A stretch of DNA of 63,897 nucleotides, counting the filler, from Reticulomyxa filosa (lineage: Eukaryota > Protista > Foraminifera): the NCBI GenBank assembly GCA_000512085.1. It is 12 parts of 12 records of this genome, joined end to end, with 100 filler letters (N's around TTAATTAATTAA, not from the genome) between each part and the next. Parts side by side here need not be neighbours in the genome. Positions count along the whole stretch, not along the records: positions 31,707 to 49,310 come from ASPP01019463.1; 11 more parts are not named here. The stretch is one strand, 5' to 3'. The notes below the pieces were generated by a model. It was not told the DNA's origin, searched no databases, and saw nothing but the letters and a program-made list of their open reading frames with translations. How positions within the stretch are numbered: position 1 is the first letter of the stretch; every line of letters begins with the position of its first letter. The translations under genes were made by a program, and so were the position numbers. Shown piece by piece: positions 1 to 63,897 of this stretch.

Positions 1-959
1 ACAAAATACGATTATCAGTTCAATGTAAAAGCTAATATTCTATTTAAATGACAATGAATTGACGATATATTATTACAATGTAAAGTTTTTATTGAAAAGG
101 TAATGCTTATTCAAAAGACAATTTGGATCTATGATAAATTCACAATGACAATAACACGAAATTCAATTGTAAAGACAATAGTCGATGTTACAAGAAAAAT
201 CAAAGTATTATTAATCAAGTTGAAGCTACAGTAGTCGAAGTCTAATTTAAGCTAAAATATCAATATGGTAATGTAACATCAATATCAAGTTGGAATCGAA
301 CAAGACTGCTACTGCAACAATAACGTCGAATAACAATTGCTGTGAAATCAAACAATACATATTGTTTCAATGTTTGTCATTAGAAGTTATCATATTGAGT
401 CATATGAACAATTTTAAAAATTCAATGAATTAATATGTAATGTACAATGTTTGTATGAAATCATTATGTCGTTTCTGGAGCAGCTGACGTTCTAAACTTT
501 AGAACAATAAGATATATTAGTAACTATATGATATTTTATAAGTTGGCTAAAAGCAAATGATTATTGATTCTATAATTAGAATAAACTGATGAATAAATGT
601 ATCCAAGTATTTATCGAAAATAAAAATTTAAACAATCAACATCAAATAGTGACAATACAAGTTACAATAAAAAACTTAATTGGAAAAATGTCCGAATAAA
701 AACAATTGTTTTAGATTTAAGGAAAAATATTGTATTAAACAAAGAAATAATACATACAATGAACAACAACATCATTTGTTACAAATTCCAAATCGTGCTA
801 AAGTCGAAACTAGAGCAAATACAATAATTTCAATAGCAACAAAAAGCAATTGAACGATAAGTTTAATATTTGTACAAACAACGATATTGTCCAAACAATA
901 TGAAGAAATTGCACGTAATTGAGCAGCAGCTGAATAAGAATAAAATATTTAAATAATTA

Positions 960-1117
960 GTAAATATGTAATAAAAAACCAAAATGATATTTAAAAACTA
1001 CACGATTTGTAGATATTTTTAAAAAAAATTAGGTCGAATGTTGTTTTTTCATTTAGAAAATCAATCATCTCTATAATATGACATTTTAGGTGTCAACTTT
1101 ACTTTGATTCTACTGTA
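960..1117 (+). mobile_element. Terminal (TIR/subterminal) fragment of a Tc1-like DNA transposon
   Basis: ...caatcatctctataatatgacattttaggtgtcaactttactttgattctACTG-TA matches the element end at 18455-18538 and the reverse complement of 25906-26055. It ends in ACTG followed by a TA target site. Confidence 0.7.
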
Positions 1118-1184
1118 TCTTGTTCAAATCAAATATAAAAATAAAATTAAATAAATCTGCTAATTTATTATAACAAACATGTTG

Positions 1185-1560
1185 TCCCACGTGTCATTTC
1201 AATGGTTGCCTTGGATGTGATCTGTCCATTAACTGAAACTGATGTAGTATCAATACATTATAACAATTATTGATCGATTTACTCGTTATGTAGCTGCAGT
1301 ACCTCTCAAGACAATCACAACAAAGGAAATTGTTTTATCTTTCGTACATGAGTGAATATGCTGTCACTGCGTTCATAAAACAATTATAACAGATGATTGC
1401 ATTAAATTCACAAGTAGAATTCTAATCTAACAGCACAAATGTTTGTCGTAAAACAGTTATTCAAATCTACATACCACCCACAAACTAATGTAATGTTAGA
1501 ATGTTTCCACATGTATCTAAAAGAGATTTTAGTCATTATTGCAGCATATCGTGATCTGGA
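1185..1560 (+). mobile_element. Degenerate Ty3/gypsy-type LTR retrotransposon integrase (rve core) remnant
   Basis: Broken translation MVALDVICPLTETD / YQYIITIIDRFTRYVAAVPLKTITTKEIVLSFVHE*ICCHCVHKTIITDD..FTS / LFKSTYHPQTNVMLECFHMYLKE matches rve motifs (D..GPLP, IDxFTRY, ITDNGxxF, YHPQTNG.ER). It contains a stop and frameshifts. Confidence 0.85.
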
Positions 1561-2470
1561 CTTCATATCTGCATCTTCTTTTTGATTTTTAGATGTTATG
1601 TTGTCGTTCAGCTCACTTAAAAATTTTTCACAGAAAAATGAAGTGTTTTTCCAAATCAGTCACTTCACACAAATATTTTTATATGCGCATAGACATCTGC
1701 TCGAAGTCATATTCTGTCGTCACTTGAGATATTTTTTTAAATAATCATTTAAAAGAAACGCCCTTTTTGTCAAAACTGAACTTCCTTGCTTTCTTTTCTG
1801 GTTAAGGTTCTATTTGTGAAAAATTTTGTCTTAAGGAATGTAGAAAGTATTAATCTGTAGTAAAAAATACCGTTAATTATCAGCAAAATTCAAGTGAACC
1901 TTAGAACGCTCTTTATTCTTGTTACTCACTTCGCTTCATAGTCTTTTGTCTTACGTTTTTTTGGTTGATTATTCTCTGTCACTATTTTTTCTTTTAACTA
2001 AATTTGTTTTTGTTGAAAATTGCTCAAGAAAGCTAATAAATCTTTAGTATTACATTCTAAGCAGTTTTTCTTAGCAGCAAATATTCACAAAACCACAAAA
2101 ATTGTCCATTTATTACTTAAAGTGTTGACATGTGTGACTAATCTCCAAGGACGAAACATAATAAATAAACAAGTGAATATTCAATTCTTTCCTGAACAAG
2201 ATCAAGTTACAAATTATTACTGTTATATCATTCATTTGTTATTATACATTTTTTGTATTCCTTGAACTTGGAAAATTGAAAATACTTCAAGTAAATTCGG
2301 CACACGTTTTTGATGTTTGGAGATCTGAACACATTTATTTTTTCGATTCGTGATAGTGTGTCAAATGTTTTATATTGTTTTCTTTGAGGGTTATGTGTTT
2401 GTCTCTTCAAAAAAGAATGTAATGAGGTTCAGTGCACAAAAAGGGGAAAAGGACATACATCAGCACAACC

Positions 2471-4175
2471 ATGATGCTGATAAGGGTAGGTCCTTTGAGA
2501 CGTTTGACTCACAAAATGAGACCATCGCTCAGGCATTTCAACCGACGAATGCGCCATACCGTTTCGAATGCCAAAGGGGTGGGGTTTGAGAAAGTGTCCT
2601 TGAATGACTTACGTCTCTCAAAGTATGCGAATAATTACACGATGTCTTTTCCTTACTCGTTCTCACAAAAAAAAAAATGTCCATAAACGACAAGTATTTT
2701 TGTGAAACAGACAGCAAAAGTGGCTGACTTCTCGTTATCATTTTGCTTTTGCAGACTGGTCTCTTTTATAACAATATACAAATATATCCGTTTATGCTTT
2801 TTTTTTTTTAATCAAAATATGTAACAAAATAAAACCGACAGGAACGATGGACCAATGGGGTTTGGATGTCTTCGTGTTTTAAATGATGATATTGTAAAGC
2901 CAGAAAATGGGTTCGAAACTCATTTTCACCGACATTTTGAAATATTCACGTAATAGTTCGACCTTACAATCGAGCATCTTATATCTAGTCATAAAAAACA
3001 AAACAAAACAAAAAAAACTTGAAAAGTGCTCATTGTTTTACGTATACAAATAACAAAATTAGTTATGTGATTGAAGGAGATTTAACCCACAAAGATTCGA
3101 TAACAGAAAAAGATGAGACATTATGTCGGGGAGACTTTCAATTTATGAGTGCAGGAAAAGGTCAGTTGGGATTAAATGTAACAAATTAAACATAAATTTT
3201 TAAAAAAAAGAGGAAGGAAAGAAAAAAATAAAAATAAAAGTAAAAAAAAAAACAAACAAAAAATCAAATAAAAAAAGGTATATTCCACAGTGAGATGAAT
3301 CATGATCCAATACAGAGCTGTCGGTTTTTGCAAACATGGATAGTTCCAAATGCGAAACTGTATAATGATAATGAGACGCGATATGGAAGCCATTCATTTC
3401 TTAGAGCAGATCGGTTGAACCGCTTGCTTCATGTCATATCTCCACTTCCAATTGAAAAACCCCTTCTTCAGGCGAATCGTGATAAAGATAAGGACGAAAA
3501 ATTAGATCAATCGAATACTGAAACCTCCGCTAATGCACCTATTCAATTGAGAAATGATTGCAATGTGTTGAGTAAAAAAAAAAGTAGAAGGTAGAAAAGG
3601 AAATGGAGGGAAGACAAAGGTCAAGGCAAGAAAAGACAACAACTAGTAAAAATATATTCACTATTTGGGGCGGGACAAATAGCTATGTGAGCGAGCTGGA
3701 AGAGAATCACACGGTCGAATATAAATTGAAAGAAGACCGTCAATTATATTTGGTCTGCATTGAAGGAATTGTTGATGTAACTTCATTGGATCCGGAAAAC
3801 CAATCTGTCCAGCTCTATAGTCGTGAAGCTGTCAAAATTTATGGAGGCTCATCTGATGTTCCCATTACCATCAAAGCTACCGGAATGATGAATGATAACC
3901 GTAAATACATTAATCATAACATCCGGGAAACAGATAAAGAAAAAGGTACGGATAATGAAAAAGAGATAGAAAAAGAACAAGCAAAATCTCTTTCCAAATC
4001 ACAAAATTATTCTTCTCAGCCAAAAAAAGCTGTGACCTCTTCTTCCAATAATTGGTCATTTTCCCAGCTTGAAAGAGGGGGAGATAACTATCCTTCTGGG
4101 CATGTAATGCTCATTGATGTCAAAAAGGAGCACACCATTGCCTCTTGGCTTAATGTATTTCGGTCTAAAAAATAA
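2471..4175 (+). CDS. PIR: Pirin (YhhW/quercetinase-like cupin), multi-exon, with possible N-terminal mitochondrial presequence
   Basis: Spliced exons give WLTSRYHFAFADW / NDGPMGFGCLRVLNDDIVKPENGFETHFHRHFEIFT / YVIEGDLTHKDS...FQFMSAGKG / IFHSEMNH...FLQTWIVP and C-terminal RQLYLVCIEG. The metal ligands HxH...HxE are present. GT-AG introns are consistent with the frame. Confidence 0.9.
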
Positions 4176-4755
4176 AGGCAATTTCCATATTTTGCGTTTT
4201 TGTAATAACTGTTGATTTGTGTATTTTCATTTGAGAGTCTTGTAATTTTTGGCTTGCTCGTGGTGGTAAGGTGCACTTTTGAAACAATAACTAACACTTA
4301 ATTTTTCCATTCTTTCTAATGCTCGATTTCACTCTTTGAAATGTATCTTTAAATCAGAATTTTTTAAAAATTCATTACTACTGATGACAGAATATCGAGT
4401 AGTTCCTTTCAAAAATCCATTCCAGAGAAACAAGACTACCATGAAAAAAAAATTAAACCCACACGATTTTACAAGAAATCAAAAAAACACTTAAAAAACC
4501 CAAAAAAAAGAAAAGAAAAACAAAATATTAAAACGAAAATCTCACAAAAATTATTTTCGTGTCAATAAAAAAAGAAAAATATAAACCAAAACTTTTTGAA
4601 GTGACCTTCTTAAAAAAACAAGAAAAAGGTGAATCACAAACATGAGATAACCACAATATACATTTTCTTTTGACCACAATCTTCTATTTTTTCCAGTGTT
4701 AGATCAACACAAAAAAAAAACGACTGTTTACACGATAATTATATTCATCTCCTCT

Positions 4756-5908
4756 TTACAAAGATGCAATGTGTGATTTGATTTCATTCTCTTCATCTTC
4801 AACCGGTTGGACCAACATATCAGCAGCATCACGATGGCCAGTCTCCGTCAATTCACGAGATGTCAAATCTTGTGTCAACAAGCTTGAGTCACCTTGTGGA
4901 TGAAATGATTCCTTTTTTGAAATAGATTTGGATAGGATCAACAATGAAGGAGTGAAAAAACACAGATGAAAATGTTAATTGAAATATAACAGACAATTTT
5001 GTATAATGTTACACAATGCACATGATAGAGAATTAACATTGGCAAGTGATGGAGGTTGTTTGGGAGGAGGCCTGGCGCTTAGTGTCATGGGCTGCTGCAA
5101 CAACGAGTTGGTGTGCGTACGAGAATCGGTGTGGTCATGATCCGACGGTTCCAAAGAGCGATCGAGCCCAGCAAAATTTGTTCTGAACGAAGTCTTCCAA
5201 TTTGGTGCATTGATATTGGTATGATTTCCCGAGCTATTCATGTACTGATCCGAATACGTATTGCCATGTTCATCCGACGGACGGTAATTTGCAGTTTTGT
5301 TTTCTGGAATCGCAATTGCAGAAACAGGCAAAATGCGTTGGACAGGAGGCAATTTTTTTTTCGGGTCAGCGTTGGGACGTCCATGAATTGGAGGAATTTG
5401 ATTTTGCGATGGCAGAGTGTCATTGAGATATACGCCATTGTCAGGAGAGGGTAAATCTGGCACCGACTTGGACGAGCCTAGCACTTGAAAAGGCTCAAAA
5501 AAGGAAATTGGAGGTTTTCTTCCGGGCAATATTTGCGGCGGTTGAATATGTTCATCTCTGTTTTCACTCTCGGTTTGTGATTGTGAAGTGGACTCTCTTC
5601 TTGTGAACGGAAACGGTACTGGACCTTTGTTATCAAAGGCACTAGCTTGTCCCATCGATTCAATGTCACCCGGAAACAGTGTACTTGACAAAGGCGGGGC
5701 AAAAGCAAGTGGCGAGTTGCCAAAGAGTCCAGGCACGACATTGGGAGTGTTATTGAACGGTACATAATTGGTGAGACCAGGATGAGGAGCAGGGAGCACC
5801 ATTGGTGATTGCATCACCGAATCTTCCCTCGTGTCTCCACGCATGGAATCAGGAGAGCCCTCTACAATTTTGAGTTTCTTTAATCATCACAAAACAATAA
5901 CCAAAAAA

Positions 5909-5940
<32 letters not shown>

Positions 5941-8900
5941 TTTGAAGAGCAAAACCAAGTTCGAACAATATTCAACAAAACTGAGTGCTCACTCTGCGTA
6001 TGGAATGGAAAGTTTGGGACGTCAATGTCGGTGGATTTATGGTTAAACGTTGAGCCATGATCAAGTTTGTTATGTTTATTTTGGTTGCTACTGCTGGTTT
6101 CAATCATGGACGTGCCACTTGTTAAGCCTTTTGTTTGGCCGAGTCGCCCCGGATGTCGTTGGAACGTGGGTTGCCATGACGCTGTCACTGGGGTGATAAT
6201 GTGTCTGTCAGATTCCTGGAATCATATCTTTCCATGTCATCGGTTTGTGGAGCCATTTTCTTTTCGTTTGTGCCGTCGTCTTCGCGATTCTCAGTACCTT
6301 CTTTCGCTTTGCTTTGTTTCCCATGCGTGTCATTGTCACTCACTGTCGCGCTTGTCTTGGCCTTTCCGTTGTCCTTTCGATGTTCGTTCTTCTTGCTTTT
6401 CTTCTTGTTCTTGCTCTTGCTCTTGCTCTTGCTTCTGTCCTTTTGCTTGCCTTTGCTTTGCGTACGCATGTGGTGTGGGTCATCCTGTTTGTCCGTGTGG
6501 ATGCTGCCACTGTCACTGTCGCTGTCGATGTGACTGCTCCTGGTTTTTCGACCACGTTGCATCTCATCATTTTGGCTTTTCTTCTCTTCTTTTTCATTGT
6601 TGTTATTTTCTTCTTCCTCGTTATCGTTCTCATCTGTTTATTTATTTATTAATTTTTTCTTTTGCTCTGATTAAAAAAAAAAAGAATAAACAAGCCCTTT
6701 TTTTTTTTTTTTTTTTTTTGTAGAAACGCCTACGTATACAGCGTGTCTCTTGCAAACCATTTTTTTTTTGAAAAGCATTGGACTGATTGGAAGCGTCACT
6801 ATATTCCGCTTCATCTTCTTTTCTGCGCTCTTTGTCTGCAGCAGCTTTGGATTTGTTTGGATTCCTTGCATCGTTGGGTTGATTTCGTTCCAAACGGCCA
6901 ATGGAATGGGATTGACTGTTTTCTTGATCGAAATCTTCGGATGCCAGATAATGTTTATGTGCGAGTTGCAAGTGTTCATCTTTGTCCATTAATTCGATAT
7001 TTTTCTGCAGCTTGGCGCTCGGCAAATGCAAGCTACTAACTTGTTGCAATGGCTTTTTGCCACTATTTTGATCCGTCATTGGTGGATGAACGAGATCACC
7101 CGCAGGATTGGATGGACTTGTAAACACCGTTCCGACGTGCGAGTATCCAAAGGTCAGTCCTGTGTCTTTCGTGGTGCCCGTGCCTGTCCCAGTTCCCGTC
7201 GCAGTGATCGTGTTCGTGCCTGTGCGAGTCACACCACCAAACTGTCGATAGTACACCGGCTCTGGTGTCTTATTGCGGTTGTGGCTGTTCAGCGTAGATT
7301 GATTCTTTAGCATTTCACTATCTCGACTCATGTGGCGTGCTGGTCCCTGCTCGGGGGTGTCTGGGGTCACCATATTCATTTGATAAGTCCTATTTGCAGC
7401 AAAGATAATAAAGTTACGTATACATAACATTTTACAACAAACACAACGTATACGTATTGTGTTGAAACTTGAAAGTGTCTCCGGTGATATCTTGAACGTC
7501 TCCAATTGGCAACGGCTCTGCAAAAGCGACTTTCTTTGGTTTTTTTGGATCGTTGCTGCGACTAGTGTGTCTTGACTTTTGAGATCTTTCTTTGCTTCGA
7601 TTTCTTGCATGTCGTTTTTGTTTGCGTTTTTGTTTTTGATCAGCACCTGCATCGGCACCCGCATCAGCATCGACATCGTCTTCACTTGCACTAAGACTGT
7701 GGGTATTGCTATGCGTGCGGCTGTTCAGATCAGTATGGTCTTTGTGGGATGGATAAGGCTCTAGCAAGTCGTTACTGACACGACCACGATAGGCAGAACG
7801 GGTAGGCACCGGAGGAGGTTGACTCTCTGCTTGTTTGCTCTCGTGGTTGCTATGCGTTCCGCTTTTGCTAGGAGGAGGGGCCATCAAATGTTCCGATTGC
7901 ACGCGTGCGCCATTGCTGTCGTAATACTCCAAATTGTGCGGATGGTTCACGTTATAAAACGAGTCGCCTTGAGCTCGGTGGATCATCGGCACACTTTCGA
8001 CGCTGTTTTCCGCTGGCTGTCGTGCTGGGCCTTCGTTCAAGTGCTGTTGTCCACCCAACTCGTGCATGAACGACAGTTGTTGTGGGTTCAAAGATTTCGC
8101 TTGTCTCTTGTCTTCCTTGTCGCGGCGCTTTTTGTTTTTACCGGCATTATCTATAGTCCATTTGTGTACATGTGTGTATGTTTTTTTTTTTAAATCATTA
8201 CATATTCCCCTCGCTCTCATAAAAACAATACATAAATAAACCTTTATAAAAGAGTTGGTGACCGTATTGATTAAATAAATATGTACATATACATATATAT
8301 ATACATATATATATGTATATATATTTATATATATATATATTTGAGGATAGAAAAGTGACTCGACTTTTATTAGGATCACTAAATGGATGATTGGCATCTG
8401 CTTTTTCCAAATGTGGATGTGTGTGCTGACTCAGCTCTCCATTGTCAGTGTAAGAATAAGAAATTTCAGGGGCCAGTTGTGGAGCCGTCAAAAAGGGTTT
8501 GTGTCGTGGTTTTCCTTTCGTGGAATGCAAAACAATGATGTTTTCTTACAATGAAAGTGATGGTGAATGAAGCGGATAGTTACCTTGGGATTCTGCTTCT
8601 GCAGATATGGTCGGCTCGTGCGTGACGTCGCTATAACTGGTGCTGTTCATAGGGCCGATGGGAAGCGAAAGCCTATCTTCATCTTTGTCCTGTTCGTCGT
8701 TCTTCCTCTTTGGTAGCCTTTGCTTCGAAGCGTGATCTTTGCCACTCTTTTGCCCTGACTTGTGTCCGTGTCCTTGTCCGTCCGGTGAAGGACTCATTAC
8801 TGACAGCGGCACCATGCCACCTGAGTTCATTTCGCTGTGATACGCGAGCGCTCCAGGTCGACCTGTCAGCGTTTTGTTGTCATTTGGTCCAAATGTAGTG

Positions 8901-11900
8901 TTTGTCACACCTGCTGTTCGCATTGCCACTGGACGACCAAACTCGTCATATAGCAAGTCCACTGACTTATTGTTTTGAGCCTAACATCATATGCAGACAG
9001 GGATTTAAAATTATTTACATCAAGTACAAATAAAACAAATAAATAAATATATACATATTATATGTATATATTTATTTATTTGCTCTCAAAGTGTAAAGGC
9101 TACCAAACTGGAACAAGAAGCGTTGGCAATGAAAACACACTGCTTTTTCTAACCCCCCCCCCCCCCCCCCCCGACAAAATCAAAAAATTAGAGTAATCTC
9201 AAAAAAAAGACGGAAAACAAGCAAATGTAGACTTACGCATTGATGTGCGATCCTTGGTTTGATGCGACACTCCTTCCCACTTGGAAATGGACACAAATCG
9301 CACATACCAATAAGCCGCAGCAAAGTCCAAAGATTATTCCAAGTACGACAACTGTTGCAAAAAAGGATTTCAAATAGGAAAAGCAAGACACAATAGTAAG
9401 AAGGTGAATGATGGAGCATGTCCCTGTAGCCTGTCTCTTCTTTGCTTTTTCTTTCCCTCCCCCTCCTCTCTCTCTCTCTCTCTCTGTCAAACTCAATAAT
9501 GAATGCACTTAACCGATAATCATAGCCGCAGTCAATCTGCCATTTGACACCGTGCCGACGCCTCCACTGGCGAATTGGTCTCTTGACGTTTGGATGTCTG
9601 TTGTCGTCGTCGAAGACGTGGGCGTGTTTGTGGAGACTCCAGTCGGGTGTTTGGTGGTAGGGCGGGCAGTGGCAATTGTCGTCGTCGTTGTTGTTGTTGT
9701 TGTTGTTAAATGTTGAGTAGGAGAGTTGGTGGGACGCACAGTATTTGCATTGCCACTCGGGACATTTGTTGGCATCGACGTAGGACGGTCTGTCTGCAAA
9801 GCAGTTGGAGAGCTTGTCGTCACTGAACTTGGAGAGCGTGTGGTAGGATTGGTGGTCGGAGAGCGTGTGGTAGGCTTGATGGTCGGAGAGTGTGTGGTAG
9901 GCTTGTTGGTCGGAGGGCGTGTGGTAGGTTTGCCGGTCGAAGTCACAGGACGTGGTGTTGGAACCAAAGTCGGAGTCGTGGAAACTGCGGGCGAGTTGAT
10001 CGGAGTTGAAGTCGGTTGTGTGGATAATTGTTTCGTGGTCGGTTGCAGTGTTGGATTTTTGGTGGGTACTCCAGTTGGTGATCTTGATGTCGGTCGTATC
10101 GTGGGTCTTGTTGTCGGCTGTTTTGTGGATTGTATTGTTGTTGGATGCGTCGCTGGTTGTTGCGTCGGATTCTGGGTTGGATAAACAGATGGAAATTTCG
10201 TTGGTGATTTCGTTGTGGGTTGTATTGTCGATAGCTGCACTGTCGTTGGACTCTTGGTCGGATTGGGGGACGGAAATCCAGTTGGCCGTTTCGTTGGTGA
10301 TTTCGTTGTGGGTCGTTTCGTTGTTGGTTGTGTTGTGGGTTGTTTCGTTGTTGGTTGTGTTGTGGGATGTTTCGTTGTAGGCTGCTTCGTCGTAGGCCGT
10401 TTCGTGGGTTGTGTTGTCGATGGCTGCACTGCTGTCGGACTCTGGGTTGGATTGGGGGACGGAAATCCTGTTGGTCGTTTCGTTGGTGATTTCGTTGTGG
10501 GTTGCTTCGTTGTTGGTTGTGTCGTGGGATGCTTCGTTGTAGGCTGCTTTGTGGGTTGTGTTGTCGTTGGCAGCACTACTGTTGGACTCTTGGTCGGATT
10601 AGGGGACGGAAATCCAGTTGGTCGTTTCGTTGGTAATTTCGTTGTGGGTTGCTTCGTTGTTGGTTGTGTTGTGGGCTGTTTTGTCGTTGGTTGTTTCGTG
10701 GGTTGTTTTGTCGTTGGTTGTGCTGTGGGCTGTTTCGTTGTAGGCTGTTTCGTTGTTGGTTGTGTTGTGGGCTGCTTCGTTGTAGGCCGTTTCGTGGGTT
10801 GTGTTGTCGATGGCTGCGCCGATATTGGACTTTTGGTCGGATTGGGGGACGGATATCCTGTTGGTCGTTTCGTTGGTAATTTTGTTGTGGGTTGTTTCGT
10901 GGGTTGTTTTGTCGTTGGTTGTGCTGTGGGCTGTTTCGTTGTAGGCCGTTTCGTGGGTTGTATTGTCGTTGGCCGCGCTACTGTTGGACTCTGGGTTGGA
11001 TTGGGGGACGGATATCCTGTTGGTCGTTTCGTTGGTGATTTCGTTGTGGGTTGCTTCGTTGTAGGCCGTTTTGTGGGTTGTGTTGTCGTTGGCCGCACTG
11101 CTGTTGGACTCTTGGTCGGATAGATGGACGGAAATCCTGTTGGTTGTATCGTTGGCATTCTTGTTGGTGATTTCGCTGTGGGTTGTTTTGTTGTTGGTTG
11201 TGTTGTTGGTCGCACTGCTGTTGGACTATTGGTCGGATTGGGGGACGGAAATCCTGTTGGCCGTTTCGTTGGTGATTTCGTTGTGGGTCGTTTCGTTGTT
11301 GGTTGTGTTGTGGGTTGCTTCGTTGTTGGTTGTGTTGTAGGCTGTTTCGTTGTTGGTTGTGTTGTGGGCTGTTTCGTTGTAGGCTGCTTCGTCGTAGGCC
11401 GTTTCGTGGGTTGTGTTGTCGATGGCTGCGCCGATATTGGACTCTTGGTCGGATAGATGGACGGAAATCCTGTTGGTCGTTTCGTTGGTGATTTCGTTGT
11501 AGGTTGCTTCGTTGGTGATTTCGTTGTAGGTTGCTTCGTTGTTGGTTGTGTCGTAGGATGCTTCGTTGTAGGCTGCTTTGTGGGTTGTGTTGTCGTTGGC
11601 AGCACTACTGTTGGACTCTTGGTCGGATTAGGGGACGGAAATCCAGTTGGTCGTTTCGTTGGTGATTTCGTTGTGGGTCGTTTCGTCGTTGGTTGTGTCG
11701 TGGGATGTGTTGTCGTTGGTCGCACTGCTGTTGGACTCTTGGTCGGATAGATGGACGGAAATCCTGTTGGTTGTTTCGTTGGCATTCTTGTTGGTGATTT
11801 CGCTGTGGGCTGTTTTGTTGTTGGTTGTGTTGTTGGCCGCACTGCTGTTGGACTATTGGTTGGATTGGGAGACGGAAACCCAGTTGGTCGTTTCGTTGGT

Positions 11901-12595
11901 GATTTTGTTGTTGGCTGTATTGTTGATTGTTGTGTTGGACTTTTGCTAGGCTGTTCAGAAGGAAATCCCGTTGGCCGTTTCGTTGGCCGTTTCGTTGGCC
12001 GTTTCGTTGGCTGTTTCGTTGGCTGTTTCGTTGGCTGTTTCGTAGTTGGTGGTTTCGTTGGCTGTTTCGTTGGCTGTTTCGTAGTTGGTGATTTCGTTGG
12101 CTGTTTCGTAGTTGGTGATTTCGTTGTTGGCGAGTTCGCTGTTGGCGATTTCGTTGTTGGACTCTTGCTAGGAAATCCTGTTGGCTGTTTCGTTGTTGGC
12201 GGTTTTGTTGTTGGCGATTTCGTTGTTGGTTGTTGCGTTGGGCTCTTGGTTGGATATCTGGATGGAAATCCTGTTGGCCGTTGCGTTGGCCGCCTCGTTG
12301 TTGGTCGTTTTGTTGGAAGCTCTGAGGGCTGTTTTGTGGGCGCTTTAGTCGGTTGTATGGACGGTGGCTTCGTGGGCTCTTGTGTTGGTGGCTTCGTCGG
12401 ATTCTTTGTCGGTTGTCTCGTGGGTTGATTGGTGGGCTGGTTGCTTGGCTGTGTTGTCGGTGGAGTTGTTGGCTGTTTCGTCGGTTGCTTCGTTGGAGAT
12501 TTTGTGGAAGACTTGGTTGGTGGCTTTGTTGGTTGTTTTGTCGGTTGTTTTGTTGGTTGTTTTGTCGGAAACTTGGTTGGTTGCTTTGTCGGAAA
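4756..12595 (-). CDS. Giant mucin-like type I membrane protein: PT-repeat ectodomain, one TM helix, long low-complexity cytoplasmic tail (5' partial, multi-exon)
   Basis: The frame of ORF 9509-11842 extends in phase to the contig end at 12595 (FPTKQPTK...). It splices into LTAAMIIVVVLGIIFGLCCGLLVCAICVHF (TM, ~9290-9530). Successive minus-strand exons (8546-8962, 8198-8530, 7432-8150, 6642-7400, 5880-6640, 4975-5844, 4756-4944) are separated by AT-rich introns. Joining all tail exons into one gene is inferred. Confidence 0.75.
9620..12595 (-). repeat. Coding hierarchical tandem repeat (PTTK/PTTQ/PTKQ short units nested in ~40-80 aa units anchored by PTG(F/Y)PSxxPTxSP)
   Basis: The anchor (e.g. 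ggacggaaatcctgttggtcgtttcgttggtgatttcg on +) recurs about 15 times, with variable numbers of 12-15 bp sub-units between copies. Confidence 0.95.
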
Positions 12596-12695
12596 NNNNN
12601 NNNNNNNNNNNNNNNNNNNNNNNNNNNNNNNNNNNNNNNTTAATTAATTAANNNNNNNNNNNNNNNNNNNNNNNNNNNNNNNNNNNNNNNNNNNN
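12596..12695. other. Artificial contig spacer (44N-TTAATTAATTAA-44N). Identical spacers at 13784-13883, 18099-18198, 19686-19785, 24562-24661, 26777-26876, 31607-31706, 49311-49410, 56236-56335, 59056-59155, 62333-62432
   Basis: Each is exactly 100 bp, with a core carrying stops in all six frames. Flanking genes are cut abruptly. Confidence 0.98.
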
Positions 12696-13267
12696 TTCGA
12701 AACCAAATGTTGCTGTAATTTCTGTTTGGGACAGGCATGAACACATCCAAATGGTTTATACCAACAGTCGAATAATTTCAAAGGACATGAATTATCCAAA
12801 TGATCATTTAATTCTTTGATTTTCCCTTTAAAATTACATGTTATTTTTTCATCTCCTTCTTCTTCTTCTGGTTGTTGTCGTTGAGTAGTTGTTTGTGAAT
12901 CTTGTCGATATTGTCGTGGACATGTAACCCATAAGTCACCAATACATAGTTGAACTGCTTTGCTTGGAGAATACAAACAACCATTATGAGGTTGAACAGG
13001 ACAAGAATTAGGATTAATACTCAAGAATTGCTGCAAACAATTGGCTCCAATAATAAGAGACTCATTCAAGTTTTGATGTTGTGTACAATCCATTTCAATA
13101 GGATTTCTGGCAACTTGTTTGCAAATCAAACAAATAAAGTGGCTAATTTGCTCTTGCTGGTTCGATTGCAAAATCCACTCTTTACTGAAACAAGAAGTCT
13201 CCAAAGAAACTGGAGACACTCCAATTTCTCTTTCTTTTGAAGTTTTTTCGTCTTCTATGTTACTCAT
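12696..13267 (-). CDS. RING-like + TRAF-type zinc-finger protein (3' partial), expanded family member
   Basis: CLICKQVARNP..CxQH..CLQQFL..CPVQPH (degenerate RING), then CNFKGKIKELNDHLDNSCPL..CWYKPFGC..C...H (TRAF Zn fingers). Paralogous to 23145 and 32250. Confidence 0.85.
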
Positions 13268-13883
13268 TATTTCTTCCTGAAGGTAGTTTTTGTTATAATG
13301 ATTGCCAAGGTATTATTGATTTCGTAGAAGGTTTTTTTTTTTATGAATGAGGGAGAACAACAATGAACTTGTGAACGAAATTAAAAAGCGAAATTTTATG
13401 ATGACATGACACGAAAGATCTATACAAAAATTTCATTATTTGGGTAATCTTACTCGTATAAAGTTGAACACAATAGAAAAGACATTTATCAAGAAAATCG
13501 ATCACAATGAGAAATACTATAAAATTTCTTATTTCAAATAAATGCAGTAAAATCATTACGGCTTTTTTTAAAAAATTCAATTGCATCAATGTCTTCCTTT
13601 ATCACGTAAATTATGACAGCACAAAATAATAATAAATAAATAAAGCGACGTTATCATTATAACAATAAGCAGGTTAAAATTTGAAATTGAAATAGCAAAG
13701 AGAAAAAAAAAGAGTGTAAATACTTAAAAATGGAGAATAGTGTTTTTATCCCAAAACAGAATAATTGGATATATTTATATCAGNNNNNNNNNNNNNNNNN
13801 NNNNNNNNNNNNNNNNNNNNNNNNNNNTTAATTAATTAANNNNNNNNNNNNNNNNNNNNNNNNNNNNNNNNNNNNNNNNNNNN

Positions 13884-13945
13884 GATCACGTGTGTGGACT
13901 TTGTTTGCAAGGCCCCGTTCAATTGTCCTTTCATCTTCTTCCTCT

Positions 13946-13977
<32 letters not shown>

Positions 13978-14707
13978 TTCTTCTTCCTTTGCCACTGTGG
14001 TCAGCTTATTCCCGTTCTGTACATTTGCTATGGCCAATTTCGGCATGCTTTTGTAAATGTCCGTTCTTGCAGCCATCTTCATGTAGTATACATATATATT
14101 ACATATATGTAGATATCGACGTAAATAGATGTATACGTGATACTACATTCTAAGGGTGATGTGTACGTATATAAAAAGGAAACAAAATAAAAATGCTACA
14201 CAAAACTGAAAAGGTGTGGTGGTGGGTGGACTCTTTGTTGGTGTGGAAATGGGGAGGAAAGAGGATGGGCAGACGATTGACTTGACGCGGGTCAGTCATT
14301 GCGTCTGGTCCAACATTAACGGACGTCGGCTTGCTATTTGCAATTGGCGCCGTTTCTATACTGGCCATTGCTATTGCTACAGCATTAGCATTGGCATTGA
14401 CATTAACATTAGTATTAGTATTGATATTGATGTTAGCATTAGTATTAGTATTAGTATTCGTATTCACAGTTACAATTGCATTCGTATTGGCGCTTGTACT
14501 TGCACGACCTGTTTTTTTTTGCCAAGTTTTATCTCCGTGATCTTGGTCGTCATGATCATCTTCGTCGTTTTCATAGTCTCCATCATCTTCGTCCTCATCC
14601 TCCTCGTCCTCCTCCTCTTCTTCATCATCGTCTTCATCATCATCATCTTCTTCTTCTTCTTTCTCTTCATATTCTTCTTGATATTTGTTTACATTGGCAT
14701 TATTCAT
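13884..14707 (-). CDS. Low-complexity acidic/Asn-rich protein (3' partial, at least 2 exons)
   Basis: Poly-E/D tracts, an (NT/NV/NA)n dipeptide run, and a (TA)n-containing intron at ~14085-14210. No recognisable domain. Confidence 0.55.
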
Positions 14708-15859
14708 GTTGGAATTGGAATTGGTATTGATAGATTTTTTTTTTCCTTTGAAAACTTAAACTCGCCTTAAAAACTAATAAAATTCAAATTGACAAACGTT
14801 TAAAAATTTGACAAAAAATATGTTACTTTTGAAAAATCTCATAAACTAAATGCATAGTCATCAACACAAAATTCTCATTTTTAGAGAATTGTTATTCTTA
14901 TCATAAACTTAAAAACAGATATAAACACAAAAAAAGAAAAAGATCACAATAAGTATTGTGGGGAGTCTACTGTGGAGAATCTGCACTAAATGTAATACGA
15001 AAGGAACTTAGTTCCAAAAGAACAATGTCAATAAAAGGAAAGTAAATTAAAGAGAATTAATGACAAAAGGAAAGTAAGAAAAGACAAGGGAGTAAGAAGT
15101 AGTTAACTGAGGAAGTTTAACCAAAGGGAGCTCCTCAGTTCCGTACAAGTTCAACTATGTGTGATAAGGGCTTGCCCTACAGTATGTGTACACAATCCGA
15201 TTGCCTCTACCAAAGAAATATCGAAAAAGAACAAAAACAAAGGCAATGATAATGACGCAATGCCAAAAAGCAATAATTTTTTTTTTGGACAACTTCAAAA
15301 TAAAAAAAATGTGTTATATTTTGTTGTCATTTGTTTTGCGAATCAAATTGCAAAAAGTTGTGCTCCATCTGGTATTAAAGCTAGATACAAATATAAAAAA
15401 TAATCACTTTCAATTTCGTTTTATTATATAAAAAATGAAGGATTTATATATAACATTTGTTGTGTTTACATCATTTTGCACAAACAATATATTAAATGAT
15501 AAACAGTAATCAAAACTAAAAAGGTTTAAACGTTGTTCATAAAAAAGCTTTAACATATTTAAAGTGGAAAAAAAAAATTAAAAATTGCATTGCCTTTGTT
15601 TTCTTTAATATGTTTAAGATTGACATGCATTTGTTTTTCATTTGATTAGAGTGATTTTGTTGCTATTTTTATTGTGATCACTTGGACATTACAGACAAAC
15701 TGTTTTTGAGTTTGTGATAAGAATAATTCTTCAAAAATGGTGACTTTATTTGTTTGTAGTCAAACTGTGAGAGCAGTATTTCAACATTTGCAACAACACA
15801 TCTTCATGCAATGCAAATGAATGACTGCGATCCTAAAAAAATATATATATACTTATATA

Positions 15860-16200
15860 TGCTTGTGAAAGGAAGGTGACGGAGATAAAAAGATAACAAC
15901 AAGAGTATTTCTTTTCGGATTGGCGTTTTCAACTGCTTCGCTGACACGCTATCCAAAGGCGAATCTCCCCAGACAATGTTCAGATGCAATGCAAAATATT
16001 TCGACTTTGGGTATTGATTTCCTCACTTTCTTGTCGAAATAATTAACAAGAATTGTGACATTATCTGCTTGCAAGCGGTCGATTTTTGTTTGTTCGGCGG
16101 TCACTGGCTGAAACATTTGAAGACATTTGTATACTTTGAAGTTTTTACGCAATTTTCCAAATTTAATATGAATGAAAGTTGCACCATATTTTAAAAAATC
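15860..16200 (-). pseudogene. Probable decayed coding fragment of unknown family
   Basis: Protein-like frame (KIDRLQADNVTILVNYFDKKVRKSIPKVEIF...FAFG*RVSEAVENANPKRKY) interrupted by an in-frame TAG, in an otherwise non-coding AT-rich region. Confidence 0.35.
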
Positions 16201-16849
16201 CAAACGTTTGAATACACTTCCAATAAACTATTGTATTAAACGCAAAAAATCAACCATTCGTTTGAAATGCCAAATGAGAGGATGTGACAATAAACGTGAA
16301 AATTGGATAGCGATTTGTTAATTCAAGCTATCTTAAAACAATCACAACATAACTGTGTCCTTTTATGTGATGATTCAATTCTTTGCATAAAAACGAACAA
16401 AACGTAAAGCCATTGGTTTATCTTTATCTGCTTTTGCAAGAATACTTGAAACTACATGATATGTGTCAGTTGTATGAAGTCAAATTGAAATATACTCATT
16501 ATGTGACATGAAATGCAATTTAGATTATCTCTTTTGTGTAGAATTCCAACAAAACGTCAAATTTCAATTCTATGAATTGAAGAAATTTTGATAATTGCTG
16601 GATGTGTGCAAGTTAAACAAATAAAAGTAAAACAAAAAAATAATGAAAAAAAAACAATATCAATCCAACAACAAAAGATTTTACTCAAAATGACTGAAGC
16701 AACAAGAATAACTATCGATCAGTATAACAGCTTTCTTAATATTGTATCACATGTTGATATTATGTTTGATATTATATTTTTGTTATTTTTTAAGTAAAAA
16801 AATTAAATAAAAATAAAAGTTTTCATTCAGAACTTTTTTTTTAAAACTT

Positions 16850-17500
16850 TAATCTATGTAAGTGTATTCCTTTGGTTAAATATCTTGCATTGGATACTGC
16901 TTATGTGTTCCTCTGGCATTGATTTTGTTAAATTTGCGCATGTTCCTTTGTCATTTTTTTTTACATTCTAATTCAAACTGTTTCAGGAGTTTTTCTTTCG
17001 ATCAGAATGGTCCATTTTTGAATATTTTTGTTTTCACTATCCACCACAGATTTTCGATTTGCTTCAGGCCTGAAGAATTTGAAGTGAAATTCAATATTTT
17101 GTTAGAGTTTTGTTTAAATCTTTTTTTGCTATAATTTCTGTGTGACTAGTGGCATTATCTTACTGAAATATACAATTTCAATTATCTTCAAAACCTCAAT
17201 TAATGCTTTCTGAGCATTTCATCAAATAGCATTTACACATCAATTAATGTTACATGCATAAACAGGTCCTAACACTACAAAGCAAGACCACACGTTATGC
17301 TTGCACTACCAACTACTGATGTTTTTATGATGAAAGTCAGCTCCCATTTACGCAAACATTCATGATTTACACAAATTAAGTACCAAGAGGTCATTACACA
17401 AAATTGAAAAGAAACCCAAATAGAAGTACAAGTTGTCACAAAATCGCAATAGGATTGCAAAAGGTTTGTCACACGTTAAAAGTAGTGTTGTTAAAGAAAA
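16850..17500 (-). mobile_element. Degenerate Tc1-like transposase remnant (diverged subfamily)
   Basis: Minus-strand DNATSH...ILNFTSNSSGLKQIENLWWIVKTKIFKNGPF corresponds to the Tc1 QDNAxxH...PxNSPDLNPIENLW motif. It has multiple stops and frameshifts. Confidence 0.75.
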
Positions 17501-18198
17501 AATTTGTAAAAATTTTCAAGGGCATCTAAACGTTATTTGGAGGCATCTATGATAATATACCTTTCTGATTTCTCACACGTATTTACACTATAAATATTTC
17601 TACCAGTATCTAAGACAAATTTGACAATTTTGATTCTTACTTCAGGTTCACATCTTTTGTATCCAATTATCAAACTTTTTAAGTTTGATATTGTAAATTG
17701 AAAATGAAGCAACAATCTAACATAGAACATGCTTATATAAAGACTACAGAATTTTGATCATAACGAATGATGACAATAAACAAGACGCTGAGCAGCATTG
17801 CAATATAAAATAATAAGAATATGTTTTTTTGACAAAAGCATAACGAACATACTTATTAACCGAAAAGTAGAATTAACAGTAAACTAGATTATCAAATATT
17901 TTTTCATTTTACAAATTATGACTCCGTTCTGACGTAGAAGTATCAGTATATATGAAATTCTAGTGAATATGGTAACAAAATACGTAATGAACTCATAATA
18001 CAACTGTTATACATATTAATTGCACTGATTGTATTTTATTTTCAATTGGAAGTACTTGATTATTTTTGGTTGATACTTATGTTCGAAAAAATAAGTTTNN
18101 NNNNNNNNNNNNNNNNNNNNNNNNNNNNNNNNNNNNNNNNNNTTAATTAATTAANNNNNNNNNNNNNNNNNNNNNNNNNNNNNNNNNNNNNNNNNNNN

Positions 18199-18538
18199 GA
18201 TAGTAAAGACAATGATTCATAAAAAAGGACCATTTAATACTACTGAAGAAATTTGGAACAATTCAAACATAATGAGAAAAAATAGAAACAAATATTTGTG
18301 AAACCTTAATAAAGTCGATTCCAAAGAAAATACAGTCAGTTAAAAAGTCAAAGGAGATACAACACGTCGGTAAACTTGAATTAAATTTTAAAAAACAAAT
18401 CTGATCATAATCAGGCAACTACAAAAATTTTTTTTAAAGTAAATGAAAGATGATTAAATGTTGTTTTTTCATGGAGAAATACAATCATCTCTATAAGGTG
18501 GCATTTTAGGTTTCAACTTTCTTTTTTATCTTACTGTA
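18199..18538 (+). mobile_element. 3' end of Tc1-like transposon (transposase C-terminus + TIR + TA)
   Basis: IVKTMIHKKGPFNTTEEIWN..ICETLIKSIPKKIQSVKKSKG (Tc1 C-terminal LxxSMPxRxxAVxxxKG), then ...ttcttttttatcttACTG-TA. Confidence 0.85.
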
Positions 18539-18983
18539 TTTAAATGATTTTTCATGAAACAGTGCAAGCTTTGACTTGACGTCCAACCTCCAAAACAAAG
18601 CAGAAAAAGATCGTTAGGGATCCTCATACATTTACAAATATAGTCAAGAAGACACCAAATCCCATTAAACGTAGTATAAAAAAGAAACATCTTAAGAGAA
18701 TCAGTCTTTGACTTGTTTATTTTTGTGGGGAAAATGCAATGTAGATCAAATAAATTGTTTTGCGTTCGAACAATAATATATGAAAGGAATAGATTTTGTT
18801 ATATTTTCAGAGAGCAGAAAGAAACATAACTGAGTTTTGAAAATGAAAATGTCTCAGAAAAAAATCTCAAAGATTTTTTTTGGTATCCGGCACAACAACA
18901 AAAAAATCAACAAAAAATTTGGAAATGGCAAGAACTGTGATCTCATTTGTACAAAAATATATGACAAAATTCATTCTGCAAAA

Positions 18984-19685
18984 TCAGCTGCATTTTCGGT
19001 GCTTTGAGTATTTTGTGTGTTTTTGTCGAGTTCCAAAGATAAAGTCTTTTCTATCTCTCCAATCATCACCACGGTTTGACTGTCACCTTTGTCCTTTGCT
19101 ACTGCGACTGCATTATTTGCACTTTCTTCAGTACTTTTAGCGTTCTCGCTTGGGGCTGGATCATTTTTACTCTTTTATTTTATTTTTGTTGTATTCAATA
19201 ATTAGATCTGGTGCCAAATAAAATTTTTGTAATATATGTGTTAAAAAAAACAAACAAACAAAAAAAATGATAATTCAGTTACATTTCGTACCTCAATTTC
19301 GATAACCACTTGCGGTAAAGGATCTTTTTTCTCTTCTTCTTTCTTTTCTTCCTCTTTCTTCTCCTCTTCCTTCTTCTCAGGTTCTGATTTGATTTCAAGT
19401 TGTAAAGGCGACGAAGTGATAACAGGTTGTATGGATTGCACCGTTGATGAACCTGAGACTGCAACTTGGCGAAACTTAGCGACATGTTCTTTGGTGACAC
19501 CACTTTGTGGTTTCTCGCACGCTTTTTCAAGCTGCGCAATTACTTTGTCTACAGGCACTCCGACTTTCACTTTTCGAATGTACGTGACCAAGAGAGGATC
19601 CGCCTCCAACTCTTTACTTTCTAATATATTCTGCGTTTGCTTTTCCTCTGTAGATTCATATACATACCACACACACACACACACA
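18984..19685 (-). CDS. Hypothetical protein, 5' partial, with a CCDC53-like 'DPxxxxYxxxxKVGVP' motif
   Basis: DPLLVTYIRKVKVGVPVDKVIAQL, then an EEKK repeat. A second exon at ~18984-19170 ends ..KHRKCS*. The motif resemblance is weak. Confidence 0.5.
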
Positions 19686-19785
19686 NNNNNNNNNNNNNNN
19701 NNNNNNNNNNNNNNNNNNNNNNNNNNNNNTTAATTAATTAANNNNNNNNNNNNNNNNNNNNNNNNNNNNNNNNNNNNNNNNNNNN

Positions 19786-20097
19786 TGGGATATTCGATCT
19801 GGTAAACAAATTCAAGAATTCAATGGGCATGCAAATACTGTGTATGCTGTTGAATATTCACCATTTGCAATAAATAATAGTGGTAATTCAAATGTTATAT
19901 GTTCTGGATCAGCTGATAATACAATTCGATCAAATAAAGATGAATTATATGTGATTGATGGAGATAAGAAAGAAGATAATGGAATATTATGTGTTAAATT
20001 TATTGGATTGAAAAAGAAAGATAAGACAAATAATGTTACATATGATTTGGATTTGTGTTATGGTTCAGTCAAAGGTAACATTCGTATTTGGGGATGA
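19786..20097 (+). CDS. WD40-repeat protein, 3' end (possibly internally deleted)
   Basis: WDIRSGKQIQEFNGHANTVYAVEYSP...ICSGSADNTIR...LCYGSVKGNIRIWG*. Same family as the WD40 part of the 23145 gene. Confidence 0.85.
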   Translation, partial: WDIRSGKQIQEFNGHANTVYAVEYSPFAINNSGNSNVICSGSADNTIRSNKDELYVIDGDKKEDNGILCVKFIGLKKKDKTNNVTYDLDLCYGSVKGNIRIWG

Positions 20098-20388
20098 TTT
20101 ATTTTTTGTCGTATAAGAAATGAAAGTGTTTTTTGTTTGATTAAATTTGTTTGATTTGATTTAATGCAAGCATTGAAAGATGTGTTCTATCTTACTTTGT
20201 TGTTTGAAGAAATTCAAAAAGTTGCGTTCAATGTTTTTTGAAGAATAAATAAAATTGTGTTTTCTTCATCGCAAATCATTCTAATTTTTTTAAATTGCTT
20301 TTTTTATGTCTATTTGCTATTCTCTCCTGCAATCAGTATTCTTCATATTTTCGTGCTGAAGGTAATTGATCTCGATTGAATTGCTTTA

Positions 20389-20620
20389 CCCCAGTCCATT
20401 GAATTATTGTGTTGCAATATTGAGTGAAGAGAACAATCATATACATATCTTTGGAGGAGGAGATGATAAAAAAACAATAGTATCAACTCATATGAAGACA
20501 AAGAGGATTCTTTACTGTTGGTGATGATTTGATGAAACGCAAATAAATATCATTGTATGCAGCTGATTAACAAATAATAAATATATTATCTAAAATTTGG
20601 TGGATCGAATTATGATAAAC
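20389..20620 (+). pseudogene. 3' fragment of a Kelch-family paralog
   Basis: PSPLNYCVAILSEENNHIHIFGGGDDKKTIVSTHMKTK closely matches SIPLSGCVAILNEDDNYIHIIGGKDDKSAIVSTHIKTK of the downstream gene. No 5' part is present. Confidence 0.8.
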
Positions 20621-20894
20621 TAAGACATTCCAACAACAAAAAAAAATAAAATAAAAGTTAAAAACGTTTCAAAAATTCAAAACAATAATAGCTAAAAACA
20701 AAAATTAATAAAGTAAAATATCAGTGTTATAGAAAATGATGAAAATGTTTGAAAAAACGTTGATTTTGACTTAGAAAATCGATCATCTTCATAAGATGTC
20801 ATTTTGTCTATGCGCTTTTAAAAGGATGATTTTTTCATATACTTCCCCCTTTTAAAAAATCTAAACTACTTCATAGTTCCTCAACATTAACAAC

Positions 20895-22059
20895 ATGAGC
20901 AACCAAGCCTTTCAAAATTTAAAGGAATTACCCACTCCACTTTCTTATTCTCAATGTATTCTACACAAACACGAGTTCCTCATTTGTGGAGGTTACGAAC
21001 AAAGAGCTTGTTATTCTTATCATACAATCAAAAACGAATACAAGCTTATTTGTGAGTATCCAAGTTATGTTCAATTAATTGGACACTGTGTAGTGAAACT
21101 GGTAGATAATAACAAAGACATTACTTTGTTATCTTTTGGTGGATATGGAAATAAACATACATTAGTGATGAAATATATAAGTGTTTGGAGTAATATATCA
21201 AGCAATTCAAGCAATTACAATGAATGGGTTCCTTTCACAAACAGTCAAAATCATAAAATTATCATTGGAAGAGATGAAGATAATTATTATGGAGTGCGTG
21301 CAGTGATTGGTGGAAGAAACAATAATTTGTTATTTATTACTTATAAATATAATAAAATTAGCGTATTTGATTTAAATACATTTCAATTTATTAAACATCA
21401 TAGTTTACCAACTGGTAATTCTATTCAAAATCATTGCTTTGTATCAAATTCAGAAAATGGACAAGAACAAGAAATGACGAAAACAAATAAACAAAATTAT
21501 CAAATGCTGTTGTTTTGTTGGAAGATAGGAATGTCAATTGAATATGATGAAGACAAAGAAAAATTTCAATTTCATATATTACCTGTTTGCAATGATATTG
21601 CACCATTCTATGCATATGCATATGTGTATGTCAATGATACCATCTTGTTCTTTGGTGGATATGGTAATCGCACTTGTTCAAAATCAGTGTATAAGTATTC
21701 AATTCGAGAAAAAAAATGGATTACATTTGAAAACACTTTATCAATTCCATTGAGTGGTTGTGTTGCAATATTGAATGAAGACGATAATTATATACACATC
21801 ATTGGAGGAAAAGATGACAAAAGTGCAATAGTATCAACTCACATAAAGACTAAAGTGCGTGTATGGGGTCCTTCAGAGTTGGTAATGATTTGTATATTAA
21901 TTCATTTTAACTAACACAAATAAATTTTATTGAATGATAAATAATAAACAGTCAAAAAATGAAATAAAATTTATTAATCAACATTGGATTCGGATTTTAG
22001 AAATAAAGTTAGGATGGATCGATGATTTTGATAAAATTATTGTGAAATACAGCAAATGA
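20895..22059 (+). CDS. Kelch-repeat beta-propeller protein (2 exons)
   Basis: Repeated GG motifs (LICGG, LSFGG, LFFGG, HIIGG) with downstream Y/W. An intron at ~21882-21951 precedes SKNEIKFINQHWIRILEIKLGWIDDFDKIIVKYSK*. Confidence 0.88.
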
Positions 22060-22089
22060 GATAAATTTCGAGAATCATAATTAAAATAT

Positions 22090-22600
22090 CTGTCCCTGTC
22101 AAACTGTCAAATTTCATTGGAAAAAAAAAAGAATATCTATTTTATAAAAAATATCAAACTCAGCATATTAGAACTCAGATCTAATGATTGTAATTTCGTT
22201 ATATTTCCAATCTCTTTGAATATGGAGCCAGATAACCTTTTTCGATTGTTATTGAACAAATCCATCAAAAATTCATTGATGTAAAGATTATCCTTCTCTG
22301 TGTTGTTTGCAGTGTAAAAATAAAACTGATTTTTATTCAACATAAATTTTTCCAATTCAATCAAACGATTAATCTCTTGGAGGAATACTCATTTTCAAAC
22401 AAATAGCATGTTTGCAATTGTATTAAATTACTCAATTCTGTAGATATACTGTCACTTAGCCTTTTACAATCACCATAAAGCATTTGAATGAAAACCATAT
22501 ATGCATATATAATACATGCACATCTCGACATTGTCCAATGCGTATACAAAAATTGTAAATTCGTCAATTTTCCAATCCCTGGTGGTATTGTCCCTGTCAA
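22090..22600 (-). pseudogene. Decayed plant-type LRR (LxGxIPxxIGxLxxLxxLxL) gene
   Basis: LTGTIPPGIGKLTNLQFLY, LSDSISTELSNLIQLQTCYLFEN and LSGSIFKEIGNITKLQSLDLSSNML, spread over broken frames. Confidence 0.8.
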
Positions 22601-22819
22601 TGTGTTTTTTTAAAAAATAAAAGTGGAAAGTGAATACGGAATAATTTTAAACCCCCTAATAAAAATTTGTGTCATCTAAGATTCTTCTGATTATTTGATT
22701 GTAATTTTATTTTCACAATAACTTTTTGATTTGATTATGAACTGTTTTTAACTGGAAAGACTCGATTAAACAGACGAAGAAAGCATGTGCAAATGCAACT
22801 AACAAATTGCATATCATTT

Positions 22820-22887
22820 AATCAAACAAAGCGAAGTTACTTCAGCCTTTACTTTACCTTTTGAGTTTCTTCATTTGCTTGCTTCAT
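22820..22887 (-). pseudogene. Truncated 5' end of a paralog of the 23145 gene, in divergent orientation
   Basis: Minus strand atgaagcaagcaaatgaagaa...aagtaaaggctgaagtaacttcgcttt versus plus strand atgaagcaaataaatgaagaa..gaagtaaaaattgaagcaacttcgcttt at 23145. Confidence 0.65.
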
Positions 22888-23144
22888 TATCTTCCGTCCT
22901 TTGCTGTTTTTTGTTTTAATAATAATAATAGGCAATCGAAACTTCAAAAAAAAATTGGAGTTGAATTTTGCCCAGAAATAGTCCAGTATGGGGTTTTCTA
23001 ATCCCCCCTTGCAAATGCAAACAGGCTGAAAAAAGGATAAACAGTAATAATGATTGACCGCTTTGAACAGGAAAATTTTCAAATAGGAAGTTCTTCCGCT
23101 TTTGCATTAAAAAAGGGACATTCTCCGTTTAATTAACAAAGACA

Positions 23145-24561
23145 ATGAAGCAAATAAATGAAGAAGATGAAGTAAAAATTGAAGCAACTTCGCTTTCATT
23201 TGGGCATTCATGCTTTAAAAAAGACTGGGTTTTGCAGTCCTACCCACAAGAACACATTCAATGTTACACTTGTTTGGTTTGTAAACAAATTGCAAACAAT
23301 CCAATGGAAATCGGATGCCCACAACATGAAAGTATGAATGGAACATTGATTGGAGAAAATTGTTTGAAGTTATTCCTTAAAAATCACAATAACTCTTGTC
23401 CAGTTCAACCACATGACAATTGTCAATATTCAAGAAGTAATTTCGCACGAGGACGTATTGGTGACTTAATAGTGATGTGCATAAGACAATTTGAACAAGA
23501 ATTGAAAACATCAAATAAAACTAAAGGAGAAGAAAAAATGCCTAGAGTGATTAAATGCGCTTTCAAAGGGAAGTTAAAAGATTTAAATACTCATTTAATG
23601 AATAAATGTCCTTTTAATTTAATTAGTTGTTGGTTTAAACCATTTGGTTGTAATCATGAATGCTTTAGCTACAATTTACATGATCATCTGATTGCAAATA
23701 TGAAGTTACATTTTGATTTAGTCACTCAATTATTCCAGTCTATGCAACAAGAAATCCAATTGAAAGATAGTCGAATCAAACAAATGGAAAGAGATTATCA
23801 GCAAAAGTTGCTTAAGTATCATAGAGATATTAAGATTAAAAAAGATTTCAATAATAATAATAATTTATCAAATCACGAAAAAATTATCAAATCGTTAAAA
23901 GAGAAGAATACTAAATTAACTCAATCGATTCAAAAATTAAAATATCAATACAAAGAAGAAATTAATCGATCTTCTACTTTATCATCAGCTTTCAATTTTG
24001 ATTTATTTCATTCATCATCCAAATTACTTAAAACATTCACCGGACATATTAAATGGGTGTCGAGTATTGATTATTCAACATTTGATGATAGACAATTCAT
24101 TTGTTCAGGATCAGAGGATGAAACAGTTCGTGTATGGGATGTTGATAACAGCAAACAAATTCAATCATTCAATAAACATTCAGATGAAGTGTATTGTGTG
24201 AAGTTTTCACCATATCATTATTATAATTATTGTAAAAATGTCATTTGTTCTTCATCAGAAGACAGCACCATTCGTTTTTGGGATTTCAAAAATAATGAAC
24301 AATTACAAATATTTGAAGGGCACACTCATGGTGTTTGTGGTATTCAATACTCATTTTTCAGTGCTGGCAGATATTTGTGTTCTGGATCAGGTGACAAAAC
24401 AATTCGTTTATGGGATGTTGAAACATCAAAATCATTACATGTTTTCAATGGACATACAAATACTGTTTGGTGTATTGATACTTCACCATTGCAAAACAAT
24501 AACAGTAATAAAAATAACAATATTGGTGTGATTGGTGGAAATGGATATACAATTTGTTCTG
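23145..24561 (+). CDS. RING-like/TRAF Zn finger + coiled coil + WD40 repeats (TRAF7-like architecture), 3' partial
   Basis: Intronless ORF: CLVCKQIANNP..CPQH..C..CPVQPH, TRAF-type CAFKGKLKDLNTHLMNKC..CWFKPFGC, a helical coiled coil, then at least 4 GH..WD repeats. Confidence 0.92.
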
Positions 24562-24661
24562 NNNNNNNNNNNNNNNNNNNNNNNNNNNNNNNNNNNNNNN
24601 NNNNNTTAATTAATTAANNNNNNNNNNNNNNNNNNNNNNNNNNNNNNNNNNNNNNNNNNNN

Positions 24662-25369
24662 AATGCATTCGATGAAATTGGAACGACTCCATTGTATCGA
24701 GCATGCAATGACGGCAACGTAAAAGTGACAAAGATCCTCTTGAAGGACGAACGCACGAATCCCAACTTAGGCAATAGCAACATATACGGCAGTGCACCTA
24801 TTCACGGGTGTTGTGTGCGTGGCCACGAGTCAACGCTCAAACTGCTGCTACGTCGGTCGAACATTGACTTGAATTTGATAGACAAACGCGGCGCGTCTCC
24901 CTTGGACGCCGCCGTGTACTACCATCAAGTGTACGGCAAAGACCACACCAACATCATTCGGCTTTTGAAGGAACGAGGCGCCAAGTTCCGCATGTACGGA
25001 GACACTCCTGGATTTGAACCCACACTTGCCGATTTCATCCAGTTCTGGCTGGGCAACATGGGCTCCGTCATTACCGAGGCCTGCGATCATTGCTACGTTC
25101 GTCTGATCACTGAACTCTTTCAAAACAAAGACAAGTATAAAATCGACCCGACTGCTCGAAATCGCCTCTTAAAACGCATGTCCGGCATCGAGGCTGCCGC
25201 CAACAAAGGGTGCACTCCCATTGTCAAAATCCTTCTTGAAAATGGATTCGATCCTAACGAACAGAAAAATGAACTCAAAAAGAGTGCTCTGCAATTAGCG
25301 CAAGATGGAGGCTTCCAAGAATGTGCAAGTGTTATTCAAGAGTGGATTGACAAACAGCAAAAGAAATAA
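24662..25369 (+). CDS. Ankyrin-repeat protein (5' partial)
   Basis: TPLYRACNDGNVKVTKILL, APIHGCCVRGHESTLKLLL, GASPLDAA, IEAAANKGCTPIVKILLENGFDPN, SALQLAQDGG. Confidence 0.9.
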   Translation, partial: NAFDEIGTTPLYRACNDGNVKVTKILLKDERTNPNLGNSNIYGSAPIHGCCVRGHESTLKLLLRRSNIDLNLIDKRGASPLDAAVYYHQVYGKDHTNIIRLLKERGAKFRMYGDTPGFEPTLADFIQFWLGNMGSVITEACDHCYVRLITELFQNKDKYKIDPTARNRLLKRMSGIEAAANKGCTPIVKILLENGFDPNEQKNELKKSALQLAQDGGFQECASVIQEWIDKQQKK

Positions 25370-25905
25370 ACTTTTTTTTTTGAAGATAATATTTTGCTTC
25401 AGAATGGTTATTAGTATACAGGTTTTCTTTTTTTTTTTTTTAGTCATTTGACTTTAAAAAAAAAAACTTTGTCAATATTTTGATAATTGAAATCACACGC
25501 TCACTAATATCGTGTAACAATTTAAAAAAAACTTTCGTAACGATGATAAAAAAATTAAATGTATCTTACAAAATTACAAAAACATATTTGGTTTCATGTT
25601 CAGTTGGAATGTGAGATATTTTATATAATATATTAATGTTCATAACAAAAAAAAAGGAAAGAAGACAAAATAAAATTCAAAAAAAAGGTTTTGCTGTAAT
25701 CTATACAATCTATGCACTGATTACTGACTAGTCACAGTTTAAGATTCGACCGCTGGAATTCATAACTGGGCACCTCCATATAAACTGTTGTTATATCATT
25801 GACCATCATGTTCAATATATAAAGTCACTCATTACGTTCCATTACAAACATCTAACATCCGTTGATGAATAGTATGCAGTGTCCGGATCAAGTAACGCAT
25901 GCAAC

Positions 25906-26650
25906 TACAGTAAGATAAAAAAGAAAGTTGAAAGCTAAAATACCACCTTATAGAGATGATTGTGTTTCTCCATTAAAAAGCAACATTTAATCAAAATTTT
26001 TTTTAAAAAAAATATCTACGAATCGTGTAGTTTTTAAATATCAGTTTGGTTTTTTATTAAGTCTTTACAATTTTTTCAAAAATTTTAATCTTTCATTTAC
26101 TTTAAAAAAATTTTTTGTGGTGCCTGCGTATGATAAGATTTATTTTTTTAAAATTTAATTTAAGTTTGCCAACGTGTTCCTTTTTTTTGCTTTTTTAACT
26201 GATTGTATTTTCTTTGCATCAACTTTATTAAGATTTCACAAATGTTTGTTTCTATTTTTTCTCATTTTATTTCGAATTAGTTCCAAAGTTCTTCAGTAGT
26301 ATTAATGGTCATTTTTTGTGAATCCTTGTCTTTAATATCCACAATAGATTTTCAATTGGATTTAATCGGGTAAATTTGAAGGAAAATTCATTGTTATTAT
26401 TTTTTTTGTTTAATTATTTCATAATTTTTTCCGATTTATGGCATGTCGCATTATCTTGCTGGAAAATACAATCTTATTTATTTTCTAAGCAAAAATTGAA
26501 GCTCTTTAGCATTTAGTCAGATAAAATTTATATATATAAGTATTTATTCCACCTTGAAAGCGTAACATGTTCATAATGCTCCAAAACATGACCAGACTAA
26601 AATGCTTTCACCACAAAATTTTGCTATTCTTGTTATGCAATTTTCATCTA
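25906..26650 (-). mobile_element. Tc1-like (DD34E-type) transposon, degenerate 3' half with TIR
   Basis: TA-CAGTAAGATAAAAAAGAAAGTTGAAA terminus at 25906. Minus-strand GESILVWSCFG, FQQDNATCH, FPSNLPD(L)NPIENL with ~34 residues between the second D and the E. Contains stops and frameshifts. Confidence 0.88.
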
Positions 26651-27139
26651 ATGGTTGTCAATTAATATTTCGGCAACAAAATAATCAACATGGCAAAAAT
26701 CATATCGAATACCTAAAAAAAAAAGGAAAATTTCAAAAATTGTTTAAAAAAAGATTGGCAAATTTCATGACTACGANNNNNNNNNNNNNNNNNNNNNNNN
26801 NNNNNNNNNNNNNNNNNNNNTTAATTAATTAANNNNNNNNNNNNNNNNNNNNNNNNNNNNNNNNNNNNNNNNNNNNTTTTTTTTTTTTGAAGCGCTGCAA
26901 TAGTAATAATCTTGCATGCTAAGTTTTACACACATTATTCTAATATTCATAGTTCAAAAAAATTACAAGTAATAATTGTCGAAAAATTTAAGTCATTTGA
27001 ATGTGATTACAATAAGTTTTATTCATGTAAAATATAAGCAAATTCAGGCTACATAGAAATAAGTTATGTAAATTAAACTAAGTTCAATAAATTTACTCAA
27101 TATAATTATGCAAATTATTAGAAGATAAAAATGGTCATT

Positions 27140-30100
27140 ACCTCTCATTTATATATGGAGTCTGACCTGATCTTGCTAAAAAACCGTTGATCTTTTTGCT
27201 TGTCCAAGTTGTGCAAATAGCCATTCGTTATATTTTTTGCAAGCTTGCTTCTCTCGCTTCAATTCACACAGAAATAAGTGTTAGTAGTATTTTGTTAACA
27301 AGAAATACAGCAATAAGCAATCAATACACAAACCTTAATTCTTTCTTTGTCGGGAATGGACATAATATCATAATATCTGTGAGCATAAGTCATTTGAAAC
27401 TGTTTTCCTTTGCTTAATTTGGATGCTTTGTTGCCATTGTAGACATTACTTTGTCTTTTGTTCGCCTTTGTTTCACTCTGTTGCGCAACGTCATCAACAA
27501 ATATTTTTTTGCTCGAATATGGTTTTGTGTCGTGTTCAACCTCGACATTAATCTGTTTTTTTTCTTCATTTTTTTCATCTTTGTTAGCAACGCTAAGCCA
27601 TGTGTCATTGAAATCAATTCGTACCAAATGCCAAATTCCACTCACAATGTTCATATTGTCTTTTTTTCCCCCCCCCCAAAAAAAAAAGAAATTTTTTACT
27701 CCAATAAAATAAAAGTGAGGAGGACTCATTTAAAAATATCTACACAAGTGCAAGGAGAAAAAAACTTTGTCGAAAAGCAGGATCTAACCATGGCATAATG
27801 GACTTGAATATTTTCAAAGCATAATACCTGATTTCCAATGGGACATTGTCAGCGGCATATTTTTTCAGAGAAAAGTACGCTTTGCAATCGACCAAATACT
27901 TGCAGTTTACTTCGCTATATTTGATACACTTTTGAATAACTCTCAAGAAATTACACACACAGGTATTTCTTCTCGTATCCGGTATATTCGACTCTGCAAA
28001 GGTCGATAAGTGCGCCAGGTACTCGTTTTTGGAAATATTCGCAATCGTTGCAGGACGCATTATACTAGTGTAAATGGTGCATATATATGTATATATATAT
28101 ATGTATATGTATATATATATATTTTTTTGTTTGTTTTTTTGTTCCTTTTGGTTATTTTTTTCTTACACACATACGAGTAGTGTGACGTGATGAATGCCTG
28201 ACACCAGGGTGTATCGACGAAATGTAGACAATGCAACAGTGCACGATTATCACGTAAAAGACTTACCAAATACTTGTATTGCAGCACATCTAATTTGCAT
28301 ACCATACACAGTGCTTTTTTTTTTTCTCGTATTGTTTTGTTATTTGCTGTTCGCCATACCATGTGTCCGAAACAGCTTCAATAACGAAATAAGAATGCTG
28401 GACACGACGAATGCGACAATGTCTTGATGTCTACGTATTTCGGCTCCGGACAACGTATCTTTTGCAAGCGGGACATGAAGCATGAGCTCCCATCGGATAT
28501 CCGGTGGTCCCTGTCCTTCCACTCTGGACTTAGCTGCAAGTGTTTCACGAGCGCAAACAGATAGCAAGCGTACAAGAAAGCGTACATAACTCGATAATCG
28601 ATTATTGTGTTCCATAACGTTCTCTTTGGTCCATACATTATTGTTATTATTGTTATTATTTTTATCATTATTATAGTTATTCTTATCTTTTACTTCTTTT
28701 TTGTCTTTCTTGTCGTTCAGCTTTGTGCTGCTGACTTTATTATTAATATTATTTTTTTTTTTTTTTGTTGAAAAAACAAACAAGTAAATAAGGCAACAAT
28801 ATAAGTCGTTCCAAAAATACAAAAGTTGTTGTCTGAAATATAGATACCTGTCATTAATAAATAAATGTTAATCGCAGCTGGATTAAACCTTTCTCCAACC
28901 AAGTATACGTGCTTATGCAAAACATTAACGGCCTGTTTTAAGCTTGGAGGTATGCTACTGCTTTGAAAGATATGTATGTTTGGCTTGGCTCGTTCCAGAC
29001 ACAGTTCATCATTTAAGAAATGCCAAGGATATTCTTGGTATATTGGCTCTTGCATATCTTTTTTCTCATCCACACATTTGCTGGGCGGCACGATCAACAA
29101 AGGCGTCCACACTTGCTCAATGTCGCGACAAAAGGTGTATAGCTGCTTTATACGTGCCTTTTTTGAGTATACGTCAACCCCTCGACTCACTGCTCCCACA
29201 TGGCGACTTATATCATTCAGTTGAGATGCAAGTCCTGCTCCGTATACTATTCTCATATTATTATTCAACAAAACAAATAAATGTAAAAAAAAAGTATTAT
29301 TGTTGTTTTTCATCGCTTCCTTTCTCTAGCAATTATCAATTAAAAAAAAAACAAAAACGTAACACAAATGCCATCGCACATAAAATAACATCTTTTTAAT
29401 AGGCATTTTCCTCTCCCAGATTTCAATCACTCATTATATTTAAAAAATAAAGAAACAATGGCGTTTTGTTGTCGATGACAAAGTCGGTTATAAACATGCC
29501 TTGGGATGGCCATGCGGAGTCGTGGTTTTTCGAGTTGGCAAATTGGGATTTCTTTGCAACCATTTGTCGTTGAGACCATGACAAACATAACACAACATTT
29601 AACCACATTTGTAATATTCGATTGGTTTCCCAAATATCTGCGTCTTGGCATTGGAGGAGTGCCGTTTCCAACTTTAATTTATTGAGTTCTTCTGTTTTAT
29701 CTTCATCATCATTCTCGTTATTAGCATTATTATTATCATCATTATTATTTTTATTTTTATTTTTATTTTTATTATGTTTCATTTCCGGCATTACTTCTTC
29801 CTTGTCGTCCTTTTTTATTCATTTTAATCTTTGTCTTTTCTTTGTCTCCGTCATTGTCATCATCACCGTCATCGCTATTGTCATCACTACTTCGTCGTTA
29901 TCTCCATCTCCGTTGCTCTCATTTCTATCATCATTACTATCTAATTCTTCCTTACCCTTTTTATTATCATACTCTCCTTGAGCCGGCAATGCACTTATTG
30001 CGGTAATGTGATAATCAAAACATATTTTCAATATCCGCATTAGTGTTACTATTGCACACTTTTTTTTAAAAAAAACAAAAATAATTCCCTCACCTCCAAA

Positions 30101-30930
30101 TAATGGTGTATGTACAAAAAAAAAAATCGGACTTTTTCTGATCCTCCCTCCTCTCCCCTCTTTGCAAATTATCACTCAGTCCAAAACTTTGGATTGTAAA
30201 TGTTGATAAATGTGTTGCCCATTGATTTCAATAAAAGTAATCAATTTGTTATCTTGGATTTTTTCACAAGCCTTTTTTCTTGTGCTGCCATTCTTGCCGT
30301 TACTATTGCTTTTTGCCTCTCTATTGCTGTCGTCACCATTACTTGAGTGAGCTAGTTCGTTACGAACACCACATGAAAACTCATTGCCTGGCCTCACTTT
30401 GAATTTATCAGATATATGCACATTTCCCATACAATACATCAAAAACAAAACACCGACGCGATAAAACTGTTGTCCCAAGGTTCGTGCTACCGCCTTTGAG
30501 TCACACCTTAATGAGATCAATGGGGATGCAAACATCCCATTCGTGGAAACTGACAACAAAGAGTTCATATCCTCAATTATCGAATCAATGTTGTCATAAG
30601 CTTTGTGTGTGTGTTGTGTGCGGTGACGTTCTTGATCAGACCAACGCAATCAGAAAAAAAAATAATGTGCACCTACTAAACGTGAAAAGGATTGGATATT
30701 TTCTGAAAGAAAAAAAAATGTCTCAGGTAAAGAAAATACATCTTCTAATTCCTCCGAAGGTGTTCGCACATTAGAGACTAATGCTTCCATGTCGTTGTGA
30801 TAAATAAAAAAAAATTGAGCGAACTTTTCCAGTGAAAACTTGGCTGTCTCCACAGCCTTTTTTAAAGTCGGGGTGTTGTGGGTCGAGTTTGTTTCGTCTT
30901 CAGTTAAACAAAACTTTCTTCGAGCCTACT
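27140..30930 (-). CDS. STRIP: STRIP/FAM40/Far11 (HAM-2) ortholog, STRIPAK complex subunit; multi-exon, ends approximate
   Basis: EIRRHQDIVAFVVSSILISLLKLFR..QYKYLVSLLRDN (cf. STRIP1 RHKEIIVKAISAVLLLLLKHFK..QFEY). NFLRVIQKCIK..YLVDCKAYFSLKK..YYALKIFK..RQS/NMNIVSGIWHLVRIDFNDTW (cf. NLLRILNKLTK..LYVLKLLK..RKSNMKTMSAIYQKVRHRLNDDW). Also IPPSLKQAVNVL and a terminal YNEWL. Confidence 0.82.
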
Positions 30931-31404
30931 TAAAAAAAAAAGCAAACAACAGGTCCCCTTGAATAAAATTTTTAACGTAAGATTTTCGAAATTCTTTTTG
31001 ACAAAGCACTTCAAGTTTGACACAACCACACTTTTCTACCAAAATTGTGGGCCGTGTAAAGTGAAGTTATTTTCTGTTAAGACATTTGTTGCAACAAAAA
31101 AAAAAAAATGGTTGAAGTGAAGGTTTTTAACAATGAACTTATAGTGTGATTAGGATTATTAAAAAAAAGTGAGCCCAATAAATACAATAATAAATACAAA
31201 CAATAATGAATATTGTAGAAATGGCAACTGATGTTCCTTTGGAATCGTCCACCTATATCTCCAAAACGAACACTTCGGCAGAACATAGAGGAAATGCAAA
31301 TGTAAGCATTTACGAAATATTATTTTTGCTTTTTCCAAACAGTATTCCAACGCACATTCTAAAAAAAGGGGAGGGAAGGGGATGGGATTGGTGGATGGAT
31401 TTGT

Positions 31405-31541
31405 GTCAAATGTCGGCAAGATTATCCGTCCAAATGAAGAACCTTTGAAGCCTAATTGGAAGCACTTGCCCGTTGGATATCATGGCATAGCTTCAAGTGT
31501 AGTTGTCAGCGGTACACCAATTCGAAGACCTGTTGGCCAAG
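31405..31541 (+). pseudogene. FAH: Fumarylacetoacetase (FAH) exon-sized fragment
   Basis: [45 protein letters not shown] (FAH consensus NVG..R...[29 protein letters not shown]). The upstream DYTDFY motif is absent and GRASS has become GIASS. Confidence 0.75.
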
Positions 31542-31706
31542 TTATTTGCCACTTTTTATGTTTTGTGTTTGTAATAATTTTTTGTTCCTTCCTACTCCAT
31601 TTTTTTNNNNNNNNNNNNNNNNNNNNNNNNNNNNNNNNNNNNNNNNNNNNTTAATTAATTAANNNNNNNNNNNNNNNNNNNNNNNNNNNNNNNNNNNNNN
31701 NNNNNN

Positions 31707-32250
31707 ATGACAAATGATCATTCAATTTGTGTTTGTAACAATTGTATTCACATCCAAATGGTTTATACCAACAATCTGAAATTTTCAAAGGACAGACATT
31801 ATTCAAATGATCATTCAATTCTTTAATTTTCCCTTTGAAATCACATACTATTCCTTCATTTGTTTGTTTTTGTCCTTGTGATTCCTGTTCAAATTGTAGT
31901 GGACATATTACTTTCAAGGCACCAATGTGTCGTTGTATCGCGTCGCTTTGATAATATAAAACACTATCATGAGATTGAACAGGACAGGAATTCGGATTTG
32001 CTTTTAAAAATCGTTTCAAGCAATTTTCGCCAACAACAAGTGATTCACCGATACCTTTGTGTTGTGGACAACAGATTTCAATGGGATCGTTGGCAACTCG
32101 TTTGCAAATCAAACAGATAAAATGTTCAAATTGTTCTGGTTGATTCAATTGCAATATCCAATTTTTATCGAAACACGATTGTTCGACAGAAACTGGAGTT
32201 ACTCCAGTGTTTGTTTCTTTTGAAGTTTTCTCGTCTTCCACTCCACTCAT
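31707..32250 (-). CDS. RING-like + TRAF-type zinc-finger protein (3' partial)
   Basis: Close paralog of 12696-13267 (MSxxEDEKTSKE..GVxPVS.E.SCF.K.WILQ.NQ.EQ..HFICLICK..CWYKPFGC). Confidence 0.87.
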
Positions 32251-32749
32251 CTTTTTCCTCAGCTTCCAAAAGTTCTTTAGTTCTTTTCAATGCTATTAGT
32301 TTTGTAGAGTGTTTTTTGAATATTTTTATGAACGAAAAAGAAATTTTTTGTGTTTAAATTTATAAAATTGCAAGTGACTTTTGGTATTTTTTGTGTCACA
32401 GTTTTGAGTAGATTCAAGGCTTTTGTATAAATAAATTTTGTTTGCAAGAAAAAATAACACAAACTTTTTTATAAAGAATCAGAAACAATTCTATTTTCTT
32501 GCATAGTAGCCTCATTTTTTTTTATGGCAGGTTTTTTTTTTGCTTGCATATTAAATAAACAAAATGAAAATTATTTGCAAATGAGATAGCTTATCTCCAA
32601 AAGTGAAACTATTTTTCTATGGAAACCTTTATGAGCATTATTGCACAAGCTGACTAATAAAGAACAAATCAATCTGTTAATCATTGTTGAAGATTATCGT
32701 TCATATAAGTTATCAGATAGCTTGTTTGCATAGTTTTTTGTCCGTGGTC

Positions 32750-32810
32750 AATGATACAAAGAAAATTTGTATATATGAAATGATACAAAGAAAATTTGTA
32801 TATATGAAAT
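32750..32810. repeat. Perfect 29-bp tandem duplication
   Basis: aatgatacaaagaaaatttgtatatatga x2. Confidence 0.9.
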
Positions 32811-33120
32811 AAACGTAATTATTGAAGAGTGAAACTATGATGGATTAATTGAATTTTTAAATAGTTAGTTGACTTTATGAATTTGAATAGCATAAAGTAT
32901 TTAACAAAGAATTTGAAGCGTGTCATTATATATTTACCTTATTTAAAGATTGGAACGGGCCCTTTTTGAGAAACTTTTTAATTCATCACATTAATTAAAT
33001 TAAAATATAAATTACATTATTTTAATTTTAACTTGATAATTATATATCGCCTTTCAAGTTCCAAAAAAATTAAATAGACATAATTTACAAAAAAAATTAA
33101 AAATAAAAGCAAAATTGTAA

Positions 33121-35845
33121 TCAATCAAAATAAGAGCTGACTGGTTTGTTTGCAGTTTCATGGATATCAGCATTTTTTCTTTCGCTTGAATAACAAGAAT
33201 TCTGAGCAAGTCTATTTTCACTCGCACTACTAGTTTTCACGTTTTTTGCCTGCACTGTATCCACTCGAAACAAAACAAAAGTTGTGATACTGTTTTATTG
33301 TTTTCAATACTGTTCAAACCAATCAGAAAAAAAAGAGAGTATAGTTACGTGGGAACATGGGTGAGACCGAAGGATATCCATGAGTGTCCAAAGCTCCACG
33401 AAATGAAGGTAGTCCACTAAGCAACGGACTTGCTGTGTCCATCAAATCTTTACAAACAAAAAAAAAAAATATACATGTATATAAATAATATGTATACATA
33501 TATATATAACATCTACACTACAAAAGCACTCCACAACAAACAATTATTTTTTGTATACGTATAGTCAATATATATATATATATATATATTTTTTTTTTGA
33601 AAACTTGTTGCAGTGGACTCTCCTGCCAAATTCTGAGGATGACAACGATTGCGAAGGAAAGCATCGTGTTGGAATGAATTATGAGTGTAAAGGGGATTGG
33701 AAGAGGATGGATGAGCAACATGCAAGGACGTCAAATGTTTAGTGTGCGACTGCGCAAAAACGTTTCCTCCCAACTGTTTTTCATGGACTTGTTTATTTAA
33801 ATAAGCAATCACTCTTTGATTGGATTCAATGGCTTGATGGGCTTGCTCCAACTTCTCTTTGCAGCTCGTGAGGGTGTGTTTGAGGGACTCGACCTCTTTG
33901 CGAAGCTCGTCAATTGTGTTTTCCTTTTTCAACAAATCCTGACTCAAACTTTGGTGCTTTGTACGATCAGAGTCCAAGTCATTTTGGATTACGACCAATT
34001 GCTGCTCCATTCGCTTGCTTTCCGATTTGCTGAGACGTAATTCATTTTGCAATCGAGATATAATCGCATTCCCTTTATTTATCTCTTTCACACACTCACG
34101 CGTTTTTTTTTTCGCTTTTTTCCAGTGTCTTTTTCATTGCGTCTATTTGCTCTTCATTTGACACCTACATTTTGTTATCAAAACCAAAAGGTTTTATTAT
34201 ATACATATATATATATGTATATATATATATGTATATAATAAAACCTTTTGCTCTTGTGCAACTCTGGCCAACATTTCATTGTGATGACAGATTTCATTTT
34301 TATCTTTGACTTGTTGTTGCAAAGCAGCAAATTGCAAGGCGTACGTGTGTATTTGCTTTTCCTGTTCAAACTTCACAGATTCCAAAGTTTTGACCTCGCC
34401 TCGCAATGCTTTGAGTGCTTCGTTATTGTTCTGGCATCCCTCTTGCACATGCTTATGGTCGCCACACAACGTTAAGTACTTTGTTTCCAACTGCTTCTTC
34501 TCACTCGTCACCAATTGGTGCTTTTCAAACAGCTCGCTCAGCTGTTTTTCCAAACTTTTGCACTGCGTCTTCAATGTCTCCTCCGACGCCTCTTTCGCTT
34601 TCATCCATTCCTTTCGTGTGTTGTCTTGTGCTTCAATATGCTGAGATCGAATCTCGTTCACTTGTTGCGCATGCATATTTCTTATAACAGTATACATAAA
34701 TATATATATATTTATATATTTATAAATTTATATATATTTATATATTTATGTTTTTGTCAAAGAGAAAGAACTTCAATTCAGAGACGGAGTGGTCCAACTT
34801 TTGCTTGATTTGTTGCGCCAACTCTTGGCTTTTGTGTTTGTCTGCAAGTGCTTGTTGCAGTTGCACCTTGCACTCGGACAGGTCTTTGGCCAATTGCAGA
34901 CTCTCTGTTCTGAATCTCATCCAACAGTTGCTCAGATGCTTTTTCAAGCTTTCGTCGTTGGCACACTTCAACTTCAATGCAATGTGTTGCAGGTGCCGGA
35001 ATTGATTAGTCTCTTGCACACTCAAAATTGTTGTTGTGTCATGGTTTCCATGGCTTAGCACTGCCACGAATCTTTGTTTTGTTTTGTTTTGTTTTGCTTT
35101 TTTAAAATTTTTCTTTGCACTCAGTTGACAACACCAAACAAAAACAAGAAAATTGTCGTACTTTGGATGTTCGTCTTGTTTGCATTTCAGACATTGTTGA
35201 AATAAAGACATCAAAGATTTGGGAAAGCCATTGAAATCAACAAGCAATGCTTGTTCTGTTTTCAGTTGATAAAATTCCATTTCACTCACCGTCAATACGA
35301 ATAAAAAAAATGGGTCATTCTTTTTTTTTTTTAGTATCATTCAAGGTGTTGCTATCGATGGATACACTTTTTTTTTTTTCCCCATTTTTTTCAAAAAAAA
35401 AAAAAAGTTCATTTTAAACTTCATCAGTAATGGTTACAGATAATACGTAGTGGTTTTGCGATGCTTGCAAAACACATTGAATGCTTACTGCCAATTCTCG
35501 TGTTCGTGTGTCCCGAACAGAAGATTTCACAAGAAATGGCACATTTATTTGAAACAGCTGCTCATTGCTGTTGTTTGTGCGAGCACTCGTGCCATCTGAA
35601 TTCATTGTAAAATTTGTTGAGTCCAACATTTTCGATGTGTTGTTATTCCCTTGATAACCGGAGTTTATATATTCTATGTTTTCTTGACCGTTTCTTGTTC
35701 CTGTCAACAGTCGTTTTGCAGGAAAAGCATGTCATGTTTGGTGTTTGTTCTTTTGCTGTTTTTGTTGTATTTGCTACTTACTTTCATTTTCTAGTGCTGT
35801 TGTTCTTCCACGATATGCGTTCAGCAAAGATGATTGTTGGTGCAT
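33121..35845 (-). CDS. SAS6: Spindle assembly abnormal protein 6 (centriole cartwheel protein), multi-exon
   Basis: ITDE/NDPFFLFVLTVSEMEFYQLKTEQALLVDFNGFPKSLMSLFQQC (PISA motif). ETNQFRHLQHIALKL..NDESLKKHL keeps the head-head Phe (human F131 equivalent). Long coiled coil, VIAYLNKQ, and a C-terminal SSYFD*. Confidence 0.95.
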
Positions 35846-36078
35846 GAGTTTTTTTTAATTGTACATTGTCAAAAAAAACTTTTCTGGAGTACAAAATTTT
35901 GCTCTGAGACTGCTTGAAAAAACAATTTTGCAAATCTTAAACATTTTCTTCAGCCATTGACAACAGTTCGCAGTTCTTTTGTAATTAAACACACAGACAA
36001 AAAGGCAGGTGTAAACGCTTTTTTTTTTTAGTTCAAATATTTTCTTATTTCTTGTCCGACTAAACATTGCTCTCACCT

Positions 36079-37323
36079 ATGAGCGAAACCCACTTACTTA
36101 GGGAGAATACATCTCCTTACTTTGAATACCTCGTGTTATGGTTGCCACTTTGTGTTACCAAAGTTAAAAAGCTTTTTTGTTTTGGTGTGTACTTTTTCAA
36201 ATGGTCCTACTCATATGCACACACATACAAATAGAAAAGACATTTCGCTACAATATTTGTAGGGTATAGTTTTTTGATCCTTTTGAATGGAATTTCAATT
36301 TTTATAATAGCTGTATTGGATCGACACAAAAGTATAGTATTGTTATTATGGGACATTGTGGATATGGCAACGTCCATGCTTTTGTGTATTTACCAAGTAT
36401 ACTTTTTTAGGAGCTATTGGAACGACGTAAAAAACCTCCTTAATAACAAATCGAAAAAGAATGAAGAAGGATCTAACAACTTATGTTCAACAAAACGTCT
36501 TTTTTTGTTGTTATGGCTTCCTTATTCTTTCAGTGCTATCAGAATACCAAAAGTATACCAAAAAAAAAATAAAAAATAGAGCCACTTCAAAAAAAAAAAA
36601 TTCACTTTTTGCAAATATATACATATATTTTTTGTTTGTTTGAAAAAACGATAGTTTGTCTTTAATTCAAAATGGGCGATTGGATGGTACTTTTATTTTT
36701 TTATGCGCGTCTATGGATTGTATTGGCCTGAAATGATAATGGGATATGTATGTGGTCGAATATTTGAATGTTTGTCACAAAAATTTGAGAAGCTGAGTAA
36801 AAAGTTATCAGACAATTGCAATGCACAGGATTTGTGCCAGTATTATAAAGAGTATCAAACAGAAATTAAAGAATGGGAAAAACGAGTGCATTACTGGATC
36901 AATATCTTGTGTTTGAGACTGTTTTTTCAAGCGTGGTTTGGAGCCTCTGTGTTAATGAGCAGTTCAATCCGCAACTTTTCTCTTGTTGAATTGGTGTTTA
37001 TGTACGTGTGCATACTTTGCGATTTTGCATTTATTGGAGCCATTCTTTATCCTGCAATCACATTGCAAAGTCAATTCAATACATTCAAGCAAAATGTGAA
37101 GCAAAAATTGATTGATACCATGCCTTCACAATATGAATCATCGTTGGGTAATGTGGTTAATGAGGTGATCGCGCTTACGAGATTAAATCAATTGACCGTG
37201 GAGTGTCCTTATCAAATCACTTTGTTTGGTATTACTCTCAGTCACATGGTTATCTTCAGAATTATTGGTGCTCTCATCATTGCCAAATTTTTGTCTGTTA
37301 TCAATGCTAGGGATGCACTTTGA
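36079..37323 (+). CDS. Seven-TM protein (~355-360 aa, 3 exons) with 7TMIC/gustatory-receptor-like (GRL/DUF3537) topology
   Basis: Exons ~36079-36162, 36235-36552 and 36655-37323 join in frame via GT-AG introns. Seven hydrophobic segments, long charged helical loops after TM4 and TM6, and a C-terminal LNQL..CPYQITLFGITLS..IFRIIGALIIAKFL. Confidence 0.65.
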
Positions 37324-39542
37324 TTTGTGACTACTTAATAATTTCATAATCGATCTAAAACACTACATACAACTAATTTCTTTTTTTTTCTTATCTTATT
37401 AAGAACATGACCAAGGAAAGCGCTTTTTTTAATAATTGATATCTCTGTATGATAAACAATACTTGTTCATCAAGATCTTGCCAAATAAATTGGATAAATT
37501 TTTTTCTTTGAAGCATTTCATTTATAAAAGAAGATATTGTTTAAAAATTATTATATATTCCAAATCTGTCAAAGAAAACTAATTATTATTCAATATGTCT
37601 CAACTTTTATTAAATTGTGTACATTCTTTTCGTCAAAATAGAATTCAATTTTCTTCTATTTCAATATTTAATGGTTTTCGAAATAAGGAATATGATAAAA
37701 CATTTGAATATAGTTTCAACAAAGCAAATAATATATTATCTTTGCTAATATTCATCATTTGATGCAAAAATAAAATTTATGTTATATCTTTTTATTTTTT
37801 GCATTCATTGCACTGGAAAAGATATATATGCAGACCTTTAAATATCTTTTACGCTGATGTTCTAAATAGCAAAGGTATTTACAGTAACAAAGCGTTTTAA
37901 ATAAAAAATTTCATGCTTATCTAACAATCGCATAAGTAATTTCTACACCTGACTTCAGTTACTTTTTCATTAATGTTTTCTATTCAAAGAAGAAAATACA
38001 TTGTATTCATATTGGATTTATTTGTTTATATTTGGTTACTCTTTCTTCCAGTTTAATAAGATTGCGATCATTCAAAATAACTTTTTTGGTATAAAACATT
38101 GAACACATTAATGTGTCTGCTTCGTTAAAAAAAACTTTGTCAAAAGTGTTGTGCTCGTGACATTTGCGAGTTTTGTTTTTTTTTTACGTTAAAAAGATGA
38201 TTTTATGCCAGATGGATTTTTTCAGATTGCATGTAAACATTTTAGCTGTTGCTTTTATATTATATGACGGTAACATTTTGATACGACTAAAACATGATTT
38301 TGTTTATCGCTGAATTTTTTATAAGAAAATTAATAACACAATGTGCAAAATTGGATATGTGAATAGTGTGACATTTTTAAATAAAGAAATTTATAAATTT
38401 TGTTGTCTGTACTGCCTAGAAAGCAGATGGTTGATATGTTTGGATAAAATAGGCAAACAGCAAGAATTGACAGAGCAAACTAAAATTTTTATGGTAACGG
38501 CTGATAGCTAGTTCCAAAACTTTTTTCACAAATTTTTGTTGCTGAGTTAATTATAATAAACTTTCGCAACATGAACTTACTCTAATTGTTTATTTTTATT
38601 TTCTTAAAAAAAATCAAGTAGACAAAATTTTTTTATCATTTTTTGGAAAATATATCTTAGTTTCGAAATCAATCAGAACAATCAAAAATCTTTGACATTT
38701 CCATTTGTGAAATCTATACTTTTGTGTAAATGATAATTCTACTAGACTGGAGCTGTTGCAATATCAAAAGAGATGTACCGTGTTGGACAAACATTGAATT
38801 TATTTATTTTAATGTGTGTGACGTGTATTTAATGTATATATATTAGCTAGTCATAGTTATGTGTAAGTTCATGTAAATATATACGTTGCTTGCAAAAGTT
38901 ATCGAATATGCCACATGACAAATGTTGATTTGATGAACAACAAGTATTAAGTTATAGCATTTCGAATATGCATTTGGAGTGTAGAAAGCGAACACTCACA
39001 AAATTTTTTTGTAAGAAAAGAGGGGCGAAAGGGGGGGACAAATACTTATGATTATGAAATTTTTAGAATATACGTTTGTAGGAAAAACAAAACATGTATT
39101 TGTTACATGGTGTTACATGGAAAATCACTTGCTTTTAGCACATCTGGGACCAATCATTTGCAAGATTTGATACGAATGTGTGCACGTCGACTCCGATGAC
39201 TGGAGCAGCGACAATATAAAAATGCAGAGCACGTAGTAGTCAAACATGAAATTATCGCATTTTGAAGAAAATGTGAAAGATTGGGTAATGGTTGTACAAG
39301 TGGTTTCAGAAACAAGGAAGTCGAAACATCAGCAACTGGGCTTATTCGTTTCCCAAACAAAAGAAAAAACAAAGACAAGAAAAAAAATGAACAACAAAAA
39401 AAAAGGTGGAGAGAGAGATAAGAAAGGGCACAAAAGTGGAAACTATGTTACAGTCAAAACATGGACAAAACTGTGGACAAACTCAAACCACAACAAAAAA
39501 AAAAAAAAAGGGGGGGTGTGATGTTTGTTTTTTTTTTTTTTT

Positions 39543-41244
39543 TTACCAGAAATTGGAAAGCCTTTTACCCTTTTGAGCACTTTCGGTGACTACTTCAATT
39601 TTTTCTTCAATAGCTTGCAAGTCAACACTGGCCCTCCAAACATCTCGCTTGCTCATTTCAGTGTCGCGTGTATCATTAATTTCTTGGATGAGTTCCTCGA
39701 AGCGCTCTTCCAGTTCACTGATAACCAATCGAACGCTATCAACTTCGGGAGATTTAAGAATGGCAGGACTTTGAGACAACTGCTTGACCCGTTCAAAGGA
39801 CTTTTTCAAGTCGCCCATTTCTTTTTTAACCTCCCTCAATTCCTGCGAGTCGACCTTACGTTCGGTAGACTCGTTTGCGCGAATGAAGCGCCCACTGCCC
39901 AGACGACTCTGCGGTCTGTTTCTATCTTTGAAATTGACCGGGACAATCAAGTCGCGCAATTTCGTCAAATCGGTGCCTTTTTTATGCAAGCTAACGAGTT
40001 CTTTGAGGGCGAGCACCCACAGATCGCACTCGTCGGTGCTCTTGGCCACGAGATCGAGAGACTGGTAATCTCTGCCAAAGACGACGGAAAACGAGGCCTT
40101 TTCTAAGGCGGTCTGTTGGAATTTGCGGAACACTTGAGTCTCCTGACCTTTCAGCACATCCTTGATATCGCTGATGCGAATGCAAGTGGATTCCATCTTC
40201 TTCTTGCGACTGAACCATTGGATCGTGGTGTTATCCTTCGACAGCTGCGTATATTTGAAGTGCGGAAAGCCGCGTCGGTGCGGGTATTTTAGCAATGGAG
40301 TGCCACGATGGAGTTCCACCAAGGCATCTGTTTGTGCTTTCGATGGACCTGAATCTTTTCCAGATGATGTTGTTGTTGTTGTTGTTGTTGATGATGATGA
40401 TGGCCTTGTTGTTGTTGTTGTTCCTGGTCCTGTTCCTGTTGCTAATGATGAAGATGCAACTTGATTGCTTGCACTTCGAGTACGTGCCTTGTTCATCTCT
40501 TCACTCAATTGCTTGGCAGCATTTTTAGCTTTGTCGTTATCGCTGTCACTATCTTTGTCATCATCCTCGTCGTCATCTTCTTCTTCTTCTTCTTCTTTGT
40601 CTTCTTCCCCTTCCTCGATTTTCTTCTTCTTCAAAGAAGAAGAAGAAGATGCTGAAGAGGAAGACTTCACAGGCACCTCCTCTCCTTCTTGGATCACCTT
40701 CAACCCCACTCCTGTCTGTCCTTGGATCGTCTTTGGCGGTGCTGTGTTCCTATCGCTGGACGAACTTTTTGCTGTCGTTTTTGTTGTTGTTGTTGCTGTT
40801 GCTGTTGCTGAGGCCCCTTTCGAAGTATCGAACCCAAAAAAATCGTCCAAGTCATCCCCTCCTTTCTGTGATCCCTTGTTGTTGTTGTTATTATTATTAT
40901 TATTGCTATTATTGTTGCCACTAGTAGGTCCCACCATGTCAAACAGCCCTTGCACGATTTGCGTATTTACACTGCTTCGTGGGTTCACTGTCGCTGGTAT
41001 TGCTGTCTTGCCTGGCTCGTTATTCGTTTCTTGTTCTGTTCCGTTCTGTCAATATGTTTTTATATACACTTATATGTATATACCATATATGTATACGTAA
41101 TTTTGTCAGTAGTTTTTGGTTTTTTTTTTTTTTTTTTTTTTTTTTCTTTGTCCAATTTTTGAAGTGTCAACATTTAACTGAAAAAAATCCTAATAGATCA
41201 TCTGCTGCGGTCTGCTTGCTGGCCTTTGGAGAAAAGGCCTTCAT
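39543..41244 (-). CDS. PH-domain protein (PLC/plant PRAF-RLD-type PH) with low-complexity N-terminus and C-terminal coiled coil
   Basis: LHRGTPLLKY..RRGFPHFKYTQLSKDNTTIQWFS..GQETQVF..SFSVVF..SLDLVAKSTDECDLWVLALKEL. The start codon is uncertain. Confidence 0.85.
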
Positions 41245-41714
41245 TTGGTTTGTTAGCAGTGACGGCGGAGCGGAGACCTTTTCAACAAACACATTTTCGC
41301 AATAACGTCGTTCGTAACGGAGACACACAGTCAGAGAGATACACTCTTTTTTTTTTTTAAATAAATATAGTTAGAGACAAACTCGTTTCTCCTTGGATTT
41401 TGATCTTGTCGCTGTTCTTGGTTGCTCGAGCATGCTTCTTCTTCTTTTTTTTTCTAGATGGGATTGGACTTGTTTATTCCCTTGCTCAAAAGTTCCCCTT
41501 TCTTTGCGTCGTTTACTCGCTTCAGAGCTTTAGAGTTGTAACGGTTCATAAACAACGTTACCGATGTAAACAGCCAAGATTTAATATACACAGCGTAGAA
41601 ACGAAAAATGATGGTTTTAACTGATGGGCTCAGGTTGTTAGAGAAAGAAGAGAAAATGCAATTTGTCTCTCAAAACCCGTGAGTGTGCAGCAAAAAAAAA
41701 AGATTTAGCAAAGA

Positions 41715-43782
41715 ATGACTTCTGCAGAAAATTTGCAAAGCCCATTGTTACAAACTAATTCGCTTTCATTAAGCCAAAAAAGCGAGATTTTGAACATCCC
41801 AGAGAGCAATCAACATGACGGTTATTGTTTAGTTTTCCGCAGCGAGACTCCGGAATACGAGTTACTTGTTGAGGGCAAGCGGTTATATGTGCGTGAGAAG
41901 ACGGATCCCGATGGCAATTCAGAAAACTGGCTCAAGTTCAGAGGGAAACAGATTTTTGTTTGAAGTGTTAACTGTCTCCTCTCATCACCACCAAGTTATC
42001 ATCATCACCAAAAAACAATAACAGAAAGTGGTTCAAAACAGTGCGACAAAGGGTATTAAGTGACCAAGAGAAAAGCAACCTGTTGTATAAATTAGCGCTT
42101 GGAAAAACATTCTATGACATTCAGCCATCTCCAGATGGCAAGTATTTCGCAGTGGTGGTTTCAATGTCGATCCGTTTAGTTGTTTTTTTTTTTTTTGAAT
42201 TAAAAAAAAAAATTATATACATACATTTATATATGTACATATACAAATATATATATGTATGGATAAAAAAAGTAAATCTCAAAGACTAAAGCAAATATTT
42301 ATTTATTTTTTTTTTTTTTGATTTTGTAATTGCAATTGTTTGCTAACAAACTAAACCATTGGGCCAATGAAGAGGACGCTGTGAAATGGGCGGACGATCA
42401 CGACATTGACATGGAGATCGAGCCGGAGGCGGCGGTTCGAGCGGGCAAAGAGATATCCCAATTCACCTTGGCGAAGCGTACATACCTGCCAGGTTACGAC
42501 AAGAAGCGAGTGATAACGGAAGGGTTGACGGAGTTTGAAATGTTGGGGCTGGAGTTGTGGAACAAAATTCATATCCCGTACGAATCGTCCATTGACCCCA
42601 AAGTATACAAAGTGAAAGGCTACGGACGCAGCATCTTGAACAATCGCTTGTTCCTGCGCATCTTGTATGAATACATGACTGCAGATGAAGGAGTTATGTT
42701 TATATACATATATACATATATACATATATATAGATATATATATGTATGTATATGTATTTTGTTAACTTTGTGCACTTTGAATAATAACAACAGAGCGGTG
42801 GCTGCGGCTTCAATGTGACGTCGATGATGAACAGTACACACCCTTTAGTCGGATTGTATGCCACAAACGATCCCCTAAATGAACGTCCGAAACTGGACAT
42901 TTGGAATGCATTTCCCACGCCGGCGTCGGACGAACTCATTGTCCAAAACGTGCGCGACTACTACGGCGAAATGACTGCCTTTTATTTCGCCTTTCTTTTG
43001 CATTATCAGCGGTGTCTCTTTTACGCTTGTCCCGTCGCTATAATCTTTTCATCGCCCAAGTGTCTGTGGGTATTATTGATATCCCTGGATCTTTAGGTAA
43101 ATACATACATAATATATGCATATATATATATATATATATATATATTATGGTATATATAAATGAATAAATATTTATTTATATATTTATATATTTATATATA
43201 CCATACATATTTGCTAGTACTGACCCTTTTGGCGGTATTATGGTCCACGGCCACAATTGAGTCATGGTATCGTCGAGAAAATACTTTACAATTTCAATGG
43301 GGAATGACCAGATATACTGCCACCGAAAGTTTGTAGTTGTTGTTTTTATATTGATTATACGTAATATTGACTCAAAATCTTTTTTCTCTGTTTTGATGTT
43401 GGAAAGTGCCAAGACCTGGGTTCCAAGGAAAATTGGAACTGTCCAGGATGAATGGCGAAATTGTGGAAGTTATTCCCTCCCAACTTTGGTACATTGTTCG
43501 CATCATGCTGTCGATGTCGGGCATTATCGGCTGCATTTCTTGTGTTATCGCTGTTGTCATTGGAATTTGGACTTTGAAAAAACGAACCGCTAACGATAAT
43601 ATGTCCGTGCTCGTTGGCATGCTCAATGCCGTACAAATCACTGTTTCGTCGTCTCGTCCATCTTTTTATATATATAGTCTGTTCATATCTAATTCATTTT
43701 TAAAATGTGTTGTATATTTACTTTTATATTATGCACGCGCATGCATTCGCACATGCGCATGCAAAACAACAACATGTGTTCA

Positions 43783-43816
<34 letters not shown>

Positions 43817-45265
43817 GTATATGTATACATATATTTTTTAAATGTGGATTTGTTTGGTAGTAGTTATAATTGTTGTTGTCGTTGTGTGTGTGTATTGTTG
43901 TTGTTTGAATATATAAGATATTCAACTACGTGTACATATATTTAGCCTTTTGGTTAAATGAAATGGAAGGACACCGATTGGAAGAAGAATGGTACAATCA
44001 CTTAGTGGTGAAGCGCGTGTTTTTCTTGATTATTAACTCCTTCAACTCTTTGTTCTATTTGGCGTTTGTCCAAGACTTTTCCAGCCATCGCGAATGTTTG
44101 GCGGCGGTTCGAATCCAATTGGTCACTCTGTTTTTGTCCATGATTTTTATTCAAAACGCCATGGAAGTCTTTATCCCTAAAATGATGGTGTTACGTTTCT
44201 TTCACAAAACAAATTCTTTTTTTTACCAAAGTTAATAATTGTTTGAAATGAAACAGGTATTTGCAGATATGGTGCACTAGCAACAAGGCGAATGATGCTG
44301 CGCTATACAGTCAGTACACGGATAAAGAGACAGAGACAGAGAGAGAGAGAGAAAGAAGAAGGAGGGGGGGGGGGAAGGGAGTGTTTAATGAAATACTAAT
44401 AAATAAATATTTTTAAAACAAACAAATGATAATTGTAAATGCGATAGTGGCCGAGCGTTCGAAAATGTCATTGCCTTCGAATGTGATAAGACTCGACGAA
44501 AAGGGGGACATACAGAAGGAAAGCAATAAAGAAGAAGAAAAAGAAGAAGAAAAGGACATACCACACATAGAAGCACAGACGAAAAGCCAAGAGAAGACAG
44601 TAGTGACCACTCCGAAAGACAAAAAAATAGTCGACGAACGCATTTGGGATGATGTGTGGGCTCAATTCTATTTGCTTGATGCGCCAAATGTCTTGGACAA
44701 CACGTCCGAAATAATCGTTCAATATGGCTATACTATGCTATTTGTTGTTGTGTTTCCCTTAATGTTTTTCATGGCGGCCATCAACAACTTCATCGAGTTT
44801 CGTCTCGATTTCTATGAGTTGACACAATCGAGAAGGGCAGTACCTTATGCGGCTTCGGGGATTGGCGTTTGGAAACAAGTGCTAAGTGCCTTTGGCACAG
44901 TTGCCATCTTTTCCAATTTAGCAATTATTACATGGAGGACCGACTTGGTTAATTGGGATATTACCTCATCAAAAGAAACGAATAAAGTAGTTTACTTTTT
45001 CATTCTCTCATTTTTATTGTTGTTGTTCCAATTTGTAATGCGCTTTTTCATACCCGATGTAACTGTTGAGACTCAAGAAGCATTGGCAAGACAAGAAGTT
45101 CCTTTTTTTTTTTGTAATATTGTATATCTATTTTCAACCTTTCCTTTGTTTTTGTTTGTCACTTGTTTGAAGGCTTGCGAGAAATATTTGCTATTGGGAG
45201 AAATCAAAAAGACAGCTCGAAAATCTAGAGCCACCTCTTTTTTTTCTACAGACGACCAGGATTGA
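41715..45265 (+). CDS. ANO: Anoctamin/TMEM16 Ca2+-activated channel or scramblase, multi-exon
   Basis: VRDYYGEMTAFYFAFL; WLNEMEGHR..YNHLVVKRVFFLIINSFNSLFYLAF; QNAME; DNTSEIIVQYGY..FPL..NNFIEFRLD..RR..GIGVW. The acidic Ca2+-site residues are retained. Confidence 0.95.
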
Positions 45266-45631
45266 GCAAAAATCATTTGCAGGTCTTTTTTTTGTGAGTA
45301 TTGTTTGTGTGTAATATGCATTGAAGGACTGCTTGTGTTGCTTCCATTATTACAGATTGCTATATTCTATATTTTACTTCTAATTCATTCTTCCATCCTA
45401 GAAAAAAAAATGCTTCTCTTGATAAAACAGACACCATGCTCTTTTTTATAGAAAAAAGTCAGATGATTTGGTGTAAAGTGTATTGTGACACAGTGATGGA
45501 AGAAAAAATATAAGAATAACACCCCTTGTGGGTTTTTTTAAAAACTATGTCCTGAAATGAAAAAAAGTAAACATAAATACAGTAAACTCATCCCGCGCCA
45601 AACAATAAACTAAAAAAAACAAAAAAATTAT

Positions 45632-47478
45632 TTATTTAAGGTCATTTGGTTGAAATCCAAAAATAGAAGCAAAAGTATCAAGCCTGCTATTAAATTGATG
45701 AATATTTTTATCTAAATAATGTTTAGCAACTTGTCTTCCAATTAATTCTCTTTTAATGGCCCACATTTCAGTCTGTTTTCTGTAATTAAAACGAGGAATA
45801 GTTGCCAAAGGTGCGATACCATGAAATTGAATAAAACAACAACAAAAACGCTTACATAAATTTAACATAGTTTGATTTGCACAACAGCATAATTTCCATT
45901 CTTGTTCAAAATCATAACCACTTCCCAAATAAATAATTAGAGCACCAAGTAAACCATAAACAGTAGTAAAAAATCCTCCAACTGATGAAATGACACTACC
46001 CCAAGTATATTTAGTTTCATGAACATAATTTAATTGAATGTCATCCCAGTTCGGATACATGACGATCGATGTTGTATATTGTGTTTCATCGTATCCAATG
46101 TTTGTTTGTTTGATTACCATTGATTGGTCATAATATCCACTTGCCTTTTTTTTTTTTTTTTGGTTAAAAAATATATTTTATTTTACATATCCAAATAAAA
46201 CAAAAAGATAAAATGACTAAACAGATGTTGTCATAAATAAATAATTGGTTTTGTGTGCCAATTTATCTTTATAAAAACTAAAGTCAAAATTTCGATACTG
46301 AACACTTCCCCAAGGCAATAACTCTGCTGAGCCTTTTTTAATATCAAATTGATCGTTTTCAATATCATTCATTGATGTTAATCCTACACTTTTTTTTATG
46401 GTTATTCTTGCTGTTTTTCAAATTATAATAAAATATACGCTACATATACACGTATACAAACATATATGAATATACCCCAATAAAAAGAATAAGTGAATCC
46501 TTTATTCGAGATATACACATTTTGACTTTGCGTTGAAGTACTGCTATTTTCGCTTTTGTTCGCATGAATTTCGGTACCGTGAACAGTTAGTATAATTGTG
46601 TTCAATTTATTGTTTTTCTCACTGTCACCGGAAAAATATTTTAATTTTGATTGGATGATCAAATATTCATCTAAATCAAAATTATTAGTTTGACCGTTCA
46701 CCCAAACGCTGTTCCATTTTTGTTTGGTTTTTATTACAACCCATTCATCATCACATTTATGTTTATTACAATATGTTTTATATTCTTTAATTGAACTTAA
46801 GTGTAATACGACGACATTGTTATTTGTGATGTTCTCTATCGTTTTTTATTAGTATGCAAATATATATATATATGTATATGTGTATGTATATGTATTCGTA
46901 AAGAAAATAAAAAAAAATAAACCTTGGAGTTGAATTTGTTCAACATTGTTTCTTTCTCTGACAATTGACAGAGTTGACAATTGAACTTGACTAATATTGA
47001 TTAATGGAAATGCGACATAAATAACGGGTAATGGTATTTGATCGTATTCCAATTTAACATGCATTATGACGGTTTGATTTTCGTTTTTATCAAAATAAAC
47101 AATCAATTGAAATAATATTAGATATACAATTACAATGACCAATACCGTAACATTTCGACTACACAACAATATTTTATAACGAATATTACTTGTACGTATA
47201 TCATCTAATGTTATATTGTCTTCTACATTTGGCTCATTTGTTGATTCAATCTTATGTGGTTGTGTTGTATCTGTTATCGTATTACTACTCTTGTGACGTG
47301 AAATATTATGTTTTGCAGGAAGTGACGCAATTGCTGTTGCTCTTGTACGTAATGATTGACGTTCTTCTGTTTCTTCGTCAAGTTCGTTTTCTTTCTCGTC
47401 AAGAACAATGTCATTAGTAACTACAAGAAATTGATCAGTAGTTTCTGAATCAAGAAGTTTTGGTGAGTCTTTTGACAT
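45632..47478 (-). CDS. Two-TM protein with a large beta-rich ectodomain, DEG/ENaC- or PAC(TMEM206)-like; multi-exon
   Basis: TM1 VTVLVIVIVYLILFQLIVYF is followed by TVIMHVKLEYDQIPLPVIYV. The pre-TM2/TM2 segment is YVHETKYTWGSVISSVGGFFTTVYGLLGALIIYL. Both termini are predicted cytoplasmic. Confidence 0.55.
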
Positions 47479-47699
47479 AATTCGAGTGTTTTTGTCTTCT
47501 GCAGTTTTTCACTTTTGATAACCTTTTGTATCCATAGTTTTTTTGTTTTTGCTTTGACAAAAAAAAAATTAATTCTTTTTGATTTTGTTTCCTTCTGTTC
47601 GCTTTGATTTTTGTTAGAAATTTTAAAAAAAGTTAAAAATTTGGTGTCAAATGCAACAAAAAAAACTCTTCTTTTCTTAGTCAAATCATTTCAAAACTA

Positions 47700-47920
47700 A
47701 TGTCCTTTAAAGCATTTCTTTGTATCGAAAAAAAATGTACGAAGTAACACTTAGTTCCTTGACGTTGGAGCATTTGAAAGACAAAATAAAGACAATACCT
47801 GACTCCAGCAACAACAAAAGAATATTTAAAATCAGTGATCGCAATGATCGTAATGTGGTCAACGACCAACAAATTAGACAAGTATTTCAATTACAATCTT
47901 TTCCTCTTTATTTGAAGTGA
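47700..47920 (+). pseudogene. Small PB1/ubiquitin-like-fold candidate domain, frameshifted in a poly-A run
   Basis: MSFKAFLCIEKK then a shift to MYEVTLSSLTLEHLKDKI..FKISDRNDRNVVNDQQIRQVF..PLYLK*. One extra A in the run restores the frame. The fold call is inferred from the beta-beta-alpha pattern. Confidence 0.4.
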
Positions 47921-48559
47921 AATTTTTTTTTGCATAAAATTTGCAATGTTTGTTTGGAATGTGCAAAAAAAAAACAAACGGTGGAAAAAAAAGAATGAAA
48001 CTGGGAAAAGACTAGGTAGTGAATTTGATGAGTAATTTGTCAGCGTCTCATACGAAAGACACAACGGAAACTGCACAATAATATGACAAGAGATACATTA
48101 ATGTCGTTGTCAGCGCCACATCAGCGTAAATTCGTGATAACAACAATAACTCCCCTTTCTCGTCCAATTTTGATTGAATCTATATTTAACGTCTCAATAA
48201 CTAATGAATGATCAAGCATAGTTTTCATCATGAGCTAACTACACGCCGTTTTTTTTGGATAAATTTCATATTTTTTTTTATTAAATATTTGAAAATTGAT
48301 TTTTTAATATTATTTTGCTGAAACATAATAAAAAATTAATTATAAACATGCAATTGAATACTTTTTTCAAAATATTGATTAACTGCAACTTCTTATTATT
48401 AGTTAATTTTTAAAAAAAGTGAAATTGACAATTTAAGTTAGTTTTTTATTTTTTATTTTTTTCATTATTACATGGAGAAAACTAACTATTTAGTTTTGGC
48501 TGTTATTAATATGTTGAATGTCCAATTTTTTTATAACAATGTCTTGCATGAGTCTTCTA

Positions 48560-48985
48560 TCTGCAATACTGCAGCAACAACAATTTAATTTTTTCATCAA
48601 TTCTTGATTGTCTCGCATGCACATAATAGAATACTTTGATAAATGCTTTTAGCTTGAAGTAGAACACTTGAAACTTCATGATCATTAACGCATATTTAAC
48701 AACTAGATCTTCTAATACTCTTTGTCTTGACCAGTTTTTAAGCAAGTTTCGGCCGTGGCTTGATTGCTTTACAGTCAGGTGGTTTTTGGGATTCCTTCGA
48801 ATAGCATCAGTTTATTCGCAATTACTTCTTACCATTTGCCTTGTTTGCAATAGTTATGTCCTTGATCTTTGTGCTCCTTTTCTATTTGTTTCACGAGCTT
48901 TTTCAAGTACCGCTTTTTCGGTAGTATACACAATGATTTTCCCTTGTTCCCTCGCTTTTCCTCAACGCTGCCCATTCGATTAAAG
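48560..48985 (-). pseudogene. STI1: STI1/HOP co-chaperone pseudogene fragment (TPR2A/2B-DP2 region)
   Basis: NRMGSVEEKRG..; DQGHNYCKQGKW*EVIA/TDAIRRNPKNH; NDHEVSSVL; MRDNQELMKK. Stops, frameshifts and deletions. Confidence 0.55.
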
Positions 48986-50429
48986 GCAATTTTACAAAAA
49001 ATTAAGTGAAAAAAGTCATGTAATTTTGTAATTGATCGAAGTTTTACAATAATATGAAAAGCAACAAAGTAAAAGATCTGTATCTAATATTTAGTAGTAG
49101 TACAACAAAAAAGCTTAGAAAAGTTATTTTGAATGATTGAAAGATTGTTGAATTTATCAACAAGATTTTAGACAAAGTGCAAAAAAAACTGTAAAATTAA
49201 TCTACAGTAAGAAATTTGACTCTTTCGACTCCGAGGAATCCTTACAATTTGATTAAAAATTAACAAACAACACATTACATATGATTTATATTATTTTAAT
49301 AAAAAAGAAANNNNNNNNNNNNNNNNNNNNNNNNNNNNNNNNNNNNNNNNNNNNTTAATTAATTAANNNNNNNNNNNNNNNNNNNNNNNNNNNNNNNNNN
49401 NNNNNNNNNNAATATTTCTTTATTTTCAAATAATAACAATAAAAGTATCAGTATTAGTATGATATACACAATAAGTTTTGGATGATTTGATATACTAATC
49501 GAATGTATATAAACATTGATACAAAAATGTAATATTTTCTGGATCAAATAAAAATATTGTTTTTTGTGAATAATGATTCTTTTTGTTAAATGAAATAATG
49601 AACAAAATTTTGATTGTTACTAAAATGCTTATTATATAAATATAATTTTCCTTTTTGTTCTTGTACACAACAACTACACAACTTTTGTTACAATATTTCT
49701 CTCTTAATGAACTCTCATAAACAAATAAATAGTGCTATCACATCTATTCAAGTGCAGTATTTTTCCTAAGACTGGAGAAATTTAATTAGACAAGATTCCA
49801 ACACACGAATACAAATGTTTCAATCATCCAAAGCCAAAGATACAACTTATTTCATTTTGTCAACTTTGTTTTCATTGACTAGTGATCCTTCTAATCATCA
49901 AAAGTTTTTCAAGACAATAATTAATAATTTTATTTTTTGATCAATATGAAAATCAACAAAAGCCAGGAGAAATTACAATTCCCAAGCTGTCCAATATTGA
50001 TAAAGAGATGAAATTTAATTATTGCACTGCACATACAAATATTCCAGGATTATTCATGTTGAAATGTTACAATATATTCAAAATAACTTATTGAAGAATA
50101 TTGGTTCTTATAAAAGAAAATCTCTCTTCTCTTCAAATAACGATGAAACAAAAGTTTATTTAAATTATTAAATTGAAATACTCACAAAATTATAAAAAAT
50201 TTTCATTAAAAAGTGGTATCATTTTTTTTTCGATAAAAAGGAAAATATTTCACTTTCTCACAGCTTGTCGCAATCCGTAAAATTCAAATTCCAAATTTAA
50301 GAAAGTTTGGTCAAATTTTTATTCGAACAAAGGGGTTTTTAGGAACAGTGGCTGTTGTTTAAGTGGTTGTTATTCTTGTTTTGTTTCCTAAAGTCAACTG
50401 ACAAAAAAGAGACGATCATTATTACTAAA

Positions 50430-51561
50430 ATGTCCGAAGCTGAAGGTGAAACGGTTGTTGAAACCAAAGAGGACGTAGGCACAAAAAAAAGTGATAAAGG
50501 CCAGACCAAAAGACAAACAACGAAGCATGTTTGACTTTGAGTTGATTTTACATAATGGAGAAAATAAATTGACGATTCGAGGTCGAGATATCTATTCAAA
50601 GAGATTATTTGTCGCGACTTTTAACCAAGAGAAGTTAATTCTGTGTGGATTCCACCCGAAACAAACATTGCCACAAATTATTGAAATTTTGGAGGTTGCG
50701 ATCAATGAAACGGATGTCAAGGCCATAAAATTGTCAATCGGTTTGCAAAACAATAGAAAACAATCTTTTTTTTTTTATACGTTATCCCTATCTCTTATAT
50801 GCAGAAAACAGAGTGAGTCAAAAAAAAAAGGTTTTACTACTGGCAATGAGGTTAATCTGCGAAGTGAGTATCAAAGTGGAGACAAATTGTGTTTAGGTAT
50901 TGAACACAATGTCCAGTTATATAAAATGTCATATGGCCTGTTATTAAGTGAAATTTCACAAACAGAAGTACAGTTATTGCAAGAGATTGTAAAAGATTTA
51001 CGAGTTGAAAATCAACAATTGCGAGAAGAAGTGACGAAAACCACAAACGATTTTCACAAATTCAAAGAAGAAAGTCAAAAGCAAAAAAATTGGAAATTGG
51101 TCATTGGAATTCAAGTTCAAACAGTGGGGATTATCGGTATGTTTCTCTTGCATTCAATTCCTTTCTTTAGGAGTAAGACAATCTTTGAAAAAGTTGGAGT
51201 TATACATATCCAATGCATATATTCCAACAGATTATGGAACGTATGCATACTTAATACGGCAGCTGATACTTTTGAGCTCCAAAGTAATCAAAAAGATTTG
51301 ACCATAAAAAAGGCAGGAGTTTATCGTCTTCAAGCGAGTGTTTCTACGTATGGGCAAACAAACAAATCTGCGCAATTGCAAATCAATGGTGGCGTTGTCG
51401 CTATGGGTTACTCATATACTTCCGGAACGAATGAATATCAACAAATCACGTTGAATCACGTAGCGCGATTGCAAGTTAACGCTGTGGTCGCAGTGTATAC
51501 ATATCAAGCCCACAATACTCAAACCTGCAATTCTCTGATAATTGAACGTTTGAGCGACTGA
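50430..51561 (+). CDS. CCDC61/SAS-6/XRCC4-like head + short coiled coil + C1q/TNF(BclA-C)-like jelly-roll domain protein (introns likely)
   Basis: Head: KLTIRGRDIYSKRLFVATFNQEKL..IIEILEVAI..IKLSI..KLCLGIEHNVQLYKMSYGLLL..EVQLLQEIVKDLRVENQQL. Tail: LTIKKAGVYRLQASV..AQLQINGGVV..QITLNHVARLQVNAVVAV..SLIIERL. Confidence 0.6.
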
Positions 51562-52868
51562 AGTCAGACGCATCACTGAAAATATTTTTAACATTTGTTA
51601 TCGAAAAATTAGTGAATTTACTTTTAGTGTTACACATTGTTAAATTATCTGAATGTTTTGTTTTACTGATATGAACTCGCTTGAGTTGCAATTTTATTAT
51701 TAAAGAATATCCACAGATCTGTCTGTTGCCTTTTTTGAATACAAATTGGAGTCTTTTTCCCTGAGAACAATGAAGCAAGCCTTAACTCGAAAAGCTGTAT
51801 CCAATATTTGGATAGATGAATTTCCTCACAAAAACATTTATCATTGGCACATTTTGTCACTTAAAGTTTTTTTAACTCAAATATGTTGACACAATTTAAT
51901 ATTTAATATTTTTGACGTTTTCAACCGAATTTACAAAAAATCAAAAGCATAGTTGCTCAACACAATGCGAATACAGAAAAGCAAGCAATCGTCACACGTC
52001 AATGATTGATTTTTTTAACTTCTTGAAATGTCTTCAATAAAAAAGCGATATTCCTTGTCGTTTTAAAAAAAAAAACGTTATTGTTGAACTTGGTTGTTTA
52101 TAGTTTTATTTTTCTACCGCTCCCCTGAATTCATCCACACAAATTCTTTATCTCTTGTGTTTGGCAACAATAAGATAATGTCAGAAATTATTAAATGTTA
52201 AGAACATCATAGTCAAAGTTGTAACAAAATAAAAGACTACCTAAGTGAAGTTAGCATAATGAATTAAATATTCCAACAAGGAACAAAAATAGCAAAAATA
52301 AAATAATTGCCATCAAGTTAAATGCAAAAATTTTTCAAAATAAACAAAGTTAAATAATAAAGTTATTGTATCAAAATTGAAGAAGAGAATGTTAAAATTA
52401 AATTAAAAGAAGAAATATTGGAGTCGTCATGACTCTCTGATATTGTAAAGATCCATTACATTAGTAATTACAGGGAAATGAAACGTATTTTGAAAATTGA
52501 ACATTGCATATGTTTTTGAAAGGTTTTAAAAATGTTAATCTTCCAAAGGAAGTTGATTTTCTTTGTTAAATGCCATTTTTGTGTTTCAGAATTTTATTAC
52601 TTTTGACTGACGAATTTATTCTTTTTCAGTTGTACCTTTTTTTCAATTTTTCTGTTTCTTGAGTTGATGATAGCAATAAATACACTTGAAGTGAATAGAT
52701 TGCTCTTCCTTTTTCTTTTTATTGAACTTTACACGACCAATTACATCAATAACCAAATCTAAAAAAACTTCCAGTTTTTAAAAATAGATGCCTTGTTTTG
52801 ACGTGTGTCAACTCAAAGTATGCGAAATATGTAGTCGAATATCAACACATTATCTGCGTTGTGTAATG

Positions 52869-54983
52869 TTACCCCTCTATATTTTGGCACGATGTTAAAA
52901 AATTAACTCCAGTTAAGGCAGTTTTTTTTTTGTCAAGAATGGCATGACTGACGCCAGATTTGATAAAATATTTTGGCGCAAGATTTGATCTTGCAAAAAT
53001 ACAATAATAAGAGAAACTTGGAAAAACAAAAAACGCACAAACATTAAAAAAATTGCGGTTGTTGTGATTAAGCATAAAAAGACTAAAAAGAAAGGTTCAC
53101 AAATAAAGTGTTTTGGCTTTACACAAAAGTTTTGGTGGAGTGGAAGAATGTTTGGTAATTTCGACAAGGGCCGGAAAGGAGACATGAAGCACAGTCTTTT
53201 CACGTTGAGCATATTTTCAGTGCCTGCTTCGGTTTTCGCGACCGTTTCAGTTTCAGCTTCAGCTTCAGCCTCAGTTTCGGCCTCGGACCATTCAGATACA
53301 TTTTCTTGCGTATTGGAATGTTCAAACTCCAAAGGATACAAAAGCAGCGTTGTTTCGTTCGTTTCGCTGCACAAAATATACCAAATGACTTCACAACACT
53401 TGGCAATGAATAGTTTGGTCGCCCGTTCCACTTCGTTGCCTCTGTGTACAGATACATAAATATATTACATGTATTTGATCGAACTTGAATTTGAATTTTG
53501 CAATCGCAATCGCAATTGAAATTGGAATTGAATTGTTTTATATTATCTCAACAAAACTGTTGCAAAGTGCTGGAATACTCAAAGTAAAGCCACACAATGT
53601 CATTATAGATTTCATTGACAATGTCATGACACAACCTCGAGGCTTCCTCTTCCCCACTCTTTACATAATTTTTTTCAAACTCGACAAATGCGAAATAATC
53701 TTTTTTCTCTTCGTCCACACGATCATATTTCATTTTTTTTTAAAAAAAAAGGGGGGGGGGGAAAAAACAACATATTTTGAAAAGGTCTTGGAACGGGATT
53801 GCAGTAGTAATAGAACAAGTAAGTATAGTATATAGTATCAAATTATGTAACAATAATAAAATAACAAGGACCTTTGTTATTTGTGTGAAATAAACTATTT
53901 TTTTATTTGTTTGTTAGTTTTTTTTTTTTTGCGTTCCTTCAAAAATGTTTGCTTTTTCACGAATCATCACATAATAGGATGTCATTACGGTTTCAAATAG
54001 AATCTCTTTCACCAAGCAAACATTTTTCACAGTCATTGCTCCTATCCATGCTTCAAATGCCAATTTTTTTTAAAAAAATTTTAAATTGAAAGAAATTTGT
54101 TTTAAATAATGATTTTTTTGTTTGTTTGTTTCCTTCCCTCCCTTTCATTCATTCTCGCAACTGATTGCTCCGCTATTTCGCAATCTACGTTTCTTCTCAA
54201 AAAAAAACAAAAACAAACAAACCAACCGCGGTATATTCTCCTTGAAAAATGCTGGAAAATTCAAGAGCAATATCAGCGTGTCCAGGGATGGAAGAGGAGG
54301 AAGTGGCAAGAGTACGTTGCGGGTCACGAAGAGCCAAAGAATGCGCGGATGCGGCGGGCGACGAAAAAGACGGAACATACAATTTCTTATTAAAATCCTG
54401 ATAGCATTTTTCCATCACTGCTCGTTTCATTGCTCTGTTCGTTTGTCTCATTCGTTCCCTTTTTTTTTTTTTTTTTTAATTGTTAATATTTTAATGTCAA
54501 TTCAAAAAAATTCAAAAAAAAAAAAACCTAGAGTTCAGGTAAGGTCAGCTTATTGTCAGAAACACCATTTTGTCCAAGGCTGATACGCCTTCGTAAGTTG
54601 TGGTCTAAATTGGTCTTGATTTTGGACGCGTTTTCTTTGACTGATTTTGCAATCGACTCTTTCTTTTTTGACAGATATTCGTTGGATTGGGCAGACCATT
54701 CGCTCCATTTGGATTTGAGCGAATCCATTCGACCCAATTTTGCACCCGTCTTTTTTGTGTTGTCTTCTTTCTTTTCGTCGTCTCCATTTTTGTCTGTCTT
54801 TTCTCCCTTTGCGCTCGTGTTCGCTTCGCTCGTCTTGTCCTGCTCTTTTGTTGCGTCTGTCTTTGTGCCGTCTTCGTTTGGAGTGTGCAGGTCCACTTCG
54901 TCGTCGGACATATCCGGAGATGATGGAGGGGCGGGGTCAATCGACGCCGAGGCATTTCTTCCTTTTGAGTCCAATAAATCCAT
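52869..54983 (-). CDS. Multi-exon protein with disordered N-terminus and MIEAP-like C-terminal domain
   Basis: Start MDLLDSKG. Internal exons KEILFETVMTSYYVMIREKANIF and KLFIAKCCEVIWYILCS..LLLYP are paralogous to 56420-57442. Confidence 0.6.
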
Positions 54984-55441
54984 TTTAAACAAAGTTTCGT
55001 TCCTTACGCACACAATTCAAGCAAATGACTATCTATTTAAATTATTTTTTTTTTTGAGCAACTTAAAAAAATGCTTTCCACTATTTCTCTTTAAAGAAAT
55101 CTGATCTCTACAACGTGTTCTCTCACGTACAAAGATTTCCACCGGAATTTCTCACTTTATTATAACTTTTTTATTTTATTTTCACTTAGAAGAACAATTT
55201 CTTTTTATGTAATTTTTCGTGATTGTGAATTTTAAAAAAGAAGGAAAAAAACAGCCTTCTAGTGAACTGAAGAAAAATCAAACATCAGTTGTTACATCTA
55301 GCTGTTTCTTTCTCTTGAACTCTGCGGTGCAAGGGACTCTTACTTCTGCCTTTGGAAAGTGTTGTTCATTTCTTTTGAAATACAATTTCCAGCAGTTCGT
55401 TATTCTTGCAATAATCCCTTTATTGAGAGCATTACCAAGCA

Positions 55442-56235
55442 ATGGAAACGTCTTCTCCTGTGATCAGGTATCTTGTTGTTGTAATCGTGTTCCTCTAAAC
55501 AAATTTATGCCAACACAAATAATCTAAATCTTTGTTACAAAACAGATCACAAGGCCACCCGCAAGAAACGGGAAAAAAGAGATCATCCACATGTTCAAAT
55601 TGCAAGATCTCATTCAACTTAATGAAGCGAAAGCATCATTGCCACCAATGGTACAAAAGAAGTAGCTGCTTGATTTTTTTTTTTTGCTCATTATTGTTGT
55701 CGCTGTATACAAACACAGCGACGTCAAACAAACAAATTTTTAAAAAACCAAAAAATTAGCGAAAGGGTACTGTGTTCGAACTGCCTACCCAATAAAATGA
55801 ATGGAGAGCATGTGTGTGCAGAATGTGTCATCTTTACAGATGTAATTGCGCAAGCATTAGCAGAGGGTTTTGAAGTGACGTTTTTTTTTTTTTGTGTCCA
55901 CAATTTTTTTTTTTTGTCAAAAAAAAATAATAATAAAATAAATAAATAAAGGACGTATTTTGGATTCATGATGAAACGAACAATTTGTGGGAACCAGTAC
56001 AAGTAATAGAAACAGAACCAGTGAGTCCAAACGAAAATGAAGCAGATAAAAACGTAGTGATTATTCGCGTGAACGGTGCCAATTATGGTGCCGCCGATCG
56101 ATCACGTTTGTTTAAGAAACCACAATCAATGACCAAAGCGCAAATACAAGAAACAATCAAACATATTGTCAGGACTTATATTAGTCTTTCCAAAGAATCT
56201 GGCGTTAATATTTCTCTTTCTTTTTTTTTTTTTTT
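55442..56235 (+). CDS. FYVE-type zinc-finger protein, 5' part
   Basis: Spliced METSSPVIR/SQ..CSNCKISFNLMKRKHHCHQC/ERVLCSNC..HVCAEC: 8 Cys and RKHHC, but no WxxD motif. Confidence 0.85.
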
Positions 56236-56419
56236 NNNNNNNNNNNNNNNNNNNNNNNNNNNNNNNNNNNNNNNNNNNNTTAATTAATTAANNNNNNNNN
56301 NNNNNNNNNNNNNNNNNNNNNNNNNNNNNNNNNNNTTTTTTTTTTTTTTTTTAAAAAAAAAAAAGGGAGAAAAAAACATAAATGTTATGAAAAGAAGTAT
56401 AAATGGTCATAACAATAGA

Positions 56420-57442
56420 TTCATCAAGAATTAAACGTAAAATTGTCAATAAAGTATCCCAAGTCAAGTGAAAGCGAGACCTATCACGAACTGTTCATTG
56501 ATTACATTGCTTACGAATTTCTCTATTTTGTTATGGTTCAGTGTTACAGCCAAATGAACGAAAGAAAAAATTTGTTTGTCAAAGCCGCTGCGGAATTGCT
56601 GCAAGTTTTTTTTTGTTATTTATTTTGTTTTGCTATTGTATTTTTATTTTATGTTGATTGGTATGATGTCACAACAGATGTCACCTCAAGCGGCTGGTAT
56701 CATGGTCTCTGGAGGTATGCAACGGTATTGGAAAGAATACATTAAACACTCACACGGAGATGGCGACAACCAAACTGTAGAAAATAAAAGCAATACAGAG
56801 CAAGAACCGTCTTTGGTCACAAGTCAATTTTCACGGACCAATATCGACGATCTCATTGTTCGGACGATCCACACTGCTGTTGCCAATTATGCGGATTGGA
56901 CGTTCTTAAGCGAGTTTCGATATATAATATATACATACAGTTTTTTTTTTTCCTCCCCTCTCCCCTCCTCGTCTGCTCCTCTTCGATGGGACTTTTAACC
57001 ACGACCAAAAAAAAAAAAATAAAAATAATAATAATAACAACAAAGATCCCAAACTCATGATGCACTGGAGAAATTTGTGGCCAAGTGCTGTGAAATATGC
57101 TGGCTTATGATATTGATGAAACCTGTCCCGTTAATATTCTATCCAAACAATCCTGATGACAGACAAGTGAATGAGCCTGTGCCGATGGACAAAGAGTCCT
57201 TGCATAAAAAATTGTCCTTTGTCTATGGCTCCGTCGATACTTGCAACAATGTCTTGTATTATGCCATCCCTGCCCTTGTTGTTGATGGGCATCACGAAGT
57301 ACTGTCCCCTCCAACCGCATTTACACATCAAGATGAAGCTGTGATCGACGCAATTTCACGCTTTTTGAAAAATCCGCACAAAACTGGCGTTCAAAGTTTG
57401 CAAGAGATCGTACAAAGTAATGACGCCGTCAGCGAGCCTTGA
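56420..57442 (+). CDS. 3' part of a protein with MIEAP-like C-terminal domain (possibly continues the FYVE gene across the spacer)
   Basis: YEFLYFVMVQCYSQMNERKNLF; ALEKFVAKCCEICWLMILMKPVPLIFYP; VLYYAIPALV. Confidence 0.6.
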
Positions 57443-57854
57443 CGTGTTTGATGATTGTAAAAGGAACGGGAGAAGAAAAAAAGTTATATGTTTTTCGTTG
57501 TTACATTGAATGAAATCCGACATTTTTCTTTCTTTTTTTTGGTTTCAATTCTTTTTTTGTGCATGTGCGATGAACGAATTGTCTTCGAGTTTATTTTTGC
57601 TTGAAATCTTTTTATTGCCAAATTCGAAGGAGGGAGAGGGGATCATAACAGTGAGAATTCATTCCGTGTCGAGTTTGACGTTAATGTTTCAACAACAAAA
57701 GCATCGCAATATTAACACGCCACCAACAAAAGAAAAAAAAAGTCACACAAGCATTCTTGGAGTTTTTTAATACAATATTTGGGCTGCCAAGAAACAACCA
57801 CCAAAGAACTCAAACAAAAATACTGCTTTTCCACAAAAAAAAAGCTTGACAAAC

Positions 57855-59020
57855 TCAAAACTTTTTCAGATGTTTGACCGTATTATCTCTGCTGACAATA
57901 ATGGAGTTGAGCACAATCACTCCAGCCAACTTTCCTTTGGAAGATATTAAATCCAAAGTATCTCTTTGCAATTTGTTCAACTCCAAAGGCAAATGAAATT
58001 CAGCTTGCCCAATTAATTTATCTCTTAGCAATTTGTTGTGATCGTATACTTGCACGAGAGCCTCTGTTTGCAAACATCAAATAAACAGAATAAAAAAAAA
58101 GATTAAATATGCCCAAAGTGATTGATATAACAGCAAAGACAAAACTTTTGTTAGGGTCAGGTCTAAAGTTTTTGAAAGTGATCATTTCGTTCCACTCAGG
58201 ATGTTCATTTCTGGTCACTGTATGAGTCGACAGTCGGGCGCTGCCCACTTGAACAACAGCATAAGAGCCAGGATGCCTTAATTGGATCCCGGCGACGACT
58301 TTAACTTTGAGATAGCCCCTTTCTTCGGCATGATGCCCTCCACCTCCTCGGTTGACCTTTTCTCGGAATGTGATGGTCAATGGTGGATGTTTTGCAGCAG
58401 ATTTGACAGTGTCACGAACAGCATCATAAGACAATCCGGCCACCCAGACATCATTGATCGAAATAATCAAACTGCCAGGATCTACATGTGCCTTTGCAAT
58501 TTCACTCATGCAACGAGTGACAATGCAATTTTTGCCATCAGGATCCGGACTCAGTTCCATTCCCAACACAGACTCTGTGAAAACCACTTCATAATCAAAT
58601 TCGTCTGGAAGAGGATTGGTGACTTTGGCTGCTTTTTTGGACACATTCAACGGTTTGTTCGGCGCGCCATTGGAATGATCTCCTTTTTTCGATATAACCA
58701 TGGCATAATATTCATCCGGTGGAGGTGGAGCAGGTACAGTCGATTCTTGCTTATTTGAAGCGGAGCCTCCATCTACAAGTCCGCTATCTTTATATTCATG
58801 ATGCATCGACGACTCATTATTGTTTTGGCCTAGGAACGACTCTTGCATTGACAACAAGTCATACGCAGCAGGTGCACTTGGCGCAGCTAATTCGGGTTGA
58901 ACCGGTGCATGAGCGTCATTTGATAGTGGGCTGGGCTCTTTCTTTACATCTTGTTTTGGCTGTTGTTTGACTTCATTCGGGGAATTGTTCACTTGCAATT
59001 GCGATCCTGACAATGCCGTT
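57855..59020 (-). CDS. PDZ + C2 domain protein (5' partial)
   Basis: PDZ: YEVVFTESVLGMEL..PGSLIISINDVWVAGLSYDAV..PLTITFR. C2: GYLKVKVVAG..YAVVQVG..THTV..HPEWNEMITF / VQVYDHNKLLRDKLIGQAEF. Confidence 0.88.
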
Positions 59021-59024
59021 TGCT

Positions 59025-59055
<31 letters not shown>

Positions 59056-59155
59056 NNNNNNNNNNNNNNNNNNNNNNNNNNNNNNNNNNNNNNNNNNNNT
59101 TAATTAATTAANNNNNNNNNNNNNNNNNNNNNNNNNNNNNNNNNNNNNNNNNNNN

Positions 59156-59193
<38 letters not shown>

Positions 59194-59208
59194 GCTTGGG
59201 TAGTAACG

Positions 59209-61525
59209 ATGCCAATGGCTCCTTATGGCAAAGTGTTGAAGTGGATAAACCCGGAATCGAAGAACCGGAGTACAAAAGAACAGTATTTTGCAATCCACGG
59301 CCGATGGCTCTCTCGGTATGGCAATGCGAAGAATGCGCAGTGCGATCAAAGACTTGACCTGACAAAGACACCGATCTGGGTGGACGAGTCGGAGATCAAC
59401 AAGCCCGTGGTCGTGGCCATCGGTCCGAATAACAATGACGGAATAAGATTGGAATTTGATCAGTATGACGAAGCGAAAGAATGGACAGAAAGGTTGCGCC
59501 AAAGCGGACAGTACTACCGATCATTGGATCCGAACCTTTCGCCAGAAGCGCCATACCCATTACTCGACAGAGACTTGGAAATGGAAGCGCACCATTTTGA
59601 TAAGGCGAAGCACTTGGGATGGGCATCGAAGCGCAAAGCACATTTGATGTTGGGATGGGACCGGCGCTATTTCATCATCCACAACAACGTATTGTATTAC
59701 TTGAGCAAAGAGCCGCAAAAAATGATATCGAATAATAACAACAACAAAACCAAATCCTCCAAATACAGCGCCAGCGGAGGCTTCCGAATTAGCGAAGTCG
59801 ACGCTTGTGTCGACGAAGATGGGGTTCGTAGTGGACAACAACACTGTCTGCTCTTGTACCATTTCGACAGAACAATTTTCATCAAATTCGAAGAGCGATG
59901 GCCGTTGTTGGAATGCTACAAGATATTCCACAGGGACATCAAATGGGTAGACTTTAGTACACCACAGCCAACATTCACCTCGAAGAAACGCGAGGCCGAA
60001 AATATCGACGTGCTGTTGGCCAACGAACAAAAGGCCAAGCAACACAAAGTCCGTCGCAGCGAACGCAAAGCCCAACGCGAACAAAAAAACGCAAACGGCA
60101 CGAGCAATCTGCGTCTCAGTGCGAGAACTAGTCTTGGAGGAGCGAGCGATGTTTCCAATGATGATATCGACGATGCCAAAGACAATAATAATAATAATAA
60201 TAATAATAATAGTAATAGCAATAATAACAATAATAATAATAAGCCCTCTCATGGAGAACGCCGGTCTAGTCAACGCTCCACCAAAAGTGCGCCTCCTGCG
60301 GCTATCGATCCTAAACTTCAACACAACGGCGGCGGCGGCGGTCGTGACAATTACACAGAACAAGATGACGACGACGAAGAGTCCTTGAAAATGACAGTCA
60401 TCGACGCTCCTCCCCATGATCATGATCATGATCATGACCATGATCATGACAATGACAATGACAATGACAATGATTATCATGATCGTCATGATCATCGTGA
60501 TAAGCGAGACAATCTTCATCATTCCACTGACAACGACCTGAAAAAAGCTGACCCCATCCCCGAACCATATGGAACTCCGAAGCCTTTGCCAAATACCTTG
60601 GTGCAGCCCATGGCTTTGGCTGATGATAGCAAAATCGAAATGGAGTTTAACAATCTTCCAAAAAGAAAGGATTCAGGTTTGTGCATTTATTATTTCCAAC
60701 TTTTTTTTTTTTTTTTTTTGGGAAGGGGATACTTTTTGAACTTTAAAAAAAAAAAAAAAAAAAGAAATAAAATGAAGTTGAAACTATATCGTACATATTT
60801 CGTGTTGTTATGTATATAATGTGGTGTTTTTTTTTTTTTTAGAGGATTCACTAAATATGGATATTGACCATCTTGAAACTTCCAATCATTATTCCGGAGC
60901 ATCTATGTCCAACACATATGCGAAACATTTGAGCGACAAGGACAAGCTGCACTACAAGAAAGAAACGCTAAGCGTGAACAACTTCCGCTCCGAAAACAGC
61001 AAAACCGAAACCATACCCATAACGAAGCCGCGCAGGGAAGACAGCACACCCGTGTCTCCTCCCAACAATATTGCCACGGTTGTTCGCAAACACGAAATGG
61101 AATCGTTGGATCTGAACAACATCACCATGTTTACGATTCCGGAGGCCAAGAACGAAGACACAAAGACGTCAGGACCGGCAACGACAACGGCGACGACGGC
61201 AACGACGGCAACGACGGCAACGACGATGACGACGGCAGTGGCAGTAGTGGCAACGACAGCGGACGGAGACAACGATTCGGACGAGCTTCGGTCGGATGAT
61301 GAGAAGGACGATATTGAAGGAGCACGCGCCGCAAATATACCCAAACACAAGAGAAGACGACCTCAAAAACAAAATGCATCTCAGTTTTCTACAGACCCTT
61401 CGGCTGGCAAGAACACTGAGAAAGCGACAAAGACTTCCAATGAAAACAATGACAATGATAATAACAATGATGACGATGCCAATGGCAAACATGTGAGTAA
61501 CAAATCCACAAGCAATAACAATAAC

Positions 61526-61560
<35 letters not shown>

Positions 61561-62250
61561 GGGCAATAACATAGGTAATATAAACACTCACAATGCTAAT
61601 AATAGCAACTCGGCTGCTCGTTTCAAAAAACTCACGAAATCCCCTCAGAATCGGGCAGTGACGTTTTCTTTGGAAACCAAAAACTTCCCGCCCTTAAACG
61701 TCGGCATGTCTTCTCCCTCCTCTTCTGCAAAGTACGTACCGAAGCGCAATGAAAGCAACAACGATGTCGCTGAACACGAACTCAGAGAAGTGTCCGTGGT
61801 ATTGGGAGCTGCCATTGACAGATTCGGCTCACTGCCTGACGTGGAGCCAGTTCTCGCTCAGAACGACGAAGAAACTGTCAAAAACACAGTCTACAATAAC
61901 AAACTATCCAGTGAACAGCCAAACATACCTCGTCAAAAGAAAATATCGCCCAGAAAAAAAATTCGTGAAATGACACCAGATGATGAAAATGAAGTTATGA
62001 TATTTTTATATTGATTGCGGTAAAAAAAAAGTAACATTAGCAAAATAACGTTAATGCAAACACTACATATTTTTCGTGCCACAGACTGACGACAGTGAAG
62101 ACGACATGTTATATGAACAACGACATACTATTGTAGATAATTGGTTGAAACAAAATCAAGCAGCGAACAAAAACTCAAAAATAGAACATCTCCACGCTCA
62201 CCACCATCAGGAAAAAAGCTTCCACCTCTTCCTCAATATCAAAAAGTAAC
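59209..62250 (+). CDS. Tandem PH-domain protein with long Asn/Asp/His-rich low-complexity region (partial, multi-exon)
   Basis: PH1: YGKVLKW..QYFAIHGRWLSRY..EAKEWTERL. PH2: HLGWASKRKAHLMLGWDRRYFIIHNNVLYY. Introns at ~60677-60842 and ~61994-62084. Confidence 0.8.
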
Positions 62251-62432
62251 ATGTCTCTCCGATCAGACCCTTCAGTTTGTATTTTTAATTTTTTTTTTTT
62301 TTTTTTTTTTGGTTTTTTCCCCTTTTGCATCANNNNNNNNNNNNNNNNNNNNNNNNNNNNNNNNNNNNNNNNNNNNTTAATTAATTAANNNNNNNNNNNN
62401 NNNNNNNNNNNNNNNNNNNNNNNNNNNNNNNN

Positions 62433-62960
62433 TTGTTCGATGTTCATAATCAAATACACATTCATAATCTTTCCATTTTCCATTCCATAACATACACACT
62501 CTTTCTGGAATAAGAAATCTTGTTTTATATCTATTTAAAGTGATTGGTTATATTATTTATATATTTATATCATTTGTTTTATTAACAACAAAACAAGCAC
62601 ACAAAAATACATTTTTTGTAGCTTAATTGCTGATTGATAACATTTCCACAGATGTAATAATTGAATGTGATCATATTGATAATACCAATTATCATCATTT
62701 CTTTTTTTGAATTCAATGACTTGTAACCATATTTTTATATCCGCAAATATTTTTTCCAAATCTGCGCCTAATGTATGACATTTCTGAAATAAATAGTTGT
62801 ATAAAGCTTGTTCGTTGATTTGACGATATTTGATATGTTTGGGATATTTCAAAATATTCCATAAAATATGCAAACACATTTCTCGAGATATTTTTATTTC
62901 ATTTTCTTCTTTCAGCCTATTACAATAATTTTTTGTTTTACTCTACAGTAATGCGCACAT
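62433..62960 (-). pseudogene. PUB-like domain gene of an expanded family, with an in-frame stop near the start
   Basis: MCALL*SKTKNYCNRLKEENEIKISREMCLHILWNILKYPKHIKYRQI (PUB NILxxPxxxKYRxI motif). TAG at codon 6; could alternatively start at 62879. Confidence 0.6.
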
Positions 62961-63897
62961 TTCATATGCGTTTAACTCATTCAAGTCGGAAGTTGCACAA
63001 ATTTCTCTTAATTTTTCGTGTGCGTCAGAATAAATTTGATTGCAATTTTTCCATATTTGTGATATTGTTGTTTTTTCAAGTTGCGTACCAAAAGATTGAA
63101 ATAAATTCATTAAATATTGTTGTTGTTGTAAATTGATGCTGTATTAAAATATATAATGCAACGATTGTCAAAAAAACATATAATTATTACAAAAGGAGAA
63201 AAAAAAATAAGTAGAAATCTATTGTTACGTGTTTTTTGTTAGCCAAGTTAAAACATCTTTTATCTTATCGGCATTTCCATTACACTTCTTACATGCCTTT
63301 ACGACAACCTCTTCAGCTATGTTGGGAAATGTTTGTTGAAGTTTTGCGAGCATAATGATGAAGTAAATCCTTTTTTTTATTTTGAAAGTTCGACTTATTT
63401 AGAAATTTACAAAAAAAAATTTGATTCGTTTAAAGGATAAGCAAATGATAATATGCATGATACGAGAATAGTGTTATTGTTCATGCATAAAAATTTGTTG
63501 TATGAGTGTTTTTATGAACCTTTTTTCATAAACACACGAAACAACATTTAAAAAAACTCTTGTCGACTCCAAAAAAAAATTGTTTACAAGTAAATAAAAA
63601 ATTTTGTGTTGAAAACGCTTGATTTTAAATTGAAGTGATATTGAAGCACAATTGTTTTGAAATTTTGTGTTTCCTTTCGACATAGTCAATGTGTGGATTA
63701 CAAACACGAAAGTAATTTATGATATAGCTTACTATTGAATATTAAAAAGAACAAAAGTAATATCATTCAATTGATGAAATTAAAAAATATTGTGAAAATA
63801 CAATTTAGGTCAAAATAATAATGATAGAAAAAATTTAATTTTATTGTTGTTATTACTTTGCATCAAAGGAAATATCTTATATTCAATTCATTTATTT

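What the first reader, a model, noticed from the sequence alone, without database searches (positions are those of the whole stretch)
36079..37323. Candidate odorant/gustatory-receptor-superfamily (7TMIC/GRL) ion channel in a protist
Seen: splicing three exons (the ORF track shows only two separate pieces) gives ~357 aa with seven hydrophobic segments. TM1 FATIFVGYSFLILLNGISIFIIAVL; TM2 IVLLLWDIVDMATSMLLCIYQVYFF; TM3 LFLLLWLPYSFSAI; TM4 WAIGWYFYFF..IMGYVCGRIF; a long charged helical loop; TM5; TM6 ..FAFIGAILYPAITL; a second long loop; then a split final helix LNQLTVECPYQITLFGITLSHMVIFRIIGALIIAKFL. Known: long IL2/IL3 loops and a TM7a/7b pattern 'QL..xTxxGxFxLD/S' typify insect OR/GR tetrameric channels and plant/protist DUF3537 (GITVFGF). 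Inference: a divergent ligand-gated chemosensory channel. The canonical TYxxxxxQF motif is absent.
Basis: partly seen in the sequence, partly recalled or inferred. Interest (0 to 1): 0.8.

Follow-up and report, generated by a model that had tools for sequence, protein, structure and literature searches.

The report
Candidate insect-chemoreceptor-like channel in a foraminiferan
A three-exon gene of the amoeboid protist Reticulomyxa filosa, deposited only as a truncated 206-residue ORF, probably encodes a seven-helix membrane protein built like insect smell and taste receptor channels, but the link rests on predicted architecture and not on detectable sequence similarity.

Summary
The piece is Reticulomyxa filosa contig ASPP01019463.1. 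Its deposited annotation calls only the last 206 codons.

Exhaustive sequence searches find one relative, the R. filosa paralog RFI_27112 (31% identity, E 1.6e-9). There is no Pfam hit and no sequence hit to a solved structure.

The architecture fits the 7TMIC superfamily (insect OR/GR, GRL, DUF3537):
- Seven hydrophobic segments.
- K+R count of 22 on the presumed inside against 6 outside.
- Inside loops of 30-59 residues against outside loops of 5-9.
- An AlphaFold model of exon 3 with helices of 48, 45 and 49 residues, then a 16-residue helix, a beta-hairpin and a 25-residue final helix. This nearly matches the published S4-S7b boundaries of BmGr9 and MhOr5.
- ESM Atlas neighbours of both paralogs that are 7tm_7, 7tm_6, DUF3537 and PHTF clusters.

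Verdict: a probable (about 0.62) new, sequence-orphan member of a known superfamily.

The parts
36079..36162 (+). Exon 1 (28 codons under the favoured donor). It supplies the ATG and a short hydrophobic stretch with a central proline (YLVLWLPLCV), a possible S0/TM0.
   Evidence: Last ATG before exon 2 that opens a frame able to splice in phase onto it; the nearest upstream ATG on this strand is at 35844. Favoured donor aaa|GTTAAA at 36163. Three other in-phase GT donors exist at 36133, 36154 and 36187, so the 3' end is uncertain. WW-octanol dG is -2.6 for residues 10-28.
36163..36234 (+). Intron 1 (72 nt, GT..AG)
   Evidence: GTTAAAAA...ACAAATAG. The exon 1 frame runs into a stop at 36232.
36235..36552 (+). 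Exon 2 (106 codons): TM1 (36247-36321), TM2 (36337-36411), K-rich 30-residue loop IL1, TM3 (36502-36543)
   Evidence: Translation. Three WW-octanol windows at dG -12.7, -8.8 and -6.9. BLASTP E 3e-5 to the N-terminal exon of paralog P0002.
36553..36654 (+). Intron 2 (102 nt, GT..AG, 19.6% GC)
   Evidence: GTATACCA...AACGATAG. In-frame stop at 36577. GC is 0.196 against 0.31-0.36 in the flanking exons.
36655..37323 (+). Exon 3 (222 codons plus TGA): S4 to S7b. The deposited annotation calls only 36703-37323 (206 aa).
   Evidence: E 1.6e-9 to P0002.
36667..36810 (+). S4: a 48-residue helix, TM4 plus a cytoplasmic extension
   Evidence: AF2 helix at exon-3 residues 5-52. BmGr9 S4 is 52 residues and MhOr5 S4 is 54 (PMC11100771).
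36823..36957 (+). S5: a 45-residue helix, cytoplasmic extension plus TM5
   Evidence: AF2 helix 57-101, pLDDT 62-82 per 10-residue block. BmGr9 S5 is 53 residues and MhOr5 S5 is 52.
36982..37128 (+). S6: a 49-residue helix, TM6 plus a cytoplasmic extension
   Evidence: AF2 helix 110-158. BmGr9 and MhOr5 S6 are both 45 residues.
37144..37191 (+). S7a: a 16-residue cytoplasmic helix and the most conserved block between the two paralogs (L.RLN.LT.E.P)
   Evidence: AF2 helix 164-179. Invariant columns L174, R176, L177, N178, L180, T181, E183 and P185. S7a is 15 residues in BmGr9 and MhOr5.
37192..37242 (+). S7a-S7b linker (17 residues) with a predicted beta-hairpin
   Evidence: AF2 strands 188-190 and 193-195, local pLDDT about 55-60. 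[quoted passage not shown] The linker is 14 residues in BmGr9 and 13 in MhOr5.
37243..37317 (+). S7b: a 25-residue C-terminal transmembrane helix and the putative pore helix. It carries two basic positions conserved in the paralog (R202/K and K211/K, exon-3 numbering) and a conserved C-terminal K.LSV.N..D.L.
   Evidence: AF2 helix 197-221. Alignments A1 and A3. S7b is 21 residues in BmGr9 and 25 in MhOr5.

Best explanation
The locus is a real three-exon gene of Reticulomyxa filosa (Foraminifera, Rhizaria). It encodes a ~356-residue polytopic membrane protein that is a highly divergent, sequence-orphan member of the 7TMIC superfamily: insect OR/GR, animal GRL, plant DUF3537 and PHTF. It resembles the Gr/DUF3537-like type more than the PHTF-like type, because IL1 is only 30 residues. 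By analogy with solved OR/GR structures, the N-terminus would be cytoplasmic and S1-S6 would form a peripheral helical domain. The cytoplasmic extensions of S4, S5 and S6 together with S7a would form the anchor bundle that holds a tetramer together, and four C-terminal S7b helices would line a central pore. What is shown: the exon structure from the sequence, the paralog, the hydropathy and charge-bias topology, and the predicted helix pattern. What is inferred: superfamily homology, tetramerisation, ion conduction and any ligand gating.
For: Gene and organism. The piece is R. filosa contig ASPP01019463.1, and the deposited gene is only the 206-aa ORF. The splice sites are canonical and phase-consistent, and both introns contain stops. 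The paralog RFI_27112 matches exon 3 (E 1.6e-9; BLASTP 2e-23) and exon 2 (3e-5).

Architecture. The length of 356 aa lies within the 350-500 range used by Benton et al. 2020. There are seven WW-octanol hydrophobic windows. K+R counts are 22 in the N-terminus plus loops 2-3, 4-5 and 6-7, against 6 in the other loops and the C-terminus. The inside loops are 30, 41 and 59 residues and the outside loops 5, 9 and 8.

AF2 model of exon 3 with the paralog (pLDDT 66, pTM 0.54). Helices are 48, 45, 49, 16 and 25 residues, with a 5-residue S6-S7a gap and a 17-residue hairpin linker. BmGr9 has 52, 53, 45, 15 and 21 residues and MhOr5 has 54, 52, 45, 15 and 25 (PMC11100771). The S7a-hairpin-S7b arrangement is described as a GR hallmark (PMC12635824).

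ESM Atlas. The exon-3 ORF has feature hits of 0.92-0.96, including 7tm_7 clusters. Its structure neighbours score TM 0.72-0.84 (arthropod and cnidarian clusters and DUF3537 at 0.75), then drop to 0.45 or less. For the paralog, six of the ten neighbour sets carry 7tm_7, 7tm_6, DUF3537, PHTF or DUF267/Trehalose_recp, at TM 0.55-0.73.

Solved structures. The Foldseek top hit is Gr43a (probability 0.92-0.95), with BmGr9 and an OR5-Orco complex also listed. With VIA-align, seven OR/GR entries fall within the top 24 of 48,161 representatives and have the largest coverage, 188-207 of 222 residues. For MhOr5 the aligned range is 193-469, which spans S4 to S7b.

No other family claims the protein.
Confidence: 0.62

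Rival explanations
1. A lineage-specific polytopic membrane protein of Reticulomyxa that is unrelated to 7TMICs. Its long antiparallel helices and cytoplasmic bundle resemble the OR/GR C-terminal half only by convergence, or because any long four-helix bundle looks alike.
Against: The generic bundles cover only about 155-167 residues and are soluble. They lack the S7a-hairpin-S7b ending and the seven-TM, N-in, long-inside-loop layout, all of which this protein has. Both paralogs independently draw 7TMIC families as language-model and ESMFold neighbours, with a clear gap to other folds. Helix lengths match BmGr9 and MhOr5 to within a few residues.
Confidence: 0.28
2. The gene model is wrong. 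Only the deposited 206-aa single-exon ORF (36703-37323) is expressed, or the locus is an unexpressed pseudogene, and the upstream 'exons' are chance open frames.
For: The deposited annotation calls only the 206-aa ORF. No RNA run was listed. The exon 1 donor is ambiguous and exon 1 shows no homology to the paralog locus.
Against: Exon 2 is a 106-codon open frame. It abuts a consensus acceptor and donor in the right phase, carries three hydrophobic helices, and matches the paralog's N-terminal exon (3e-5). The paralog alignment extends upstream of the deposited ATG, from exon-3 residue 1, through the TM4 region (PE..MG). The 206-aa form would begin in the middle of a transmembrane helix.
Confidence: 0.07
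3. A foreign gene acquired from a giant virus (Nucleocytoviricota), not an ancestral eukaryotic gene.
For: The top Atlas feature hits of the paralog are clusters dominated by Nucleocytoviricota, and one viral cluster is a structural neighbour at TM 0.72/0.69. There are weak BFVD matches to Catovirus, Faunusvirus and Edafosvirus proteins.
Against: A scan of viral contigs found no relative by tblastn. The gene has spliceosomal introns and lies among ordinary eukaryotic genes: SAS-6, a PH-domain protein and anoctamin. The BFVD E-values are not significant. This reading is also compatible with those viral proteins themselves being 7TMIC-like.
Confidence: 0.03

Closest known systems
Insect gustatory and odorant receptors (Pfam 7tm_7 PF08395, 7tm_6 PF02949; solved: Orco, MhOr5, BmGr9, Gr43a)
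   Same: Seven TM segments. N-terminus inside by charge bias. Short outside and long inside loops. S4, S5 and S6 helices of 45-49 residues. A 16-residue S7a, a hairpin linker and a 25-residue C-terminal S7b that ends almost at the C-terminus. They are the Foldseek top hit and the highest-coverage VIA matches.
   Different: No detectable sequence or Pfam similarity. The TYhhhhhQF motif is absent. The S4-S5 loop is about 4 residues in the model, against about 57-65 in BmGr9 and MhOr5. There is no phase-0 intron before the TM7 exon. Two conserved basic residues sit in S7b. The protein comes from a unicellular rhizarian, so a role in animal-style chemosensation cannot be assumed.
Plant/protist DUF3537 (PF12056) and unicellular GRLs (Thecamonas, Vitrella, chytrids, Protostelium, trypanosomatids; Benton et al. 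2020, Benton & Himmel 2023, Himmel et al. 2023 Class-A Euk7TMICs)
   Same: It meets the same inclusion criteria those papers used: 350-500 aa, seven TM, intracellular N-terminus, longer intracellular loops, and no significant similarity to other families. A DUF3537 cluster is a structural neighbour at TM 0.75 (exon-3 ORF) and 0.72 (paralog).
   Different: No Pfam DUF3537 hit. The papers I could search do not mention Reticulomyxa or Foraminifera. Benton & Himmel 2023 uses 'Rhizaria' once, only to spell out SAR. The family has only two detectable members.
PHTF-like Class-B 7TMICs (PF12129)
   Same: A PHTF cluster is a structural neighbour of the paralog at TM 0.61.
   Different: PHTF-like proteins have a long IL1 between TM2 and TM3 (Himmel et al. 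2023). Here IL1 is only 30 residues.

Membership tests
7TMIC superfamily (criteria of Benton et al. 2020 and Himmel et al. 2023) | Seven transmembrane helices | tested here: met
   Seven non-overlapping 19-residue Wimley-White octanol windows with dG<0 in exons 2 and 3. A Kyte-Doolittle scan finds only five strong ones, because TM3 and TM4 are aromatic-rich. DeepTMHMM and Phobius were not available.
7TMIC superfamily | Intracellular N-terminus, extracellular C-terminus | tested here: met
   Positive-inside count: K+R is 22 in the N-terminus, IL1, IL2 and IL3, against 6 in EL1, EL2, EL3 and the C-terminus. This is a rule-based inference, not an experiment.
7TMIC superfamily | Intracellular loops longer than extracellular loops | tested here: met
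   IL1, IL2 and IL3 are 30, 41 and 59 residues. EL1, EL2 and EL3 are 5, 9 and 8 residues.
7TMIC superfamily | [quoted passage not shown] | tested here: met
   AF2 helices of 48, 45 and 49 residues, against 52, 53 and 45 in BmGr9 and 54, 52 and 45 in MhOr5. The model has pLDDT 66 and covers the C-terminal half only.
7TMIC superfamily | Split TM7 (cytoplasmic 7a, membrane 7b) separated by a hairpin loop | tested here: met
   AF2 gives helix 164-179, strands 188-190 and 193-195, and helix 197-221. The break is at the conserved E-x-P. Local pLDDT is about 55-60, so confidence is moderate. Literature description.
7TMIC superfamily | N-terminal re-entrant loop / S0 | tested here: inconclusive
   Exon 1 has a short hydrophobic stretch with a central proline (dG -2.6), but exon 1 is unverified and was not modelled. 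Himmel et al. do not use TM0 as a criterion.
7TMIC superfamily | Predicted-structure and language-model neighbours are 7TMIC families | tested here: met
   Atlas neighbours for the exon-3 ORF are DUF3537 at TM 0.75 and arthropod and cnidarian clusters at 0.72-0.84, with 7tm_7 feature hits at 0.92-0.93. The paralog draws 7tm_7, 7tm_6, DUF3537, PHTF and DUF267. The AF2 model in the Atlas shape search did not reproduce this.
7TMIC superfamily | Reciprocal sequence search returns a GRL/DUF3537 protein, or no other family | tested here: met
   Only the second clause is met. No other family is hit and only the R. filosa paralog is found.
7TMIC superfamily | Tetrameric ion channel with S7b lining the pore | not testable with these tools
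   No multimer prediction or experiment was available.
Insect GR family (Pfam 7tm_7) | Pfam 7tm_7 match and C-terminal TYhhhhhQF motif | tested here: not met
   No Pfam hit at E<=10. The end of S7b reads IIAKFLSVINARDAL, with no T-Y...Q-F.
DUF3537 (PF12056) | Pfam PF12056 match | tested here: not met
   No hit at E<=10 for exon 2, exon 3 or the paralog.

The most novel reading that the evidence does not exclude
The two Reticulomyxa genes represent a foraminifera- or Rhizaria-specific clade of 7TMIC channels that standard screens missed because both deposited gene models are defective. The pore helix carries two conserved basic residues and a different conserved C-terminal motif (K.LSV.N..D.L in place of TYhhhhhQF). 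That would point to an ion selectivity or gating logic different from the insect cation channels.
Probability: 0.15. Interest if true: 0.65.

Novelty: new member of a known kind. Interest (0 to 1): 0.45.

Why it matters
The 7TMIC superfamily has been proposed to date back to the last eukaryotic common ancestor or earlier, but sampling among unicellular lineages is patchy and no unicellular member has a known function. A foraminiferal candidate would add a Rhizarian data point. Neither Reticulomyxa nor Foraminifera appears in the 7TMIC papers I could search. It also shows how truncated gene models can hide such proteins from screens that require seven helices: here a 206-aa ORF was deposited in place of about 356 aa. 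Reticulomyxa is culturable, and its large reticulopodial network might allow physiological tests. The finding adds one candidate member and does not change the concept.

Tried and rejected
- **Pfam:** exon 2, exon 3, the paralog and a paralog piece were scanned at E<=1 and E<=10. Only sub-threshold noise came back (Papo_T_antigen, SLS1_N).
- **Word-indexed search of 5.8 billion proteins:** run with exon 3 and with the two-sequence profile at E<=1 and E<=10. It returned only the window's own ORF and the paralog.
- **Exhaustive HMMER search of 1.84 billion representatives:** one relative.
- **Sequence search against solved structures:** the profile, exon 3 and the C-terminal 64 residues gave nothing relevant; the RNA polymerase beta hit at E 0.13 is noise.
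- **Related loci in viral and metagenome contigs:** none.
- **tblastn within the piece:** no tandem paralog.
- **RNA runs:** none was listed.
- **Single-sequence AF2 model:** pLDDT 54, and its Foldseek hits were meaningless designed bundles.
- **Atlas shape search with the better AF2 model:** only unrelated helical clusters.
- **BFVD:** weak, non-significant hits to giant-virus proteins.
- **Left out under the session rules:** the joined three-exon protein was never searched or folded. All searches were exon by exon, by reference.

Full report
**Origin and gene model**

The piece 31707-49310 is contig ASPP01019463.1 (17,604 bp) of the Reticulomyxa filosa assembly GCA_000512085.1. R. filosa is a naked freshwater foraminiferan in the Rhizaria (taxonomy from my own knowledge). 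The deposited annotation calls only a single-exon 206-aa ORF at 36703-37323 on this contig.

- The ATG is at 36079.
- Exon 2 is 36235-36552, following the acceptor AG at 36233-36234. It has 106 open codons and its donor is aaa|GTATAC.
- Exon 3 is 36655-37323, following the acceptor AG at 36653-36654. It has 222 codons plus TGA.
- Both junctions are phase 0.
- Each intron stops the upstream frame, at 36232 and at 36577.
- Intron 2 has 19.6% GC, against 31-36% in the flanking exons.

Exon 1 is the weak part. Four in-phase GT donors exist, at 36133, 36154, 36163 and 36187. I favour 36163 (aaa|GTTAAA), which resembles the intron 2 donor and gives 28+106+222 = 356 residues. No public RNA run was listed for the locus, so the junctions rest on sequence logic and homology alone. 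The joined protein was never searched or folded.

**Evidence that it is a gene, and its relatives**

An exhaustive HMMER search of 1.84 billion representative proteins with exon 3 found one relative besides the window's own ORF. It is P0002, 'hypothetical protein RFI_27112 [Reticulomyxa filosa]', at 31% identity and E 1.6e-9. It lies on contig ASPP01023564.

- Exon 2 also matches the N-terminal exon of P0002 (BLASTP 3e-5).
- The alignment runs upstream of the deposited ATG, through the TM4 region.

Exons 2 and 3 therefore belong to one conserved protein, and the deposited 206-aa form would begin inside a transmembrane helix.

Nothing else was found:
- The word-indexed search of 5.8 billion proteins returned no further hit with exon 3 or with the two-sequence profile.
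- Viral and metagenome contigs held no relative.
- Pfam gave nothing at E<=10.
- The sequences of solved structures gave nothing relevant.
- The piece holds no tandem copy.

By sequence this is a two-member orphan family.

**Topology**

A Wimley-White octanol scan (scale values recalled from memory) gives seven 19-residue windows with dG<0, three in exon 2 and four in exon 3. There is also a weak window in exon 1, around YLVLWLPLCV.

| Segment (N-in orientation) | Residues | K+R |
|---|---|---|
| N-terminus (inside) | 32 | 4 |
| IL1 (inside) | 30 | 6 |
| IL2 (inside) | 41 | 8 |
| IL3 (inside) | 59 | 4 |
| EL1 (outside) | 5 | 2 |
| EL2 (outside) | 9 | 2 |
| EL3 (outside) | 8 | 1 |
| C-terminus (outside) | 7 | 1 |

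The inside total is 22 K+R and the outside total is 6. This meets the criteria of Benton et al. 2020 and Himmel et al. 2023: seven TM segments, N-terminus inside, long inside loops and short outside loops.

**Predicted structure of exon 3**

The single-sequence AlphaFold model was poor (pLDDT 54). Adding the paralog raised it to pLDDT 66 and pTM 0.54. The helix boundaries of BmGr9 and MhOr5 are taken from PMC11100771.

| Element | This protein (exon-3 residues) | Length | BmGr9 | MhOr5 |
|---|---|---|---|---|
| S4 | 5-52 | 48 | 52 | 54 |
| S5 | 57-101 | 45 | 53 | 52 |
| S6 | 110-158 | 49 | 45 | 45 |
| S6-S7a gap | 159-163 | 5 | 5 | 4 |
| S7a | 164-179 | 16 | 15 | 15 |
| S7a-S7b linker | 180-196 | 17 | 14 | 13 |
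| S7b | 197-221 | 25 | 21 | 25 |

The linker contains predicted strands at 188-190 and 193-195, a beta-hairpin. [quoted passage not shown] The match in element order and length is close.

The main difference is a very short S4-S5 connection, about 4 residues against 57-65. The hairpin region has low local confidence (pLDDT about 55-60).

The S7a block and the extreme C-terminus are the most conserved parts between the two paralogs. This agrees with the conservation pattern Himmel et al. report for the anchor domain and the pore helix.

**Comparison with other structures**

The ESM Atlas holds its own models of both deposited proteins.
- For the 206-aa ORF, the structural neighbours are two arthropod clusters and a cnidarian cluster (TM 0.72-0.84) and a DUF3537 cluster (TM 0.75 over 197 residues). 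The next neighbours score 0.45 or less. Feature hits at 0.92-0.96 include 7tm_7 clusters.
- For the paralog, six of the ten neighbour sets carry 7tm_7, 7tm_6, DUF3537, PHTF or DUF267/Trehalose_recp, at TM 0.55-0.73 over 207-284 residues.

This is the strongest evidence for the superfamily assignment. It comes from a single language model, and the tool says the two searches of a call count as one source.

My independent AlphaFold model gives a weaker picture.
- Foldseek against the PDB ranks Gr43a first (E 0.21, probability 0.92). Other Gr43a entries, BmGr9 and an OR5-Orco complex follow, but no hit reaches E<=0.001.
- The Atlas shape search with this model returned no 7TMIC cluster.

The test against solved structures is therefore compatible with a 7TMIC but inconclusive. 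An isolated S4-S7 half is expected to collapse into a generic bundle.

**Most likely mechanism**

By analogy with the solved OR/GR channels:
- S1-S6 form a peripheral domain.
- The cytoplasmic extensions of S4-S6 together with S7a form the anchor that assembles a tetramer.
- S7b lines a central pore.

Everything beyond the helix layout is inferred. Two features differ from the insect proteins. The GR motif TYhhhhhQF is absent, replaced by a family-specific K.LSV.N..D.L at the C-terminus. S7b also carries two basic positions conserved in both paralogs (R202/K and K211/K, exon-3 numbering). The short IL1 of 30 residues places the protein with the Gr/DUF3537-like type and not with the PHTF-like type.

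**Rivals**

- Convergent, unrelated membrane protein: about 0.28.
- Wrong gene model or unexpressed locus: about 0.07.
- Acquisition from a giant virus: about 0.03. This was prompted by the Nucleocytoviricota clusters near the paralog and the weak BFVD hits. The introns, the eukaryotic neighbours and the empty viral-contig scan argue against it.

**Novelty**

7TMICs in unicellular eukaryotes, and even in prokaryotes, are already published (PMC7746228; PMC9998090; bioRxiv 10.1101/2023.08.30.555482). The texts I could search do not mention Reticulomyxa or Foraminifera. 'Rhizaria' appears once, only to spell out SAR. The Dryad lists of Himmel et al. could not be consulted, so prior detection of RFI_27112 cannot be excluded.

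I file this as a probable new member of a known superfamily with a corrected gene model. Interest is moderate.

Noticed in passing
L001:4387-4433 (R. filosa contig ASPP01023564, paralog RFI_27112): The deposited 47-nt 'intron' in the TM5-TM6 region ends just after an A8 run. Adding one base would make it 48 nt. It would then read as 16 residues (FVVSLIIYWNTQKK...) that align column for column with the window's GASVLMSSSIRNFS. It is probably a homopolymer sequencing error or a frameshift and not an intron, so the deposited 297-aa protein likely lacks the end of TM5 and the EL3 loop.
   Followed up: partly
window 42330-45265 (+): An anoctamin/TMEM16 gene (Pfam PF04547, E 4e-35 for the last exon) is deposited as two separate genes of 323 and 279 aa. 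It is probably one gene that was split.
   Followed up: no
window 33513-35707 (-): This is a SAS-6 (centriole cartwheel) homolog. The SAS-6_N domain is at 34738-35340 (E 2e-19), and coiled-coil exons lie downstream of it in the gene, at lower window coordinates. It is transcribed divergently from the candidate channel gene, with about 370 bp between them.
   Followed up: no
Atlas neighbours of P0002; BFVD hits: Clusters dominated by Nucleocytoviricota (313-420 aa, no Pfam) are the top language-model neighbours of the paralog, and one is a structural neighbour at TM 0.72/0.69. Catovirus, Faunusvirus and Edafosvirus proteins are weak Foldseek hits. Giant viruses may encode 7TMIC-like proteins.
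   Followed up: partly
window 45632-47478 (-): ORFs that belong to a deposited 538-aa gene have no Pfam hit and carry at least two hydrophobic helices (for example VTVLVIVIVYLILFQLIVYF and GGFFTTVYGLLGALIIYLG). This is an uncharacterised membrane protein.
   Followed up: no
window, e.g. 33513-33560, 34197-34230, 41050-41100, 42700-42760, 43800-43900: TATATACA-type microsatellites recur at ORF ends, in probable introns, and translate as YIYIYI runs. They are a conspicuous compositional feature of this genome.
   Followed up: no
window 36790-36850 and L001 4255-4300: Two cysteines spaced 5-8 residues apart in the S4-S5 cytoplasmic turn (C55 and C61, D.C..YK) are conserved between the paralogs. 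Their significance is unknown.
   Followed up: no
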